Shown here: positions 1-64,000 of the stretch, piece after piece
How the letters are laid out: every line of letters starts with the position of its first letter
How positions within the stretch are numbered: the stretch's first letter is position 1
Origin: Octopus sinensis
Lineage: Eukaryota
NCBI RefSeq assembly: GCF_006345805.1
Contig: NC_043000.1
Coordinates: forward strand, 31,558,001 to 31,622,000
DNA: 64,000 bases
Direction: 5' to 3'
Program-made: the position numbers and the translations under genes
The notes under the pieces: model-generated
Database searches by the model: none
What the model saw: the letters and a program-made list of their open reading frames with translations, nothing else
Told to the model about the DNA's origin: nothing

Positions 1-2470
1 CTCTTCATCTCTCTGGCTAACTCCTCTTAATTTTTAATTTTCTCACTTTCTTTGATATCCATTCTGTTGTCATAAGACGTCGCACAGTATCCAATATCCT
101 GATATCGTTGATTGAAGATATTGCATCTGCCGGGGGTTTCTACTGTCACAACAAGGGCCTCAGACAGACAGTACTTTACACAATATGCATGCAGTTCCGA
201 GCAAAGCCGACTTTTGCAATACACCAAGATTGTAGGGTATTTCTAAAGTGTCCAGATGTTTCTTTAGGTTGGGTGGTATTGAACCCAATGCTCTGATGAC
301 AATAGGGATAATCTTTATGTTTGACGCTCGATTCTCAGGTCCCCATATCTACCAATATTTTCCCTTTCTATCATGATAATATTTCGATCTACTGGAACTA
401 CCACTTCCATTATTAGGCGCTCTTGTTTGTCCCTCCTAAACGTTACTATATTTGGCCTATATCTGCTTTAACATCTTGTCTCTGTGGAAGTCAAAGTCCC
501 AGAGGGTTTTTGCCTTCCCCTTATCGTCCATTACCTTTTCCGGTGTATGTTGGTACCAAGCATCCGTTACCTCGTACCCATACTTCCGGCAGACTAGCCA
601 GTGAAAATTTGGGGCTCCCTTATTGTGTTTGCGCTTGTACTCTTTCTGCACAAGACTTTCACAAACACTAACAATGTGAGACACGCTTTCGACCCTTTTC
701 CCATACATTCCGCAGAGATTCGTTGCACTTCTGTGGTTTATATCCCTTTTCACTGAGTGGGTATTCAATGCCTCGTCCTTTCTTTGGCTATTCGTGATCG
801 GAATTCATGAGCACTCCCAAGTCCATTTGGGGAAATTCCTTTTGCATTAGTAGCATATTGTAGCAGGTCTTCTTGCTGTTTACCAAATATTCTGCCATGT
901 TTCTTCTTTCACTGTTGATGCACTCCCGGACATTAATCAGCCCACGTCTACATTTACACCTCTTCATGCAAAGCCTGTGTACGTTCGAATTAGGGTACCA
1001 TGCATTGTCATTGTCTTTCATAGGGCGCGTTGACTTTGCGTAAGGCTACAGAAAGTGGGGTCAAGGCTATAACAAATAACAAAGGTGAGCACGAGTCTTC
1101 CTGGAAGATACCTCTATTATTTTTACCTCGGCTAAGTGCTGGTTGTTGCAGAAAAGACATGTTTTGCAACGAAGCATGCTGTTCTTAATCAGTGCACACA
1201 CGTTCTCAACTTTTCTACACATGTCGGGTGTTTCCAAAATCCGCGAAAGCGTCAACATGTCGTAAACATTTTTAAAGTTAATCCAGGCCGTGCCTAAGTT
1301 TTTTTGGTACAGTTTACAGTTCTTCAGTACAACCTTATCTATCACAAGGTGGTCCTTGGTGCCCTTGGATACTTTTCGGCATCCCATTTCTACTGGAAGT
1401 AGATTGTTTTCCGCAAGGAACGTATGAATTTTCCATGCGAAAAATGCCCGTTAACACTTTCTATAAGAGGTTAAGACAAGCGATGGGTTTGTAATTACCA
1501 AACTCATTGCCGTTTGACCGATCATTTATCAATAATGTTGTCTTTCTCTCTAAAATCCATTCTAGATCAGCCCCACTCAGTAGGCAATTGTTTTATTGCA
1601 ATGTAATTCGCTTGTGTGTGGAACTAAGCTACTTGGGTCAGTAGTCTTGAATCCGGTCTGGTCCTGCCGCTTTCCAGTTTGGTAGTTTTGATACCTGTGC
1701 AATTATACCATCCGTTGTTATGCGCACGTGGTCCTGTCGTGGAGCCTCGGAGTGATGGAGTTCGGATCTCACGGAATCTTTACGCAAGATCATAACGCAA
1801 AGTTTTTAATATCGGCTTCAACACTCGCTCCCACTATGGCTCCTCTCCGTCTGCTTTCCTCTCTTTCTTTCCAACCAGTTCACCTACTAAAATTGAAGCG
1901 GATCTGATCAAGTCCCTTGTTTCCGTTTGATCTTTTGTCGAATGTATTTCAGAATCTTATTAACATTTTGTATCGCGCGTTTCACATTGTTACGGTCGAA
2001 ACTTCTCAAATTCCCCGGCGGCTTGGTCTCTGTTTTTGTAACTATTATATCCTCGAGTCTTGTTCTGGGGTTTCTCTTTCCCTCAGTCATATTCTCTCGT
2101 AATACACGGTTTTCTACATTACACTGAGTGGCCGGCCTCTCCTCTACTACAACCCCACCTTGCCTACGCATTCACTGTTCTTCACCTACATTAACCTGCT
2201 CGAGGATATCGCCACCGTCGAAGCTTTTCCTGATTGTCTTAATCTGGGCCACATTAAGAAAGCTTCTATTCCGAATTATTCTCATCTGATGCATGAGCCC
2301 ATTTTCAAAAGAATCGACTGAGCCTCTCCCCGTAAAATTGCTGGCCTTGAGACAAAATTTGAAATATCTGTTATTATCGTTGTTGTTGTTGTTATTGTTG
2401 TTATTAGCTGTCGTAATCGTTGCTGCTGCAGAAAATGCAGGATTTGTTCCGAGTTTCAAGTTCAAATTGC
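1..2470 (-). mobile_element. Degenerate non-LTR retrotransposon with restriction-like endonuclease (R4/Dong-like)
   Basis: RT fragments [15 protein letters not shown]...AWINFKNVYDM (1067-1387). Zinc-knuckle region LCGMYGKRVESVSHIVSVCESLVQKEYKRKHN...LWDF (457-768). Confidence 0.85.
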
Positions 2471-3065
2471 TCAAACTCTCTCGTTTCATCAGAGTTTATT
2501 AAATGATTATTTACCAGTCACATAATTGAATTTAAGAATATTTATATTTCTATATACATCAAGGATTATCTAATTACAAGAATTATTTTTGAAGATTTCA
2601 CAAGGATTTGAAGAACGATTATTAAAAATAATATAGTTTTCACATGTTTGCCGCATTTTCTAATTATTCCTAATTATACACTGTGGAGATTGGCATATTG
2701 TGGTAACATTAAAGTTCGTATAATCTAATTAAACCTAATTAAATATTATTATGTTCACACACACACATACACGCATAAATATGTGTATATGTATGTGTGA
2801 GTAAATAATATGTGTGTGTGTGTTTGTGTGTGTGTACTTCATAGTAAACATTTCAATTTATCTAAAGTTGAGGAATATGACAGTGAGAGTGCTAAATAAA
2901 TAATTGAAAATGAATAGTCGGAGCTATGACAACAACGGGTATCTGAATGAAACAGAACGGAATGGAATGCTCTCGAACTTAATACACATACACTCAGCTG
3001 TTATCCATCTGGATGTGTTGGCAAAGTTCACATTCTATTAACTCGGTTTTCAGAGCTCAATATTT

Positions 3066-3282
3066 ATTTCTTTACTACCCACAAGGGGCTAGACATAGAG
3101 GGGACAAACAAAGAGATTAAGTCGATTATATCGACCCCAGTGCATAACTGGTACTTAATTTATCGACCCCGAAAGGATGAAAGGCAAAATCGACCTCGGC
3201 GGAATTTGAACCCAGAACACGTGACAGCAGACGAAATACGGCTACGCATTTCGCCCTGCGTGCTAACGATTCTGCCAGCTGC
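3066..3282 (-). mobile_element. Family A SINE
   Basis: Reverse complement of the 53766-54002 sequence. Confidence 0.85.
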
Positions 3283-3844
3283 CAGCTCAATATTGCTGCT
3301 CCTTCTGTACATCAATGATTTACGTAGCATCCCATCCATGATCATCCACTCTTCATTACTACTTAACCTTTAAAGGCAGCGAGCTGGCAAAATTGATATC
3401 ACGCCGGACAAAATGCTTAAGCCGCACTTTTTCTGACTTTACATTCTGAGTTCAAATTCGGAGTGGGACTGAACCTGGAACCATGTGGTTCGTAAGCAAG
3501 CTACTTACCACACAGCCACTCCTACGCCTTATTAAAAACCAAACAACAACAACTCAAAAGCATTTTTCGATTTTGTCCCTTTTAGCATAAAATAAAAATA
3601 CAAACACCTGTCAATCAAGAAACCATCATTGCCCCTTAATCATGAACAGCACTCAGCGGCAACCCTCATAATCAGTCCAAATGCGAGCTGTTCCTATCCT
3701 GGGTGGATGAAAGCAAGAATTGCATCCCAATGATTAGCCTTTCTTTTCAAGAGCACAACCTGCCTCATAACCCGACCATTATTGATAATCTACGAAGCTC
3801 AAGTAACGCTCACCATAAAATATGGTTTCCTCGTCTGAGACAAT

Positions 3845-4233
3845 GATACCGCTGCTGCTGCTTGCTTGTTTGTTGAGCGAAGAGGTCTTCGTCCCAAAGT
3901 GAGAGAAGTCCGAAACCTGGTCTTTTGCTATTCGTAAGACCCGCAGAAGAGAAAGTAGGTCAACCCTCGACACCGAAAGCATCGACGGGTGGATGAATGC
4001 GCATCCAGGCTCAGCGGTTGCGTAGGAAGTCGGGGACAAGAAACAGGAAGAAAGTATGAGAGAAAGTTGGAGCGAAAGAGTACAACAGGGGTCGCCACCA
4101 CCCCCTGCCGTAGCCTCGTGGAGCTTTAGGTGTTTTCGCTCAATAAACACACACAACGCCCGGTCTGGGAATGGAAACCGCGATCCTCCGACCGCGAGTC
4201 CGCTGCCCTAGCCATTGGGCCATTGCGCCTCCA
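3845..4233 (-). mobile_element. tRNA-Arg-like SINE family B (resembles Octopus OR SINEs)
   Basis: Head GGAGGCGCAATGGCCCAATGGCTAGGGCAGCGGACTCGCGGTCGGAGGATCGCGGTTTCCATTCCC with TCG anticodon-like loop and (AGC)n tail. Confidence 0.85.
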
Positions 4234-6137
4234 CTGCTGCTGCTGCTACTCACTGGGAAGCCATAGACGATATCCAGAAAAAGAAGTCCTGATCAGAATA
4301 AAGTCACTCACAAACACACTATATTCTCTACACCACAAACCTACTGTTTTCTTTCCACCTCTAGCTGGGCTCGTGTCGCCTCTACTCAGGCAATGTTGTC
4401 CTACTCATCTCTTTTCTGCATCCACCTCCCCCTTTTTTTCATTCATCCCCACCAGGCCCCACGCTAATCATCTCCAATCCACCTCCACAAGAAAAAAAAA
4501 TGGCAGTATTGCTATCCCATTTCTTGTTTATGTCTGTCACAGCTTTTAAATTTCAAAGGTGCGAATGGAACGTTAATTGCAATAATGCCATCGATGAAGG
4601 GAAGCTTAGGAAAGCCATAGCCACCATTACTTCCACCACATTCAGCAAGTAAACAGACAGACACACACACACACACAAAGACAGACAGTCAGAGAGACAG
4701 ACAGAGCAATCTAAAGAAAAACAATAGGAAGACGAGATACGTTCCTGATCCAAAAGATTTGTCTTTCGCTGAGAGAGATGGAAAGAGTTAATGAAGTTCC
4801 GGATGTTATCTTTCTTTGGAAGATGGGTATTGAGGGGAGGATAGAAGAGGAAAACCAATGTATGAATGTACGTGTGTGTGTGTGTGTGTGTGTGTGCATA
4901 CAAAAATATACATACGATACACATATACATATCTATGTGTATATATATTTATCTATCGATACATACATACATACATACAAGCTCATAATTATGGATAGTG
5001 TTTTAGAATGCTGTTGGCTTCAGAAGCTTTAAATAACAATTTCAACCCATCTTCACAAACTAACAAAGCGCTTAATATTCCTGCAGTACTCCTGCTCCTT
5101 ACACTGATAAACTGTGCCTATCTATTCACATAGAGAAAAATTACCTGAGCTGAAAGAGATGATATGCATGATGTTGAAAATGTGAATCTTAGATCGATAA
5201 TTGGCAAGAATTGGTGCTCTTGGGAAAAGAACTCTATATACACACCGTACACATTATATACACTTCACGGACTGTACTACGTCTCCCAAGGTTAAATTAG
5301 CTTCAAGTAAAGGCGAAAAAATTGATAGGTTTTATGTGGTTATTAAGTGCATTGTGGTGCGTCGTTTTAGAATAAGGTGGCATTTAGTGTGAAAATCTTG
5401 AATGTTTTTGGTTTGAGACCAAGTCACTTTCCCACATGGTTTGCATATGTGATGGCAAGACAGGTGGCACAGAGATGACTAATTTGTGAAGTTTTGTGGA
5501 GGCTTTGCAGCATAGAGAAGTAAAATAGACAGTGTATAACTATATTGAGGCTCTCTCTTTACGGGCCTAATTACACAGCCATTATAATAGGAGTCCACGC
5601 AGCTGGTAGAGATTGTTTTAGTAAAGGGGCCAAAAAGAATGATAAAGTTTGGAGGTCAGGAGAGCTGTCAGGGACATTTCTACATGAAAGTGTTTTTGCT
5701 TTTCAGCTGTTCTTGCAGGTGTTGTAGTAGGAGACACTCGTCACCCAGATGTTAGAGGTGGGGATTTTTTATGCTAAATTTGTAGTCTATCCTTGTCTAT
5801 CCTAGTGCTACAATACAAAGATACGTGTCCTTCCCAAAGGGCTTAAGTTATTGGCTTTGGTTTTGTGAGAGATGCAAAGAGACATTATTCGAACTGGTTT
5901 ACAAATGATACAGGTGAGGGTAGGGCTAAAGCACACGCCCAATTTAATTACAGTAAAACTGGTAGAACTCCACTTACGAGTATTCAGTAGAGATCGTGAG
6001 TCGAAGGGTCCTGTAAGATATATGGATATGCATTGAGCAGCCATATCTGGACAGTGGCCCATAAATCCACTAGGTATACATCCACAAAGCTAGAACTTTC
6101 TGAATCGATTCTTTGTAAGTCTGACATTTAGACTGAA

Positions 6138-6184
<47 letters not shown>

Positions 6185-6347
6185 ATAAAAATGATAAGAC
6201 AACAAAAGAAAGAAAGAGACCTCGATATTGTGTAAATAGAGGAATTTATCTGTAAATGTAATATGTGACAATTATTCGGTAGCCATGATAAAACTCCGAG
6301 GTTCGGATGCCGAGGTGGAAATCCACGCTGCCATCTCTTCAGTTATC

Positions 6348-6460
6348 CGGCCATATCACGTTGAAAAGACCGGTTCTCGTCCGATCACCGAAGTTAAGCA
6401 ACGTCGAGCCTAGTTAGTACTTAGATGGGTGACCTCTTGGGAAACCTAGGTGCTGTAAGC
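6348..6460 (+). rRNA. 5S rRNA: 5S rRNA copy lacking the first ~5 nt, probably retroposed or captured
   Basis: CGGCCATATCACGTTGAAA...CGATCACCGAAGTTAAGCAACGTCGAG...GATGGGTGACC...GGTGCTGTAAGC matches metazoan 5S. Box A and box C regions present, CCTAG/CTAGG helix retained, T9 run at 6472-6480. Confidence 0.9.
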
Positions 6461-6489
6461 GTCATACATTGTTTTTTTTTCCGATGGCC

Positions 6490-6551
6490 GAATAACTAAA
6501 GAGATGGAGGCGTGGATTTCCACTTCGGCATCCGAAACTCGGAGTTTTATC
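6490..6551 (+). ncRNA. Type I hammerhead ribozyme motif (right arm, G5A variant); mirrored copy on the minus strand at 6287-6348
   Basis: Arm consensus GATAA-CTGAAGA-GATG..CATC-C-GAAA-CT(CGG)AG-TT^TTATC has stems I, II and III. Right arm core reads CTAAAGA; left arm has GAAC instead of GAAA. Confidence 0.7.
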
Positions 6552-6870
6552 ACGGCTACCGAATAATTGTCACATATTACATTTACAGATAAATTCCTCT
6601 ATTTACATAAAATCGAGGTCTCTTATTTTCTTTTGTTGTCTTACCATTTTTATCAATAATATATATATATATATATATAAAGGAGGTAGTCAGAATTTTG
6701 GGTAATTACATATTTTGCGCTTTCATCTCATTTCGGAGATGAAAGCGTTGAATAAATAATTATCCAAAATTCCGACTACCTCCTTTTTTCTGAATGTTTG
6801 AACTAAATTTGTACATCATTTCAGTATGTGTGTGTGTGTGTGTGTGTGTGTGTACGTGCGTGCGTTTGTA

Positions 6871-6903
<33 letters not shown>

Positions 6904-7729
6904 ACGTGTCTGTGTTAATATCAAGCTTGCTTTATTACTGTTTTGCTGCATTATTATGTATATCTGTTTGCATAATACATATTAGGTTGTGTGTGTGTGT
7001 GTGTGTGTGCGTGTCTGGGAATACATTGGCATAATCGCAATACTAGGAGGATGGGAATCAATTACATTCGACGAAAATACCATTTACAGATTAAAAACCG
7101 AAAGAAAAACAAGTACGGAGGGATTTCTAATCAATCGAGGATCAACTGATTCTTTTCCTAATCAGGATTAATGTCACTGTCTCTCCCCCTCTCTCTCTCT
7201 CTCTATCTCTCAGTCTCTCTATCAATCAATATATTTGTCTTTTTATCTATGTGTCTGCCGATCTATCTGTCAATTATTCTATTTATCAATCTTCCTATCA
7301 ATATATTTTTGTGCAAGACAACCCTACCTACCAAAGCAGTTACTTAGCGCCAAAAAAAAATCCCTTTTATAATGTGTTATTTAAAGGTCAAGTTATATTT
7401 TTAAAACGAAGAAACATTTTTTTCCTGCTTTTTAAGTGATTAAATTACTAAGAATGACAGACTGACACAGGTTTAACACAACGTCAACCAAAACAACATT
7501 GATATTCAACAGCAACATCAGTAACAAGGGAGTAAACAGACGTGGTAATGGCTGTGTGGTGGCTAAGAAGTCTGCTGCGCAAACACGAGATTTTGAGATC
7601 GATGCTACTGCCTGAGATTCTGAGCAAGAATTCTATGGTCTTAGATCGACCAAAAGCTTGTCAGGGAAATCTGGTTGAGGGAAACTGCTTGGATTCTTGT
7701 CGAAGGTTTCCATTGGTGTCTTTTGAATG

Positions 7730-7890
7730 ATGTACACAATCCATCGCCTGTTTCACACCACATTATGGTCCTTGGGTATCTTTCACCGAACCTGCACTGT
7801 TGCAAACATTTGGTGCAAGATTTTCAACACTGGCATAACAAGGGTTCTCACCACACGCGGAGAGTGACTGTTTTTTCTGCCTCAATTTAA
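7730..7890 (-). mobile_element. Possible mariner transposase remnant
   Basis: Frameshifted MPVLKILHQ..VR.KDTQGP resembles mariner P.KP.LH.KK.ML.VWWD..G. Confidence 0.3.
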
Positions 7891-8140
7891 TTAACGTACA
7901 TGATAAACAAAATGAAATTTTGCACCTGGAGATGGGTGGCCCCTCTCTTTCTTTTGCTATGGATGAGGAACCTGAAATGAGTTATGCACGTGGTCTTGGT
8001 TGCCATGTAAACCAGTGAAAAAATTGAGAAAAGGTATGTTAAACAATGTTAGGTGGAACATACGGACATATCAAAAAGGGTTAGTAAAAGAATATTAAAA
8101 AGAAGCGGAAAAGAAAAGGGGTAGAAATCGAAGGGTATGT

Positions 8141-8224
8141 GAGAAGAAGAAGAAGAAGAAGAAGAAGAAGAAGAAGAAGAAGAAGAAGAAGAAGAAGAAG
8201 AAGAAGAAGAAGAAGAAGAAGAAG
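8141..8224 (+). repeat. (GAA)n microsatellite
   Basis: Perfect trinucleotide run. Confidence 0.95.
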
Positions 8225-9171
8225 GCGACGACGACATGTACAAAAAGAAAATTTACATCTACGACAGCCACCTGAATATTAACAGAAAGACAAGAAAACT
8301 ATAGTTACAATAATATTAAAAATATATAACCAGCAATAAATAAATAAAATAAACATGTTCAACACCCCTACCGTCGCCATTATTACTGAAGACACCAACG
8401 AGAAGTTTAATGGATAATGACAGCAACAAGAACAATAACAACAATGAAAACAGCTACTACAAAAACACTAATAAAAGCAGCACCACTAACAAGAACAATG
8501 ACAAGCAGAAACGACTTGCTTGCTCACCGTAACTTGTTTAGTAACAAAATGGCGGCTATGAGTTGGTGTTGATTTCGATGCATGTGTAAAGATGAAGTTT
8601 CTAGGATCTACGTTTATGTTAGTAAACATTGCATTTGAAAATTGAATTAATGAGCGTTAATTACTTGTGTTAATCAATGCAATCTCGATTTAATGTGTTC
8701 CGTATTGCCATTAATGGAATATTTCACAGCAGTGAAATCCCAATTATTGAGTAAAGATTATTTTTAAAAGGTACATTTATCAATATCAATTTTTATCTGA
8801 TACATGCGCACTCACACACACACAAATACACACACGCACACGCAATCAAACTTATATGAATATATACACATATAAAAAATATATTTACACACACACACAC
8901 ACACACATATATATACAAACGTATATATATGTGTGTGTGTGTGTACTCACATAACTAAACTCATATGTGTGTGTGTCTATGTGTGTATGCAAATTTCCAT
9001 AGAAATTTATAGAAATTTATAAATATATACTTATATATGTATATTCTTATATACATATAAAATATATAGATACATACATACATGCATACATTTATACATA
9101 TATACATACATATATATTGATATGTACATATACATACTTACATACACACACACACGTATATATATATAATA

Positions 9172-9254
<83 letters not shown>

Positions 9255-9744
9255 TATATATAAATATGTACATACACACTAATACAGAGATAGAGAGAGA
9301 TGGAGAGAGGCAAAACTTAGAAAAATAATAATATTGGCATCAACATTAATTCTGATATATCATTATATTTAATATATGTTTCGTTGTTGTTGTTTGTGTT
9401 TTTTTTTTTGTCTTATTTTTAACATTTTATTAAATTTCAACATATTTATATTTATTATTTAGTCACATCAATATCAATGTTTTGCTATAACAGATCTTTT
9501 TTAATCCGTATTGATTTCCTATAAATATAGTGCCAGAGAAGAAATATACCAGAGTGATGCTTATGCATTCCGAAGTGTATTAGCTGTGGAACTAGAAGGA
9601 AATTGTCTTCAATCGAGTTAAAGCGAACGTAACCCTTTAATCCTCGGAATTTTTTCCTCCCCTAATATCCGCATCTCGTATCATTTGTATTTTGGGTGAA
9701 CGCAGTTACTTTTTATGCAGATGGTGACTTTTCTCCATTGAACA

Positions 9745-10375
9745 GAGTCAAGCACGCGGAATTCTGTTCTTGATTCGACGGTCATTCGGAATGCTCACAG
9801 CAGCCATATTCCTACCACTCTATGTCACGCTGGTGAGACCCATATTGGAGTACGGGATTCAAGCCTCTTCTCCTTATCTCCTCAAAGACATACAGCATCT
9901 CGAAAGAGTCCAGAAGCTGGCTACCCGCATGGTTCATGGTCTCAAAAATTTGTCCTACGAAGAAAGGCTGAGGACGCTCGACCTTTATTCTCTTGAAAAA
10001 CGCCGCCGCCGTGGTGATCTCATTCTCGCCCACAACATCATAAGCGGAAAGTGTTCTTCACTCCTGCTCCAGAGCTGTTCTTCACTCCTGCTCCAGAGCG
10101 TCGGCTGCGGGGTCATTCCGAAAAGCTCTACCTGCGACGATTTCATTTCAATCGAAGGAGAGGAGCTTTCTCCGTCCGGGTTGCGGATCCGTGGAACAAG
10201 CTGCCAGACGAGATGGTGAAGATGCCGACGACCGCTTTGTTCAAAGCCTCCCTTGACCTCAAGTGGCCTGAACTCTTTACATGAACACCACCCTGTACTT
10301 AACTCCATGTCCCCCTACATGGCCTTGCTATTTTCTTTTGAGCCAAATTAACTAACTAACTAACTAACTAACTAA
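9745..10375 (+). mobile_element. 5'-truncated CR1/L2-type LINE 3' end with (AACT)n tail
   Basis: LYVTLVRPILEYG...HLERVQKLATRMVHGLKNLSYEERLRTLDLYSLEKRRRRGDLI, then RRGAFSVRVADPWNKLP. Tail at ~10349-10374. Confidence 0.9.
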
Positions 10376-10976
10376 ATATTTTACTGGAACTAGTTTCCTT
10401 TTTATATTTCCTTGGTCTCATTACATTTCGATTATTAACGACTTCACTCCTTGTTTTTCATGCAGAAAGCATACCTAGGTACTTTAGTCTCAGGCATTAT
10501 CTTATGTTATCACATTATTTATTGTACATTAATTCACTCCAAATATCTCGCTTTCTCCTCTCTTCCCCCCTCTCTCTCTTTGTGTGTATTTATGTACATA
10601 TTTATGTAAGGGCGTATCTATCACAACATGATGGAAAGACAATGCCACATTTTATCTACTGCATCATGCAACTCCAACAATCGATTCTATTAAGTAAGCA
10701 TGTTTTAGACATTTGCCTCGATACATACATGTGTGAGTGCGTCTGGTGTGTGTGTGTGTGTGTTGTTTTAATGTTCACTTTTCTATTCTTTGCGTAGGTC
10801 AGATGGAATTGGTAAAGGCAGAGTTTTTGAGCCAGATGGCCTTCTTGTCGCCAATTTTCACTTGTTTCAAAGCAGAGTAACATTTCGCAACGGTCCGTTG
10901 TCGTGTGATGTCAAAACACAAGAAGACACATACACGGACGGACACACACACACACACACACTCCTACACACAAATA

Positions 10977-11009
<33 letters not shown>

Positions 11010-11013
<4 letters not shown>

Positions 11014-11170
11014 AAAGTTTACGAAAAAAACCAAAGACGAAGACAGGTGGTGTACAAAACAAACAGATGTATTAGTATAACGCTCAGGAATAGAAAAAAT
11101 ATTTTACGTTTCGAGCCTATGCTCTTCTACAGAAAGGGACACAGAAAAAAACAAGGAAAGAAAAAAATGT
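11010..11170 (-). mobile_element. Truncated pLTR of the same PLE family, with hammerhead at 11102-11136
   Basis: Matches 34930-35050. HHR reads TTT-CTGTAGA-A-GAGC-atag-GCTC-GAAACGTA^AAA. Abuts (TA)n. Confidence 0.75.
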
Positions 11171-11607
11171 GTGTAGTGGCTACACAACAGGTTTCTTTCA
11201 GTTTCCGTCTACCAAATCCATCCACAGGATTTGTTCAGCTTGAAACTATAGCGGAAGAAACTTGGCCAAAGTAACACACAACAGAACTGAACCCAAAAGC
11301 ATTTGGTTAGGAAACAAACATTTTAACCACACATCACACCTGTGCAAAAGTTTAAGCGTCAGTCACGAAGCTGAAGTGGTGCCTTACACCCTACACTCAC
11401 TATTTTTGGTCCATTTTGTTGCAAGCAGATCCAAACAATCACCCGAATCTCCCAACTTTGTCCTAGTGAAACATCCTGAGTGTGATATCTGAAGGGAGAG
11501 CTGCCCCAAAAGTCCACTGCAGTAAAGTGCTTTGCTCAGTGATACAACGAACTGCTTAATCCAGGATTTGAATCCATGAGCATATAATCAAAAGTCTACC
11601 ACCGTAA

Positions 11608-11657
<50 letters not shown>

Positions 11658-11952
11658 TATTTGAGGGAATATAAATCCAAACTTACAGGGAAAAATAAAT
11701 TCAATTTAAAAATACTAAATCAAATTTCACACAATATAATATAATATATATATATATAAAAATTATACGTTTTTATTATTTTTTTTTTTGCAATTTACTT
11801 AATCATTGATATTTTATTGTTATTTTAATTTTAATACTTCTATTATATGTAATTTTCTAGATTGTGTAATTTAATTGTCATTTTGAATTGATAAAAGGTG
11901 GGTTTTTTCTTTCTATCAGTTTGGATTTATTCCCTAATATTGATTATTATAT

Positions 11953-11998
<46 letters not shown>

Positions 11999-12223
11999 CT
12001 AAACAAGAAAGATTAATTGTATGTCCACTTTATATGCAAGCTGAATATTCTATACTATTGACTGGAGAAGAAAAGTGGGTTGACTTCGTTTAGGAGTGGT
12101 CAACAGTCCGTCAGAAGACTCGCCGCCATCTATTGTTACTGCACATCAAAAACAGCCAAATCAGGGGTCTAAAAATTTTTCTCACAACCAAGCTTTTTAA
12201 TACTCAGATAAATAAATAGGTTG

Positions 12224-12254
<31 letters not shown>

Positions 12255-12278
12255 TGTATGTATGTATGTATGTATGTG

Positions 12279-12822
12279 AAAGTCAGGTCACTTTTGAGTG
12301 CTACTGGTACCATGTAACCCAGTACAACCTATTGCATGGTCGGGTCGTCGGCGACTAAGCCGGCAATACCACCAAGCTTGCTTGGTGAGGAGGGTGTTTA
12401 TTGGACATCCTCAGGGATGAAAAACAAAACCCGTCAAAGGGCGGAGGAACTCTTGAGAGTCAACGGCCATCCAGTAAATGTCTTAAGGCTGTATCATGCG
12501 CGGGGACATAGAAATAATCGGACTGAATACCCGATCGCGCGGTTAAACCATTGGTAGTGAAGGACTCCTAGCCTTTGTTAGGGCATCCTTCTAGGAGAAG
12601 GTAACTCAGGTAACTGGGATAACTCCGACATAAAAGCTGCGGCTCGGTGGTTACCGATGATGTTGACTTGTTCTTCTTTTCGGATTATGGCTGCTGTTGC
12701 TTAGTGAGTGGGATTGACTCAGTGCACAGCCTTTCCTCACTTTAAAAAAAAATCTTCTTGCACAGACATTGGTTAAGCTTCGTGCAATGGCCATACTCGA
12801 TAACGAGGGGGCAGCCACGATG
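12279..12822 (+). mobile_element. Non-autonomous retroelement, probably RTE-UTR derived, between (TATG)n tracts
   Basis: Near-identical to 51864-52323. Contains CTAGGAGAAGGTAACTC, recalled as RTE 5'UTR-like. Ends in a (GTAT)n tail. Confidence 0.55.
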
Positions 12823-13269
12823 TATGTATGTAGGTAGGTAGGTAGAAACTTTTAACAACAGTTTGACTCATATCCACATGCTTTAAAGTTTCGTGGCTAT
12901 GTAGGGCCTGTCCATCTGATCAGAGGCTCGAAAGTAGAGTTTTGTTAAGAATATATATAATTTCTACCCAATTGTGTTGAGTGCTTTTTTCTGTCTGTTG
13001 TTCAGTCACTCTTATGTGTTTTCTTATGCTGCGAAATAGCGTCCTGGGAAAGAAGGCAGGGTGTCCCAGATCCAGCAAGACAAAGTGATCGAGAATGGTA
13101 GATACAGATATTTCGCCATTATTGTGGCATCTCAATACCATGTACCCGGATCGCCACGTACTCGGGTCTCCACAAAACGAGATGATTCACTAGTCTGGAA
13201 CTTATATGCAAATAGTGTGAAGTCTATTTGCTGATGTGCTGCGGCGGAGCACATGCCAAAGAAAATTAA

Positions 13270-13709
13270 ATTACGAATTAAAAGCAGCTCCAGTAATGTA
13301 AGCACATACATAGTGTTTTTTTTTGTTTTTTTTTTTATTACAGGGCCGTTTGCTGCGGTATGGCGTCCAGGGAAAGCTTCCAACATGACGCCGAGGGTTT
13401 GAGAACAACTCGCACCTAAGTGATCGAGAATGGTAGATACCGATTCATTTCGCTTCGAGGTGATCCGATCAAATGGTACTGATAAGCCAAAATAATGGTG
13501 AAATTTTGTTATCTATCATTCTCGGTCACCTCGAGGCGAATTGTCTCGCCAGGTCTGGGACACTCGGTGTTTCTTTTAACACTCGGCGTCATGTAGAGAG
13601 CTTTCTATGGATACTATCCCGCAGCAGACGTTCCTTTACGCAAAACACATGCACTATGTGTGCGCGACCGACGATGTTTACATTACTAGAGCTGCTTTTA
13701 ATTCGCAAT
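13270..13709. mobile_element. ~440-bp imperfect palindrome (foldback/MITE-like), with a partial extra arm at ~13030-13150
   Basis: Three nested complementary blocks: 13270-13306/13673-13709, ~13346-13400/13578-13632 and 13418-13452/13497-13532. Confidence 0.75.
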
Positions 13710-14364
13710 ACATACATACATACATACATACATACATGCTCTCACTCCTCGTTAATTAACTAAGCTCGAAAATAAAATGGAAGGTAACATGGTCGACGCT
13801 AGTGAGACGAAAATATTAGACATTCTTGACAATAATTTCGTTATGCGAAATTATTTCGCTGTGAGACTTCCTTAACTTTTTTGTACTTGTTTACACGTAA
13901 AGCTCAACAATAAAGGAGCAGGACTAGGGTCAGGGCCATTCCAACTGGAGAAGAAAAGTGGGTTGACTTCGTTTAGGAGGGCTCAACGTCCTATTTTCTC
14001 TGTTCTGAGATCGTATTTAGAACTGTCTTATACAGCGATAAAAATAGAGGATTTGTTTTGGGAAAGATTCGGCAGCTATCTCTAGCATGCCAAGTGATTG
14101 CTTATAGGTTTCTTTTGTAGCAGTTTAGTTCTAAGTCTAAGTTAATTAAACAGATCTGAAATTAAAGGTGTAACTTCTCTTTCTTTATATCCAATCTTCT
14201 ATGTTCCATTATGCGTTTTTTTCATACTGTGTGTCGTGATTTGATAGTAAGTTGGTTGCTATTTCTAGTAGGTTCAGTGACTACGCTAGGATTTTCTCGA
14301 TTCTCTGATCAATAAAAAAAATCAGGAAAGGACAGCCAACAAATATACAGAAGACGCGGGACGA

Positions 14365-14736
14365 TGTTGCTGCTGCTGCTGCTGCTTGTTTGTTTGTTGA
14401 GCGAAGCGATCTTCGTCCCAGAGCTCGCAAGATCCCGCCTCTGTAGTGGGAGAAGTCTGAAACGTGGTCCTTTGCTATTCGTAAGACCCGCAGAAGAGAG
14501 CATCGACGGATGGATGAATGCGCATCCAGGCTCAGCGATTGCGTAGGAAGTCGGGGAAAGAGTGAGAGAAAGCTGGAGCGAAAGAGTACAACAGGGGTCA
14601 CCTTCCCCTGCCGGAGCCTCGTGGAGCTTTAGGTGTTTTCGCTCAATAAACACACACAACGCCCAGTCTGGAAATCGAAACCGCGATCCTCCGACCGCGA
14701 GTCCGCTGCCCTAACCATTGGGCCATTACGCCTCCA
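14365..14736 (-). mobile_element. Family B SINE
   Basis: Same head, body and tail as 3845-4233. Confidence 0.85.
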
Positions 14737-15637
14737 CCACTGCTGCTGCTCCTTCTGCCGCTGCCGTTTCTCTTGTTGTTGATGGTATTGTTGTTTCTTT
14801 TGTGTAGACTCTACACCTGGTCGATCAAACTTATCAAAGTCGTTCCAGCTGTGACCAACCCCAAATATTTTTTATATTAAAAACTACATTATACGACGTG
14901 TTTCTTGAATTTGGAAGAAATTGGCCATTATTTCTACAGACCTCTTCGTTAGCTCCCATTTGAATAAGAAACGGAGTAATTTTTTTTTCTTTGTTTAGAT
15001 ACCACTTTAGCATCATAAAAAAGTATCACCAAATCCATCACTAAAATAACTGTAAATAAATTAGCAAATGTGATGAAATGCAGACCAACAGTGTTTCTGT
15101 TATTAAACACGTTTGTAACCAACCCCTGTTGTGTTCAATCATTTTAAAATGGCGTCAATGTTTTTATATTTTATAATCATATTTAACTAAACTTTATGAA
15201 TGTATCTTAGTGAATGTGTGGTGAGAGAGGAAATCACCTTATAGCGTTTAGAAAAACATCATCTTTTAAGATCTTAGCAAAATTAACTAAGAATCACGCA
15301 CTTCTTTTAAATTTTATAATCAGTTTCTTACAAAATATGTGTTTCCAAGAGACGTTTTTGTTTAGTGGTGGCGGTGGGTTTATTAATATGATTATTATAT
15401 GTAACTCTCTTATTAGCCAGAGGCGCGTTGCTTAGTGGTTAGGGTGTTAAATTCATGAACCAAAGATTATGGCTTCGGTTTCTGGACCGAACGACGCGTT
15501 GTGCTATTTCAGGTTGCGCTCGTCCACTCATCTCACTCAAAAATCCTGTTGGGTAATCCCGCAACAGAGCCGCGTCCTCTACATCTTGCCAATATATACA
15601 ACAGGGAAACCGGGTCTAAGAGTCTATATAACTCGGA

Positions 15638-15677
<40 letters not shown>

Positions 15678-15679
15678 GA

Positions 15680-16280
15680 GGCGCAAAGTGGTAGAATCAT
15701 TCGCACGCCGGGAAAAATGCTTAGCGGTATTTTGTCTGCCATTACGTTCTGAGTTCAGATTCTGAGGTCGACTTTGCCTTTCAGCTTTTCGGGATCGATA
15801 AATTAAATACTGAGGTCGATGTAATAGACTAGACCCTTCCCCCAACATTTCAGGCCTTGTGCATTTAGTAGAAAGGTTTGTTAAGGCGGCGAGCTGGCAG
15901 AATCGTTAGCGCGCCTGGCGAAATGCTTAGCGGTAATTCGTCTGCCGCTACGTTCTGAGTTCAAATTCCGCCGAGGTCGACTTTGCCTTTCATCCTTTCG
16001 GGGTCGATTAAATAAGTACCAGTTACGCTCTGGGGTCGATGTAATCGACTTAATCCGTTTGTCTGTCCTTGTTTGTCCCCTCTGTGTTTAGCCCCTTGTG
16101 GGTAGTAAAGAAATAGGTATTTCGTCTGTCTTTAAGCTCTGGGTCCAAATGCCGCCTCGGTCGACTTTGCCTTTCATCCTTTCAGGGTCGATAAAACAAG
16201 TAACAGTTGAGTACTGAGATCGATGAGACCGACTTATCCCACCCACCCACCCCGAAAATCGACGGCCTTGTGCCAAAATA
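15680..16280 (+). mobile_element. Three tandem family A SINE copies (full-length unit 15883-16120)
   Basis: GTCGACTTTGCCTTTCA(T/G)C core occurs three times, at ~15770, ~15977 and ~16160. Confidence 0.85.
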
Positions 16281-16589
16281 TGAAACCTTAAATTTTTTTT
16301 CTTCTTACAATTTTGGTCACAATTTTTTTCTGAGTGTCTTTCCGACACCTAGGGCAAAGAAACTCACGTATACATTGGTAGGCCCTTAAAATAAACATGA
16401 AGTTATGTGAAAGAAAAAAAATGTAAAGAAAGAAAAAGAAAAGGAAAAGAGAAAAGAGGGAAAGGGAAAAAAATTCACTGCGATAATTCACTGTGACGTA
16501 TGAGTTAAGACAATCTTTTGCACTTCCTGCAAGGATGGTAAGCCAGGGAGGGATCATTCTTAAATAACTTTCTGTTCTTTTTTTATCGT

Positions 16590-17110
16590 TGCAAGTGCTC
16601 ACACAATCACTGGTATTCTAACTGCCTTGAGATGCCACATTTTTTCGATTTCAATCAGCAGATCTTTATATTTTCTGAATTTGTCAAATTCTTTTGCCGA
16701 GATATTATGATCTCAAGGTATGCTCATGTCAATCAATAAACTTCATTGTCTTCTTTCTCAATAATATCTAGTTTATTAGCTTTCATGATATTGTTTTGTA
16801 TGTACTGGAAAGTCCAAAAAAATCGTTACATTTTCTCCCTCAGTAACTGCTGTATGATGGTGCTTATACCATTTGTCAGCAGTTTTGATTTCATAATGCT
16901 GCCGACACATTAACCAGTGTAGATATTGGCCAATTCTTGATTCATATTTCACTGGTGCTACGACTTTACATCCAGATATTAGGTGCTTTAGTTTCAATTC
17001 CATCGTTGCAGAATCGGCACTTTGGGGTCTACTCCATTTTTCATTTCGTTGACTTAGCTGAAGCCTTCGCTCTCTACCTTTAGACCTGAGCTACGTAGCC
17101 TCTGATGGGT
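16590..17110 (-). mobile_element. R4/Dong-like LINE C-terminal fragment
   Basis: HLISGCKVVAPVKYESRIGQYLHWLMCRQHY...VTIFLDFPVHT, followed by an RLE-like KEFDKFRKYKDLLIEIEKMWHLK. Confidence 0.75.
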
Positions 17111-17454
17111 GTGCTTCTGGTCAACATCAGCTTGTTTGCTACGGGCCACATATTTGCTATGCAATTCTTAAAGCAGCGAGTTGGTCGAAACATTAGCAAA
17201 TCGGTCAGAATGCTTAGCGGAATTTCGCCTGTCTTTACGTTCTCAGTTCAAATTCCATTGGAGTCAAGCCTGCCTTTCATACCCCAGGATTCGAAAAAGT
17301 AAAGTATCAGTCAAGTAGGAGAGTCAATTTTTGTCGACTAATCCCTTCTCTTCAAAGCTGTTAGTATTGTGTTTAAATCAGATGCCATTATTATTATTTC
17401 TGTCAGTATATATATATATATGTACACACATATGTGTATGTGTGCGTATATTGT

Positions 17455-17492
<38 letters not shown>

Positions 17493-18379
17493 TACGAAGG
17501 TATAATGCAGAATTGAATTTGAGTTTCATGTTGTAGCAAATGTTTTCTTGAGTCAGTCCAAAATCAACTACCGCACTCCTTATTATCTCTCATTTGTTGC
17601 TTAAATTTAGGAAATATATCAGACGAAAACACAGAAACAAAATTTCAAAGCTGTTGTAGAAGCACTAACTCCGAAAGATATAAACAGATTGTGTGAAACA
17701 AGAAATTATCAACGTTTCTTAATTACAGGTTATGGCAACGTTGGGCAATTTTCTTAAACACTTTAATTCACCGCAATACATCTCGAAAGCTAAGAACTAA
17801 CGAAAAACCAACGACGAAAACCAAAAACAAAGCCAGAAAGTTGTTGGAGGAAGTGATTCCGTTGTTGTTTGTCATAAAAGCATTCCACTAATTTATCTTT
17901 GGTTGACGCCTGTTTGTCACTTGATTTTTATATATTAGAGAACTTTTCCTTTTGTATTTAGCAATATATTTATTTTCCTTCTTTCACTTGCTAACTAAAT
18001 GCAAATAGAATTTTCTTAAACTTATTTTTGAAAATCGAACGTCTAAATATAGTTGAAATAATTATATTCTACGCTGTTACTCTTTGATTCTATTTTTTAT
18101 GGTTTTCAATTTATGTTCATTTGTTAGCTTGCACAATCTGCCTACATATACACCCACCAATTACTATATATTCCTTCTTACCTACCCAACTACCTATCTA
18201 CACCCTACATATACAAGTATTCGCATAGGAATAGCTGTTTATATCTACATGTGTCAAGATGTTTACGGGAAATAGAAGTAAGATTATACATAAACTTACA
18301 TGAAAGATATGTTTACACACAAGACAGATGCAGAGAAAAATGGGTCACACATCGATTTTTAACAAATGAAAGATGAAGT

Positions 18380-18755
18380 TCAGTGCTTCTTAACCTGTGC
18401 TGTGCTACCTCCTTAAGGGTGTTGTGAAGCTACAAGAGGTGGAAAGTATCAAGGAGGTGGTAGATAAAAGGAAAATGAAATTAAAATCATAGATGTTATC
18501 ATACCAAGAGATGCGAGCGGAGGTGGCAAAGAAGTGGGAAAATTGCAAGAATATGAGCAACGAAGAGAGTAAGTGTTGTCCCAATAGTTGTAGGGGTACG
18601 CGGAGTACTAACAATAAAGTTGGAGAAATATGGCTGAGAAAATGAAATAGACTTGACACTTAAAACCTAAGTACCAAGTCTTAAAATTTGTGGAAAGAGA
18701 TGCCGTCCACTCGCACAGAGTTAACCAAAGTAAGATCGAGAGCTCTGAGAAGTAA

Positions 18756-18818
<63 letters not shown>

Positions 18819-20260
18819 CAGACAGTGGCTCTCGTGTCTTCTGATCTTAACTGATTGGAAGTGGTATCGTGTACATTGTTTCTTTACTACCCACAAGGGG
18901 TTAAACACAGAGAGGACAAACAAAGACAAACGGATTAAATCGATTGAGCCCAACGCTTCGATCACCACTGGTATCACTTTTACATTACACTCTCGCATTC
19001 CATTCAGTCTTGCCATTTCCACTATCAGTTCTGAGTATTTGGTGATTGTTTTCAACCTCTTTACTCACAATATTCATGTCATTTGGTATGGCTACGTCAA
19101 TGACGGCATTTGTCTCTCTTATTTAATGACAATATCTGGCCGACGGTGTTCGATTACACGATCCGTCTGAAAATCCTAGTCCCAGAGTATCGTTACTTTT
19201 CTATCCTCCTGCATAACTTTACTTGGTATATGCTCATACCAGTTCTCTGTTACTACATAATGGTATTTATGGTATAAGAGCCAATGACGATACACATACA
19301 GTTTATTGTGGCGGCGCTTGTATTCTTTTCGTGCAAGGCTCTCACATCCACTTACCAAGTGGGTCACATTTTCCCCACTATTTCCACAGAGTCTGTATTT
19401 CTGGTTATCAGAAGTATTATAGATGTTACACTTCTCTGAATTGGTAGCGAGAGCTTGGTCTTATGCAGCAGTAATCAGGCTTTCGGTGGTACGCTTCAAA
19501 TCACCTCGCTTAAGCCATGCCCACGATGCTGTATTATTCTTAACGTCCTGTGTACTCCTTTCAAACTGCGCGTGCATTCTTCTTTTCTCTTCTCCTCAGC
19601 TCTTTGGTTAAACTCTGCCTTGCTCATCTTGTCATCTGCATTTACACCACAATCCACTACAAGCTGCTTTCTTCCCTCCTTTCATATTAACTTCTGAGCA
19701 TTTGGTAATCTCAGATTCCATACCAATATCCCTACTACACATCTGGGCTGTTTTGGTTAAGGAATCTATCAGCTTTTTAGATTTCCCAATTTCAGGTCAT
19801 CTATAAACAGAAGATGATTCAATGATGGATCTTTCTTCCTACATCGGTAACCCAGCTTTACTTTCCTAAGTGTTATTGTTATGGGCATTAGTGCAATTAC
19901 AAAAAGTAACGGAGAAAACGAAACAACTTGGAAGATTCCCCTTTTAATATTAACTTCTCCAAGGAATACATTACTTGAGTACAATTTGGTTTTCCACTCT
20001 TTCATGCTATGCATCAGAAAATTTGCGGTGTTGTCAGCAACACCAAACATCTGCTGGCATTCAACGATCCAAGAATGAGGCATCATATCATATACCTTCT
20101 TAAAGTCAATCCATGCTATAGTCATGTTTGTATGATGTTTTCTTACAATGCTTCAAAACTGTTTTATCGATGACCAGGTGATCCTTGGTACCCTGAGAAT
20201 TCTTCCTACATCCTTTTTGTTCCCTTGGTAGTACTTCTTCCTGTGCTAGAAAAGTGTATG
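18380..20260 (-). mobile_element. Fragmented R4/Dong-like LINE (RT to RLE), interrupted by (AAT)n and a SINE tail
   Basis: [20 protein letters not shown]...GIFQVVSFSPLLFVIALMP...LNHLLFIDDLKL (19769-20125). THLVSGCESLARKEYKRRHN (19176-19367). VIPVVIEALG (~18960). Confidence 0.85.
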
Positions 20261-21139
20261 TCTTTGCAGCACATATTCTATTTTATGTATCTACATATGC
20301 TTAGATATATTTATATATGTATACATGAATATATATATACAATTGTAAAAAGTGTATTCATACACACACACACACGCACCCACTCAAACACGCACATATA
20401 TATGTACATAGATGTATGAATTGCATATTTATGTATATGCATGCATATATATATGCGTGTTTGTATATACATGTATGTGTGTGTGTCTGTGTGTATGTAT
20501 GTATATATATATATATGTGTGTGAGTGTGTGTGTATACATTTACACACATATTCAAGCCAACAACAACTTTATAAAAAATATACACTTAATAATTATTGT
20601 TTGTTTAAATAAAATATTTCCATACGTTTAACCTATAACACTTGGAATATACATTTTAATAAATGGCTTGGGAAATAAATAGAACGTTCCACAAAGTCTG
20701 AGATACGCTCAGGGCATTGCTTGAATGTATGTAGGTATGCATGTGTGTGTATGTGTGTGTGCGCGTGCGCCCGCGTGTGTGTGTGCGCGCACGCACCCAT
20801 ATACATAGAAATGTTATCTTAGAAAAAAGAATACAGAGTGGCTTGTGTTAAGTAATGGTGTTTAATAGTTTCGGTGTTTTTTTTATGCTGTAAATATGTC
20901 TGTTATTTCATGGCTTGAAGTTTCTTGCAACATGAAATACTCGGGCTAATATGAACTTCGTTCAACTGCACATTTTCTCTCGAATGACTGGTTATTTCGG
21001 TTTTCTATAGTACATTTCCGTGTCGGAATCACACATTTTTTGTAGACGTGTTTGCCATAGGACAGGCTTATTGATAAAGCATACATCTATCTACACATAA
21101 GCAACCACACGGGGAATTATGTATAGTGTATCAATATAT

Positions 21140-21508
21140 GGCACTCCGTCGGTTACGACGACGAGTGTTCCAGTTGATCCGATCAACGGAACAGCCTGCT
21201 CGTGAAATTAACGTGCAAGTGGCTGAGCACTCCACAGACACGTTGTACCCTTAACGTAGCTCTCGGGGAGATTCAGCGTGACACAGAGTGTGACAAGAGA
21301 AACAGGTACAAGAGAAACAGGAAGAAAAAGTGAGAGAAAGTTGCGGTGAAAGAGTACAATACGGTTCACCACCACCCCCTGCGGGAGCCTCGTGAAGCTT
21401 TATGTGTTTTCGCTCAATAAACACTCACAACGCCCGGTCTGGGAATCGAAACCGCGATCCTAAGATCGCGAGTCCCCTGCCCTTACCACTGGGCAATTGC
21501 GCCTCCAC
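21140..21508 (-). mobile_element. SINE with family B head and a different 3' module, 12-bp TSD
   Basis: Head identical in type to family B. The 3' module matches the reverse complement of 55560-55710. TSD GTATCAATATAT at 21128-21139 and 21509-21520. Confidence 0.85.
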
Positions 21509-22100
21509 GTATCAATATATACTGAGAGAGTAAGAGAGAGACATACTTGATTTCATACACACACACACACACACACACACACATAGTTACGCACACACAT
21601 ACGCATGCATCTATCCGTGATTGTTCTATAAACAATCTGTCGAGATAACCTTATCAAGTAATAGCACCACTAACACAATAGAACACAGTAAGGACTTATA
21701 AAAAAAACGTTTAATCTGCAGTGTATATTCACAGAAAGCACCCATAAACCTCACAAACCCTTCTGATTGGTGTAAATTGCTAAATATCCTTCAACTAAGC
21801 ATTCGATACAACCAAAACATTCAAATCTCCTATGAAATACATTTATAATTCTTGGCTGAAGATACGAACACATGTAATAATAGCTCCATGGATATTGCAA
21901 ATCATATTTGTAATGTCATATGGATGGGGTATGCCACCACAAAAACTTGTGCTGTGTGAAACGTACGTAGCAATGCATTAAAGAATTTATAAATTTTCAA
22001 CCAAAGGTTCTGGTTATCACGATATATATGTGACCGCGTGTGTACCGTTGGCGATTTTTTTCCCTCCGTCTTCCCTTCTTTGGATCTTTCCTTTTCCTAT

Positions 22101-22135
22101 GTTTCTGACGAAGAGCTCCGCTCGAAACGTTAAAC
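22101..22135 (+). ncRNA. Minimal type I hammerhead ribozyme with canonical core, in a PLE pLTR-like solo repeat (~22030-22220)
   Basis: GTTT-CTGACGA-A-GAGC-tcc-GCTC-GAAACGTT^AAAC: 4-bp stem I, 4-bp stem II, palindromic AACGTT stem III. Confidence 0.8.
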
Positions 22136-22239
22136 CCTGCTTCTTTCCTGAGCGTCCAATAATACTATACTTGTTCCACGTCCTCGCGTTATTGTGTTTT
22201 CTCTTTGTGTTTTCATGTTTGGATTAACTATATATATAT

Positions 22240-23470
22240 ATAACTTTGAGTTCTTGAGTTTATTTACAATAATATTACCAAAAATGTTTCTTTAATATAT
22301 TGGCTGAAAATATTGGAAGCATTGTAGTTATTTTGGTTCAATGTCTCACCAAAAGATATTGACATTTTTAATTCCTTGTTGTTCCACATTCATGTGTTGC
22401 TTAAAGTATTATAACATTTGTCTTTTCTTTATTACTGAAAGATGAACTGTAGTTATAGTAGCGGCTTTTAAAATGTCTCTCACTCATCCTTATGTAGTGT
22501 TTTGTATTAATCTCTTTAATAATAATTGGATGAATAGGTGACTGAGGTTTGTGGAAGTTGTATTTAATATAGCATGAATGGTTGTTCTTTCATGTGCATT
22601 GATTGTGCATCTGTTATTTCCTTTGGTGTTATACCTAATGAATAATTTCCATTATTTCTTGATTAGGAACTGACTATTAAAGTACTCTGAAACTTTTTCC
22701 ATATTTGATTTGATATTTTGAGGAAGTAGTGGATCATGTAATTTTGCAGCTTTTTTTTTTCTTTCTTTAATTTCAATTTGCTTTTCGAAGCTGCAATTAA
22801 AGTGAATCTTATCGAATCTACTATTCTTTAAAACATTATTTTAATGGTTGGCTTTTGCTGAAGATTTCCTTATTTGACGATTGTGCACAGAATTTTAATT
22901 TTTTTTTGTTGCTTATGTAATTAACAAAGTCTTTTAAAAACAGTATTTAAGTGATTGAGATTATCATTTCGTTTACCACATAGTTGTATCTATTCGTCTA
23001 TAAATTTCATGATATATCTATTTTAAAAAGTGTACTAAAAATATACAGATTTCTCGATATTGTGATTCCAATCCCGAAGCTACTGAAGAAGTGATTAAAT
23101 TTATTCTGAATTTGTTTAAATTTCTGCTATTAAAGAAGTGTGAGAGAACTATTCCATCGTTCTGTATAACCTACATAAGCGATTTGAACATATTTGCTCT
23201 GTTCAAGATATATAACCCTGATATTTCACATTTCTCCATCCTATCAAACTCTGCCATTCCGGCAAGTACACGCATGCGTGTGATTCCTCACTATGCTCCT
23301 CAGGTGACACTTCATCATCCCCATGTCACCGGATACTGACAACACTATGTCATAGATAAATAGCACTAAAATAAGACAGCCATTTGACAGAAAATCTTCA
23401 CTTAAATACAATCCATCTAATAAATACTCAAACACACGACTTAACACTAAGGGAAGTTATATTTGTCTGA
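22240..23470 (-). mobile_element. Heavily decayed Penelope-like element of a second type
   Basis: Frameshifted remnants AGMAEFDRMEKCE / SGLYILN / VGLYR-DG resemble the PLE RT motifs MGSYDGAEVCELVGLYIL and GLYRDDG. Confidence 0.45.
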
Positions 23471-23789
23471 TGGATGTATGTATGTATGGATGGATGGATG
23501 GTTGGTTGGTCGGTCGGTTATGTATATGCATTTGTATATAACATAAATTATATACACAGCCATAGTAAGTGAGAAAGAGGAAGCAGATTAGTCTTTGACT
23601 AATCACCTCTTCTTATTGGTGCCACCGACCAACGAAGAGAGAGGCAGTGTTTCTAAGTTCAGTCCTATATTTGTTCGGTTATCCATACTTTGGTAAACGT
23701 TTTGGCATAAGGATTTTCTTCAAAGCTTTCTAGATTTGTGATGGCACCAATTAAGATGTATTTGCCAGAAGAGTTAAATGTTTTCTTTC

Positions 23790-24060
23790 GACCAGACCAG
23801 GCACAATTACTGTACAAGGTTGTTTACGGAAGACCAGCAGTCGCCCATGCATACCGGCCTCTCCCTCTCCACGCCACCAGTGTTATCCAAGGGAAAGGCA
23901 TCCGTGACGTCGCAACGCATTTCTACAGCTGAGTGAACTGGAGCAACGTGAAATAAAGTGTCTTGCTCAAGAACACAACACGCAGCCCGGTCCGGGATTC
24001 GAGCTCACAACCTCACGATCGTAAGCTCGACGCTCTAACCACTGAGCCATGCTCCTTCAC
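23790..24060 (-). mobile_element. tRNA-derived SINE family D (partial + strand copy at 48527-48797)
   Basis: CCGGGCTGCGTGTTGTGTTCTTGAGCAAGACACTTTATTTCACGTTGCTCCAGTTCACTCAGCTGTAGAAATG is shared by both copies. Confidence 0.8.
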
Positions 24061-24068
24061 TCTACATA

Positions 24069-24116
<48 letters not shown>

Positions 24117-24151
24117 TGTGTGCGAGCATGTGTGTGAACGTGTGCATATAA

Positions 24152-24183
<32 letters not shown>

Positions 24184-24192
24184 ATATATATA

Positions 24193-25152
24193 TTATTTAG
24201 AGATAGTAGTCCCATTCATCACACCCTATAAAAGAATTTTAATTTTAATTTAATACTTACAACTCATTTCTCAGCTACACGTGTTTCTTGGGGTTCTTTT
24301 ACTGTTCCTTAAGCACACAGTGTTTTACAGGAACCTTTCTTAAAATGCAACTCCAATCATCAGGCCTCTAAATAACTTTATCATAGTTCCATACCAAATA
24401 CTATATTTTAATTTTAACAGATAAGTATGTGTAGGCGTAAATAGATTCACTCACACCGCACTACTATCCCTCCCCACATCGATGTTAAGCCGAAATTAAT
24501 ACGTAGGAGGACAATGGTAGTCAACGGTAGTTTGTACATAATTTTTACGACTTTTCTTACACTTTACCCTTAAGTTATTTTTACTTTGTAAATTTTTAAT
24601 TCTTATCATTCGTATCATTTGTAAATTTTGTCATTCGTACTATGGTTTTTATTCGAATATATTTATTTGCCATTCATTTGATTTTTGTTCGAATATATTT
24701 GTCATAGCTTTCATTATTATATCATCACAAGTATATATTTCATTTTTATCCCTATATATTATTAATTTTATATGAATGTTTACAGACATAGATTACGTGA
24801 GAATTTAGTTTTTGTAAATTTGTACTTTTTATTTTTTATGTTTTATTTTTATTAATTTTGTTTGAATTAAATTATGGCTTTCACAGTAAGGTCGGGCGTA
24901 TCTATCTACACATACGCATATTTATCTTTTAAAATTAGAATATAGTGTTTGGTATCGAACTATGATAAAGTTATTAAGAGACCTGATGATTGGGGTTACA
25001 TTTTAAGAAAGGTTCCAGTAAAACACTGCATGCTTAAGGAACCGTAAAAGAACCTCAAGAAACGCGTGTAGCTGAGAAATGAGTAGTAAGTATTAAATTA
25101 AATTAAAATTATTTTATATGGTGGGATGAAGTGGACTACTATCTCTACATAA
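24193..25152. repeat. ~253-bp inverted repeat pair (24193-24446 / 24900-25152), each arm carrying a hammerhead motif
   Basis: Arms are reverse complements around a ~450-bp AT-rich spacer, with (TA)n on the left and TA-rich sequence on the right. Confidence 0.9.
24980..25073 (+). ncRNA. Type I hammerhead ribozyme with extended stem II; mirrored copy on the minus strand at 24273-24366
   Basis: CTGATGA (24983-24989), TTGGGGTT..AACCTCAA 8-bp stem II with an inner GGTTCC/GGAACC hairpin, then GAAA-CGCGT-GTA^GCT. The left arm has palindromic ACACGTGT. Stem I is only 2-3 bp. Confidence 0.7.
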
Positions 25153-25316
25153 CATATATATTTCCTCATTGAGAATAATTTGAACCCCTGTGATGCCGGA
25201 ATTTTTATTCCCTAATAAATAAAATAATATATATATGTGTGGGTGCGTGTGTATGTGGGTGTGCGAGCATGTGTGTGAATGTGTACGTACAAAATTTATA
25301 TATACAGAGAGAGATG

Positions 25317-25367
<51 letters not shown>

Positions 25368-25369
25368 AA

Positions 25370-27445
25370 AAAAGTCAGATAGAAAATGCTAAAATAATTT
25401 TATAAAAAAAATTTCAGTACGGGTTCAGTCATTGAGACTTTTTCAACTGTAACAATTAAACAATTAACTTTGGAAAAATTAGAAGAAAAGTTTTTTAAAA
25501 AAGAATATTTGTATAGTGTTCAAATACAAGTGGTATTTTCTTTGTTTCTGCCTGTCTCTGTCTCTCTTGTTTACTCTTGTGGGTTCGAGCTGTTGTGAAT
25601 TCTTGGTAGGGTGAAGAAGAATGTGGGAGTGCCATGACAGTAGTATGTTGAATGGTCAGCTGTGCTGCTTCCCTGAAAATGACCCCCAGTTGATGGTAGC
25701 AGTTGCTGTTCAATTCATGAAAATATTTCTTTTGAATGTTTTGTTTATGAAATTTGTGAGGGTGTTATTCTAAACAGCATTAGTGATAAGAAGGAGAAGA
25801 AGAAGGGAGAAAGAGAAGGAGGAATAGGAAAATAATGTAGGTAGTGTGAAAGTAGTAAGGTGTTAAACGTTTAAATGACTTAAAATTGGCACGTTATGGG
25901 TTATAGCAGTGATTGGGACTGTTTTTTAATGAATTCTTGGGAATCTCTTGATTGTATCATTTTTAATATTTTCGTGTGTATTTGTGTTATTCTAAGGCCG
26001 AGGTGAATATGTCGTAGACGCGTTCAGAAGGATCCTGCATTTTGTAATAAAGAGAGTCTCTTTACTAATTCGTTGGCTCCAGGTTGTATCGTCCCTGAAT
26101 TGGTAGAGGGGAAAATTCTAAAGCTTGGATATTTGTTATTGGCGCAAATGTCTATGTGAATGCTATTTTTCTGTTTTGGGGAATTTTTATCTGGGATATG
26201 TGCAGGGCCATTCTTTTACGTAGACTATTTTTTGTTTGGCCTATGTATTGCTCTTGAAACCCAGAGCAGGTTAGTGTGTGTATCAGGTTCTCCGAAGCAC
26301 ATGTGAAGTTGATTTTCACTGTGAAACGTTGTCCCTGTTTGAAGGAGAACTCTGATCCCTCAATTAGATAATCGCATATTCTACAATTGGGTCTTCCACA
26401 TTTTTTTTACTGACGGCTTCTGTGTTGTTGAACTTATTCGGGCTTGTGTTAGGAGACTTTTCATAGATTTGGGCTGTCTCTTGCTTTTTATGATGGTGTG
26501 TGTCTGGAGGATTAAGTTCATTCTGTGGTCCTTTTTTAGCAGGTGTATGTTTTGGAGGATGGTGTCGAAGGCTTCATTGTTGAGAGGGTTGTGTATGGAG
26601 ATGTATGGTAGGGCTTTTGGTTGCAAATTTTTCTTTAATTTGGGATGTCTTAGTTCCTGGATGTTGAGTTGAAGGGCACGTTCAAAGCATATGTCAATTA
26701 GTGAAGGTGGGTAGTTCCTGGTGATGAGTGTATCTTTTAGTTCATGTAGTCGTGTGTCTCTGGTATTTGCATTAGAAACTATAGTACATATCCTTTTTGC
26801 TAGGTTGAAGGGGATATTCATTCTGGTGTGTCTGGGGTGGCATGAATTGAATGGTAGATATTGCTTGGAATCCGTAGGCTTATAGTATATATCTGTTTCT
26901 ATTACGTTGTTAGATTTCTTAATGAAGATGTCGAGGAAGGGGAGTTGTTGCTGGCTATATTCCATCGTGAATTGAATGTTTACGTCAAGTCCATTTAAAA
27001 GTGTTTGGAATTCTTTAAGTTCCTCTATATTTTCATGCCAAAGAATGAAACATTCATCTAGGTATCTCTTCTAATTACTTTCTATGTAGAGGGAGAAAGG
27101 GCTGCTGTATCTTTCTAGAACCTTACGATAAAGACTAATTTCTAGATATTCCATGACTAGGTTAGTAAAGGAGGGGGCCATTCGCGTACCCATCGCAGTC
27201 CCCGATTTTTGTCGGTAGAAGTTGTCTTTGAAAGCGAAGTAGTTATTTTCCAGGTGGAATTTTAGCCCTTCTATCACGAATTCTTTTTTGATGCGATGTG
27301 GGAGTTCGTTGGAGTAATTCACTAGCCAGAATTGAATTGCCATTTGTGTTTTTATTTGTGCATATGTTGATATGGGTAATTCGAGATGTGTTCACAGAAG
27401 TGATCAAGTGTTTTGTTCTTACCTTTTGAGGGGGTGTAGTTACTC
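25370..27445 (-). mobile_element. Degenerate Penelope-like retroelement: RT, GIY-YIG endonuclease and 3' pLTR
   Basis: RT fragments YRQKSGTAMGTRMAPSFTNLVMEYLE (ORF 27071-27343) and IYYKPTDSKQYLPFNSCHP (ORF 26381-26965). GIY-YIG motif CSGFQEQYIGQTKNSLRKRM at ~26210-26280. HHR-like CAG-TTGAAAA-AGTC-tcaat-GACT-GAACCCGTA-CTG at 25415-25449. Confidence 0.9.
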
Positions 27446-27929
27446 CTATTTCGAACCATAGTGATCTCATATGGTGATCTCGCGAAATGGTGATCTCATA
27501 TCAAGATAAATAGCGCATGACCTTAGAATTTTCTTCTAGTCAAGTAGCCCATCCCGCTCAATAAGGATTGTTTAAGGATGTTGAACGAACCACCCATGTT
27601 TCTAAATGTGAATTATCCAAACCTCCAAGAATGCACATATCGTCAGCCACTAAGGAACATAGTCAACTGGTTAAAGTCAAACAACTGACAAGCAAATCTG
27701 TGGTATTGAGCAGAATATTTGCTGTAGCCCATCTTTTATACCAAGACAAAACAATGTACATGATAACACTTCCAATCAGTTAAGATCAGAAGCCATGAGA
27801 GCCACTGTCTGGTACTACATCAGGGCATAATATTATTATTATTATCATCATCATCATCATCATCATCATCGTCATTGTTGTTGTTGTTGTTGTTGTTGTT
27901 GATGATGATGGCTCAGGTTCAGTTTTTCA

Positions 27930-28354
27930 TTCAAGGTAGTAATTATTTGGATCTCGTATTACTACCTGTGACCTTAGGTATATACAATTTTTCAGCAGCC
28001 CTTAAATTGCTTAGAAACCTCGTCATAATCCTTGCTGCCCCTAAAAAACAAACTTTCTGTAGGAGCTCTTCTGGGAATTCTATTCCAATCTCCTTTAGCC
28101 ATTTCTCTATATCTTGGCTTATTGTTCCCAACGCTCCACGTATTATAGTCACGACTTTTACTGTTCGCATGCTCCAAATTCTTCCTATTTCAAATTTTAA
28201 TGGATTATATTTTTTCCTCCTCTGACTTTACATTCCTGGAATCAGACAGGCCTGAGGGGTCGATAAGTAAGCAACTTCACTTCACCTAATCTATAATCGT
28301 CATGTCTGGTTTATTATTTTCTTTTTTTTTTGTCTGTTTGAATAGGAGAGTCCA

Positions 28355-28422
<68 letters not shown>

Positions 28423-28860
28423 CATTATTATATGTTTGACTTTTGATTCGTATTTGTACAAGTTGGCTCCATGTCTCACCCAGAGACCTCAAGAGACAAC
28501 AAGTTAGAAGTTCAAGTTGGCGTTATACCTAGCGTATCATATATTTGGTTTTGCACATAGTATAGTTCTAGAGAATGTTTAAGAAAACAAGAAAATTATG
28601 ATTTTGTTTTGAAATTTGAGATTACATAGAAAGTATTTTACGTAGGATATGGGCAGTTCCCATGAGAGCTATCTTTTGAATGTCTGCCATTTTGGGGTTT
28701 CCTGGTATCTGAGCCAGGTAACAATCAGCTCCTTTTGCTATCATTCCTAGAGCATCTATGGCAACAGGTATTGTTTTAGTCTTCAGATTCCACATTATGC
28801 CAATTTCTATTTCAAGATTTTTATACTTGCTCAATTTTTGGTAGGTTTTGACATACATTT
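27930..28860 (-). mobile_element. Cluster of R4/Dong-like LINE 3' ends (27930-28200, 28280-28340, 28420-28860)
   Basis: KLSKYKNLEIEIGIMWNLKTKTIPVAIDALGMI...GTAHILRKILSM and RTVKVVTIIRGALGTI...LQKVCFLGAARIM, separated by (ATT)n tracts. Confidence 0.8.
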
Positions 28861-28927
28861 ATGTCGATTGGGATTTATATTAATGAGGTGGCCTATTTGC
28901 ATCTATATTATTATTATATTATTATTA

Positions 28928-28979
<52 letters not shown>

Positions 28980-29393
28980 TTATTATTATTATTGTCGTTG
29001 TTGTTGTTATTATCGTTATTATTATCATCATCATCATTATTATTATTATTATTATTATTGCTATTTTCATATGCGCTCAACAGATTAGACTGTTGGAAAA
29101 GAAAAAAAATTAACATCTATTACTCTGTCAGTCTGAACGTTAAAGTCTCACAACAGCATGTATTTCTTACTTTCTAGTACTTTACTAGGTTCATGTTCAT
29201 ACCGTTTATTAGTATGTTCAAATCCTAGCTTAATACATATATCCCAGTGGATTATTCTCCCTAGATTGTCATATCTTTTCTTGTATTCTTTCTGTGCCAG
29301 CATGTTACATTCACTTACTGAGGAGCTTTTCTCCTCCTTGAGTTCCCGTCACTGTTTTCCAACACGTTCACCTATGCTACGTGCTGTAAAGGC

Positions 29394-29469
<76 letters not shown>

Positions 29470-29685
29470 CCACGCCTTTAATCTTCATTCCTATTCACCT
29501 ATCGCACTATATTTCTCTACTTTTAGTTTTCTGCTAATTTTTTCTTCCTCCTTCTCTTTCTATAAATTGCCTTTGACATTATATCTATTAAGGGTATTTT
29601 TAAGAAACATACCAGTGTTCCTTTCATCATATATGCAGTAATCACATTCGGTTAAAATATCTTCTTGATGCGTTTTATTTTTCTT

Positions 29686-29774
29686 TTTTCTCTGATGAGA
29701 AGTTTGCGTTGTTTTACATCATTTTATTCCTTCTGGAATAATACCAGTGTTTTCTTCGAAACATATGTCGGAAG
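29686..29774 (+). ncRNA. Candidate type I hammerhead with a 51-nt stem II loop
   Basis: TTTCT-CTGATGA (29692-29698)-GAAG...CTTC-GAAA-CATATG-TC^GGAAG: palindromic ACATATGT stem III, GUC triplet, 5-bp stem I with G-U pairs. Confidence 0.55.
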
Positions 29775-29844
29775 TATAAAGATATTGCCTTCATAACAAA
29801 GTATTTAAAAGACGTTTTATCTTTCATGGAGGGAAAAGTGTTCA

Positions 29845-29887
29845 TTCTGACTAGTTTTTGATCTTCTTTGATCTTCATCAGAGAAAG
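29845..29887 (-). ncRNA. Degenerate hammerhead-like motif facing the 29686-29774 motif
   Basis: TTCT-CTGATGA-AGATC-aaagaa-GATC-AAAAA-CTAG-TC^AGAA. GAAA is eroded; the ACTAGT palindrome and 4-bp stem I are retained. Confidence 0.4.
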
Positions 29888-30456
29888 TTTATCTATTCTT
29901 TCACTCTGAGACTAAATTGCATATTCACTTAAAAGCTATTCTTTATATTTCAAAATGTGTGAGTGAGTGTGATGTGTGTGATGATGTAGGTGTGTAGGGT
30001 GTATAGGGTCATATGTTCGAGTGGGTGAGTAGGTGGAAATGGTTGTGTATGTATTTTATGCATGTGTATATGTGTAACAGCATAAATGCGAATATTTTGT
30101 TTTGGTTCCACCCCCAAAATATAGTGAACATCCATTCATATTCATTATATGAATTGATTAAACTCCTTTTATATTGTTATTATTTTTATGTTACAAATAT
30201 ATGATATTTCCCAGTTCAGAATTGGCTGACAAGTAGGCTGGCTGGTTGGTTGGTTGGTGGGAGGGAGCGGCACAAAATTGTTAAAGTGCCGGACAGAATG
30301 TTCTGTGGTATTCATATTAAGTCCTTATGTGTAACTTAAGTCAACTGTAATGTTTACCCGAAGAATTTTGAGAGAATACGCTAGTAGCAGTAGCAGTATT
30401 AATATTATTATTATTATTATTAGTAGTAGTAGTAGTAGTAGTAGTATTTGTAGTAA

Positions 30457-30503
<47 letters not shown>

Positions 30504-31065
30504 TAGTAGTAGTAGTAGTAGTAGTAGTAGTAACAGCAGCAGCGGCAAAGGCGACAGCAGTTGTGTGATAACTTAGCATATATACGTATATCTACACAGA
30601 TATATAACAAATGTACATACATACACAAACATACATACAGATATACATACATTACATACATATACATTTACATACAATACATGCATGATTACATATACAC
30701 ATATACTTACACGCATGCATAAATACATACACTCATATATGCATACATACATAATATGCATGCCTACGTAAGCACACACACACATATACACACACACACG
30801 TAGCCACACATACATAGGCGCATGCACACCTCACATTATCTTTTTGAATGTCTGTAAATGCGCCAAGCAGACCAAGCGAATTAACTCTAACTGAAATATT
30901 CTTGTTTCACTAAAACAGAGCCAAACGTGATGCAAAGACACAAGACGGAATTATTTACGCCAATAGCATATTATTTATTGTCTACAAAAACAACAAATTC
31001 TAATTTGTGTTGTTGCCTCAATCCTAGACGTTGTTGCAAAATTAATTTTATAAAACTACTACTAC

Positions 31066-31130
<65 letters not shown>

Positions 31131-32568
31131 TATTATTATATTATTATTATTATTATTATTATTTTATTATTATTATTATTATATCCTCCTCGCGGAAATC
31201 TGTAGTAAAAGACAAAATATTTATCCGCTGGAGCTGAAGAGGAAACAGAATATAGCTAATATGGTCGTCTCTTTGTGACTATTGGCTGTTTGTTAAACAA
31301 CATGTTGATGTGTGAAGTATGGCGTCAATTTAATTTTGTCGTCAATATAATTAAAGTAGTTTCCAAGTATCGTAATTACTAAATTATACTAAATAACTTT
31401 TTAACATATATTTTATTTCAAAACATGTGCTTAATTCAATATAATTGCTCTTATATATTGATTCGATTTTTTTTTTCTTTTTCTTTTTAAAATTTAAATC
31501 AATCTTGACGTTGTGACTCCTCTCGCCATTTAAGTTTGCTGACTTAGCTGACAATTTAACAGCAAAGCTTGTCTGATGATCGCTTTTTTCTGAAAGAAAA
31601 ACAAATATTTAACTGGTCTTCATTTTTAAAACAGACATCCAGACTTGACAATGGGAGATGAAAAAAAGTGCTACGTTTCTTAATTAACAATGAATGGGAA
31701 CATTAATTTGTCTTCGCTGTAATTACAACATCAACACTTATATTACCAGATTTGATTAAGAAGTAGAAAATATATATTTCACATATATTGTAGACATTTT
31801 AATGAAATAATGTGTGAGGAAGTAAATTTAACAATTGTAATCTTTTGTAAACGAAGTGTGGTGTTGTGTGGAAATTTGTATTCTATATTGTAATGGAATG
31901 GAGGAATGCAAAACTTTTCTCCTTGGATAAGAATAACTATGAAAGAGATTGATAAGTATTAGTCTGGTTTGAGTCTATCGATTAGTCGTTAGAAGGAAGA
32001 TAAGGGCAAAGACAGGACTTGAAAAACAATTCTATTGGTATTTCAACACAATTTTTTCTTTTTGTCTAAGATTCTTGTTTTTAGGTTTGTGCGTGGTCAG
32101 GTATTTAACATGTTGAGCTGACTATCACAAAACCGTGGGTCCAATTGCTGGAACGAGTAGCGCATTGTGTCCTTAATCAAGGCACTCCATTTCATGTTGC
32201 TCCAGTCAGCTCATCTATAAATAAGTACCAGAATATTACTAGTGCAGCCCTCTCTCTGCCTCTATCTGTCCCATTCTCAATGTTCGACTGGATCAAGGAT
32301 AGAAAGGCCGAGATGGTGCTTGCATCAGTTCGTTTCTCTAAAGATGCCTAAAACAACTAAGGAGATTATTGTGCAAGCTCTCCATCAAAGCTTTATTGTT
32401 TTTCTCGGATGTTTCTATTCTGAATGCCTGGGTTCGTTTTCACTTCCGCAGCGCAATAACTTAAAACATCTCGTTAAAAACGCTAAAGTCATCGTGAATT
32501 GGAGGATTAAAACAATAAAGCCATCACAGATAAACAAAGATAAACCATTTCCAATTGTTTTATTTGTG

Positions 32569-32950
32569 ACTAGCACTATGACCCGGCAATGCCGGGTCAT
32601 AGTGCTAGTGCATGCATATACAGCTGCGTGCGTGCGCACATACACGCGATTGCTGTCCAAATCTCCGCCCAATCACATACAGCTAGCTGGCATTCAATTG
32701 ACGTATCAAGTTTCGGGCATTTTGATTGAGTTTTGATTGGAAAATTCACAAAAAAGTCACTTCTATTGATTTTTTAATGGCTTTGCGGGGTGAGTGGAGA
32801 AATGTAAAAATGTGCTCGACCACCCTTGGACGGTTTTGAATGACCATAGAAAGTGCGAGTCCTCTTACGGAAAGATTGTGGATTTGTATAAAGGACATGC
32901 ACACACGCACACACACAGACATTTTGCCGTTTATATATATATATATAGAT
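32569..32950 (+). mobile_element. Helentron-associated non-autonomous element (HINE/DINE-1-like)
   Basis: Starts with a perfect 19-bp-arm palindrome ACTAGCACTATGACCCGGC-aat-GCCGGGTCATAGTGCTAGT. Ends ACAGACATTTTGCCGTTTATATATATATATATAGAT. Both termini are typical of this class. Confidence 0.7.
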
Positions 32951-33000
32951 AGATAGATAAATGAATGATATCTGATTTTACTTTTTTATTTTTTTTGCAG

Positions 33001-33294
33001 CAAAGCTTGATGGTGTGAAGACTTATATGACGTTGCGAAGAGTTCCGCTTATTCTCCAAGATCGGGTCATTAAATGGTTTGATTATTTATGGATGTGTAA
33101 TAAATCGACGGATGAAGAAAGAACGCTTAGTTTACTCCCAGACAAACTCAAAGCAGAAATAGCAATCCACGTGCACTTGGATACATTAAAACGGGTAGAA
33201 ATATTCCAGAATACTGAAGCCGGTTTCTTATGTGAACTGGTCCTTCGGCTCCGTCCTGTCCTTTTCTCCCCTGGAGATTATATTTGCCGGAAAG
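33001..33294 (+). CDS. Internal exon of a cyclic nucleotide-gated cation channel alpha-type subunit (C-linker plus start of cyclic-nucleotide-binding domain)
   Basis: Polypyrimidine tract with AG at 32999-33000 and GTAAGT donor at 33295. 294 bp, phase 1-1. Translation [98 protein letters not shown] is a hallmark CNGA-type C-linker/CNBD. Confidence 0.95.
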
Positions 33295-33319
33295 GTAAGT
33301 GAACTTTTAATATCTGTAT

Positions 33320-33520
33320 TGCTGTCAGAGCTAGAAAAACTGTTAGCAAGCCGGATAAAATGCTTAGCAGCATTTCGTCCGTCTTTATCTTCTGACTTCA
33401 AATACCGCTGAGGTCGACTTTGGCTTTAAAGTTTTAAGAATTGATCAAATAAATCCCAGCTGAACACTGGGGATGGCGTAATCAAGTAACCCATCTCCCT
33501 AAAATTTCAGGCCTTGTGCC
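33320..33520 (+). mobile_element. Diverged family A SINE just downstream of the CNG exon
   Basis: GTTAGCAAGCCGGATAAAATGCTTAGC...GAGGTCGACTTTGGCTTT. Confidence 0.7.
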
Positions 33521-34924
33521 TAAAGAAATCGGAAAGCTAAATAATAAGGGTCGCTATAATATTTGATAATTACATCAAACCCAAAGAAAAATGCGTTTTA
33601 CATTTATTTTGACGTATTCACTGTATACAGGTATATGGATGCCAAACACAGTTACAAAATAATAGTATTTGCGTTAATGAATTCAATTAATATTTGTTTA
33701 AAACTTTTCCTGACTCTCAACTTTACAGGTGGTGTAGATTTTTAAAATTATGTTACCTTCCTCTTGAAATTCTGTCTAAGAAAACAAAATAAACTTGTTC
33801 ACTAATCACGATGCTATTTTCAAACACTGCTAATCAAAAACAAAACAAAAAAAAAACTTCATGCCACACAGCTCCATAAGCGGCACACAGTTACAAATCT
33901 CGGCACCCCACCAAATTGCATATACACTTAAAAGCTATTCTTTATATTTCAAAATGTGTGAGTGAGTGTGATGTGTGTGATGATGTAGGTGTGTAGGGTG
34001 TATCACTAAGGATGTTTCAAGACAAACAATCTTAATATAGTTAATACTCCTTCTCAAAAATTGTTATTCAGTCAGAAAATACTTCATCACCAAAACAAAA
34101 TGCTAGAAATAATAACTAAATGTTCCTCACGTTGCAGTCTAATGTATTACATAAGGAAGGATAGATAAAACAATGTTGTTTTAGAAATATCTGAAATGAC
34201 AGAATAGTCACGGTTGGAATGCCGTTGATTACAGATTAGCTAGATTAAGGCGGATCTGTAATCTGTAGCTAAACACCACGTTTTGAAATCTCATTGATGC
34301 CCGTATACCTGTGAGTTCGATTAGAATTCAATATGTTGTATTTTTTTTTCACTTAGTGACCTTGTGACCTTTTGGGTAGGAGCAAAAGGAATTTTTGTAT
34401 TCAAGTAGTCAAAGATTTTAATTGGAAATCCAGGTGTTGATTTTGATTTCCTCCAGTAAGAATTAGAATTACATTTCAAGGTTTTGTCTTTTGTATTCAT
34501 TAATGTTAAGGGGTAGAGAATTGTATGGATGTGGTCATTTTTTTTAAAATTCCAGATGATGATTTTTGATTTAGCCGTGTATATGTTTTGAAAGAATGAT
34601 TTATAAGTAATTATGGTTATGATCTTAAATACAATCTGAAAAAAATGTTTAAGTGAAGAAAAGTGTTTCTCAGTTATAAATATGATCTGAATTTCTTTAA
34701 AAAAATCATAAATATGATCCGAGTCGAAAAAACAGAGGAGGGGGAAAATCTAAATGGCAATGAAAATATACCTTCTCTGCAGTTTCATAGAGGTCATATT
34801 TGGGGGAGAATAAAAATGTAAATAAAAATATAATCATCCAATATACAATATCTGGGCATCACTTCAAAAGCTCTCTCTGTCTCTCTAAATATATATATAT
34901 ATAGTGAGAATTTGCAAAAAAAGG

Positions 34925-35710
34925 GTGCAGACGGGTATGTAAACAACAAACAGATGTATTAGTTTAACGCTCGGGAAGTGAGAAAGTCTTTTACGTTTCG
35001 AGCCAACGCTCTTCTACAGAAAGGGACACAGAAATAAACAGGGAGAGAAAATAAAAAGAAGGTTTAGTGGCTAGTGAGCTATCATGGCGAATGCTCGACA
35101 GAGGGGTCACACATTAGGAAGCTAGGAAGAAGGGGAGATAATAATGTAGTGATCCCAAAACGAAGTTGCGCGTGCATGTGTGCATGTGTAGGTGTGCGGA
35201 TGATGGTGTAGGTGCTGGGAAGTGGTCAGTGCTATTGTGTGCGGGGTAGTGTGATGTAGTGTGGTGTAGTAATGTTGGGGTGTGGGGAAGGCGAGAGTGG
35301 AGAAGCAAGGTGGTGTCTAAGGGATAGGGTAGGATGGGATGGGATGTATAGGGATGTTGAGGTTGGAATGTGTAGGGGTGGGGTAACTAGGTAGGGGATG
35401 ACGATGCAGGGAGAGGCTGGAAGGGAGAAGGTGGGTAGGAATGAAGAGATGAAGTAGGTGCAAGAGGAAGAGAGGAGATGTGATTGGGTGGGAGGAAGTA
35501 GGTGTGAGAGGAAGAGATGAGAGAGGTGGAAGGTTAGATGAAAAGGGGTGGAGAGTTGAGCCCATGTGGCGCGAAGAGAGAAGATTAATCCCTGCTCACG
35601 GCAAAGACGGGAGTCCGGATGGCCCCTGTGCAAGGACAGTCCGAACACAGATAGGTGTTGTAAAGAGTGACCGGTGGAGGGGAAATGGCCCGAGACCGGG
35701 GTGTCGTTGT
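34925..35710 (-). mobile_element. 3' end of a Penelope-like element: GIY-YIG C-terminus, pLTR and hammerhead (34988-35023)
   Basis: GHSLQHLSVFGLSLHRGHPDSRLCREQGLIFS at ~35575-35670 is typical of a PLE ORF end. A CA-rich UTR follows, then CTTT-CTGTAGA-A-GAGC-gttg-GCTC-GAAACGTA^AAAG. Confidence 0.8.
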
Positions 35711-35714
35711 ATCT

Positions 35715-36055
35715 GCATCAACCTGTGTAATTATTGTTGGAGCTTTATACAATTCTCCGCACACAAACTGATCAGATGGAGAGAGAATAGACCTATTATG
35801 CTGAATGACTGGCAATGGCATTTATCGGTTGCCAGCGAGAAAATCACTCGAACTGGAAGCTGTAATCGCGTAAATGCGAATCGTTGAATACTGTCAAAAC
35901 GAATCGGCTTCATTATTGGCACAATGGCAAGTTTTCTGTAATGTTCACCTTTGGAAACAATATTGTCGTTAATCAAGTCTTCATATAAATGGAATATTGG
36001 AATAAATAGATTACTGGTATTGACGTGAACATAAATGAAAATATACTTACACATT
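35715..36055 (-). mobile_element. Helitron PIF1-type helicase C-terminal remnant
   Basis: FAFTRLQLPVRVIFSLATDKCHCQSFSIIG resembles [28 protein letters not shown]. Confidence 0.7.
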
Positions 36056-39029
36056 TTTACAAGCGATGAGTTTCTTTGCCTCCCACCAAATGCAGTTCAA
36101 CTGAAATAAAATGAACTAAAATATTTTTTTATGTAACAAGGCGGAATACAGTTTGAGTTTGAAGAGACATTCCCCACGTACTTCATTGTTGGTCAGTTAA
36201 TGGTATTTAATTAATATGGATAATACGTAGTATTATACAATAATATATAGTGATAGAGGAGGAAGAGAACGAGAGGAGGATGGGTATACACGTTGTAACA
36301 GGGCATCGCTGCATCCTTCATTCGTTGGTGATTCCCTGCTGCTGACAGATGACACCTTTGCATCGCGCAGGCGGCAACCTTCAAATTTATGGGTCTGTTT
36401 GGATAATCGTTACTGGTGAAGACTGTTACGACCTGTTTTTTTTTTTTTTTTGTCATCTTTTACGACTCGCAGGGGAGATGTTAGGTCTCGTCTTTGACAT
36501 GCCGCTCCCCACGCAACACTAGAGCAGCGTAGAATGGAGTGTTTTGCTCGAGAACACAAAACGCCGCCCGGTTCGGAACTTGAACCCAAGATATGGCGAG
36601 GGTGAAAGCAACACCCTAACCACTAGTCCAATGATAGATATCAATAGTAATGGATATGATAATATATAGTATTATAAAATATCAAGAGTAACACACATAT
36701 GTAGTTACAGAGGTGATACGGTAAAATATGTCGTATGATAAGGTAAAATAGAAAATCGTTATATGCACGGTGAACGGAGAAATTTAAAACGATGGCTTTC
36801 ATATATATTCTTTATGCGCTCCGGCAGATTTGAACGTGAATATATTAATCGATTCAAACGGTTCGCTGATCCGTGCTGATCAGAGTCACTCACACAAATG
36901 AATCGAGTGGGAAATGTTCGCATATTCGTTGTAAAGGAGATGTTCTCCTCCTAAAAAGAGACACAACAGCAGTTAGCATATTCAAGTTCGAATCTGCCTG
37001 AATGTATTTAGAATAAGATGCGAGTCACCGTGTAGTGATATGAATTGATAGTATTATACATGTATAACTATATAGACCTATAGCAATACAGATAATATAT
37101 ACAACAATATAGATCAATGGCAATATAGATGATAATAAGTTCTGGTGGAGAAAACGGTTGAGACTGTAGAAAGCTGAAGTATAAATACACCATTGCACTG
37201 CATTCAGTTCGTCTCATGCGCCATATTGAATTGAACTCCAATTAATAAAAAGTCAGTTATGAACTACTGTTAATTCAATCATTTATATCCATCTGCCATC
37301 ATCATTTAGTTTCATGCCAAATAAACATAACATGTTCTTCTCACAAATGTAGAGTAAGCTAAATTCAATTACGGGTTTCAATCCCTTGTTGAATCAGATT
37401 CACTTCATTCAGGGCACGTAACTCCTCAGCAATATCATATACCTAAGACAATTTGATTTCCTCCTCCCCTTCTCCTCCTCCTCCTTCTCCTCTTAGTGTT
37501 TTATCTTATTAATAAATCACCATTAGACCTTATTGAAGACATCCACCTTGTTATTGATTAACCTTCGGTTTGGTATACATTACCATCTCCATCAGAGTTA
37601 GATATATCATTGATATATTTATTATCATCATCATCATCATCTCCTGGATATTACTGTCGTGAGTCTTAGGACCCATAGATCCTGTTACCCAGTTTCCCTG
37701 ACGTATAAGTGGCCGAGATCACATTTTTCCTAAAAACGTCGCCAGTCCGTCCATCACAGTGTTGTTCCTCATATACAGCTGCGTGGACTGCTGTATTATG
37801 CTGAAGAACTCAACGCATCACACAGTCCGAGAATCGAACCACCAACTTGCGATCGCGAGTGCATCACTCTAACCACTAGGCTAATTAGTGACACCAAGCA
37901 GGCTCGATCCCCCAGTAGACTGCCTGGCTGATATTTTAACTAAGGATACCAAGCAGACACGATCCATCTCGTTAATAACATCAGCTTGATACTTAAAGGA
38001 TTAGGAATATTGTTTAATAAACTCTTTTCATAATCTTGCAATGTTGAATTGAAGTCTTCTTTTGAAGTTGAAGCAACGGGAAGTAACTCATGCTTAATCC
38101 CTAAAATCGAACCCTTCACTCGCTTCATTTACGATTACTTTTGGATTCAGTTTCTGATGCGTATTTAATCTCATATTGAGGATGTCCTAGAGGGGCATGC
38201 ATTTATAGAGATATCTTGCTTGACTAAGTGGTGAATTATTGTTGTAATTAGTTCTCAAGTATTTGCGCTATCGACTAACGATAGCAAAACAACATAGATA
38301 TTGCATTTTCATTTCTCCATTTATCATTAAACTGATATAATAAATAATATACATGAACACATCTTTGCTTCAGCTTCTCTCCAACTTGTCGAAACCGAAA
38401 TATTATTCTCTATTATACAAAACGAATGCCTTAAAGCGCAGTTATTGTACGTTGGCCACTCCCAATCTCCGCCTTTCAACACCCACAATAATTCTCCTTG
38501 CCAGGACGCCGACTGCTCTTAAATAAGACACCCCCACCTCTTGATGCTACGGTTACTATTTATCTTTACCAGTCACAGCTACATACAGTAATCCATCAAG
38601 ACTTTCTATTACGATACAACAGAATGGCTTGCTGATAATATTAATTTTTTTTCCCGAAATCTTGGATTATTTTTTATCTTATATTTGATAAAGTGGAACT
38701 TTCCCGAAACGTAATGGAAGCAGTGAACAACCTATCTAAGATGATACAATATCTTATTTTATTTATTGATATTGCTTTACATGTTTTGCCTAACTTCTAA
38801 CCTGCATTGTTTATAGACATTCCTTAAGATATTTATAACATAATTTTGTTGTTTATTCAATTTATCTTTTAGTTGGCCAGAGTTTCTCGAATCTAAATTA
38901 TATCCCTGTCCATATGGTTATTCGTCAAATGAACACGCTTCCAGGACAAATCATATCTTCTTGACTCTTCACAATAAGTTCATTTCATACATTAATTAAT
39001 CATTGATGCATTTTGAAAAAGTTGAGACT

Positions 39030-39103
39030 ACATACATACATACTACATACATACATACATACATACATACATACATACATACATACATACATACATACAT
39101 ACA

Positions 39104-39132
<29 letters not shown>
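39030..39132 (+). repeat. (ACAT)n microsatellite
   Basis: Long tetranucleotide run. Numerous (TA)n, (CA)n, (ATT)n, (TAG)n and (TTC)n tracts occur throughout the window. Confidence 0.95.
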
Positions 39133-39134
<2 letters not shown>

Positions 39135-39928
39135 TTGATCGGATTCATCTATATTTGATTCATCAGTCAGTTACCCCGTTTTTCTCAACCGCTTCTCTAA
39201 TCAGCAAAATACTCTTCGTGCCAGTTGACTCCGTTATCGCTTTGGTTCACCTTTTTTTCTTTCTCCAATTCCTTCATTTATTCATCATTTATTTATTTAC
39301 ACCATTTTCATCATCTTTATCATATTAAATGAAAATCCATAGATCTGCAACAATTATCGCCTTATACTTTATTACAACGCAAACACTCGTAAACAAAACC
39401 ATAACCGCCATTTTGAAAGTATCTTGTTTTGAGGCCGATTGTCGATCGAGCTAGACAATACGGCAGCAATAAATACATCATTCGGTAATATATTTTGCCG
39501 ATGGAATTAACTATTGTGACCATTAATGAAGCTACTGGCATTACAATAAAGGGGGTGCTGCAATTACTAGAAGATCAATCGGAAAATACATCATTGATCA
39601 TTCAACTTACAATGACGCTTAGCTGTTTAATGGTTTCGTAAAACAGATTTTGATGTGCAGCAAACTCATTTCTTGAAGATTTACATACATATATACATAC
39701 ATAAATACAGTTAATCCGATGTATTCTATTAGAATACAGTATACGGAATTCCGAATAAGTGCTCTTGGTAGGGAAATGTCTAAAACCTTAAAGGTATTTA
39801 GACATTTAATAAAAGCGATTATATATTATAAAGCAAGAGCAGGAAAATTACATTAAAAAAATCATCACAGAAGATATACGTCCAAAATGATATTGTATTA
39901 ATAGATAGATATATAAATATATAAAGTA

Positions 39929-40132
39929 TGATTATTTAAGACGTTTAAAATATCTTACGATCGTTTCATGAATGTGTTACCCTTCGAAATGAAATCTAAA
40001 ACTGATAATCATCATTAGGTAATACATCCACTTGTCAGAGAGAAAGGGTAAATTTCCTACCTGATAATGATTATCAGTTTTAGATTTCATTTCGAAACGA
40101 TCGTCAGGTATTTTAAACTTTTTAAATAATCA
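39929..40132. repeat. Imperfect inverted repeat (39929-40020 / 40059-40132) with hammerhead-like remnants
   Basis: Arms are reverse complements; the left arm has ~18 extra nt. Right arm reads CTGATAA...GAAACGATCGTC with palindromic ACGATCGT. Confidence 0.8.
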
Positions 40133-40639
40133 CAACACATGTTTTGCACGTGTAGTTTTTCGTACTTTTTGTGTAACAAGTTTAAAGTACGCGCTTACCG
40201 ATTGTTATTCTTGATTTGAATAATACCGGTATTATTTAATTTATTTGATATTTATTTGTACATGGTGTTTGGGGCCGGAGATGGTCTGGTGTTAATGGAT
40301 CGTAATGTATCAAGCATGTTTACAAGTGCTGTGCGAGAGGTGGAGGTGATATCCAGTTAAAATACACCATTTCATTTGGAAAATAGAAATAAATTTCAAT
40401 GAGTATTACTTACTCGAATATAGTCCAATCCTTTGTCAGCTATTTTTTGGCTCCATGCGATGTCTTTATTTCCGATGTTTGTGGATAGATTTCGGAGCAC
40501 TGTTTTATCGCTCTCACATGTTAAACGTCCCCGGTGTCTTCATCCGTCCCCGGTGTCTTATCATTATTATTATTATTCTTAGTATTAGTATTATTATTAT
40601 TATTATTATTATTATTTACTTTTAATCTACATGATTGTT

Positions 40640-41866
40640 ACAATCACTTGCTGAGACACACCCAGCGTCCTCGGGCGAGTGAAGGATAAGAAAGGATAAG
40701 AAAGCTTGGCGAGGGGGAGTGGCAGGGGTAGTAGCGAAATATTTTCATGTAGTACACATATTTAAATTGATAGGGTTTTTCTAAGGATGGGGACATTACT
40801 TGTCAGCACAATCTTTTCGATTTCTCTGTGACATGGCTCTTCTGGGATATTATGTACATGTTTTTGACTTCCCATTTATATCATACCTAGGGCTCCCACA
40901 ATAACAGAAACAGTTCTCGCTTTAAGATGCCACATCTTTTGCATTTCAATTTCCAGATCATTATATTTACTTAATTTGTCAAATTCTTTTCAGTGGGAAC
41001 ACTTACATCTACTAGTCTACGAATATTTCTTTCTCTGTTTTTAATGTCGATTATCCTGAATCGTTCTGTCGCTATTGACTACAAAATCTCAGAGGATAGT
41101 GACAGTTTTGCCTTCAACGACTGACTAAGGATGATGCTCATACCAGTAAGCAGGAGTGCTAATTTTGTACTGTTTACATATTTTCCAATGTAAATACTGT
41201 CCTACCCTATCATGGCAATTTTTATTTTTGTTTGGTGTCAGAACAGGACATCCTGAGACGAGATGGTCCATTGTTTCATTAAATTTATCGCAGAATCTGC
41301 ATTTAGGGTCTGAACCGTTCTGAAGAACATTAGCCTAGTAGTTTTTGGTAAGCAAGGTTTGATCTGGTACCGCCAATATGACACTTTCGGTCTCTGCTTT
41401 CAGTCCTGAGCTTCTCAGCCACTGATGTGTTGTTGCTTGGTCTAAATATTATTAATGAGTGAGAGAACAGTGCATGCAATCAAAGTGACACTGGGGTAAA
41501 ATATACGAAGCCCAGTATATCCATCATGACTACCCATCTGATAAGGGTACACTTGGCAAATGCATCACAACCATATGTGCATGATGATATGTTGATATAG
41601 CACTGCTGCGTTGATTATTGTGCACTCTTGTCTATCCCGCCTAAAGGTTACTATAAACGGCCTTCGGTGATCTAATACCATTGTCTTTCTGGAAGTCAGT
41701 GTCCCAGAGGATTTTTGCCTTCCCCTTTCCGTCCATTGCCTTTTCCGGTGTATGTTGGTACCAAGCACCTGTAACCTCATATCCATACTTACGGCATAGT
41801 AGCCAGTGGAGGTTTGGGGCTACTTTGTCGTGTCTACGCTTGTACTCTTTCTGAGCAAGACATTCA

Positions 41867-41935
<69 letters not shown>

Positions 41936-42570
41936 GTTGTTGTTGTTGTTGTTTTTGCTGTTGTTATCGTTATATGAAAGCTCAGAGGTTTTTTTGCTGG
42001 GTATGATGGAAAGTGTCCGCTGTCCACAGTCAGCAGACTAAGGTGACACTTGTTTACTGGTCATGCTTCAAGAATCCTGAGCAGAAATCTTGCAGTTCCA
42101 ATCAATGCTGATTTTCACAGGTGTTCTACCTTCACACTTGCACCAATCCTTTTGAACCATGTCGGCAGTGCTTCAGTGCGCCAATTACTATTGCTATCAC
42201 ATCTACTCTCCTCATTGATCTCAACCTTCGTATTTCCCACTTCAAGTCGTCATAATTGTTTCTTCTTCTTCTTCTTCTTCTTCTTCTTCTTCTTCTTCTT
42301 CTTCTTCTTCTTCTTCTTCTTCTTCTTCTTTTCTTCTTTTATTATTATTATTATTTATTATTATTATTATTATTGTTATTATTATTATTATTATTATCAT
42401 CATTATTATTGTTGTTTTTTACTTTCAATCTGCATGTTCGTTAGTCACTTGCCGAGACACACCCAGTGTCCTGGGGCGAGTGAAGGATAAGAAATGTTAC
42501 CATATGTCTGAAAGCTTGGGGGGGTGAAGTAGCGAAATACAACACAGACATTTAAATGGATAAGGTTTTT
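40640..42570 (-). mobile_element. Two or more R4/Dong-like LINE 3' fragments sharing a ~130-bp 3' UTR (40640-40790 and 42445-42570)
   Basis: EFDKLSKYNDLEIEMQKMWHLK...IVGALGMI at ~40870-40990. LDHRRP at ~41640-41680. The shared UTR GAGACACACCCAG..GGGCGAGTGAAGGATAAGAAA is followed by (ATT)n. Confidence 0.7.
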
Positions 42571-42588
42571 TAAAGATTATTATTATCA

Positions 42589-42659
<71 letters not shown>

Positions 42660-42661
<2 letters not shown>

Positions 42662-43010
42662 ATACCGCCGAAGACGAATTTGCCTTTCGCCATTTCGGGG
42701 TCGATAAATTAAGTACCAGTGCAACATTGAGGTAGACGTAATCGATTAGTCCCTTCCCGCCAAATTTTCAGGCTTTGTCCCTTTAGCAGAAAGGATTATT
42801 AATATTATTAAGGCGGCAAGCTGGCAGATTCGTTAGCACGCCGGGCAGAAAATTTGGCGGCATTTCCATCGTCTTTACGTCCTGAGTTCAAATTCCGCCG
42901 AGGCTGATTTTGTCTTTTATCATTTCGGAGTCCATTAAATAAGTACCAGTTACGCACACTGGGTCGACGTAATACCTCGAAATTCCTGGCCTTGTGCCAA
43001 AATTGGAAAC
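42660..43010 (+). mobile_element. Two adjacent family A SINE copies
   Basis: Partial copy at 42660-42790 and a headed copy starting AAGGCGGCAAGCTGGCAG at ~42810. Confidence 0.75.
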
Positions 43011-43149
43011 CCATCTTTATTATTTTTATTTATCGGCATAAGTTAAAAAAAGGCCCAAAGGCAGAGAAGCTTACGCATAGCATTTGTAGCATTTGATAAG
43101 TGATATTTATCTATCTATCTGTACATACATACATATATATATATATATT

Positions 43150-43528
43150 TACTCTCTTTTACTCTTTTACTTGTTTCAGTCATTTGACTGCGGCCATGCT
43201 GGAGCACCGCCTTTAGTCGAGGAAATCGACCCCAGGACTTATTCTTGTAAGCCTAGTATTCTATTAGTCTTCTTTTAGTCTCTTTTGCCGAACCGCTAAG
43301 TTACGGGGGACGTAAACACACCAGCATCGGTTGTCAAGCGATGTTGGGGGGAACAAACACAGACACACAAACATATATACGACGGGCTTCTTTCAGTTTC
43401 CGTCTACCAAATCCACTCACATGGCTTTGGTCGGCCCGAGGCTATAGTAGAAGACACTTGCCCAAGGTGCCACGCAGTGGGACCGAACCCGGAACCATGT
43501 GGTTTGTAAGCAAGCTACTTACCACACA
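43150..43528 (-). mobile_element. tRNA-derived SINE family C (fragments also at 3460-3530, 7540-7720, 11180-11340, 63442-63489)
   Basis: Head GTGTGGTAAGTAGCTTGCTTAC..ACCACATGGTTCCGGGTTC, followed by the CORE-like ACCTTGGGCAAGTGTCTTC. Confidence 0.8.
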
Positions 43529-44099
43529 CGACAGGCGTCCTTCCGTCTACTAAATCTATATATGAATGTGTGTGTGTGTGTGTCTTATTTTTTGCTTTGA
43601 AATCTTCATCTGAGGGAGAGGCTCGTTTCTAACAATGACAAACGTTCTGTGGTTGCAACGTAGATAAGCAAATTTTCATATTCAACTTAGAAAAAAATCT
43701 TGCGTATTTTCACTGTTCCACTTACAGATTGAATTTGTAATATGAGTTGGTTGGTTTCTTTTTCATAAAATCCCAGCTTATACAGACTGTATATTTAGGC
43801 ATTTGCTCACAAAGCCAAGCGCAACAGTCATTATTGGTACAAATGTGAACTATGGTAGCAAGTACTTTTGCCAACTACAGAAACTTCAGCAGCCATGAGT
43901 GAAGAATAATGTCGAATGCTTTCCTAAAATCGAGCCATACTATCACAAGGTTTCTACGGTGACAGGAGGATGGCTCGGGCGACAGAGCTTTATTTATCAA
44001 AGGTTGTTCGGCATGTCCTCACACTTCCTTGCTTCCACCCGCCTGTTTATCGATTATTATGTTGTTGAACTGAAAATAATCCTGGAGAAATCGCTTTAG

Positions 44100-46050
44100 G
44101 CAGAGTTTGTAAAACTTGGACATAATATTTAGTCAAGCAATGAGCCGAAATGTTTCTGCTAATTCGGTGGTTTTATTCTTAACTACACGATTCGTCCGTG
44201 CAACAGCAAGTTAATTCGGCATGTTAATCTCACTTTCCATAGTCCTTTAATCAACCTCTATAAACCAGTATCCAACCATTAGGTCTTTTCCAGGTGCTCC
44301 TCATTATGCAGTTTACCTACATCTATACTGAAATTTTGCGGTTCGATTACGTATGTTTTACTGTCGATGTTGCTACAGCATATTTTCCTAACTGAATTTA
44401 GCCACGATGCATTAAGGTTGAAATATCTCTTTTCTCGCCAAATCTTAGACTAAATTAATTTAAGATCTTCTTGAGAAAGGGATTTCTTAACAGTTATGTT
44501 TTCTTTGCATATCTCCCGGTAAAATGTCTCTAGATTGGAAACAAGCTTTTGATTATACTGACTCACCCGCAAATTATTCTACGGTGATGGTCTTTTTCGC
44601 TCAACGTTCTAATTTTGTCCTTTAAAGCAGTTTTCCCTCAAGAGCTTTGTTAATTTTTGCATAAGCTGTAATAGGTGATGTGTGATTTCTTTATTCCCCA
44701 CATATTTCAATATCTGGCAACGCACATTGTTGGTATATTCTTTAAGGTTTGTTTTCTGTCTAGTTTGCTTCCGTTTAATAATTTCATTAGCATGTGTACA
44801 ACAGTTTTCTCCTGAATATTGTTTAAGAGTGATGGCAGCTGTGAATGGGAAAATATCAATTGTCCAGTAATCAACATCGCGTGATTCCATGTAGTCTCTC
44901 CATCAACATCATCGATAACTTTAAGCGTAAAAATAGTTGATTTTGCTTTGCTTTAATCTTGTTAAGAATGCCTGTCGCTTAGAAAAACAGGAAAACTTTT
45001 TGTACGAACTGTGCTTTGAAAATGTTCTTAAGCTGAATATATTCCAGTCATATCTGTTGAATTAGTGACATGTAGTTTAGTGATGGCAGCAGCGATTTGT
45101 TTACATTATTTTTGATCTCTTGTGACAGATTTTGACCGGTTCTCAGTGTTTCCAGAAGATCAATTAGCATCTTGAGAGTTGGAATACCAAATAGTATTTG
45201 TAGTAACATTTTTCTCTTTTTTTTTTTGCGATGAAAGACGCTTCTTTCTAAGGCTGTTTTGCTGTAATTTCCTGGGGTTTTTTTGGGGTTTTTTTGTGTG
45301 TGGGTGTTTCTATCCCCAGCATTATGCTTTGTACGTGTTTCGTTGCAGTCCACAGCACAGAGAACATCGTAATGACATTTTCGGACAGTTACTTGTGATG
45401 TCGATGACATTGATAATTCCGCAATCTGCACATTTAATTTTTTTTTACTTGCATCTATATCACTCTTGCGTTGGTACATCGTAGTTATTTCCTCCTCATA
45501 AATTTCAAAAGTGGTTCGGGTGTTGCCCCCTAAACCTTGCGCTCGACCTTTCTATTCTCAGACTTGGAGGTGTGTTATGTTCTTGAGCAAAACTTTTTAT
45601 CTAACGTTACTGCAGTCCACTCAGCTGTAAATAAGTAACACTGCGACTGACTGCCGTCACCCCGACCCCGTTTTGAGGGGATCTCGGTCCTCGGTAACCA
45701 GCCCCTCATGAGAGTCCTAGGACTTAAGACAATAATGTCTAGGAGTTGATGATGATGATGATAAATACTTCTAAAATCTTTAATCCAATATCAGAGAACA
45801 AGAGTATTGAATGGAATATTGTTAGATTGCTTTGCAGTTGCACCCGCATTTTAGAATGATGTAAGGACATTTAACCAGGCCAAACGCCATCTTTATATTC
45901 TCTGAGAATGTCGTAATTAGGTCAGGGGTTTTCGGTACAACATTCACATTTTTGGCATACACTTTCAGATCATGTACAAAACGAAGTAGATTTGCGATTC
46001 TATCTTCCTCTCTATCCTCCAAATTTCCAACAATAAAAAATGAGAAAGAG
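44100..46050 (-). mobile_element. Rearranged R4/Dong-like LINE remnants
   Basis: NLLRFVHDLKVYAK...ITTFSENIKMAFGLVKC (RT YxDD region) at ~45850-46000. APGKD motif at ~44290. Confidence 0.55.
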
Positions 46051-46199
46051 TTTACTGAAAATATAGACGAAGTCAAGACAGAATGACGCCTTGAAATATA
46101 TTCCTGGAATAACGAACTGAATGCTAGAATTGCAAGTGTTGGCAGAGTATAGTAATGCACCAGCCTCAGAATTTGGTTCTCAGAAAAAGAGAGGTTAAT

Positions 46200-46650
46200 A
46201 GGAAGAAGCGAACTTGCTACGCTAATTTCGGTTCGGTTTCCGTATCTATTCTCACCTCTGCTCATGAATGTTGGGTAATGATCAAAAGCGTCATTCGATC
46301 GCGAATACAAACGGCCGAGATAAGGTTTCTTCGAAGGGCCTTTTGAGTAATGTTTCTCGACAGGGTGTGTGGCTCGGTGATCACGTATTTTTGCCAGGTC
46401 GAGCCGCTACTTCCCCACATCGCGAGGTCACAGCTCGGGTACTACGGGCATGGAATCAGAAAGTCGCACGAAAGAATCACAAGAGAAACTCTTCGAGCCG
46501 ATCCAAGGGACCACGATCGAGTTGGTTTGATAATATTTAGGGTGCCAGTTGGTCACGTTTATGAATCCAGCGGGAGAGCGTAATTACAGTTGTTTCCGAT
46601 ACGACCCTATGGAGTATTCTACCTCCTACGACCCTTCTATAAATAGTAGA
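46200..46650 (+). mobile_element. RTE-clade LINE 3' fragment
   Basis: LTSAHECWVMIKSVIRSRIQTAEIRFLRR and VEPLLPHIARSQLGYYGH match the RTE RT C-terminus. Confidence 0.75.
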
Positions 46651-47510
46651 CAGGCAAAATGGGTAGAATATTATACCCTATCAGTGGCGAAAGAATTAAT
46701 TTCATATTCAGCGTGAAGTCAGTTTCTCTTTGGTTTTCGCTAGTGTATTTGGAACTTTAACCAGAGAAAGGAATGTTAGCATCCCAACGTGAAGAACAGA
46801 ATCGAATTCTTATAATCCAACCCGACTGTGACCTTTGTAGATTTGTTGCCTGCTCCTCTAACGCCATAGTTTTAATAATTAAAACTTAATTTATAGATTA
46901 AATGTCACTCTCACTCTAATTGGATTTCTACTAATTTCCATTGTCCACAACTCGGAAGTAAGAAGATTAAATCATAATTGTAGACAACAAATATTTGTTT
47001 TATATTTAAATCTCATATTGGTCTTACAGACACATTTGGTAGATTCTGATAGAATACGGTGTTCATAGCAATGACATCGATGGATATGTGTATATACATA
47101 GATATGATATACACATATGATATGATACATACACAGATATAGATAGATAGATAGATTGATTCGATATAAGTGTGTGTTAGCTTATGTGTATTTATTGATG
47201 TGATCTGGCCGTCTTAAAACAATGCGGTTGATATTTATGTACCTGTGCATATATATACATGCACACATATATACATATGGGTGAGTGTGTGCATGTGTGT
47301 ATACATATAGATATGCATACATATATATATATACATACTTATATATACATATATATAATGTATATATATACTCATATATGTGTGTGTGTTTGTGAGTATG
47401 AATGTTATGTTATATAAAGGCATATCTGCCTTTCTCTATACTAAATCATACATATATATATATATATATTTTATTCTTTTACTTGTTTCAGTCATCTCAC
47501 TCCGGCCATG

Positions 47511-47603
<93 letters not shown>

Positions 47604-47839
47604 CATACATATAAGCGGGATGACCACTGAGTGGACATCCATTATGTTAGAAGTCGACCCCTATGGTCTTACCACTAAGAAAGGAATGTTCTCTTGTATG
47701 TATGTAATATCATTTTTCTGAATCTTCAGATTTTTCTATATGCGAGACCACCGGTTTTAAATTGATATTAATCAAATTAATATTAAATTGTTCACCCTTA
47801 TTTAAAATTTACATATATATACAGACACATAGATAATAC

Positions 47840-48410
47840 CCCCACGCAATCCAACCCCACCCCTACCTTCACCCTCAGCCTATCCACATGCCCCACCTCT
47901 ACCCAACCCTCAGCCTAACCCACACCTCCACCTTTGCTTTCCCCACTTTCACCTCGCCACCTCCCAACACCATCACACATCACCACACACCACTACACCA
48001 TACACCACCATACCACACAACACCACATTACATCACATCACACCACCATGCATACACTAGCACTGACCATTTCCCGGCCCCACATGCACACACATACACA
48101 TGCACACACGCGCACGTCAAGGTCACCAGCCCTCTTCCATACGAACATACACGCTCTTATACACACGCATGCAAATCTTGTTTTTGGATCACCACTACTT
48201 TATTATTTCCCCTTCCTCTTAGCTCTCCTCTATGACCCCTCTGTCCGGCATTCGCCATGATAGATCGCTAGCCACTACACATATTTTCTCTCCTTGTTTC
48301 TTTCTGTGTTCCTTTCTGTGGAAGAGCGTAGGCTTGAAACGTTAAAGACTTTTTCACTTTCCGATCGTTAAACTAATACATGTTGTCTACACCACCTGTC
48401 TTCGTCTTTT
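47840..48410 (+). mobile_element. pLTR copy of the same PLE family, with hammerhead at 48312-48347
   Basis: Reverse complement of much of 34925-35400. HHR reads CTTT-CTGTGGA-A-GAGC-gtag-GCTT-GAAACGTT^AAAG. Confidence 0.8.
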
Positions 48411-48480
48411 GTATTTTGGGGGGTAATTCTCCCTGTATGTACATATTATCTATGTATGTATATATTATCTATGTATGTAA

Positions 48481-48520
<40 letters not shown>

Positions 48521-48819
48521 CACAAATCCCAGACCGGGCTGCGTGTTGTGTTCTTGAGCAAAGCACTTTATTTCACGTTGCTCCAGTTCACTCAGCTGTA
48601 GAAATGAGTTGCGACGTCACTGGTGCCAAACTGTATCGACCTTTGTCTTTCCCTTGGATAACACTGGTGGCGCGGAGAGGGGAGGCTGGTATGCATGGGC
48701 GACTGCTGGTCTTCCATAAATAACCTTGCCCGGACTTGTGTCTAGGAGGGTAACTTTCTAGGTGCAATCCCATGGTCATTCATGACCGAAGGGGGTCTTT
48801 ATTTATATTTTATATATAT

Positions 48820-49664
48820 ATATATTATCTATGTCTATATGGATATATATATATATATTATCTATGTATATATACATATATATATATATACGTATATATA
48901 TATATACATGTATATACAGGTATATATACAAAAATATCTTTGTATATTTATATATTCATAATGCACTTTTTAATCTGAGGGGAGGCAATTATATTCATAA
49001 TATGCATATAATCGTATTCAGGCACATATATATGAATGTACATATACGTGCGTGTGTGTATGTATGTATCTATATATATATGCGTGTGTGTGTGTGCATA
49101 TGTGTGTATGTCTGCGTACGTGTGTCTGTGTGTGTTATGTGTGTTGGTGGGGGGTGGGGCATGCATCTCCATTAGCGGGTTTTCAATTATATTTTTAATT
49201 AGCCTGCGTTTACACAGTTCACCCTGAAAAGCGTTTTTAGGCATAGACTGGAAATATTTTCATTTAATCTTCCACTTGGATTTACAGATAATTAAGCTGC
49301 TTTTTTAGTTTTTCTATTATCATCAGAACGACAGGTTGCTGAACCCGAAACTCTGAGTTGCAACTAATAACAAGGAAATTTATCGAAGATTTAAACGATT
49401 TCACATTTTATGAAATTTCATAGTGTGAGTATACGTTAGACGAAATGCTGGATATATGTGCTACCCCGTGTTGTGTGTGTGTGAGTTTTTGTAGGAAGTG
49501 TACGTGTGTGTGTGTGTGTGTGTTTGTGCATTTCTAAATCTCTTCTTCTCTTCCTCCGCCCAATCCTCCATATTATGTATGTTTATCCAGATCACCACCT
49601 CACACGAAACCATGCTCTCAATATTAAAATATATGCTTTAGAGGATTCTAGAATATGTCATTGC

Positions 49665-49723
<59 letters not shown>

Positions 49724-50572
49724 TATCTATGTCTATATGGATATATATATATATATATTATCTATGTATATATACATATATATATATACGTATATATATA
49801 TATACATGTATATACAGGTATATATACAAAAATATCTTTGTATATTTATATATTCATAATGCACTTTTTAATCTGAGGGGAGGCAATTATATTCATAATA
49901 TGCATATAATCGTATTCAGGCACATATATATGAATGTACATATACGTGCGTGTGTGTGTGTATGTATGTATCTATATATATGCGTGTGTGTGTGTGCATA
50001 TGTGTGTATGTCTGTGTACGTGTGTCTGTGTGTGTTATGTGTGTTGGTGGGGGGTGGGGCATGCATCTCCATTAGCGGGTTTTCAATTATATTTTTAATT
50101 AGCCTGCGTTTACACAGTTCACCCTGAAAAACGTTTTTAGGCATAGACTGGAAATATTTTCATTTAATCTTCCACTTGGATTTACAGATAATTAAGCTGC
50201 TTTTTTAGTTTTTCTATTATCATCAGAACGACAGGTTGCTGAACCCGAAACTCTGAGTTGCAACTAATAACAAGGAAATTTATCGAAGATTTAAACGATT
50301 TCACATTTTATGAAATTTCATAGTGTGAGTATACGTTAGACGAAATGCTGGATATATGTGCTACCCCGTGTTGTGTGTGTGTGAGTTTTTGTAGGAAGTG
50401 TACGTGTGTGTGTGTGTGGTGTTTGTGCATTTCTAAATCTCTTCTTCTCTTCCTCCGCCCAATCCTCCATATTATGTATGTTTATCCAGATCACCACCTC
50501 ACACGAAACCATGCTCTCAATATTAAAATATATGCTTTAGAGGATTCTAGAATATGTCATTGCATATGTATT
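48820..50572 (+). repeat. Near-perfect ~900-bp tandem duplication
   Basis: GCATCTCCATTAGCGGG occurs at ~49162 and ~50062 (period ~900). Non-microsatellite parts are almost identical. Confidence 0.9.
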
Positions 50573-51863
50573 TATATATATATATAATATATATATTATA
50601 TATATATGGTGTCCTGTACTCATATATATATATGCATGTATATATACATATAGATGTAGGTATGTACATATATGTATGTATGCATATGTTTTATTTATTA
50701 AATTGTTATTATATAATTGAACGCCTCGCGTCAATTTCTTATTCTCCAAGTAAGTTTTTATTATAATAATTATGACGCGCACTCTTAACTCTTTACTTGA
50801 CCTTTCCTCCTTGTCTGTCTGTCTTCCTCTCTACCTGTCTCTCTCCTTCTCATTTTTCACCCTTTCTGGTTTCTTTTCCCCTCTCTCTCTCTCTCTCTCA
50901 CTCCTCCTCCTCTCTCTCTCTCTCTCTCTCTCTCTCCTCCTCTCTCTGGCCGCTGACCGGACTACTAAACTTTCTTTCTGCCCGCTGCTTTCAACACCGA
51001 CTTTCTCCTGTCTTCCGCAAGTCGATCTTCAGAATGCGTTCCAACGAATTTTTCCACCGTCTAGGCTTAAAAAAAACCCTTATTGTTGGTTTCCTTGTCC
51101 TGTTTTTATTCTTTATGTGTACTGTTTTTTCGTCATTTGTATTGCTTTTACGTCCTGTTCTTTTCACTTTTTTTACCCTCTGCAAAAGAATTTTATTTAA
51201 TTCATTTTGCAGGAAGGATTGCTTCGGCCGGATCGTGTTCTGCCTTTACCTTCGAAACACGCATTGAGTCGAGCCAGGGGCAGCTGATGAAGGGGAATAT
51301 TCCTTGTATTGTTTGTCTTGTACTCTATTTTTTCGTTGTTAAAAATGTCCGTTTCCTTGTTTGATTTTATGTTTTCGTTTCTCGTTGTGTTCTACGTTTA
51401 TTTGTGGTGTCCTGTACTCATATATATATATGCATGTATATATACATATGGATGTAGGTATGTACATATATGTATGTATGTATACATATGTTTTATTTAT
51501 TAAATTGTTATTATATATATATATATGTATATCAACAATATTGAGCTCACATACACAAGGTATGTTTTGCGAGTTCGTGAACTTTGAATTTAACTAATTT
51601 TGGATCGCCTTGAAAAGGTTGTTTTAGCATGTATTATCGGATATATTCATTTGAGTGATACTTTCCGTATCTAAATATGCTAATGCAACTGAAACGATAG
51701 TCAGTTTTGTATGGTGAAGTCAACAGTTACAGATGTGATTTTCTTATCCGTGCCTTTGTTATATGTACACACACACATACATACATACATACATACATAC
51801 ATACATACTACATACATACATACATACATACATACACACACAGATATAAGTATGTATGTATGT

Positions 51864-52323
51864 AAGCTTCTTGGTGTGGCGGGTGTTTATTGGACACCCT
51901 GCGGGATGAAAAACAGAGCCCGTCAAAGGGCGGAGGAACTCTTGAGAGTCAACGGCCATCCAGTAAATGTCTTAAGGCTGTATCATGCGCGAGGACATAG
52001 AAATAATCGGACTGAATATTCGATCGCGCGGTTAAACCATTGGGAGTGAAGGACTCCTAGCCTTTGTTAGGGCATCCTTCTAGGAGAAGGTAACTCAGGT
52101 AATTGGATAACTCCGACATAAAAGCTGCGGCTCGGTGGTTACCGATGATGTTGACTTGTTCTTCTTTTCGGATTATGGCTGCTGTTGCTTAGTGAGTAGG
52201 ATTGACTCAGTGCACAGCCTTTCCTCTCTTTAAAAACAAATCTTCTTGCACAGACATTGCACGATAACTGCATTGATTAAGCTTCGTGCAATGGCCATAC
52301 TCGATAACGAGGGGGCAGCCACT
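51864..52323 (+). mobile_element. Second, 5'-shorter copy of the 12279-12822 element
   Basis: Colinear high-identity match, with (TATG)n-type tracts on both sides. Confidence 0.55.
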
Positions 52324-52330
52324 ATGTATG

Positions 52331-52361
<31 letters not shown>

Positions 52362-53765
52362 GGACAAGCAGGTTACCAAGTAAATATACAAAGTTTATTA
52401 AATACATTTAATACAAAAAACGTACGTATGTTTACATATAGAAAGGTCTGACTTTCACAGAATAGAAATGATATCAGGAATTAAAGGGTTTGAATACGAG
52501 TTTTACGAGTCCAACAGATATTTCTAGACGCTCGGACAACCACGTCCAGTCTATCACGTGGGCTCGTGAAGCATGTTTTGGAGTCAACCATCACAAGGGA
52601 TTCCATGGAGAAGACGGCCACATTTTTGTTGTTTTGTTTTGTTTTTTTAGGGATATCCTATCAAAGTATGTTTGTATTGTTCACTAGTAAGTATCATATG
52701 TTATCTCCTTGTTGCCGGGAGTTGCTGGTGTTGTAAACAGATTTATGAAATAGAAACCGATGATATATCGATAAAGAAATGCCACCAGATTTCTGGAATA
52801 TGATGAAAATTATCGATTTTCTTAGCCACACCATCAGTAGCTGTCCAGGATGTCAATATGGTTCTATTTCTTACAAAGCGTTGATGTAGCAAAACGAAGA
52901 AAAACAAAGTTAAAATAGATATATAATGTTGTTGGTAGAAACGACGAGATTTACAGCGCCATTGACGTTGGATAGGTTTTCGAAAATAAAGAATATTCAT
53001 TTAACATTCCACTAAGGTCTCTCTCTCTTTCCCTCCCCATCTCTCTCTCTCTTTCTTTTTCCCTCTCTCTCTTTCTACTGCGAACCACATTGACAGTTTT
53101 TCTGGAAACAACAACAGTGAGAACCACATTCGTTGTTGTATAGATTATCGTTCTCACCTAAAGTGTAATTTTAAAACAATATAGATTTGATTATCTAAAG
53201 TGTTTTTTAACCTTATTAGAAATAATCACGGAAGGACGAGGACGAACTATTAGAGATTAGCTAACACTATTCTCTTTCCCCCTCTCTCTCCATTTGGTTG
53301 AACATATGAGAGAGAGAATTCCGATTGCTTCTGTGTCGTAGTCTTCATCACCAGATATACATTGCTTACTGGAACCATATTGACCAGTTTGTAATATAAT
53401 GGTTCCCAGAGTATATTTGAGAAAGTGAGTATTACTATAATTTCACCAGAGTATACTTTGGCCGTTAATTGTTGACACTGTAGTAACTAACTCACTATAG
53501 AGAATGTTTTATACAATATAAAAGTATATAATGTATATTCTGTATAACAATATAGCGTATATTATGTACATAGTGCAGCTATATGGAGAATAATTCACCA
53601 TTTACTTAATGGAATTGTAATAACAAGTTTAGTCTATATATCGTCTATATATGTGTGCTACCAGTCGAAAGCTCCGCATACCAGAAGCCAGCAAGTGTAT
53701 GGGGTCATCAGGAGAAAATGTGCGCCGTTTCGGGGCCTACTTGTCGACTGTATCATTGCGCACCC

Positions 53766-54002
53766 AGAAGGCGGCGAGTTGGCAGAATCGTTAGCACGCC
53801 GGGCGAAATTGCGTTGCCGTATTTCGTCTGCCGTTACGTTCTGAGTTCAAATTCCGCCGAGGTCGACTTTGCCTTTCATCCTTTCGGGGTCGATAAATTA
53901 AGTACCAGTTACGCACTGGGGTCGATATAATCGACTTAATCAGTGTGTCTGTCCTTGTTTGTCCTCTCTGTGTTTAGCCCCTTGTGGGTAGTAAAGAAAT
54001 AG
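53766..54002 (+). mobile_element. tRNA-derived SINE family A, full length with 16-bp TSD
   Basis: Box A TGGCAGAATCGTTAG and box B GAGTTCAAATTCC. TSD GTATCATTGCGCACCC at 53750-53765 and 54003-54018. Confidence 0.9.
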
Positions 54003-54299
54003 GTATCATTGCGCACCCCACCTTCACACCTCACTGACATGAGGCCCCGCTTGCTAGATCAATTGGTTATCAAATATAGCTCAACATCCTTCTAGCTAAT
54101 ATACAATACACAGTGTAGTAATAACTTGCTTTGCGGAATGTTATATAAAGTATGTATAGAGTGTTTGGGACTAAATTTGACTGTCTGTTTAGAAGAAAAC
54201 AGAATTTCCAAAAATAAAAGTATTTTTAAAAATCCAGAAATATCCAGTAGATTATGACTTGGCGATAACAACTTACTCAATGTAACTAACCTTAGCTTC

Positions 54300-54520
54300 C
54301 ACCACGGCCTCAAGACGGAACTTGGCGCATACACTCCTTACTGTGTCCATGGAGATCTTCGAATACCAGCTTAATCTTGGTGTTGCAGTCAGAGTGGTTG
54401 GTGTCTTTCTTCACTGCGCACCATACATAGCAGTCCCTGGGATTACAATCGAACGAATTAGGAGCCCAGAAATAGGGACTGGTATATTCGTAGAAATTCT
54501 CCAACAACCACTTCTATCTC
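54300..54520 (-). mobile_element. Tc1/mariner transposase C-terminal remnant
   Basis: FWAPNSFDCNPRDCYVWCAVKKDTN resembles WPPNSPDLNPLDY.VW. Confidence 0.6.
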
Positions 54521-55089
54521 TTTCCCGAAGTATGACAAAAAAAAAAACGAATCCTGCTTCCACACATATGGCTTTCCAGCAGCAACTCTTTGCAGCTAGG
54601 GACTGACCACAGTCTCTAGCAGCTTCACATAGCCTACTGAATATAAGGCCTTGTTCAAAGATGTGAAGATAAATTCTGGCATGAGTACATGTACAGCAGT
54701 ACATGTCACGCTTTACAGCCTTTACAGTGTTCACAGAGCATTGAGCAGCAGTCATGATGTTGGCATTTTGATATCAGGCGCGAATCGCAATTGATACAGT
54801 TAAGTCTTTTTATAATATTCCGATGCCTTCCAGTCCCCCAAGTTGGCTAACTTTTCTCAACTACATCTTTAATCCTTATGCTCTCCAACGCCATCGACTG
54901 CTTGCTAATACATCAAGCTGATCCTGAAAAGAAGGAAACATAACAATCGTAAAATTTATTCCGAACACCTTGTGTGGAGGACACCATCAACATTACTTTG
55001 TGACATTGAAGTAATAATGTTATGTAAAGCGTATAACTATACAGTGTATAAACAAGAAGTACAAGCAGAGTACAAGAGACGTTTGCAGT

Positions 55090-55400
55090 TAATCAGGGTG
55101 ATGCTCAATGAAGAATGGAAAGAGTAAAAGCAGAACGTTTCGGATATCGACCCTTTTTCAGATATTAGAAGAAAGTCTAGGAGAAGCAAAGAAAGGGCGG
55201 AAACGAAATATAAAAGAGAGCCCAGAAGAATGCACGTGGTTTTGATATAAACTAACGATGTAAAGTATAATCATATGGAGTATATATGCTGAGTACAACT
55301 ACGAAGAGAATGACATCATCATTGGTTATTGAAGTAACAACTTACAATACCGAAAGTTTTCTGGGAAATATCGAACGATACGAGAAGTGTGATAAATGAT
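55090..55400 (-). mobile_element. PLE pLTR-like remnant with degenerate hammerhead (55131-55164)
   Basis: CTGAAAA-A-GGG-tcgata-TCC-GAAACGTT: G8A core change and poor stem I. Confidence 0.45.
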
Positions 55401-55409
55401 TTAACCATG

Positions 55410-55712
55410 AAGGCGCGTGTCTTAATGGCTTGAATATTCGGCTCACGATAAAAATATTGCGAGTTCCATTCCAGCGGTACGTTGCGTCCTTTATTTCACG
55501 TAGTGCCAGTTCCCTCGGCTGGCAAAACTACGTTGTACTTTTAATTCACAGGACCGGCCTTGCCACATACTATGTCACGCTGATTCTCTCAGAGAACAGC
55601 GCTAAAGGTATGCGTGTCTGCGGAGTGCTCAGCCACTTACATTAATTTTACGAGCAGGCTGTTCCAATGATGGGATCAACTGGAACCCTCGACGTCGTAA
55701 CCGATGGACGGC
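55410..55712 (+). mobile_element. Diverged SINE carrying the same 3' module as 21140-21290
   Basis: GGAGTGCTCAGCCACTT...CGAGCAGGCTGTTCC...GATCAACTGGAAC...CGTCGTAACCGA. Confidence 0.7.
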
Positions 55713-55849
55713 GAAAACATAAGGGGCAGATAAAGCACAAGCTTAAAGAATAAATCTCTGGGGCTGGTTATTTCCAAGTAAAAATGTCTTCTTTAAGATG
55801 ATTTGTGAAGAATTGCGAAGTTGAACCATTAATAGAATATACTGCCAAT

Positions 55850-56800
55850 GCTCTCTCAGATATATAACGGACTCTCATAGCAAAAATGTTTCTCAAGAGC
55901 AAAAGTTTCGTCCCAGCAGTGAATTTTCCCTTGTGTTGAAATTTCAAATTATTGGTTTCTGTTACTACTTCAAGGAAACAAACTTATGTGGAGAGTGCTG
56001 TCATCGATCGCATAGATTTCTGTATAATTACTGGCATCGATTTTATCAGTTCAGAGAGGACTGTAGGGTAAAGACGTCCTCTATAAGAACGTAAAGAGAT
56101 ATAACATAATATAAGATATTTTCTTCGGCATGTTAGAGATGTTGTCATCAAAACGATGTTATAAGGAGAAGTCAAGTATCAAAACCTCAATTGCAATGGC
56201 ATCGCAAAAAATCACAGCTTTCAGAAACTTTACCAACTTTCTACAGAGGAAGTGCCTTAATGATACAATATTTCAACAAGTATTTCAAGGTGCCATAAAG
56301 TTAACGATTATATTACATTTTCGAGATGAATGAGGTTTAATATAGCTCAAGAATCAGTCAGTGGTTGTTGTTAATCTGAGAAACAGGCCTGTCTTAAATG
56401 AAAGCAATTTTTTTGTTCAGTTTCATTCTTCCTGTCCGATATTGCCTTTTCTATTGAGAGTACCACATAATCTTGTTTTTAACTCATGAAGCGTGCATTG
56501 AAACCCTGATCGGGTGCCACGTTGTGGATTTTAGAGATGCCCATTTTCCCAGAACTACTTTGAGAAAACGGAATTTTCTTGTGGCAGATTCCAGGCTGTC
56601 TTTTAGATATAATCATGCATCGTTGATTATAAACAGTTTGATTTTAAATTGAAAACACATAAACGTTCCAGTTAAGGGGATAACTAACTAATTACATGAC
56701 TAGTTCAATGTCTTCACATAATAGCTTCCAGTTTAATAGTCTTAATGTCATTGAACTAAACTGAATCTTAGGCGTGCCATAGTTTTCAGAGATGAAATCG
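55850..56800 (-). mobile_element. Decayed Jockey/CR1-group LINE remnant
   Basis: CRRKYLILCYISLRSYRGRLYPTVLSEL resembles the post-RT RR..ASL.LFYRY..G.C..EL motif. Confidence 0.35.
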
Positions 56801-57249
56801 AACCACCTTTGGCAAACAATCGGATGTCTTGAAATTCAGTTTATGAGAAATGGTGTGAAAAGAAAAATTAGCTTCTTTGACGACATCAAGAAGATCTAAT
56901 TTAATTCTTCCTGACTTTTAAAGAAAGTATTTAATCGTGACAAACTAGGAACAACATTTGCTTTGTGTTTTTGAGATTTCAAATGATCTTTTATATACGA
57001 CCTACATCCTTAGGACACACAGAACTTAGCAAAAAGTTATCACATTTTACTCTGCCGGCACAAAGGGATTTTTGTGTTGTTTTTCTTTTGTTTTTTGTTT
57101 TTAAATGTGTAAGCCTTCTTCAGTTCTTCCGTAAATATGTATTTAGTTTTCGGTTGTGTAAACATAAATCAAATTTTTTAAATGGAAATATTTATGAAAT
57201 ATCAAAGTAAAACGAAATATAAAATATGTATTACAGTTGGTTTGTTCTG

Positions 57250-57700
57250 GGATGGTATATGTTCCTGTAAATGTGTGTGAAGGAAAAGGGAATAAAACAT
57301 TGTTGTCAAAATCGAGCAGTTCTCTGTGGCTTGGTTACGACCATGTAAAAGATAAAAGAAAGGATAAAAGATAAAAGAAAAACAGAGTAAGAGAAATGTT
57401 TCAGTCAGTTGTCGGCGGTAAGTTCTACCGGTTCTTCTAGCTATGTTGATGAATTGTCTGTGGCACAGTCGGCAGTCTGTCTCAATTTTTCTTGTAACAA
57501 TGTCTTACATAGGTCGTAATATTATCAGTTATTAATGTGTGAACGGGTGAAAGTTCAGAGAATTCCATTGTTTTTCGCATCCCATGGGAATTTCCTCTAA
57601 CCAACTGGTTTTTCTGGAGACCATCTGTATTCATTTTTGCTTTTTTCTTTTATTCGATCGAAAGAACAGTTCTGAATATTATGGTTTATGCGTATGAGTG
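57250..57700 (-). mobile_element. Decayed PLE RT/GIY-YIG remnant
   Basis: CRLCHRQFINIARRTGRTYRRQLTE resembles C..C..YIGETGR.L..R..EH. EIPMG at ~57585 resembles the RT motif. Confidence 0.4.
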
Positions 57701-58533
57701 AAGCAGAAGGTTTTAATTTCAAATCCTCTTTGGATTATTGCTCCAGGTGTTTCATAATACACTAAGAAAACAAATAGACATCAATACCTAGCGACATTTC
57801 TGACAAGCCAAGATAAAAATCAAAAGAAATAAAATTTTTCCAGATTTCCTTAAAACCGGGACATTATCTCAAATGACAACGTTAATAAACTAGGATGTTC
57901 GATGACCCATTCTTAACACAAATTCATAAGGTTTTTTTTAAGTACTACTAGAGACATATTCGTCACTATATTATAGGTTATTATCTGATCACTATCTCTC
58001 CTTGTATTTCTATCAATTTCTTCCTCAATATACTCACTTCAAAATAACCAAAACTCCCGTCTCCAGCATTTTTTCCACCCCTTAACATTTTCCTAAAATC
58101 TTTCTTCATTACTGACTTCCTTAATGAGTTGTCCTGTACTCTCCAGCAGTCTTTTTCTCGCGACCTAAAAGTACCCGACTTCACCCAACAGTCAGACAAT
58201 ATCGATCCCTTAATCCCTTACAATTATCATATTAAAAGGCTCTCTTTCGTCCTGTTATAAATTCATCGGCCTCCAAAGAATTCGTTTCTATTAAGACTTC
58301 GTCCTCATCGTTGAGTGGCAACTCCACCAAACCATAATTTATCTCTCACACTAAGCAGAGATACCATCCCTATAGTAATGACGCCGCCCACTCATTGACG
58401 TACACCAAAACAATTTCACTATCACAATAACCTCATTAGAAACAATCTCGCAAAATCATTATTATATTCTCTTTCTCATTCTCAGTCTCTCTCTCTTTCC
58501 TTATCTAGTATTCTCTTCCCTTTTCCCTCTCTT

Positions 58534-58580
<47 letters not shown>

Positions 58581-59732
58581 CTTTCTCAATGTCTCTCCCA
58601 TGTTCTCTGACCACAACCTTCTGTTGTATTGTTTCCTCAACGTCACGTTCCCAACAATCTCGCCCGCCTCAGACCCTGTCCAACCTACTTATCAAACTCC
58701 AATACATACATACACACGCACACCCCCACACTTATGTACACAGACGCTCGCGTCACAGACATTCGCACACCCACACACAACACTCAAACACACACACACA
58801 CACACACTTACACACATACACAGTCTGTTCCTCACAAAATGCGATGCACTTCACGCATTATTATAATAAATAACCCTAAAAACACCAAGAACAATACCAA
58901 ATTCCCCATGTGAGATAAACTACAGGAATAGAGTAACGACATAATGGAGCTTCTTTTTATCTCTGTAAAGATCTGCCTGCTCCACAACAAACAGGCGAGC
59001 TTTGTAAGCCTAAAAACCAGTTGACCCAAGAGCAATAATACCATAATAAATGGCACTAATGCTTGTCAAGAGACAAACCATTCTAGTTTCCTTCAACAAC
59101 AAAAACACTATTTCTATTGAACTCTAACTGACGTCTCCAGTTCCCAATCAATAAACGATTAGTTTATTGGCCAATCCTGACTTGGCAATTTTTTTAATTT
59201 TTGTTTTTCGTCTTTTTGTTTATGGTTTTTGTCTCTCTTCCTTTATGCTTTCTTTTTTTTTCTCTCCTTCTGTTACACATCACCGCTCTGCTTCCATGCT
59301 TGGCCTCTTTCGTACGATATTTCTGCAACCACGGCCAGCAGACAGTTCTTCATTTGTACGGTAACTGGTCATAAATCTTGCCACAATCTAACTTCACTCT
59401 GCTCTGAATTCATTCGCTTTCCATTACTACAAGCTGTTTATTTTGCCACCCACATCCGACCATTCTTGCTTCTCAATAGAAATCAACCCCAAAAAAAAAA
59501 AAAAATGAATTTGTTTTCTTTTTCTTTTCTTTTTTTTCTTTTGTGTTTGGTCTCTGTTTCCAACCTTTGTTCTTTGGTAAACCGAAACTGGTGAATAGGT
59601 ATTTCTGCAATAGTTTATCAGACACAGACTCACAGACGTGTGTGTGTGTGTCCTGGATAAGTATTAAGTAAAAACGACAGGAAAATAATAGGACAATCCG
59701 GATACGCTCGTCGGCGATATATATATACATAC

Positions 59733-59764
<32 letters not shown>

Positions 59765-59995
59765 ATTTATATATGTGTGTGTGTGTATATATATATATAT
59801 ACACACACAGACACGCACATACATACACACACACATATATATATATACATATATACATACATACACACACACATATATATATATATATACATACACATAT
59901 AACGATATACATATATATATATATACATACATACACATATTTATATATACATATATATATATATGATGATATATCCACATATACATACACACACA

Positions 59996-60034
<39 letters not shown>

Positions 60035-60186
60035 TAATCAGCCGAAATTACTACGATGATCCGGTTCTTGACTGAAGACTGAGGGGTTCGAATGTCCTGT
60101 CCATGTTTATTGTATCGTCTTCTATGAGTTATACGTTCTTGTCCATGTTGTATTTTTCTACATACCTTAATATATATATATAATAT

Positions 60187-60237
<51 letters not shown>

Positions 60238-60811
60238 CCTACAACAATTTGTCTGAAGTGTTGCCTATTATTTTTATGCATCAAGTTTTACATGAACTTA
60301 TTTACATATGTTTTATCCACGAACTTTTATGGAGTAACTTTTGCCGACATACCCCGCCACCATCCATAACTTGCACTGCCTCCGAACTTTTCTGTGTGCT
60401 TCTATAAGACATCGTCATCATCATCATCTCGAAAAATCACGTATTATTTCAATTTTTTGTGAGTTTTGTGTCCTCAGCCATCCGTTTCAAGAAACACAAA
60501 TGCGCGGTAAGGATTTCAAACTAAGTTTGCAGCAGCCTAACATCTCAGAGCGTTTATTTTGTCCATTAGTCTCTTGGACTAATAATGTAAACAACTTCTC
60601 ACTTCAACAGAGTCCGCAACGTTGATTGGAACGAAATTCGTCACATACTTAGGACGGGACAGCAAGATCGAGAATCGGCCATTGAATTCATTGCTTTATC
60701 TCTAACACTAATAATTTGTAAGCAATGTATGAACGCCACGAATGCTCATATTTCGGATTTAGCTGCTTAGTGCCTAAACAGTTACTATTATTACTACTAT
60801 TGCTTCTGCTG

Positions 60812-61170
60812 ATGTTGAGCGTAGCAGTCTTCTGTAGTGAGAGAAGTCCGAAACGTGGTCCTTTGCTATTCGTAAGACCCGCAGAAGAGAAAGCAGGTCA
60901 ATCCCCGACACCGAGAGCACCGACGGATGGATGAATACGCATCCAAGCTCAGCGGTTGCGTAGGAAGTCGGGGACAAGAAACAAGAAGAAAGAATGAGAG
61001 AAAGTTGGGGCGAAAGAGTACAACAGGGGTCGCCACCACCCCCAGCCGGAGCGTCGTGGAGCTTTAGGTGTTTTCGCTCAATAAACACACACAACGCCCG
61101 GTCTGGGAATCGAAACCGCGATCCTCCGACCGCGAGCCCGCTGCCCTAACCACTGGGCCATTGCGCCTCC
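60812..61170 (-). mobile_element. Family B SINE
   Basis: Same head and body as the other family B copies. Confidence 0.85.
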
Positions 61171-61683
61171 TGCTTCTGCTAATGCATGTAGTGGCGGCAG
61201 CAGCAGCAGTAGCAGCAACGATAGTAGTAGAAGTAGTAGTAGCAGTAGTAGTAGTAGTAGTAGCGCTACTATAGGATTGAAGCTATAAGGAATCTTCTAC
61301 ATGGTTGTTCAGTTTGCAAGAAATAGCAAGTTAATCTCCCTCAAAACACTTTCTCTTGTCTTATATTTGATATTGTAGTCCAATATACCTTTAACAAAGT
61401 TAATTGTCATGGCTGGAACGCTTTATCTTATAGATCTGTTCGATCACAGTTTATCAAAAGTACACTTACTGGCTTTGTAGAGGATGTAGCTTCTGGCGTG
61501 CTCCCCTTCCCAACGGGATGGCCACATCATCCAAATATTTCTCCGCTCAACCCTTACTGTCGGAAGAAAAGGAGAGCAGATAATGGGGTCTTGATATTTT
61601 GTGGGATGAGGGGGTAAGGGCCATCGATTTGAGACCAGCTGTGATGCTAATATGGTGATGATGTTTATTTGAAGCAGCAGAAG

Positions 61684-62075
61684 TGGAGGTGCAATTGCCA
61701 ATGGTTAGGGCAACGGACGCGCGGTCGGGGTATCGCGGTTTCGATTCCCAGACCGGGCGTTGTGTGCGTTTATTGAGCGAAAACACCCAAAGCTCCACGA
61801 TCTCTGGCAGGGGCTGGTGGCGACCCCTGTTGTACTCTTTCGCTCCAACTTTCTCTCACTCTTTCTTCCTGTTTCTTGTCCCCGACTTCCTACGCAACCG
61901 CTGAGCCTGGATACGCATTTATCCATCCGTCGATGCTCTCGGTGTCGGGGGTTGACCTGCTTTCTCCTCTGCGGGTCTTACGAATAGCAAAGAACTACGT
62001 TTCGGACTTCTCCCACTACAGAGGTGCGATCTTGCGAGATCTGGGACGAAGACCGCTTTGCTCAACAGCAACAGC
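61684..62075 (+). mobile_element. Family B SINE in opposite orientation
   Basis: Same head and body read on the + strand, with (CAG/CAA) tail. Confidence 0.85.
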
Positions 62076-62447
62076 TGCAGCAGTTGTAGTAGTATTAATA
62101 ATAGGAGGTTGGTTTCTCTCTCTCTCTTTCCCTCCCTCTCTCTGTACTCTTCAATCAGATGATCCCCTCCGTCGTCAACACCGACTCCTACGTCCGTGGT
62201 TGAGGACGGACACACGACCTCCATTGAAATAAATCCGTGTCTCTATAAATCTATCGGAATTTATTGATAGCAGCATGGCAGCCAACGTAGCAGTATATTA
62301 TCAATCAAATGATTTATCACTGTGCCAATAAACTGATCAAATATTAAGGTTTACCACAGAATATTTCGTACAAGCAAAACGTATTCTTTTTGTTTTTAAA
62401 CTGCCATTACGGATTGCTAGGCAAAGAGATGAACGTTATTACACACA

Positions 62448-62503
<56 letters not shown>

Positions 62504-62779
62504 CACACACACACACACAAACGCAGAAATACACATTCATGGTTGCTCCGCTCGTTGTTTTACAAGAACAATCTTGGAAGTTTAGGATTTTAATAATGGT
62601 TTTATGATGATGGTGGTGATGATGGTGGTGGTAGTAGTTTTGTAGTAGACAGACTACATACATTAAACGTTTACGAGGAAAGGAGTAACTGACTTCGAGG
62701 TTTAAACCTGCTAACCGACGACAGGCGGTACATTTGGCTTTCATTTGGGTTCATTTGGCTTTCATTTTGTCGTTGGCAA

Positions 62780-63159
62780 GTTGTTGTTGCTGTTGCTGTT
62801 GAACGAACGGTCTTCGTCCCAGAGCTCGCAAGATGGGAGAAGTCCGAAACGTGGTCCTTTGCTATTCGTAAGACGCGCAGAAGAGAAAGCAGGTCAACCC
62901 CCGACACCGAGAGCATCGACGGATGTATGAATACGCATCCAGGCTCAGCGGTTGCGTAGGAAGTCGGGGACAAGAATCAGGAAGAAAGAGTGAGAGAAAG
63001 TTGGAGCGAAAGAGTACAACAGGGGTCGCCACCAGCTTCTGCCGGAACCACGTGGAGCTTTGGGTGTTGTCGCTCAATAAACACACACAACGCCCGGTCT
63101 GGGAATCGAAATCGCGATCCTCCGACTGCGAGTCCGCTGCCCTAACCATTGCACCTCCA
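62780..63159 (-). mobile_element. Family B SINE
   Basis: Same family; short internal deletion in the head region. Confidence 0.85.
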
Positions 63160-63489
63160 TTGTTGTTGTTGTTCTGGTGTAGGTGGGACTATGTGAAGTG
63201 TTTATTGGATGTGGTGCATGTAGGCCTGAGGGGTAGGTCTATAGGGTGGGAGATAGAAGAGAATCGACGAAAGAATGTTTGTAAGACTTGGGTTGATAGA
63301 AACATGTTGCCGAACGATTTCACATAGAGATATGACATTTTCAGGTTAATATGTCTATTCGGCCTTCTGTTTTTAGGTTGTCGCCTGTTTCGAAGTTACT
63401 ATCACCTATTCTTGTAAAAGTTTAATGAATATATACACTATAGGCGCAGGAGGGTTGTGTGGTAAGTAGCTTGCTTACGAACCACATAG

Positions 63490-64000
63490 TACCATCTTTC
63501 CTCCAAACATGGCTACGCGAATTTCGTCCAAACAATTCAGTTTTCGACTCGTCTGTCCATAGAACATTTTCCCAGAATGTATCAGATTTATCTTTATGTT
63601 CATAAACAAATTTTAAACGGGTATCTCTATGCCTTTTAGACAACAGTGGAGTTTTTCTAGGAGAGCGTGACTTCAGTTCATTCCTATGAAGTTCATTGCT
63701 GATTGTTAGTAGTGTAACATTAGTCCCTGAAGCTAACAAATCTTCTAGCAACTCCTTTCTGGTGATCATTGCATTTTTTCTTTTTTCGATTCTTCGCTTC
63801 ATTTTTCTTAAAGACCAGGGAAAATCTTGCATGGTGCACCGGATCTTATTCTGTTTTCAACAGTTCCCGATTTTTTTTATATCTTTGAATAAATGAAGAT
63901 ATGGTAGAAAATGGAATACGAAGGACTCTGATATTTTCCTGTAACTTTTACTTTCTTTCCACTGTTCAATAATTAAGTTTTCCACTGAATTTCTGAGTTC
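63490..64000 (-). mobile_element. Tc1-family transposase N-terminal fragment (HTH to first catalytic D)
   Basis: ITRKELLEDL...SRSPRKTPLLSKRHRDTRLKFVYEH...WENVLWTDESKTELFG. An HTH-like segment lies upstream. The fragment ends against a family C SINE head. Confidence 0.85.

What the first reader, a model, noticed from the sequence alone, without database searches (positions are those of the whole stretch)
6178..6660. 5S rRNA captured between two inverted hammerhead-bearing arms, with a snap-back signature
Seen: a near-complete 5S rRNA with 3' flank and T9 run sits between 177-bp inverted arms, inside (TA)n. Each arm holds a type I HHR pointing outward. The arms carry different core lesions (right G5A, left GAAA>GAAC), so their consensus core is intact. 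The left arm ends in CGGCCAT (6348-6354), which is also 5S nt ~6-12; the first 5 nt of 5S are missing, and the right arm begins with the complement ATGGCCG. Established: PLEs carry minimal HHRs in pLTRs and often leave inverted pLTR copies. Inference: a PLE RT copied a pLTR RNA, jumped onto an oligo-U-ended 5S precursor, and the cDNA end self-primed on its own CGGCCAT and recopied the arm. Alternatively this is an amplified 5S-headed, PLE-mobilised ribozyme element. I know of no description of such a unit.
Basis: partly seen in the sequence, partly recalled or inferred. Interest (0 to 1): 0.9.

Follow-up and report, generated by a model that had tools for sequence, protein, structure and literature searches.

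The report
5S pseudogene between inverted ribozyme-bearing arms
A dead copy of 5S ribosomal RNA in an octopod-like genome sits between two inverted 176-base retrotransposon-type ends that each carry a broken hammerhead-like ribozyme; it is most likely the scar of one messy Penelope-type retrotransposition, a useful clue to mechanism but not a new kind of element.

Summary
The anatomy is real. A 5S rRNA copy lies at 6343-6461 (Rfam 97.8 bits). It has a 10-nt trailer and a T9 run. Two inverted 176-nt arms flank it (6179-6354 and 6484-6659, 93% identical), and the whole unit sits inside a (TA)n tract. The left arm/5S junction is a 7-nt overlap, CGGCCAT. Each arm holds an outward-pointing hammerhead-like motif. 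Such a motif is expected 0.12 times per shuffled 64 kb. It is not canonical: both arms have an extra C before G12, and each has one core lesion. Rfam sees no hammerhead, but it also misses a perfect Penelope-type minimal hammerhead at 22101-22135.

The context favours a Penelope-like (PLE) origin. The window holds a decayed PLE gene whose 3' end abuts (TA)n. It also holds four copies of another hammerhead-bearing 3'-end family, all ending in (TA)n.

Most likely this is a single PLE-type insertion in which the reverse transcriptase jumped onto a 5S precursor. The inverted arm was then made through the 7-nt microhomology. Snap-back, twin priming and a replication template switch cannot be told apart here.

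No second copy of the arm was found anywhere I could search, and the source genome could not be searched. 5S/LINE-1 chimeras and inverted PLE ends are already known, so this is a new variant of a known kind.

The parts
6140..6179 (.). Left (TA)20 microsatellite, the presumed target tract
   Evidence: TRF, period 2, 20 copies, 100% match; sequence
6179..6354 (-). Left arm: an inverted copy of the 176-nt retroelement-type 3' end. Its ribozyme-sense strand is the minus strand, and its 3' end faces the left (TA)n.
   Evidence: Inverted repeat I1; alignment A1, 93% identity; blastn 93.2% over 176 nt
6279..6354 (-). Left hammerhead-like motif: core CTGAAGA 6342-6336, helix II 6335-6306, extra C 6305, GAAC 6304-6301 (A15.1C), helix III to 6293, predicted cut after 6292, helix I up to 11 bp
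   Evidence: Descriptor hit; the helix set is energetically feasible, -16.0 kcal/mol; MFE fold keeps helix I
6348..6354 (+). CGGCCAT: a 7-nt overlap shared by the inner end of the left arm and 5S nt 6-12. It is the reverse complement of ATGGCCG at 6484-6490.
   Evidence: Sequence; arm alignment ends here; 5S model identity begins at model position 6
6343..6461 (+). 5S rRNA copy. Genuine 5S sequence runs from about 6348, and the first 5 nt are replaced by arm sequence. Helices II-V are almost intact.
   Evidence: Rfam RF00001, 97.8 bits. Compared with two other eukaryotic 5S genes, L003 and L004
6462..6483 (+). 10-nt 3' trailer (6462-6471), T9 (6472-6480) and a CCG linker (6481-6483). T9 reads as the oligo-U end or terminator of an RNA polymerase III precursor.
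   Evidence: Sequence. The reading as a terminator is an inference.
6484..6659 (+). Right arm: the 176-nt retroelement-type 3' end, in the same sense as the 5S. Its 3' end faces the right (TA)n.
6484..6559 (+). Right hammerhead-like motif: helix I 5' strand 6485-6495, core CTAAAGA 6496-6502 (G5A at 6498), helix II 6503-6532, extra C 6533, GAAA 6534-6537, helix III ACTCGGAGT 6537-6545, predicted cut after 6546
   Evidence: Descriptor hit; -15.7 kcal/mol for the hammerhead helix set
6660..6679 (.). Right (TA)10 tract

Best explanation
This is a single, now dead, chimeric retro-insertion of the Penelope-like (PLE) type into a (TA)n microsatellite.

Inferred sequence of events:
1. Reverse transcription was primed from the nicked (TA)n target on the 3' end of a short hammerhead-bearing PLE-type RNA. 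This made the right arm.
2. At or near the 5' end of that template (...CCG-AUGGCCG), the enzyme jumped onto the oligo-U 3' end of a 5S rRNA precursor. That precursor was the 5S plus a 10-nt trailer and a U-run. The enzyme copied it back to about nt 6.
3. The new cDNA 3' end (...ATGGCCG-3') annealed to the complementary CGGCCAT at the inner end of an antisense arm copy. That copy was either the cDNA's own arm (snap-back) or a second cDNA primed from the other side of the break (twin priming). This produced the inverted left arm, which also runs out into (TA)n.

Since then the two arms have drifted about 7% apart. Each hammerhead picked up a different core lesion, so nothing indicates that the locus still functions. 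The 5S copy keeps its internal promoter region and a T9 stop. At most it could give a short 5S-like RNA that lacks helix I.

Shown: the anatomy, the microhomology, the motif statistics, and the PLE and (TA)n context. Inferred: every step of the mechanism, and the PLE identity of the arm.
For: - Anatomy and 7-nt overlap junction. A blunt join would give an overlap of 7 nt or more with probability about 4^-7.
- The 5S is in the same sense as the right arm, with T9 between them. This is the order expected for a template jump onto the 3' end of a polymerase III transcript, as in sense-oriented LINE-1 chimeras (PMC11838501).
- The hammerhead-like motif is improbable by chance. Helix III, ACUC-G-GAGU, is nearly palindromic, as in animal type I and PLE hammerheads that act as dimers (PMC4209133).
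- Both arms point their ribozyme-sense 3' ends outward into (TA)n. Five other PLE-type 3' ends show the same geometry: the decayed PLE at 27391-26155 (-), which ends at (TA)n 25365; four copies of a minimal-hammerhead family; and the L002 PLE.
- Five of seven hammerhead-like hits in the window have a (TA)>=6 tract 89-143 nt downstream, against 12% of all positions.
- Published PLE traits match: an inverted 5'-truncated copy at the 5' end, (TA)n insertion bias, and retrotransposition of host RNAs in trans (PMC8557442); and pairs of minimal hammerheads on opposite strands 100-700 bp apart (PMC4209133).
- The 7% divergence between arms argues against an assembly or read palindrome artefact.
- The hammerhead segment has diverged no less than the rest of the arm: 7 differences in 77 nt, against 5 in the remaining 99 nt. 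This fits a dead insertion.
Against: - No PLE with this arm as its 3' end was found. The arm has no similarity to the PLE fragments in the window or to L001/L002.
- The motif departs from every described hammerhead by an extra C between helix II and G12 in both arms. Its large helix II and long helix I are unlike the minimal PLE hammerheads seen elsewhere in this window.
- Rfam hammerhead models do not match. This is weak evidence, because they also miss a perfect minimal hammerhead.
- Both arms stop at exactly the same base. That needs either snap-back or a discrete 5' end of the template RNA.
- Copy number in the source genome is unknown. Only this window, four small loci, JGI metagenomes and predicted-protein collections could be searched.
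Confidence: 0.55

Rival explanations
1. Two-step origin. A simple 5S-arm chimeric retro-insertion (5S, T9, CCG, arm) first landed in (TA)n. Later a DNA-level event duplicated the arm in inverted orientation: either a replication template switch or fold-back priming. The nascent strand switched within the self-complementary (TA)n, copied the arm backwards, and returned at the CGGCCAT microhomology. This deleted the first 5 nt of the 5S.
For: (TA)n is self-complementary and lies at both outer ends. The inner junction is a 7-nt microhomology, which is typical of replicative template switching. The product is identical to the one expected from cDNA snap-back.
Against: It needs two separate events. 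PLE insertions are already known to arise with an inverted copy in a single event (PMC8557442). Nothing in the sequence separates the age of the arm duplication from the age of the 5S capture.
Confidence: 0.15
2. The locus is one copy of an amplified family: a foldback-like, non-autonomous element made of two ribozyme-bearing arms around a 5S-derived core. It would be mobilised by a PLE or another enzyme, and the 5S part might serve as a polymerase III promoter.
For: 5S-derived promoters have been recruited repeatedly by mobile elements, for example SINE3, Cassandra and Ajax (PMC10886601). Hammerhead-bearing SINE-like elements exist in Schistosoma (from my own knowledge). Copy number in the source genome could not be measured.
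Against: There is no second copy in 64 kb. None was found in about 43 kb of fetched loci (L001-L004: one Octopus vulgaris locus and three from unidentified organisms), in JGI metagenomes, or in predicted-protein space. T9 lies directly after the 5S and would stop polymerase III before the arm. A full-length transcript would fold into a 176-bp hairpin, which is a poor template. The hammerheads show no conservation between the arms.
Confidence: 0.12
3. The arms are long terminal inverted repeats of a cut-and-paste DNA transposon remnant, such as a Tc1/mariner-type MITE with a TA target duplication, that happens to enclose a 5S pseudogene. The hammerhead resemblance is then fortuitous.
For: Symmetric arms of equal length flanked by TA. 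A Tc1-type transposase fragment is present in the window at 63422-63832. A small palindromic MITE-like element sits right next door at 6679-6786.
Against: The arm termini (TTATTGATAAAAATG...) do not resemble the usual Tc1/mariner or hAT ends (my own knowledge). The hammerhead-like motif is improbable by chance. Its orientation and its distance to (TA)n match the bona fide PLE 3' ends in the same window. The inner junction is a microhomology with the 5S, not an arbitrary filler boundary.
Confidence: 0.08
4. Assembly or sequencing artefact: a palindromic chimera.
For: Craig et al. note that PLE tandem and inverted structures cause problems in shotgun assemblies (PMC8557442).
Against: The arms differ at 12 of 176 positions. 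Artefactual palindromes are near-identical. The flanks are ordinary unique sequence.
Confidence: 0.03

Closest known systems
5S rRNA/LINE-1 and U6/LINE-1 chimeric retro-insertions of mammals (Buzdin-type chimeric retrogenes; catalogue in PMC11838501)
   Same: A small polymerase III RNA is fused in one insertion event to the 5'-truncated 3' end of a retrotransposon. The proposed mechanisms are reverse transcriptase template switching and twin priming. Each chimera is a one-off that does not propagate.
   Different: Here the partner is not a LINE with a poly(A) tail. It is a hammerhead-bearing, (TA)n-targeting, PLE-type end. The 5S is nearly full length and in sense orientation, whereas the mammalian ones are mostly antisense and truncated at positions 46 or 90. 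A second, inverted copy of the retroelement end closes the other side.
Penelope-like element insertions with an inverted 5'-truncated copy next to the upstream pseudo-LTR (Evgen'ev & Arkhipova 2005; Craig et al. 2021, PMC8557442), and pairs of minimal hammerheads on opposite strands 100-700 bp apart (Cervera & de la Pena 2014, PMC4209133)
   Same: Head-to-head inverted ends, a hammerhead in each end, insertion into a (TA)n microsatellite, and no recognisable target-site duplication.
   Different: There is no reverse transcriptase/endonuclease gene in the unit. A host 5S RNA copy sits at the head-to-head junction. The hammerhead has a long helix I, a 30-nt helix II and an extra C before G12, unlike the minimal PLE form.
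Animal non-LTR retrozymes (Cervera & de la Pena 2020, PMC7229834; Li et al. 2026 preprint, 10.64898/2026.07.22.740005)
   Same: Short non-coding units with a type I hammerhead, thought to derive from PLE pLTRs.
   Different: Retrozymes are direct tandem repeats that give circular RNAs. This locus is an inverted pair with no tandem copy, so the two ribozymes can never lie on one transcript in the same sense.
Mobile elements that recruited 5S sequences: SINE3, Cassandra and Ajax TRIMs (PMC10886601)
   Same: A 5S-derived sequence embedded in a retroelement, between or within its terminal repeats.
   Different: In those families the 5S part is a conserved promoter in many copies, and the repeats are direct LTRs. 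Here there is a single copy, a T9 stop lies directly after the 5S, and the repeats are inverted.

Membership tests
5S ribosomal RNA (Rfam RF00001) | Covariance-model score above the gathering threshold over the full model | tested here: met
   97.8 bits against a threshold of 38, model positions 1-120
5S ribosomal RNA (functional gene) | Helix I formed by the paired 5' and 3' ends | tested here: not met
   Three non-canonical pairs in helix I. The first 5 nt are arm sequence. It is therefore a pseudogene or captured copy.
Hammerhead ribozyme, type I | Core C3 U4 G5 A6 N7 G8 A9 | tested here: inconclusive
   The left arm has CUGAAGA, which is intact. The right arm has CUAAAGA, which is G5A.
Hammerhead ribozyme, type I | G12 A13 A14 followed by the A15.1-U16.1 pair and a non-G at position 17 | tested here: inconclusive
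   The right arm has GAAA...U-U, which is intact. The left arm has GAAC, which is A15.1C.
Hammerhead ribozyme, type I | Helix II closes directly onto G12, with no inserted nucleotide at the 3' side | tested here: not met
   Both arms have an extra unpaired C (6533 and 6305) between the helix II 3' strand and G12. The published extra nucleotide lies on the 5' side of helix II (PMC4209133).
Hammerhead ribozyme, type I | Three helices around the core, with helix I open | tested here: met
   Helix I is 4-5 bp plus 6 bp, helix II is 4 bp plus an extension, and helix III is 3 bp with a triloop and is nearly palindromic.
Hammerhead ribozyme, type I | Match to a curated Rfam hammerhead model | tested here: not met
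   No hit at E<=10. The test is weak, because a perfect PLE minimal hammerhead at 22101-22135 is also missed.
Hammerhead ribozyme, type I | Self-cleavage at the predicted site | not testable with these tools
   Needs in vitro transcription of monomer and dimer constructs.
Penelope-like element (arm as its pLTR or 3' end) | Sequence continuity with a PLE reverse transcriptase / GIY-YIG endonuclease gene in some copy | tested here: inconclusive
   No coding sequence within the unit. No similarity to the PLE at 27391-26155 or to the PLEs in L001/L002. The source genome could not be searched.
Penelope-like element (arm as its pLTR or 3' end) | Hammerhead in the terminal repeat, with the 3' end abutting a microsatellite target and inverted or tandem copies | tested here: met
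   The same geometry is seen in five other PLE-type ends. The trait is described in PMC8557442 and PMC4209133.
5S-derived SINE (SINE3 type) | The 5S head drives a polymerase III transcript that runs through the body to the tail; many copies | tested here: not met
   T9 directly follows the 5S. No other copy was found.
Cut-and-paste MITE | Terminal inverted repeats matching a transposase-encoding partner; a defined target-site duplication | tested here: inconclusive
   Inverted arms are present, but no partner was found. The TA flanks cannot be told apart from the microsatellite.

The most novel reading that the evidence does not exclude
The locus is a natural record of how Penelope-like elements build their unexplained inverted ends. 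The reverse transcriptase jumps end-to-end onto another RNA, here a La-type oligo-U-tailed 5S precursor. The cDNA 3' end then primes on a short complementary stretch of its own first-strand product (snap-back). On this reading, inverted PLE copies in general are self-primed hairpin cDNAs, and PLEs can make 5S (and perhaps other small-RNA) chimeric pseudogenes in invertebrates, as LINE-1 does in mammals.
Probability: 0.3. Interest if true: 0.6.

Novelty: new variant of a known kind. Interest (0 to 1): 0.4.

Why it matters
The way PLEs generate tandem and inverted terminal repeats is explicitly called undefined in the field (PMC8557442). No in vitro system for it exists. A head-to-head junction that contains an identifiable foreign RNA, with a 7-nt microhomology on one side and an oligo-U jump on the other, gives unusually readable breakpoints. 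If more such junctions are found in octopod genomes, they could distinguish snap-back from twin priming. They would also show that PLE reverse transcriptases make chimeric small-RNA pseudogenes, a behaviour documented so far mainly for LINE-1. As a single decayed locus it has no evident function for the host.

Tried and rejected
1. Rfam at permissive thresholds on the arms gave no hammerhead. A control showed Rfam also misses a perfect PLE minimal hammerhead, so this negative was set aside.
2. blastn of the arm, the 5S and the whole unit against the window gave no other copy. The same search against fetched loci L001-L004 gave none.
3. Exact-pattern scans gave 0 hits: the hammerhead core and an arm segment in JGI metagenomes, and the core in viral contigs.
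4. I translated open frames of the arm to catch spurious ORF calls on other copies.
   - A profile of the 55-aa frame against 1.84 billion representatives gave only three spurious repeat-protein hits.
   - The 57-aa arm-plus-5S frame against 5.8 billion proteins gave only two unrelated eukaryotic 5S genes from marine metagenomes, matched through the 5S part.
   - Exact look-ups of window ORFs were not on record.
5. I tested for sequence similarity between the arm and the other PLE-type 3' ends in the window. Local alignment scores were no better than shuffles. An apparent match in the T-rich tails was rejected as a composition effect.
6. I considered that T9 is really an A9 poly(A) tail of the right arm read on the minus strand. 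I rejected this because the ribozyme-sense 3' ends of both arms face outward, like every PLE-type end in the window.
7. I considered two independent arm insertions either side of a resident 5S. I rejected this because no (TA)n remains at the inner ends.
8. I considered RNA ligation of 5S to a hammerhead-cleaved 5'-OH end, as RtcB does for U6/L1 (PMC6789731). I rejected this because the junction (6483/6484) lies 63 nt upstream of the predicted cleavage site.
9. An 8-nt direct repeat, CCGAATAA (6488-6495 and 6559-6566), was judged compatible with chance.

Full report
**Observation**

- Rfam places a full-length 5S rRNA match at 6343-6461 on the plus strand (97.8 bits, E 4.6e-20).
- Agreement with the 5S consensus begins at model position 6 (CGGCCAUA).
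- The first five positions cannot pair with the intact 3' strand of helix I, so the 5' tip of the 5S is missing.
- After the 5S come a 10-nt trailer, T9 (6472-6480) and CCG.
- The flanking arms, 6179-6354 and 6484-6659, are inverted copies of 176 nt. They differ at 12 positions and have no indels.
- Outside them lie (TA)20 and about (TA)10.
- Arm homology ends exactly at CGGCCAT (6348-6354), which is also 5S nt 6-12. The right arm starts with its complement, ATGGCCG.
- An overlap of 7 nt at a junction is far beyond what blunt joining gives (about 4^-7). Annealing was therefore involved in making this junction.

**The ribozyme claim**

Read on the outward-pointing strand, each arm has the parts of a type I hammerhead.
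- Helix I: 4-5 bp next to the core plus a further 6 bp, reaching the very inner end of the arm.
- Core: CUGAAGA in the left arm, CUAAAGA in the right.
- Helix II: a 30-nt element.
- GAAA in the right arm, GAAC in the left.
- Helix III: ACUC-G-GAGU, which is nearly palindromic.
- U at position 17, which predicts cleavage after 6546 on the plus strand and after 6292 on the minus strand.

My descriptor allowed one core mismatch and one inserted base. It finds both arms, while dinucleotide shuffles of the window give 0.12 hits per 64 kb. The helix set is energetically feasible at about -16 kcal/mol.

Three reservations apply.
- Both arms share an extra unpaired C between helix II and G12. The published extra nucleotide in PLE and viroid hammerheads is on the other side of helix II (PMC4209133). 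The 'intact consensus core' is therefore not fully canonical.
- No Rfam hammerhead model matches, even at E<=10. A control shows Rfam also misses a perfect PLE-type minimal hammerhead at 22101-22135, so this negative carries little weight.
- The descriptor was tuned after seeing the motif.

The hammerhead segment has diverged between the arms at least as much as the rest of the arm: 7 differences in 77 nt, against 5 in the remaining 99 nt. There has been no selection on it since the duplication.

**Context**

The window comes from an octopod or close relative. A decayed PLE gene lies on the minus strand at about 27391-26155. It has a reverse transcriptase, a CX4CxxC linker and a GIY-YIG endonuclease. 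Its best matches are a hypothetical protein of Octopus vulgaris (65% identity) and proteins of Argonauta hians. Its 3' end runs into (TA)n at 25365.

A relaxed hammerhead scan gave seven hits in the window. Five of them have a (TA)>=6 tract 89-143 nt downstream in the ribozyme sense, whereas only 12% of positions do.

Four copies of one minimal-hammerhead 3'-end family are present, and all four end at (TA)n:
- 22031-22229 (+)
- about 48161-48446 (+)
- about 35181-34891 (-)
- 11182-10993 (-)

A PLE relative from another organism (L002) shows the same order: gene, minimal hammerhead, about 55 nt, then (TA)n. The order 'hammerhead, about 100 nt of T-rich tail, then TA microsatellite' is therefore the signature of PLE 3' ends here. 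Both arms show it, at 113 nt. The arm is nevertheless a different family with a larger hammerhead, and has no detectable similarity to these elements.

**Copy number**

This is the key open question, and I could not settle it. No second copy of the arm or of either junction was found in any of the following:
- the window;
- about 43 kb of fetched loci L001-L004;
- JGI metagenomes or viral contigs;
- predicted-protein collections searched with translated arm frames.

The only hits were two unrelated eukaryotic 5S genes. They do show that features such as UUAGAUGGG in the window's 5S are natural variants rather than decay. The source genome itself is not in any searchable collection here.

**Mechanism**

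The simplest account has one PLE-type target-primed reverse transcription event.
1. Priming from the nicked (TA)n on the arm RNA made the right arm.
2. At the template's 5' end (CCG-AUGGCCG), the enzyme jumped onto the oligo-U 3' end of a 5S precursor. This gives the order 5S, trailer, T9, CCG, arm, all in one sense.
3. Copying stopped about 5 nt short of the 5S 5' end.
4. The cDNA end, ...ATGGCCG-3', paired with CGGCCAT of an antisense arm copy and was extended out to (TA)n. That (TA)n could in turn anneal to the other side of the break.

Three sources for the antisense arm copy cannot be told apart from one locus:
- a second cDNA primed from the opposite nick (twin priming, as proposed for antisense LINE-1 chimeras; PMC11838501);
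- a later replication template switch between the two (TA)n tracts.

Both arms stop at the same base. This favours either snap-back or a discrete 5' end of the template RNA.

I rejected four alternatives.
- Two independent arm insertions: no TA repeats remain at the inner ends.
- RNA ligation to a ribozyme-cleaved end: the junction lies 63 nt from the predicted cut.
- A poly(A) reading of the T9: both ribozyme-sense 3' ends face outward.
- A polymerase III-driven 5S-headed SINE: T9 would terminate transcription before the arm.

**Comparison with known systems**

- Capture of 5S rRNA by a retrotransposon reverse transcriptase is known. About 10% of 253 catalogued LINE-1 chimeras involve 5S (PMC11838501).
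- An inverted 5'-truncated copy next to a PLE, (TA)n insertion bias, and trans-mobilisation of host RNAs are described for PLEs (PMC8557442).
- So are pairs of minimal hammerheads on opposite strands 100-700 bp apart (PMC4209133).
- 5S sequences inside retroelement repeats occur in Cassandra and Ajax (PMC10886601).

What I did not find described is a host small RNA sitting at the head-to-head junction of a PLE-type inverted pair.

**Verdict**

- The PLE link is circumstantial but strengthened by the context.
- The hammerhead is a non-canonical and now broken variant.
- Snap-back is one of three equivalent routes to the same product.

This is a new variant of a known kind: a chimeric retro-insertion. 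It is probably a one-off and non-functional, and of moderate interest as a mechanistic fossil. Interest 0.4.

Noticed in passing
window 26155-27391 (-), 3' end to 25366, (TA)n 25319-25365: Decayed Penelope-like element with reverse transcriptase thumb motifs, a CX4CxxC linker and a GIY-YIG endonuclease at the C-terminal side. It has frameshifts and stops. The best protein match is an Octopus vulgaris hypothetical protein (65% identity), followed by Argonauta hians. Its 3' end abuts a TA microsatellite.
   Followed up: partly
window 22031-22229 (+); ~48161-48446 (+); ~35181-34891 (-); 11182-10993 (-): Four copies of one family of PLE-type 3' ends with a minimal hammerhead, all ending at (TA)n. 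Only the 22.1-kb copy has an intact core (CUGACGA...GAAA, cut after 22131). The other three share CUGU[A/G]GA (A6U). The 22.1-kb copy is a 199-nt unit with TA repeats on both sides.
   Followed up: partly
window 6679-6786: A 108-bp palindromic, MITE-like element (51-nt arms, 86% complementary, 6-nt loop) directly abuts the right (TA)n of the finding. No other copy is present in the window.
   Followed up: partly
window 31158-31253 (-): Rfam U5 snRNA hit just above threshold (42.1 bits against 40). Only the 5' stem-loop part of U5 is present, and it runs straight into a long (AAT)n/(ATA)n microsatellite. It may be a truncated U5 retro-pseudogene, which would make it a second small-RNA copy next to a microsatellite in this window.
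   Followed up: no
window 13479-13513 (+): A hammerhead-like descriptor hit with one core mismatch (G8A) lies inside a roughly 90-bp unit bounded by inverted repeats (TTCGCTTCGAGGTGATC... / ...GGTCACCTCGAGGCGAA). No TA tract lies downstream. It is probably a chance match or an unrelated MITE.
   Followed up: no
window 3779-4549, 14309-14659, 61876-62232, 62923-63327: Repeated ORF-like segments (MCVFIERKHLKLHEA..., ...SPTSYATAEPGCAFIHPSMLS...) mark several copies of an unidentified interspersed repeat.
   Followed up: no
window 63422-63832 (-); 19769-20125 (-); 9770-10219 (+): Other transposon debris: a Tc1/mariner-type transposase fragment (HTH_Tnp_Tc3_2, E 1.4e-14) at 63422-63832, and a reverse transcriptase fragment at 19769-20125 (a weak RVT_1 match, 25.9 bits, below Pfam's 29.6 cut-off). 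The ORF at 9770-10219 gave no Pfam match, and I only guess that it is LINE-derived.
   Followed up: no
L004 424-542 and L003 335-454: Two 5S rRNA genes on short marine-metagenome contigs (one of them from TARA) were retrieved only because a gene caller had translated across them. Their terminator T-runs follow within about 4-6 nt of the 5S end, unlike the 10-nt trailer in the window.
   Followed up: partly
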